A stretch of 9,209 nt of DNA, taken from positions 1 through 9,209 of the forward strand of contig JAEOSI010000076.1 in NCBI GenBank assembly GCA_016840425.1. The letters run 5' to 3'. The DNA is from Candidatus Wukongarchaeum yapensis (GTDB lineage Archaea > Asgardarchaeota > Wukongarchaeia > Wukongarchaeales > Wukongarchaeaceae). The notes below the pieces were generated by a model that searched no databases, was not told where the DNA came from, and was given only the letters and a program-made list of their open reading frames with translations. Positions 1-9,209 of this stretch are shown one piece after another. Each line of letters starts with the position of its first letter. The first letter of the stretch is position 1. The position numbers were made by a program, and so were the translations under genes.

Positions 1-594
1 TTCATACCCAAAATAATAACAATCCCAGACAAACCATTACTTTTCGACAAATGGGAGTGGGAAGGAGTAGAGATAACAGATCAAGGACTTGAAGCATATA
101 TCAGCTTAAAACCCTCTTTTTTACCACATAGCGGTGGAAGACATGAACACAAAAGATTCGCAAAAAGCAAAATGAACATAGTTGAAAGACTCATAAACAG
201 AATAATGAGAACTGAAACAAACACGGGTAAAAAAAGTAAAACAATAAACATAGTACAGTCAACCTTTGAGATAATACATCAAAAAACAAGACAAAACCCC
301 ATACAGATACTTATAAAAGCCATAGAAAACGCAGCTCCAAGAGAAGAAACAACAAGAATATCCTATGGAGGTATAATATATCACCAAGCAGTCGACGTAG
401 CACCCCTAAGAAGAATCGATATCTCAATAGCAAACATAACAGAAGGAGCTATGAAAACTTCTAAAAATTCAGTAAAAAGCATAGAAGAATGCCTCGCAGA
501 CGAACTAATAGCAGCAGCCCAAAATAACGCCCAAAAAAGCCTAGCTATAAAGAAAAAAGAAGAAAAAGAAAGAATAGCACTCTCAGCACGCTAA
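1..594 (+). CDS. rps7: 30S ribosomal protein S7 (uS7), archaeal type; 5' end lies outside the window
   Basis: Frame 1 is open from base 1 (FIPKIITIPDKPLLFDKWEWEGVEITDQGLEAYISLKPSFLPHSGGRHEHKRFAKSK-MNIVERLIN...), so the track ATG at 172 is internal. It has the archaeal/eukaryotic uS7 motifs LFDKW, PHSGGRHEHKRF, IVERLIN, NTGKK, ENAAPREE, AVDVAPLRRID and ECLADELIAAA...KKKEEKERIA. Stop is TAA at 592-594. Confidence 0.97.
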   Translation, partial: FIPKIITIPDKPLLFDKWEWEGVEITDQGLEAYISLKPSFLPHSGGRHEHKRFAKSKMNIVERLINRIMRTETNTGKKSKTINIVQSTFEIIHQKTRQNPIQILIKAIENAAPREETTRISYGGIIYHQAVDVAPLRRIDISIANITEGAMKTSKNSVKSIEECLADELIAAAQNNAQKSLAIKKKEEKERIALSAR

Positions 595-603
595 GCACGC
601 TAA
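585..603 (+). repeat. 9-bp in-frame tandem duplication GCACGCTAA x2 (Ala-Arg-stop twice) at the rps7 3' end
   Basis: Read directly: 586-594 GCACGCTAA and 595-603 GCACGCTAA (equivalently AGCACGCTA x2 from 585). Confidence 0.9.
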
Positions 604-617
604 AAAATAAAGACTTT

Positions 618-1574
618 TTAAGTAGAAGGTATATAACCCTCAGGGAGCTTACTACCAGAACAACGATACAACAAGAAAGCAAAAGCAAAAACCATAGTAA
701 TAACCGTCAAAACAGGCACCCAAAACTCTATCAATCTAATTTTTGACCTAACACTTTTTACATCTTCAACCCCTTTTGCTACAGAACTAGAAACCTCTGA
801 AAAAGTGATTTCTCCAACAACAATAGCATAACCAGGATCCGCAAAATAAGTTACAGTCTTTTCTAAAAAGTTTACAATAAGGCCACTTAAAGGCTCAAGC
901 AAAAAATTTACACTGACATCAACATATACCCCTAAACTATCGGTGCAATCCTTCTGAACATTACCCTGATATTCATATACAGTCAACCCTTCTAACTCTT
1001 TAGCGTCAGTGAAATCCAGCTTAGACGTAATGTTTACATCGTCCACAAAAACGTTTTCTATATCGTTACCTTCGCTTTGATGTGAAGGAAAGAGTAAGGA
1101 ATAACCAGTCCTTGAACGATCAGCAAGAGGACTTTCGACATTATGAGGATTATTCAAATCTCTTTTAACCACATGAGTGGTGTTATCCCACATAGTACAA
1201 TTAATACCAGTATAAGGCGTAGGAGACAAAGTTAGATAGGAAAAAGTCTCATTCCAATACCACTCACTCTTTACGTCTTGCTGCACCACCACAAAATCAT
1301 CATCGCTTTCTGTTACATAGACATGACGTTCAAACTCTGCAGGACCAGAAGCAAAGAACCACGTGGAAACATCAGAAGCGTTTGCAAAAGGGTGTTCACG
1401 AATTAGAAGGTTAATATTACCCTCATATTCGCGTTCAATGTCTACTTTTGCAAGCATTTTGTTTTCTAAATTATCGACAACACCATATTTCCAAAGCGGA
1501 AGAAAAATCCCCAGAGAAATTAAAGCAAACAAAAGTAAGAGGTTAAGCTTGTCTCTTTTAAACTTAAAAACCAT
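618..1574 (-). CDS. Membrane-anchored surface protein, DUF3068/'PorA' family-like (possible CD36/SR-B superfamily relative)
   Basis: 318 aa. It has an N-terminal hydrophobic segment (LLLLFALISLGIFLPLW), a C-terminal one (FWVPVLTVITMVFAFAFLLY) and a beta-rich acidic domain between them. The motifs RTGYSLLFP, EGLTVYEY, LEPLSGLIVN and SVAKGVEDVKSVRSKIRLI fit the DUF3068 pattern from memory. There are five N-x-S/T sequons (NAS, NET, NCT, NTT, NIT). An SD-like GAGGGTGA lies 6 nt before the ATG. Confidence 0.75.
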   Translation of the reverse strand: MVFKFKRDKLNLLLLFALISLGIFLPLWKYGVVDNLENKMLAKVDIEREYEGNINLLIREHPFANASDVSTWFFASGPAEFERHVYVTESDDDFVVVQQDVKSEWYWNETFSYLTLSPTPYTGINCTMWDNTTHVVKRDLNNPHNVESPLADRSRTGYSLLFPSHQSEGNDIENVFVDDVNITSKLDFTDAKELEGLTVYEYQGNVQKDCTDSLGVYVDVSVNFLLEPLSGLIVNFLEKTVTYFADPGYAIVVGEITFSEVSSSVAKGVEDVKSVRSKIRLIEFWVPVLTVITMVFAFAFLLYRCSGSKLPEGYIPST

Positions 1575-1580
1575 TCATGT

Positions 1581-1588
1581 TCACCCTC
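1581..1588 (-). promoter_or_regulatory. Shine-Dalgarno GAGGGTGA of the DUF3068-like gene
   Basis: Reverse complement of tcaccctc, with a 6-nt spacer to the ATG at 1574. Confidence 0.75.
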
Positions 1589-1593
1589 ATTTT

Positions 1594-1784
1594 TATCCTT
1601 GTTCTACTATCTATGACGAAGAAAATCTTTTAAGCACCCTTAAAATTCACCACGAAAAAAAGAAAATCAGCTCTAAAGAGTAGAAGATATGAAAGAATTA
1701 AAAAGATTAGTTTCACAATACGGTGAAATTCAAAAACTTCAAAGGAAACTTGGATTAAAAATTAATACTCTATCCCCTTTCTAG
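1594..1784 (+). pseudogene. Possible frameshifted gene relic or 31-aa small ORF (1689-1784), unassigned
   Basis: Frame 1 reads ...IYDEENLLSTLKIHHEKKKISSKE* (TAG 1681-1683). Frame 3 continues VEDMKELKRLVSQYGEIQKLQRKLGLKINTLSPF*. Restoring one G in gagtagaa (to gag gta gaa) joins them into one protein-like amphipathic helical peptide. I recognise no family. Confidence 0.3.
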
Positions 1785-2313
1785 CTTCAATACCCTTACC
1801 AAAGGGATGCTTAACCTCCACCATAAACGTGACTAAATCTGCCCTATCAATAAACTCTGGAGGAGCACGACGCCCGACTAAAACAACAGTTGTTTCTTCG
1901 GGAATATTCTCTAAGAGGTTCAGCACTTCATCAATTTTTATAAGCCCAACAGCTACAGCAAGGTTTATCTCGTCTAAAATCAACAAATAAGGTTTACGGT
2001 TTAAAGCTTCTTTAGCAAAAGCTAAACCTTTCTTAGCTAACTCAAAATCTACAGGTTCAGGTTTTTCTAAATTGACAAAATCTTCGCGACCAAACTGATG
2101 CAATTCAAATTCAGGACTTAAACGTCCTCTTATTTTATATTCACCAATAAAAGTTCGCCCTTTCATAAACTGAACCAGTATAACTTTATATCCATGACCA
2201 AGAGCCCTTAAAGCAAGACCAAGGGCGGCAAGAGTCTTACCTTGACCACATCCTGTATAAAGGATTATAGAAGTTTTCTTACCTTTATCTTTTCCAACTT
2301 TTTTTTGACTCAT
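1762..2313 (-). CDS. cobA: ATP:cob(I)alamin adenosyltransferase, CobA/CobO/BtuR type, with divergent motifs
   Basis: 183 aa from the ATG at 2313 (MSQKK...). The track's extra 31 N-terminal residues overlap nrdJ and are unlikely to be real. Motifs: ILYTGxGxGKT.AALGLALRA.GHG, VILVQFMKG, LLILDEIN.A, GR.AP, ADLVT.M...KHPF..GI.A.KGIEY. Confidence 0.92.
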   Translation of the reverse strand: MSQKKVGKDKGKKTSIILYTGCGQGKTLAALGLALRALGHGYKVILVQFMKGRTFIGEYKIRGRLSPEFELHQFGREDFVNLEKPEPVDFELAKKGLAFAKEALNRKPYLLILDEINLAVAVGLIKIDEVLNLLENIPEETTVVLVGRRAPPEFIDRADLVTFMVEVKHPFGKGIEARKGIEY

Positions 2314-2330
2314 ACAAAACACAACATGAT

Positions 2331-2338
2331 CTTTTAAA
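2331..2338 (-). promoter_or_regulatory. Possible TATA box (TTTAAAAG) for a leaderless cobA transcript
   Basis: It lies in the 43-nt nrdJ-cobA gap, about 18-25 nt upstream of the ATG at 2313. There is no SD, and a T-rich run (TTTTTCTTCTTT) follows the nrdJ stop. Confidence 0.35.
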
Positions 2339-2356
2339 CAATAAAGAAGAAAAATT

Positions 2357-4462
2357 CTAATATATGCATTCGCCTGTAGGACACCCTCCAGAGTATTCTT
2401 CACCAACGCTTACATATTCTAAGGTTTTTCCTTCCTTTTTACCCCCTATAGTAAGTACTTGTTCTTTCTTGCTCCCATAACGATAAACTGTAATCCCTTT
2501 ACATTTTAATTTATAAGCTAAGAGATATGCTTTTTTAACATCTTCAAAAATGGCATCATGAGGGAGATTTATAGTTTTTGATACCGCATTGTCGACATAT
2601 TTTTGAAAAGAAGCTTGCATTTTTATATGCCACTCTGGAGCAATATCTAATGAAGTAACAAAAAGCCTACGTACATCTGGAGGGATCTCTTCCATATCTT
2701 GAACAGAGCCTTTTTTTGCGATTTTAGTCATTAATTCTGAACTGTAAAAACCACGTTCTTTCGCTATTTTTTCAAAAAAAGGATTAACTTCAACCAATCT
2801 ACTTCCACCCAAAACATTACGAACAAAAGAAACAGAAAACAAAGGTTCAATACCACTCGAACAACCAGCAATTATGCTTATAGTGCCCGTTGGAGCAATA
2901 GTTGTCAAGGTGGAATTTCTAATTTTATCAAAACCTTGTTTATCCCAAATACTACCCTTAAAATTTTGAAAGGAATCCCGTACCTCAGCAATTTCCACAG
3001 ACATTTTAACAGCTTCATCCTCTATGAAACTCATAATTTTTTCAGCAAGTTTAAGGGCTTCTTCAGAATCGTAAGGAATGCCCAGTTGAATGAGCATATC
3101 AGCAAAACCCATAATACCAAGACCGATCTTTCGATTAGCTTTAACCATTTCCTTAATTTCAGACAAAGGAAATTTACTGGCATCAATTACGTTATCCAAA
3201 AAATGTACAGCTTTTCGAACAGTTTTCCTGAGATTTTCCCAATCGATAGCGTTTTCGCCCTTTTTTATCATTTTAGACAGATTAATCGAACCTAAATTAC
3301 ACGCTTCATAAAAGAGAAGGGGAACCTCACCGCAGGGATTAGTACTTTCTATCACCCCTACATTAGGGGTGGGATTATGCCGGTTTATCTCATCTATAAA
3401 AACAAGTCCAGGATCACCACTACTCCACGCACTATTAATAATTAAATCGAAAACATTTCGTGCACGAACTTTAGTAGTTTGTTTATTAGTCCGAGGGTTA
3501 ATAAAGTAATACTCTTCGTCATTTTCAACAGCGCGCATAAAAGCGTCAGTAACTGCTACAGAAATGTTAAAATTTTCCAAAAATCCTTCTTTTTGTTTTG
3601 AAGTGATAAATTCCAGTATATCAGGGTGGTCATACCTTAAAATACCCATGTTAGCTCCCCTACGTTTACCTCCTTGCTTTATCACATCTGTAGTCACATT
3701 GTAAATACGCATAAAAGAAACAGGTCCAGAAGCAACACCCATAGTAGATTTTACTAAATCTCCCCGTGGTCTAAGATTTGAAAAGGAAAATCCAGTACCA
3801 CCACCGGATTGGTGAATAAGCGCCATATGTTTCAAAGTTTCAAAGATACTTTCAAGGGAGTCAAATACAGGCAATACAAAACACGCAGCCAATTGACTAA
3901 GATCAGTACCAGCGTTCATTAAAGTGGGAGAATTAGGGACAAACTCTAAATTTGCCATCATTTCATAGAACTTTTCTTCAAGATCGTCGACATTAACTTC
4001 TTTATCATAAATTAAATCGATTGAGGCTATCGCCTTCGCAACTCTTCTAAACATTTGAGCAGGAGTTTCAACCACATGCCCCTTTTCATCCTTTAAAAGA
4101 TAACGTTTTTCAAGCACTCTAATTGCATTAAGAGTTAACTTTAAATCATCTCTAACCCCGAAAAATGTTTTAGCCTCCCTTAATTCTGTGCGCTTTTGAC
4201 GATACAAAATATATGCTTTAGCCACTCTAGTAAAATCTTCGTTTATTAGAACATCTTCGACAATATCTTGCACATTTTCAACGCTTGGAGTGTCTTCGAC
4301 AAATCGCTCTTTAACAATTTTAACAACCTTATTAGCCAGAGATTTTGCAACCTCAGAATCCCTCTCCCCAACGGCAACGATAGCCTTATGAATAGCATTA
4401 ACAATTTTTTCAGAATCAAAATTTACGATACGTCCATCCCTTTTACGAATTTTAGAAATCAT
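2357..4462 (-). CDS. nrdJ: Class II (adenosylcobalamin-dependent) ribonucleotide reductase with N-terminal ATP-cone
   Basis: 701 aa from the ATG at 4462, with SD AGGGGTG 7 nt upstream; the TTG at 4468 is too close to the SD. ATP-cone: IRKRDGRIVNFDSEKIVNAI...VAKAYILYR. Catalytic core: PNSPTLMNAG, QLAACFV, GGGTG, QGGKRRGANM, GDPG, TNPCGE...ACNLGSINL, RKIGLGIMG, TIAPTGTIS, SSGIEP, VSKTIN, KGITVYR. C-terminal Cys pair CPTGEC. There is no class Ia YY dyad and no nrdB in the window, and the neighbouring gene is a B12 adenosyltransferase. Confidence 0.93.
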   Translation of the reverse strand: MISKIRKRDGRIVNFDSEKIVNAIHKAIVAVGERDSEVAKSLANKVVKIVKERFVEDTPSVENVQDIVEDVLINEDFTRVAKAYILYRQKRTELREAKTFFGVRDDLKLTLNAIRVLEKRYLLKDEKGHVVETPAQMFRRVAKAIASIDLIYDKEVNVDDLEEKFYEMMANLEFVPNSPTLMNAGTDLSQLAACFVLPVFDSLESIFETLKHMALIHQSGGGTGFSFSNLRPRGDLVKSTMGVASGPVSFMRIYNVTTDVIKQGGKRRGANMGILRYDHPDILEFITSKQKEGFLENFNISVAVTDAFMRAVENDEEYYFINPRTNKQTTKVRARNVFDLIINSAWSSGDPGLVFIDEINRHNPTPNVGVIESTNPCGEVPLLFYEACNLGSINLSKMIKKGENAIDWENLRKTVRKAVHFLDNVIDASKFPLSEIKEMVKANRKIGLGIMGFADMLIQLGIPYDSEEALKLAEKIMSFIEDEAVKMSVEIAEVRDSFQNFKGSIWDKQGFDKIRNSTLTTIAPTGTISIIAGCSSGIEPLFSVSFVRNVLGGSRLVEVNPFFEKIAKERGFYSSELMTKIAKKGSVQDMEEIPPDVRRLFVTSLDIAPEWHIKMQASFQKYVDNAVSKTINLPHDAIFEDVKKAYLLAYKLKCKGITVYRYGSKKEQVLTIGGKKEGKTLEYVSVGEEYSGGCPTGECIY

Positions 4463-4469
4463 AAACAAG

Positions 4470-4476
4470 CACCCCT
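4470..4476 (-). promoter_or_regulatory. Shine-Dalgarno AGGGGTG of nrdJ
   Basis: Reverse complement of cacccct, with a 7-nt spacer to the ATG at 4462. Confidence 0.75.
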
Positions 4477-4496
4477 AGCAAAAACAAAAAAACTAA

Positions 4497-4515
4497 AATC
4501 CCTTAATAAGGGATT
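4497..4515. promoter_or_regulatory. 19-bp palindrome AATCCCTTA-A-TAAGGGATT, candidate transcription-factor operator
   Basis: Perfect 9-bp arms with a 1-nt centre, in the nrdJ/ALDH divergent intergenic region. Confidence 0.6.
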
Positions 4516-4533
4516 CGGATCAAAAAAACACAG

Positions 4534-4541
4534 TTTATAAA
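4534..4541. promoter_or_regulatory. Self-complementary TATA box TTTATAAA, potentially serving both nrdJ and the ALDH gene
   Basis: It matches the archaeal TTTAWA[A/T] consensus on both strands and sits in the 126-bp divergent gap, upstream of both SD-led starts. Confidence 0.55.
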
Positions 4542-4588
4542 ATAGTAGAAACCTATAAAAAACCACAAAAAAGTAGGGGATTTAAAAA

Positions 4589-6076
4589 ATGAATGAATCT
4601 AAAACTTATAAAAACTATATTGGAGGGAAATGGGTTGAAAGCGCCACAGGGACAACTTTTAACTCAATAAACCCAGCAAACAAAGAGGAAATATTGGTAA
4701 AACTTCAAAAAAGTGATGAAAAAGATGGCGATATGGCAGTAGATGCAGCCGAAGACGCCTTCGAAAAATGGTCGTCAATGCCAGCCCCAAAAAGGGGAGA
4801 AATCTTATTCAAAGCTGCAAGGATCTTAGAAGAACAAAAAGAAGAACTTGCAAAAACAATGACCAAAGAGATGGGTAAAATTTTGATAGAAACAAGGGGA
4901 GATGTCCAAGAAGCTATAGACATAATCAAACTGATGGCAGGGGAAGGTAGAAGACTTTACGGGCATACAACCCCAAGTGAACTGCCAAACAAGTTCTGTA
5001 TGACCATTAACTTACCAGTAGGGATCGTAGCCCTAATAACACCTTGGAACTTCCCTATGGCAATACCAGCATGGAAAATCGCCCCAGCCCTCATCGCGGG
5101 CAACACCATAGTTTTTAAACCTGCAAGTGATACACCTCTCTGTGCTATTAAACTCGTAGAAATTTTTGAAAAAGCAGGAATTCCAAAAGGGGTTTTAAAC
5201 ATAGTAACAGGTTCAGGAACTAGCGTAGGAATGCCCCTAGTAAAACACAAAAAAATACGGGGTATAAGTTTTACAGGCAGTGTAGAAACAGGTCAAATAA
5301 TTACAAAAGAAGCTGGACTAAAAAGGGTAGGACTAGAACTAGGGGGTAAGAACGTAATCATAGTAATGGATGATGCAAACATAGATCTGGCAGTAGATGG
5401 TGCGATATGGGGGGGATTTGGAACTACAGGCCAAAGATGCACAGCAGCAAGCCGCGTAGTAGTACATGAAAAAGTAGGAGATAAATTTACAGAAAAATTC
5501 GTAGAAAGAGCAAAAAAACTAAAAGTAGGAGATGGTCTAGACCCTGAAACCGAAATGGGGCCAGCAATAAACGAATCACAACTTAAAAAGATTCATAAAT
5601 ACACAGAAATAGGAAAAGAAGAAGGAGCCACATTATTAACTGGCGGAAAAATACTCACCGAAGGAAAATTCACCCAAGGATTTTTCTACGAACCAACAAT
5701 TTTCAGCGACGTAACAAAAGACATGACAATAGCACAAGACGAGATCTTTGGGCCAACAGTAGCAATAATGGCCGCAGAAAACTTAGAAGAAGCAATACAC
5801 ATAGCAAACTCTGTAGAATACGGCTTATCCTCATCAATATATACAGAAAGCATAAATAACGCATTCAAAGCAATAGAAAAAATCGAAGCAGGATTAACCT
5901 ACGTAAACTCATCTACAATAGGATCAGAAGTTCACCTACCTTTTGGAGGAGTAAAAAACACCGGAAATGGAACAAGAGAAGGAGGAATAAAAGGAATTGA
6001 AGAGTTCGTCGAAACAAAAACAGCATACATTGACTACAGTGGGCGCCTTCAAAGAGCACAAATCGATATAGAATAA
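4589..6076 (+). CDS. NAD(P)+-dependent aldehyde dehydrogenase (AldH / alpha-ketoglutarate-semialdehyde-dehydrogenase-like subgroup); substrate unknown
   Basis: 495 aa. Motifs: ITPWNFP (oxyanion Asn), FKPASDTP, FTGS, LELGGKN (catalytic Glu), GQRCTA (catalytic Cys), EIFGP, HLPFGGVK and the C-terminal YIDYSGRLQRAQID. An SD-like AGGGGA at 4575-4580 lies 8 nt before the ATG. Confidence 0.96.
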   Translation: MNESKTYKNYIGGKWVESATGTTFNSINPANKEEILVKLQKSDEKDGDMAVDAAEDAFEKWSSMPAPKRGEILFKAARILEEQKEELAKTMTKEMGKILIETRGDVQEAIDIIKLMAGEGRRLYGHTTPSELPNKFCMTINLPVGIVALITPWNFPMAIPAWKIAPALIAGNTIVFKPASDTPLCAIKLVEIFEKAGIPKGVLNIVTGSGTSVGMPLVKHKKIRGISFTGSVETGQIITKEAGLKRVGLELGGKNVIIVMDDANIDLAVDGAIWGGFGTTGQRCTAASRVVVHEKVGDKFTEKFVERAKKLKVGDGLDPETEMGPAINESQLKKIHKYTEIGKEEGATLLTGGKILTEGKFTQGFFYEPTIFSDVTKDMTIAQDEIFGPTVAIMAAENLEEAIHIANSVEYGLSSSIYTESINNAFKAIEKIEAGLTYVNSSTIGSEVHLPFGGVKNTGNGTREGGIKGIEEFVETKTAYIDYSGRLQRAQIDIE

Positions 6077-6096
6077 GAAAATACAGAAGAAAAAAC

Positions 6097-6252
6097 AAAA
6101 TAACAGAAGAACTAATGAAAATAGAATAAATAACAGAAAGCCTAGGACAAGCCACAATAACCGAACCGAAAATCGAAATATTAAAACCAGGAAGCCCCAA
6201 AACAGTACACAAATCCAAATCCATCATAGACGCACGAAAAACCTACGAATAA
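6097..6252 (+). pseudogene. Relic 3' end of a phenylacetate-CoA ligase (PaaK)-like adenylate-forming enzyme
   Basis: Frame 1 reads KITEELMKIE*ITESLGQATITEPKIEILKPGSPKTVHKSKSIIDARKTYE**, with an internal TAA at 6127-6129 and terminal TAA TAA at 6250-6255. This resembles the PaaK C-terminal pattern (..I.E.L...LG...KVELVEPGSLPR..GKAKRVID.RK). Codon style (ATA/ACA/GAA) matches the adjacent + strand genes. No intact 5' part is present. Confidence 0.55.
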
Positions 6253-6273
6253 TAAATAAAAAAAAACAAAAAA
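6253..6273 (-). terminator. Oligo-T tract downstream of the PRT stop, probable archaeal intrinsic terminator
   Basis: The minus strand reads TAG TTTTTTGTTTTTTTTTATTTATTA directly after the stop at 6274. Confidence 0.55.
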
Positions 6274-6909
6274 CTAACTTCTTTTCAAATAGCTCAACAC
6301 CTCTTCCTCCGATAGATCCCACCAACGCTTATAAAAACTAGCAACAGCAAAAGGAAAATACTTTTGGACAACTAAACAAATTACGACATCAACATAAGGC
6401 TTTAAAAGATTAATAGAAGATTCAGGAGAGCAAGGGATAGCAACAACTTTCTTCGCTGGAGCATACTTTTCAATAGACTTTGCCGCAGCTAACATAGTAA
6501 AACCACTTGCTAAACCATCATCAACAAGAATGACAACCTTCCCCTTAAGCTCTGGAAAGGGTTTATCACCCCGATAAATTTTAGACCTCCGCCTGATCTC
6601 TTTCAAAACCTCATCTGCAATAGATCGAATATCCTCCTTGCTCAAACCAAGACAAGCTACAAAAGACTCATTTAAAATCAAAGCACCATCCATAGTAATT
6701 GCGCCGAAACCGGCCTCAGTATTCCAAGGAATAGGGAGTTTACGGACCACTAAAACATCAAAAGGCGCGTTAAGCCGTTTAGCAACATGATAACCAACAG
6801 GAACTCCTCCATGAGGTAAAGCTAAAACAATAACATCTTCCCCCAAATATTTCTCAGCAACTGTTTCAGCTAAAACCTTGCCTGCATCGTCTCTATCCTC
6901 AAAAAACAA
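6274..6909 (-). CDS. Type I phosphoribosyltransferase family protein (stand-alone, substrate unknown)
   Basis: 211 aa. Motifs: F.DR.DAG..LA, VLALP.GGVPVG, DVLVVRKL..P.N.EAGFGAI, the PRPP-binding VILVDDGLASGFTM, and FAVASFY....DLSEEEV. The TTG start has GGGGGT 6 nt upstream. Confidence 0.92.
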   Translation of the reverse strand: MFFEDRDDAGKVLAETVAEKYLGEDVIVLALPHGGVPVGYHVAKRLNAPFDVLVVRKLPIPWNTEAGFGAITMDGALILNESFVACLGLSKEDIRSIADEVLKEIRRRSKIYRGDKPFPELKGKVVILVDDGLASGFTMLAAAKSIEKYAPAKKVVAIPCSPESSINLLKPYVDVVICLVVQKYFPFAVASFYKRWWDLSEEEVLSYLKRS

Positions 6910-6942
6910 AAAACAACCCCCAAAAAACTTGACTCCAAATCC

Positions 6943-6961
6943 ATTTTAAAATCTTTTTTAG
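6943..6961 (-). promoter_or_regulatory. BRE/TATA-like promoter of the PRT gene
   Basis: The minus strand reads CTAAAAAAG-ATTTTAAAAT: a purine run then TTTTAAAA (6951-6944), about 25 nt upstream of the SD region. Confidence 0.5.
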
Positions 6962-6987
6962 TTTTTTATCTCTTTATTTTTAGTCCG

Positions 6988-7005
6988 TTTTTTGTCGACA
7001 AAAAA
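6988..7005. repeat. Perfect 18-bp palindrome TTTTTTGTCGACAAAAAA (operator or bidirectional T-tract terminator)
   Basis: Read directly, between the rimI stop and the PRT promoter. Confidence 0.7.
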
Positions 7006-7059
7006 TATTAGAAATACCATAATAAGGTAAAGCGTTTAAATTTTTACGAACATTTAAGA

Positions 7060-7536
7060 TTAGAATATTTGTTTAATCATTACTAGAGCAGCTTCCCCGT
7101 CCTCGTAATAATTTGGAGATATAGTTTTTCTTTTAAACCCTTCACGCTCATAAAGACTTATCGCGTCGATATTAGATATACGAACTTCCAAAATTATTTT
7201 CCGCATGTTTAATCTTTTAAGAATTGACTCAAGTTTGTTTAGAAGGGCAGTTCCTACACCTTTTCGTTGAGAAGAAGGTTTAACCGCAAAAGAGATTATA
7301 TGACCTAATCTTTCTTTCCAAGAGATGTTTGATAAAATATAACCATGAACCTCGTCTTCATTCTTATTATCAACAGCAACAAAAAAAGTAGCACGGTTCA
7401 AATAATAAAGCAGAGATAAAAAAGAAAAAGGATAAGCATCTTTCTTAAAAACCAAAAGCTCAATCTCAAATATTTTTTCAAGATCGTTATAAATTACTGG
7501 CCGAATTTTAAAAAAAGGAAGTTTAGAAGTAGCCAT
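7060..7536 (-). CDS. rimI: GNAT N-terminal acetyltransferase, RimI / archaeal Ard1 family
   Basis: 158 aa. Motifs: DLEKIFEIE...F, GHIISFAV, acetyl-CoA motif QRKGVGTALL, ILEVRISN..AISLYE..GF, and NYYEDGEAALVM. Confidence 0.93.
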   Translation of the reverse strand: MATSKLPFFKIRPVIYNDLEKIFEIELLVFKKDAYPFSFLSLLYYLNRATFFVAVDNKNEDEVHGYILSNISWKERLGHIISFAVKPSSQRKGVGTALLNKLESILKRLNMRKIILEVRISNIDAISLYEREGFKRKTISPNYYEDGEAALVMIKQIF

Positions 7537-7555
7537 ATCTATGTCTAATGATGGA

Positions 7556-7567
7556 ATATATAAAAAA
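7556..7567. promoter_or_regulatory. Central TATA element (ATATATAAAAAA) in the 45-bp rimI/pelota divergent gap
   Basis: It reads TATATAAA on + and TTTATATA on - at 7557-7564, about 25 nt from the rimI ATG and about 22 nt from the pelota GTG. Neither gene has an SD. Confidence 0.55.
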
Positions 7568-7581
7568 GTTAGTCAGAGAGC

Positions 7582-8682
7582 GTGAATGAACTGAAAATAA
7601 TTTATCAAGACAAGCGAAAAGGGCTGATCAAGTTAAAACCTGAAACTCTTACAGATCTTTATACATTATATCACACAATTTTGCCAGGTGATAAAGTGAA
7701 AGCTTGGACTACCCGAAGAATTAAAAAAATTAGCGTGGGGGAAGGTGGTAACGGGGAAAAAAGGCCTAGAAAACCCATGTTTCTTGGAATTGATGTTGTA
7801 GCTGTAAACTTCCATGAATTTACGGGGAACTTACGCATACGTGGCACTATTTTTGAGGGTCCGGAAGATTATGTAAGCTTTGGATCATACCACACACTCA
7901 ATATCCAGCCAGGGAACGCCCTTAAAATAATAAAGGATAAAGGATGGCCATCCTATGCCATAAAACGCCTCAAAAAAGCAGCACAACTTGGAGAAAAACC
8001 ACCAATAGCCATACTCGCAATAGAAGAAGGAGAAAGCACGCTGGCATTAGTAACGGATTTTGGAATCAAAGAAATAGGACATATAACGATGAATGTGCCA
8101 AGAAAATCAGGAGACATAAAACAACATGAGGCAGCCATAATTGAATTTTTAAAAATAGTAACCTCGATGGTGAAAGAAAATATCAATCCAAAAATAGTTA
8201 GCACGCTTATTATCGGGGGACCAGGGTTCACAAAAGAACATTTCCTAAAATACTTAAAAGAGAAATCGCCAGAAATCGCGAAAAAAACAGTCACAGAAAC
8301 GGCAACAAGCGGGACACCCCAAGCAATAAATGAAATAATAAAACGAGGAACCTTAGAAAAAATCGTAGAGGGTTTAGAAATAGCCAGACAAACAAAACTA
8401 ATGAATGAATTCTTAAAAAGACTAGGAAAAGATGAAAAAACCATCGCATACGGTCAAGAAGAAATAGAAAAAGCAGCAATCTACGGTGCTATAGAAAACC
8501 TCCTCCTCACAGAAGATGGTCTCAGAACAACAGACCAAGAAAAAAGACAATTCCTAGAAAACCTATTAGAAAATACAGAAAAAGCAGGAGGCCACGTAGA
8601 AATAGTAAACATAAACTCAGAAATAGGAAAGCAAATCAAAGCATTGGGGGGGATGGTAGCCCTTCTGAGGTTCCCTATCTAA
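7582..8682 (+). CDS. pelA: mRNA surveillance / ribosome rescue protein Pelota (aDom34)
   Basis: 366 aa, GTG start. Motifs: PETL.DLY.L...I.PGD.V...T.RR, FHEF...LRIRG.I, GSYHTL.I, GGPGFTK (PGF), AYG.EEI.KAA..GAIE.LL, and GGMVALLRFPI. Confidence 0.96.
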   Translation: MNELKIIYQDKRKGLIKLKPETLTDLYTLYHTILPGDKVKAWTTRRIKKISVGEGGNGEKRPRKPMFLGIDVVAVNFHEFTGNLRIRGTIFEGPEDYVSFGSYHTLNIQPGNALKIIKDKGWPSYAIKRLKKAAQLGEKPPIAILAIEEGESTLALVTDFGIKEIGHITMNVPRKSGDIKQHEAAIIEFLKIVTSMVKENINPKIVSTLIIGGPGFTKEHFLKYLKEKSPEIAKKTVTETATSGTPQAINEIIKRGTLEKIVEGLEIARQTKLMNEFLKRLGKDEKTIAYGQEEIEKAAIYGAIENLLLTEDGLRTTDQEKRQFLENLLENTEKAGGHVEIVNINSEIGKQIKALGGMVALLRFPI

Positions 8683-9209
8683 GACTTGCTCAGCCTTGTA
8701 ATCACGTCAATCTTTGTAACAATACCAACAAGCTTACCCCTATCTATAACGAGGACGCCAGGATGTCCTGAAATAAAAAGCTTATAAGCATCTTCAATAG
8801 AGGCAGAAGGAGGAAGGCAAGGCAAACAATCCTCCATGACATCCTTTACAGAACGCATAAAAAGATCCTCCTGGTTTTCAGTTAACAGATATTGGAGAAT
8901 AGTAGATTCCTGAATAGTCCCTATAGGCACGCCATTCCCGTCTACGACGGGTAACTGGCTATAATCCCGCTCTTTCATCAACTTAACAGCATGAGCCACA
9001 GAATCAGTATGTCGGATCGTAGTTATCTCTGTAACCATCACATGTTGCAAAGTAACCTGTTCCCTTATCGAAGACATAATAGCCCGAAAAATTTTTCGTA
9101 GAGTTGACAAACGAGGATCAACAGACTCATTCTCTATACGAGCAATCAAAGACTGAGAGACTCCAGCTTTATCAGCCAACTCAGCCTGAGTCAAATGAAC
9201 TTTTTTACG
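8679..9209 (-). CDS. XRE-type HTH transcriptional regulator with tandem CBS domains (COG3620-like); 5' end outside the window
   Basis: The frame is open to the window edge (RKKVHLTQAEL...), so the track's TTG at 9194 is internal. HTH: LTQAELADKAGVSQSLIARIE....DPRLSTLRKI. CBS pair: A..LMKE.DYSQLPVVD..G.PIGTI and VLVIDRGKLVGIVTKIDV. The stop overlaps the pelota stop at 8679-8682. Confidence 0.93.
   Translation of the reverse strand, partial: RKKVHLTQAELADKAGVSQSLIARIENESVDPRLSTLRKIFRAIMSSIREQVTLQHVMVTEITTIRHTDSVAHAVKLMKERDYSQLPVVDGNGVPIGTIQESTILQYLLTENQEDLFMRSVKDVMEDCLPCLPPSASIEDAYKLFISGHPGVLVIDRGKLVGIVTKIDVITRLSKS

Follow-up and report, generated by a model that had tools for sequence, protein, structure and literature searches.

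The nrdJ-cobA Gene Pair of Candidatus Wukongarchaeum yapensis and Its Conservation across Archaea

Features of the Locus

The window analysed here, a stretch of 9,209 nucleotides, is an entire contig (C53) of a 92%-complete metagenome-assembled genome of Candidatus Wukongarchaeum yapensis. Two neighboring minus-strand genes, nrdJ and, downstream of it, cobA, are listed with their associated features in Table 1. The initial annotation had described these genes as co-directional, 43 nt apart, and unaccompanied by any other B12 gene in the window, and both the coordinates and the Pfam assignments agree. The remaining genes encode ribosomal protein S7, a PorA-like membrane protein, an aldehyde dehydrogenase, a phosphoribosyltransferase, a GNAT acetyltransferase, Pelota, and an HTH-CBS protein, and no further cobalamin gene was detected among them with Pfam.

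Table 1. Coordinates of nrdJ, cobA, and associated elements in the window
Feature	Position	Strand	Basis or remark
nrdJ, class II (adenosylcobalamin-dependent) ribonucleotide reductase, 701 aa	2357..4462	-	Pfam, TIGR02504, motifs
N-terminal ATP-cone of NrdJ	~4184-4453	-	Pfam
[quoted passage not shown]
CobA P-loop GCGQGKT	2233-2253	-	Sequence
nrdJ-cobA spacer, 43 nt	2314..2356	-	Read from sequence
T5 run in spacer	2350-2354	-	Read from sequence
A/T-rich, TATA-like box TTTAAAAG in spacer	2331-2338	-	Read from sequence
Upstream region common to nrdJ and divergent aldehyde dehydrogenase gene	4463..4588	-	Sequence
TATA-like box ATTTTATAAA upstream of nrdJ	4534-4543		Intact in sister genome G001
21-bp palindrome upstream of nrdJ	4496-4516		Listed as terminator-like stem in bacterial-type scan
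Two T5 runs directly after cobA stop (1757-1761, 1732-1736)	1732..1761	-	Read from sequence

The nrdJ open reading frame was listed as 2357-4468 from a TTG codon, but the ATG at 4462, a codon shared with the sister genome (G001), is the likelier start; the stop codon is TAG (2359-2357). The cobA gene runs from ATG (2313-2311) to TAA (1764-1762). The region upstream of nrdJ is approximately 86% identical in the sister genome, and neither the T5 run nor TTTAAAAG in the spacer is conserved there. The paired T5 runs that follow cobA likely form an archaeal oligo-T termination site. The palindrome upstream of nrdJ was considered as a regulon operator and rejected, since nothing closely similar occurs in the rest of the genome; the scan that lists it searches for bacterial-type promoters and terminators and is uninformative for an archaeon. 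No riboswitch or other RNA in the window matched Rfam at E values up to 1.

NrdJ and CobA

NrdJ contains the Pfam domains ATP-cone, Ribonuc_red_lgN, and Ribonuc_red_lgC, and passes the equivalog-level cut-offs of TIGR02504 NrdJ_Z (763.5 bits; cut-off 399.95) and NF006417 (1007.8; cut-off 961). It matches the Thermotoga maritima NrdJ (1xjk/1xje) with 430 bits, and its AACFV, STNPCGE, and EACNLGS segments align with the same motifs of that protein, so that the radical cysteine with its flanking Asn and Glu (NPCGE) and both redox-active cysteines are retained. Class II ribonucleotide reductases require adenosylcobalamin (AdoCbl) for thiyl radical generation, and family membership suggests that this NrdJ would share the dependence and would work without an R2 subunit. 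A class III reductase, NrdD, is also encoded in the genome (contig C141).

CobA enzymes convert cob(I)alamin and ATP to AdoCbl. The window CobA matches PF02572 with 184.3 bits (cut-off 25.7) over model positions 2-172 of 172, and scores under the NCBIfam equivalog cut-offs of TIGR00708 cobA and NF004637 (148.8 against 167.75 and 168.8 against 185, respectively); judged by its sequence, it belongs to a diverged clade of the family. Its Walker A motif GxxxxGK[ST] (G21-T27), L113-D114-E115, R36 (the equivalent of Arg51 in Salmonella enterica), and C-terminal GIEY183 are all kept, and in an alignment of 12 CobAs the Walker A motif, LDE, the Arg51 equivalent, and the C-terminal GI(D/E)Y are invariant. 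The canonical GxGKGKT P-loop is absent, Gln24 standing in place of Lys39 of the S. enterica enzyme.

An AF2 model of CobA (pLDDT 84.5) has 1G64, 4HUT, and 1G5R as its top PDB matches (E 2e-13; TM up to 0.85) and thus shares the fold of S. enterica CobA and Escherichia coli BtuR, with a TM of 0.79-0.85 against S. enterica CobA (1G64). The Walker A Lys and Thr, Arg51, LDE, and the GIDY-like C-terminal end of the Salmonella enzyme are conserved, whereas overall identity is approximately 32%, Asn37 is replaced by Cys and Thr43 by Leu, an archaeal FGRxxF segment takes the place of the FTW segment (Phe91/Trp93), and the window protein has a much-reduced N-terminal region.

Methanosarcina barkeri CobA, from the same clade, is closer: it is 64% identical and shares the short N-terminus, with a P-loop of the GxGEGKT type. 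It is the only CobA of that organism; unlike the window gene, however, Methanosarcina cobA stands alone, approximately 3 Mb from nrdJ. The M. mazei CobA (MM3138) differs from the Salmonella enzyme in its nucleotide and corrinoid preference. It was reportedly characterised as an active adenosyltransferase by Buan, Rehfeld and Escalante-Semerena in 2006 (J Bacteriol 188:3543, cited in PMC8305020 and PMC7617358). By analogy with this clade member, the window CobA is predicted to be an active adenosyltransferase.

The Cobalamin Pathway Elsewhere in the Genome

The initial annotation had proposed that the two genes form a self-contained module serving salvaged corrinoids or AdoCbl regeneration for the reductase. 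The genome as a whole does not bear out the first part of this description: contig C69 encodes CbiG, two corrin methylases, CbiC, CbiD, CobD, CbiA, CbiZ, BtuFCD, CobN/ChlID, and CbiB, and CobS is encoded on contig C84. In the same genome no second adenosyltransferase was found, PF02572 having a single match (the window cobA) and no PduO-type enzyme being detected. Since CobA is the sole adenosyltransferase found and the genome has a full cob cluster, the enzyme probably acts in the de novo and salvage cobamide pathway too, rather than for NrdJ alone. The salvage label likewise sits poorly with a genome that encodes the pathway, but it fits relatives lacking CbiC and CobS, among them a closed 1.4-Mb genome; even B12 auxotrophs with small genomes keep nrdJ and cobA together.

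A 22-bp operator, ATAGGnnGGnTAACCnnCCTAT, occurs in four copies in the cob cluster on C69 and once on contig C192, but the window contains no match to it even when 5 mismatches are allowed. Its absence indicates that cobA is coupled to nrdJ rather than to the B12 regulon.

Conservation of the nrdJ-cobA Linkage

The initial annotation had made its proposal hinge in part on whether the adjacency recurs in relatives, and our survey found it strongly conserved across archaea. Among 41 relatives, the pair is present in 8 of the 20 genomes that bear nrdJ. All seven Asgard CobAs that are at least 57% identical to the window CobA are encoded after nrdJ, and none of the next 23 is. Linkage to nrdJ is seen at 20 of the 30 best loci of a second archaeal phylum and at approximately 60% of informative loci on metagenome contigs; counted by members of the CobA clade, the figure is 44 of 72 informative ones. 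The linkage takes three layouts (nrdJ-cobA, cobA-nrdR-nrdJ, and nrdJ-x-cobA), and even among distant representatives with a non-Lys P-loop, five of the seven informative ones lie beside or near a ribonucleotide reductase gene. The pairing is not due to chance. It is nevertheless dispensable, since Bathyarchaeia-like and Methanosarcina members, which make up large subclades within this CobA clade, have nrdJ elsewhere in the genome. The pair is also missing from the nearest different family within the order (G002), whose cobA, of the canonical lysine-containing type (K-type), sits with genes for methylmalonyl-CoA mutase (MCM) and MeaB.

ORF clustering around members of the clade recovered as recurrent neighbors nrdJ, nrdR, and unrelated genes (one aldolase-like, one aldehyde:ferredoxin oxidoreductase-like, and a 166-aa ORF). 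Of these, nrdJ is the only B12-related one, and no cob or btu genes were found within approximately 4 kb of the clade's cobA loci.

Across 38 related loci, the nrdJ stop codon and the P-loop Tyr of CobA are separated by a median of 34 nt, which implies that the two genes usually overlap or lie no more than 15 nt apart and leaves no room there for a separate promoter; the 43-nt gap of the window is long by comparison, near the upper limit of the range. The earlier caveat that the genes may be transcribed separately retains its sequence basis in the T5 run and TATA-like box of the gap, but is weakened by this tight spacing and by the lack of conservation of both elements in the sister genome. 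In the window itself these elements may cause partial termination or provide a leaderless internal start.

Two Types of CobA

The nrdJ-linked CobAs form one clade, which includes the Methanosarcina CobA, with 100% SH-aLRT support. Their P-loop is GxGEGKT-like and lacks the first Lys; across the whole clade the position equivalent to Lys39 is occupied by E, D, Q, A, or G. The K-type CobAs of the same phylum, with the canonical GKGKT, are found with MCM/MeaB in 29 of 36 loci, either in mcmA-mcmB-meaB-cobA operons or, in some cases, fused to MeaB. The analogy first drawn between this pair and the adenosyltransferase partners of B12 mutases accordingly holds within the phylum: in both, an AdoCbl enzyme is encoded with its own adenosyltransferase, with the difference that nrdJ has no accompanying G-protein chaperone. 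The human counterparts in cofactor delivery to MCM are MMAB and MMAA.

Four genomes without MCM (G000, G001, G003, and G303) have only the non-Lys, nrdJ-type CobA, and three others (G017, G047, and G075) carry both types. In these last three the description of a transferase for a single client holds, but not in the window genome with its one CobA. Among longer homologues, in what was a weak search, MeaB-CobA and glycosyltransferase-CobA fusions were found but no NrdJ-CobA fusion. Distance matrices of NrdJ and CobA are correlated in a mirror-tree comparison (r = 0.48; Mantel 0 of 999); although significant, the correlation is explicable by shared phylogeny, and we have set it aside as evidence of interaction.

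A Probable Two-Gene Operon and Its Alternatives

We interpret nrdJ and cobA as a two-gene operon transcribed from the conserved promoter region that precedes nrdJ, a reading to which we assign a probability of roughly 75%. The conserved, co-directional, and tightly spaced arrangement of an AdoCbl user and a transferase is a trait of pdu-, eut-, and mcm-type operons. Co-expression would tie the production of AdoCbl to that of NrdJ, its main and here apparently only user, and CobA could re-adenosylate the cob(II)alamin remaining after abortive NrdJ turnovers. The enzyme would then serve a double purpose, supplying both the NrdJ cofactor and the cobamide pathway encoded on another contig. For the window, such an outcome is unremarkable, with two familiar enzymes placed together in an operon that makes sense.

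The concept of a user-transferase operon is already published for the nrdJ-cbrS-cbrT-pduO cluster of Lactobacillus delbrueckii, in which a class II ribonucleotide reductase gene is likewise clustered with a cobalamin adenosyltransferase gene, and the transferase has been taken to make AdoCbl for NrdJ (Rodionov et al. 2009; Santos et al. 2018, PMC5997447). That transferase is of the unrelated PduO type, whereas the window enzyme is of the CobA type; the L. delbrueckii cluster includes a B12 ECF transporter, whereas the window operon has none; and L. delbrueckii is a B12 auxotroph, whereas the window host can make B12.

If cobA were instead simply the housekeeping adenosyltransferase of the pathway, transcribed from its own promoter within the gap and next to nrdJ by accident, the presence of just one such enzyme alongside a full cob cluster would be readily understood, as would the T5 run and TATA-like box. 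We think this very unlikely: the linkage is recurrent between phyla, takes three layouts, and mostly involves gaps of no more than 15 nt; the gap elements lack conservation in the sister genome; and cobA lies outside the cob cluster and lacks its operator. Less probable still is a change of activity, whether to another nucleotide donor or to non-catalytic corrinoid/ATP binding, through the altered P-loop (Gln and Leu at the Lys39 and Thr43 equivalents). The substitution is clade-wide and the protein scores under the equivalog cut-offs, but the protein retains the Walker A GxxxxGKT, LDE, Arg36 (equivalent to Arg51), and GIEY at its C-terminus, the modelled fold matches CobA, and the Methanosarcina enzyme of the same clade is reportedly active.

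A more ambitious reading goes beyond a co-expressed soluble enzyme and likens CobA to the PduO-type transferase and MeaB of methylmalonyl-CoA mutase: CobA would dock on NrdJ, hand AdoCbl over directly, and re-load the reductase after cofactor damage. The clean split of CobA types within one phylum, K-type with MCM/MeaB (including fusions) and the other with nrdJ only, speaks for this idea, as do the overlapping or abutting reading frames, which suggest stoichiometric co-production, and the retention of the pair by B12 auxotrophs. We nonetheless consider it doubtful, given that many clade members are unlinked, including the sole biochemically studied lineage, that the CobA of the window genome must also act on pathway intermediates, that the weak search yielded no NrdJ-CobA fusion, and that shared ancestry is enough to account for a moderate matrix correlation. 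We know of no organism in which cofactor hand-off to a class II ribonucleotide reductase has been shown.

Significance

The nrdJ-cobA arrangement is widespread in archaea, and the second CobA type of the phylum is tied to MeaB and a mutase. The P-loop signature separates these two functionally different CobA contexts, and the pairing should help annotation by predicting in which archaea DNA synthesis is AdoCbl-dependent. To our knowledge, class II ribonucleotide reductase is the one major AdoCbl enzyme without a described cofactor-loading or repair partner, and the conserved operon offers a simple system in which to ask about direct coenzyme transfer to it. As a speculation, archaea might possess two parallel, client-specific lines of AdoCbl delivery, with K-type CobA and MeaB serving MCM, and the Methanosarcina-type CobA, without Lys39, as the ancestral partner of class II ribonucleotide reductase, loading and repairing NrdJ by direct hand-off. 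If true, this would make the Methanosarcina-type CobA the first chaperone to supply a ribonucleotide reductase with its cofactor.

The nrdJ-cobA Pair

Two minus-strand ORFs arranged head to tail on the window, the complete contig C53 of a MAG of 2.16 Mb and 92% completeness, encode a class II (AdoCbl-dependent) ribonucleotide reductase (RNR), NrdJ, and a cob(I)alamin adenosyltransferase, CobA. NrdJ has ATP-cone, RNR all-alpha, and RNR barrel domains (Pfam), passes the NrdJ equivalog models (TIGR02504, 763.5 against a cut-off of 399.95), and, aligned to T. maritima NrdJ (1xjk, 430 bits), retains the AACFV, STNPCGE, and EACNLGS motifs, within which lie the redox pair and radical cysteine of the enzyme. 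The cobA product covers the entire PF02572 profile (184 bits) and is alignable to S. enterica CobA; the best PDB matches of its AF2 model (pLDDT 84.5) are 1G64, 4HUT, and 1G5R (TM 0.79-0.85). A Pfam search of all window genes found no other related to B12, and an Rfam scan of the window gave no matches. The initial annotation had thus described the pair accurately: co-directional, separated by a gap with a T-tract and a TATA-like box, and unaccompanied by any other B12 gene. Also encoded on the minus strand are a membrane protein of 318 aa (618-1574), which carries a PorA domain (PF11271), and a protein of 211 aa (6274-6909), which has a phosphoribosyltransferase domain and lacks any close NCBIfam equivalog.

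Features of the nrdJ-cobA region, candidate regulatory palindromes, and mutase operons
Feature	Location	Strand	Remarks
nrdJ	window 2357-4462	minus	ATG start, 701 aa; upstream ORF of pair
cobA	window 1762-2313	minus	183 aa; downstream ORF of pair
nrdJ-cobA gap	43 nt	minus	contains T5 run and TTTAAAAG
21-bp palindrome GAATCCCTTATTAAGGGATTT	window 4496-4516	minus-strand sequence	between TATA-like box and nrdJ start
22-bp palindrome ATAGGnnGGnTAACCnnCCTAT	G000 (window's genome) C69:12659, 18937, 19129, 19779; C192:1735		four copies on C69, one on C192
Asgard mcmA-mcmB-meaB-cobA operon	L141:6611-10267 (G047:C183)
Asgard mcmA-mcmB-meaB-cobA operon	L140:6623-10415 (G075:C17)		MeaB and K-type CobA fused, 434-aa protein, Pfam-confirmed

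Conservation of the Gene Order

Surveying relatives for the adjacency, as the initial annotation had proposed, revealed that it is conserved in Asgard archaea, in a second archaeal phylum, and on metagenome contigs. Of 41 same-phylum genomes, 20 encode a bona fide NrdJ, and in 8 of these cobA lies directly downstream of nrdJ on the same strand. Seven CobAs in a sample of 300 Asgard genomes, from three families, share 57% or more identity with that of the window, and every one follows nrdJ; among the next 23, not one does. The second phylum, that of a Bathyarchaeia-like MAG (201 genomes sampled), has nrdJ upstream of cobA in 20 of the best 30 loci. We also fetched 80 metagenome contigs with CobA relatives 55-73% identical; when these and other loci were combined, 44 of 72 members of the window CobA's clade (described below) with informative flanks proved to be nrdJ-linked, 37 as nrdJ-cobA, 4 as cobA-nrdR-nrdJ, and 3 with one intervening gene. 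The middle gene of cobA-nrdR-nrdJ encodes 156 aa with an NrdR zinc-ribbon N-terminus; on these metagenome contigs (L116:4007-7300, L110, L114, and L117), cobA sits within an NrdR-type RNR operon with gaps of 0-4 nt. Of the more distant, non-Lys P-loop CobAs representing 50% clusters, 7 were informative, and an RNR gene adjoins cobA or is nearby in 5.

The CobA P-loop Tyr codon lies a median of 34 nt from the nrdJ stop (38 non-redundant loci), which means that the two genes either overlap (-4 or -13 nt) or are separated by no more than 15 nt; the gap of the window and its sister genome falls at the long end of this range. In the sister genome, the T5 run and TATA-like box of the gap are not conserved; the region 5' of nrdJ is, along with its TATA-like box (4534-4543 in the window). 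Separate transcription of nrdJ and cobA may occur in the window's genus, and would not change the functional logic of the pairing.

Several loci have additional features. At L179:1-2440, nrdJ-cobA is followed by ferredoxin, DUF1858, glutaredoxin, and NifU genes, whose products might donate electrons to NrdJ and CobA alike. At L020:2909-4985 (G304:C23), the NrdJ encoded upstream of cobA is matched in two frames, with an overlap around residues 191-200, owing either to a frameshift or to misassembly. In many Asgard NrdJ genes (e.g., in G004, G025, G013, G033, and G040), the profile match is broken into several pieces within ORFs of 1000-2560 aa, a pattern that fits the presence of one to several inteins.

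Two Types of CobA

A quick IQ-TREE phylogeny of 126 sequences placed the window CobA in a clade of 86 (100% SH-aLRT support), all of whose P-loops lack the first Lys of GxGKGKT (S. enterica Lys39) and have E, D, Q, A, or G instead (GCGQGKT in the window). The basal branches are all nrdJ-linked; two derived subclades, one Bathyarchaeia-like (GEGKS) and one of Methanosarcina, are unlinked. The single CobA of M. barkeri, 64% identical to the window's, falls inside the clade, and its gene is ~3 Mb from nrdJ. Because the M. mazei orthologue was reportedly characterised by Buan and colleagues in 2006 as an active adenosyltransferase, we regard the P-loop change as a signature of the clade and not as evidence that function has been lost.

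Four small genomes (1.3-1.4 Mb, one closed) of one family, probably Odinarchaeia, also have nrdJ-cobA, with a 0-nt gap; their CobA forms a very long branch outside the 86-sequence clade. In L003:5361-8033 and L008:5174-8944, the nrdJ stop abuts the start of a very diverged cobA (TGR to TGG, VKHP to IHHH), and the length of the L008 NrdJ ORF (1080 aa) suggests an intein. CbiC, CobS, and methylmalonyl-CoA mutase (MCM) are absent from the closed genome.

The K-type (GKGKT) cobA, in contrast, adjoins genes for MCM and/or its G-protein partner MeaB in 29 of 36 distinct loci of the same phylum, and neither gene occurs beside non-K-type CobA in any of its loci. The mcmA-mcmB-meaB-cobA operon of G047 was confirmed with Pfam, and a further MeaB-CobA fusion was found besides that of G075. 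Genomes with both clients, NrdJ and mutase, have both CobA types (G017, G047, and G075); mutase-less genomes with the nrdJ-associated type alone are the window's own, its sister, the closed 1.4-Mb genome, and G303. G007 is an exception, having a K-type CobA, yet no detected mutase. In one Jordarchaeales genus (L005:4779-7681 of G007, L007, and L142), K-type CobA carries an N-terminal extension of ~70 aa, and its gene lies between flavin-reductase-like and NADPH:FMN-reductase-like genes, whose products could be corrinoid reductases.

Cobamide Metabolism and Regulation

In the window's genome, a large cobamide biosynthesis (cob) cluster on contig C69 encodes CbiG, two corrin methylases, CbiC, CbiD, a CobD-type aminotransferase, CbiA, CbiZ, BtuF/C/D, CobN, a ChlI/D-like chelatase subunit, and CbiB; with CobS on C84, the organism can probably both make and salvage cobamides. 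Neither a second PF02572 gene nor one for the unrelated PduO-type transferase was found in this genome, so cobA must also be the adenosyltransferase of the cobamide pathway. NrdJ looks like the organism's only AdoCbl-dependent enzyme, since no MCM was found and the ~10 B12-binding-domain matches are of sizes that fit corrinoid methyl-carrier proteins and B12-radical-SAM enzymes; the genome encodes a class III RNR as well. The suggestion that nrdJ-cobA is a self-contained cofactor-supply module is not supported for the window's own genome, with its full cob cluster elsewhere, but suits several pair-bearing relatives that are missing CbiC, most of them also without CobS. Judged by gene content, the pair in these relatives is a minimal unit activating imported B12 for RNR.

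Copies of ATAGGnnGGnTAACCnnCCTAT, a candidate B12-regulon operator, precede B12 uptake and chelatase genes. This palindrome is absent from the nrdJ-cobA window, and cobA therefore appears to be regulated together with nrdJ, not with the B12 regulon. The GAATCCCTTATTAAGGGATTT palindrome, partially conserved in the sister genome and with no close copy elsewhere in the window's genome, may act as an operator or form a hairpin in the 5' UTR.

Functional Interpretation

We favour, with a probability of roughly three in four, a reading in which the operon links production of the Ado-form cofactor to expression of the enzyme that uses it, and CobA doubles as a pathway enzyme in this host: co-expression would tie the making of the cofactor to NrdJ, and the same CobA would also supply the cobamide pathway. 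A closer partnership, in which CobA would dock on NrdJ and pass the cofactor to it, as the mutase receives its own from its transferase, is suggested by the clean split of the two CobA types between clients and by the tight coupling of the genes; we think it unlikely, since many clade members are unlinked to nrdJ and a weak search for NrdJ-CobA fusions found none.

Clustering of nrdJ with an adenosyltransferase gene is itself already known, L. delbrueckii having nrdJ-cbrS-cbrT-pduO (PMC5997447). A literature search of limited coverage found no description of an archaeal nrdJ-cobA pair or of a two-clade, two-client split of CobA. What the comparison adds, modestly, is the split between CobA clades; it is the contrast with the K-type CobA/mutase loci that gives the nrdJ-cobA pairing its meaning.
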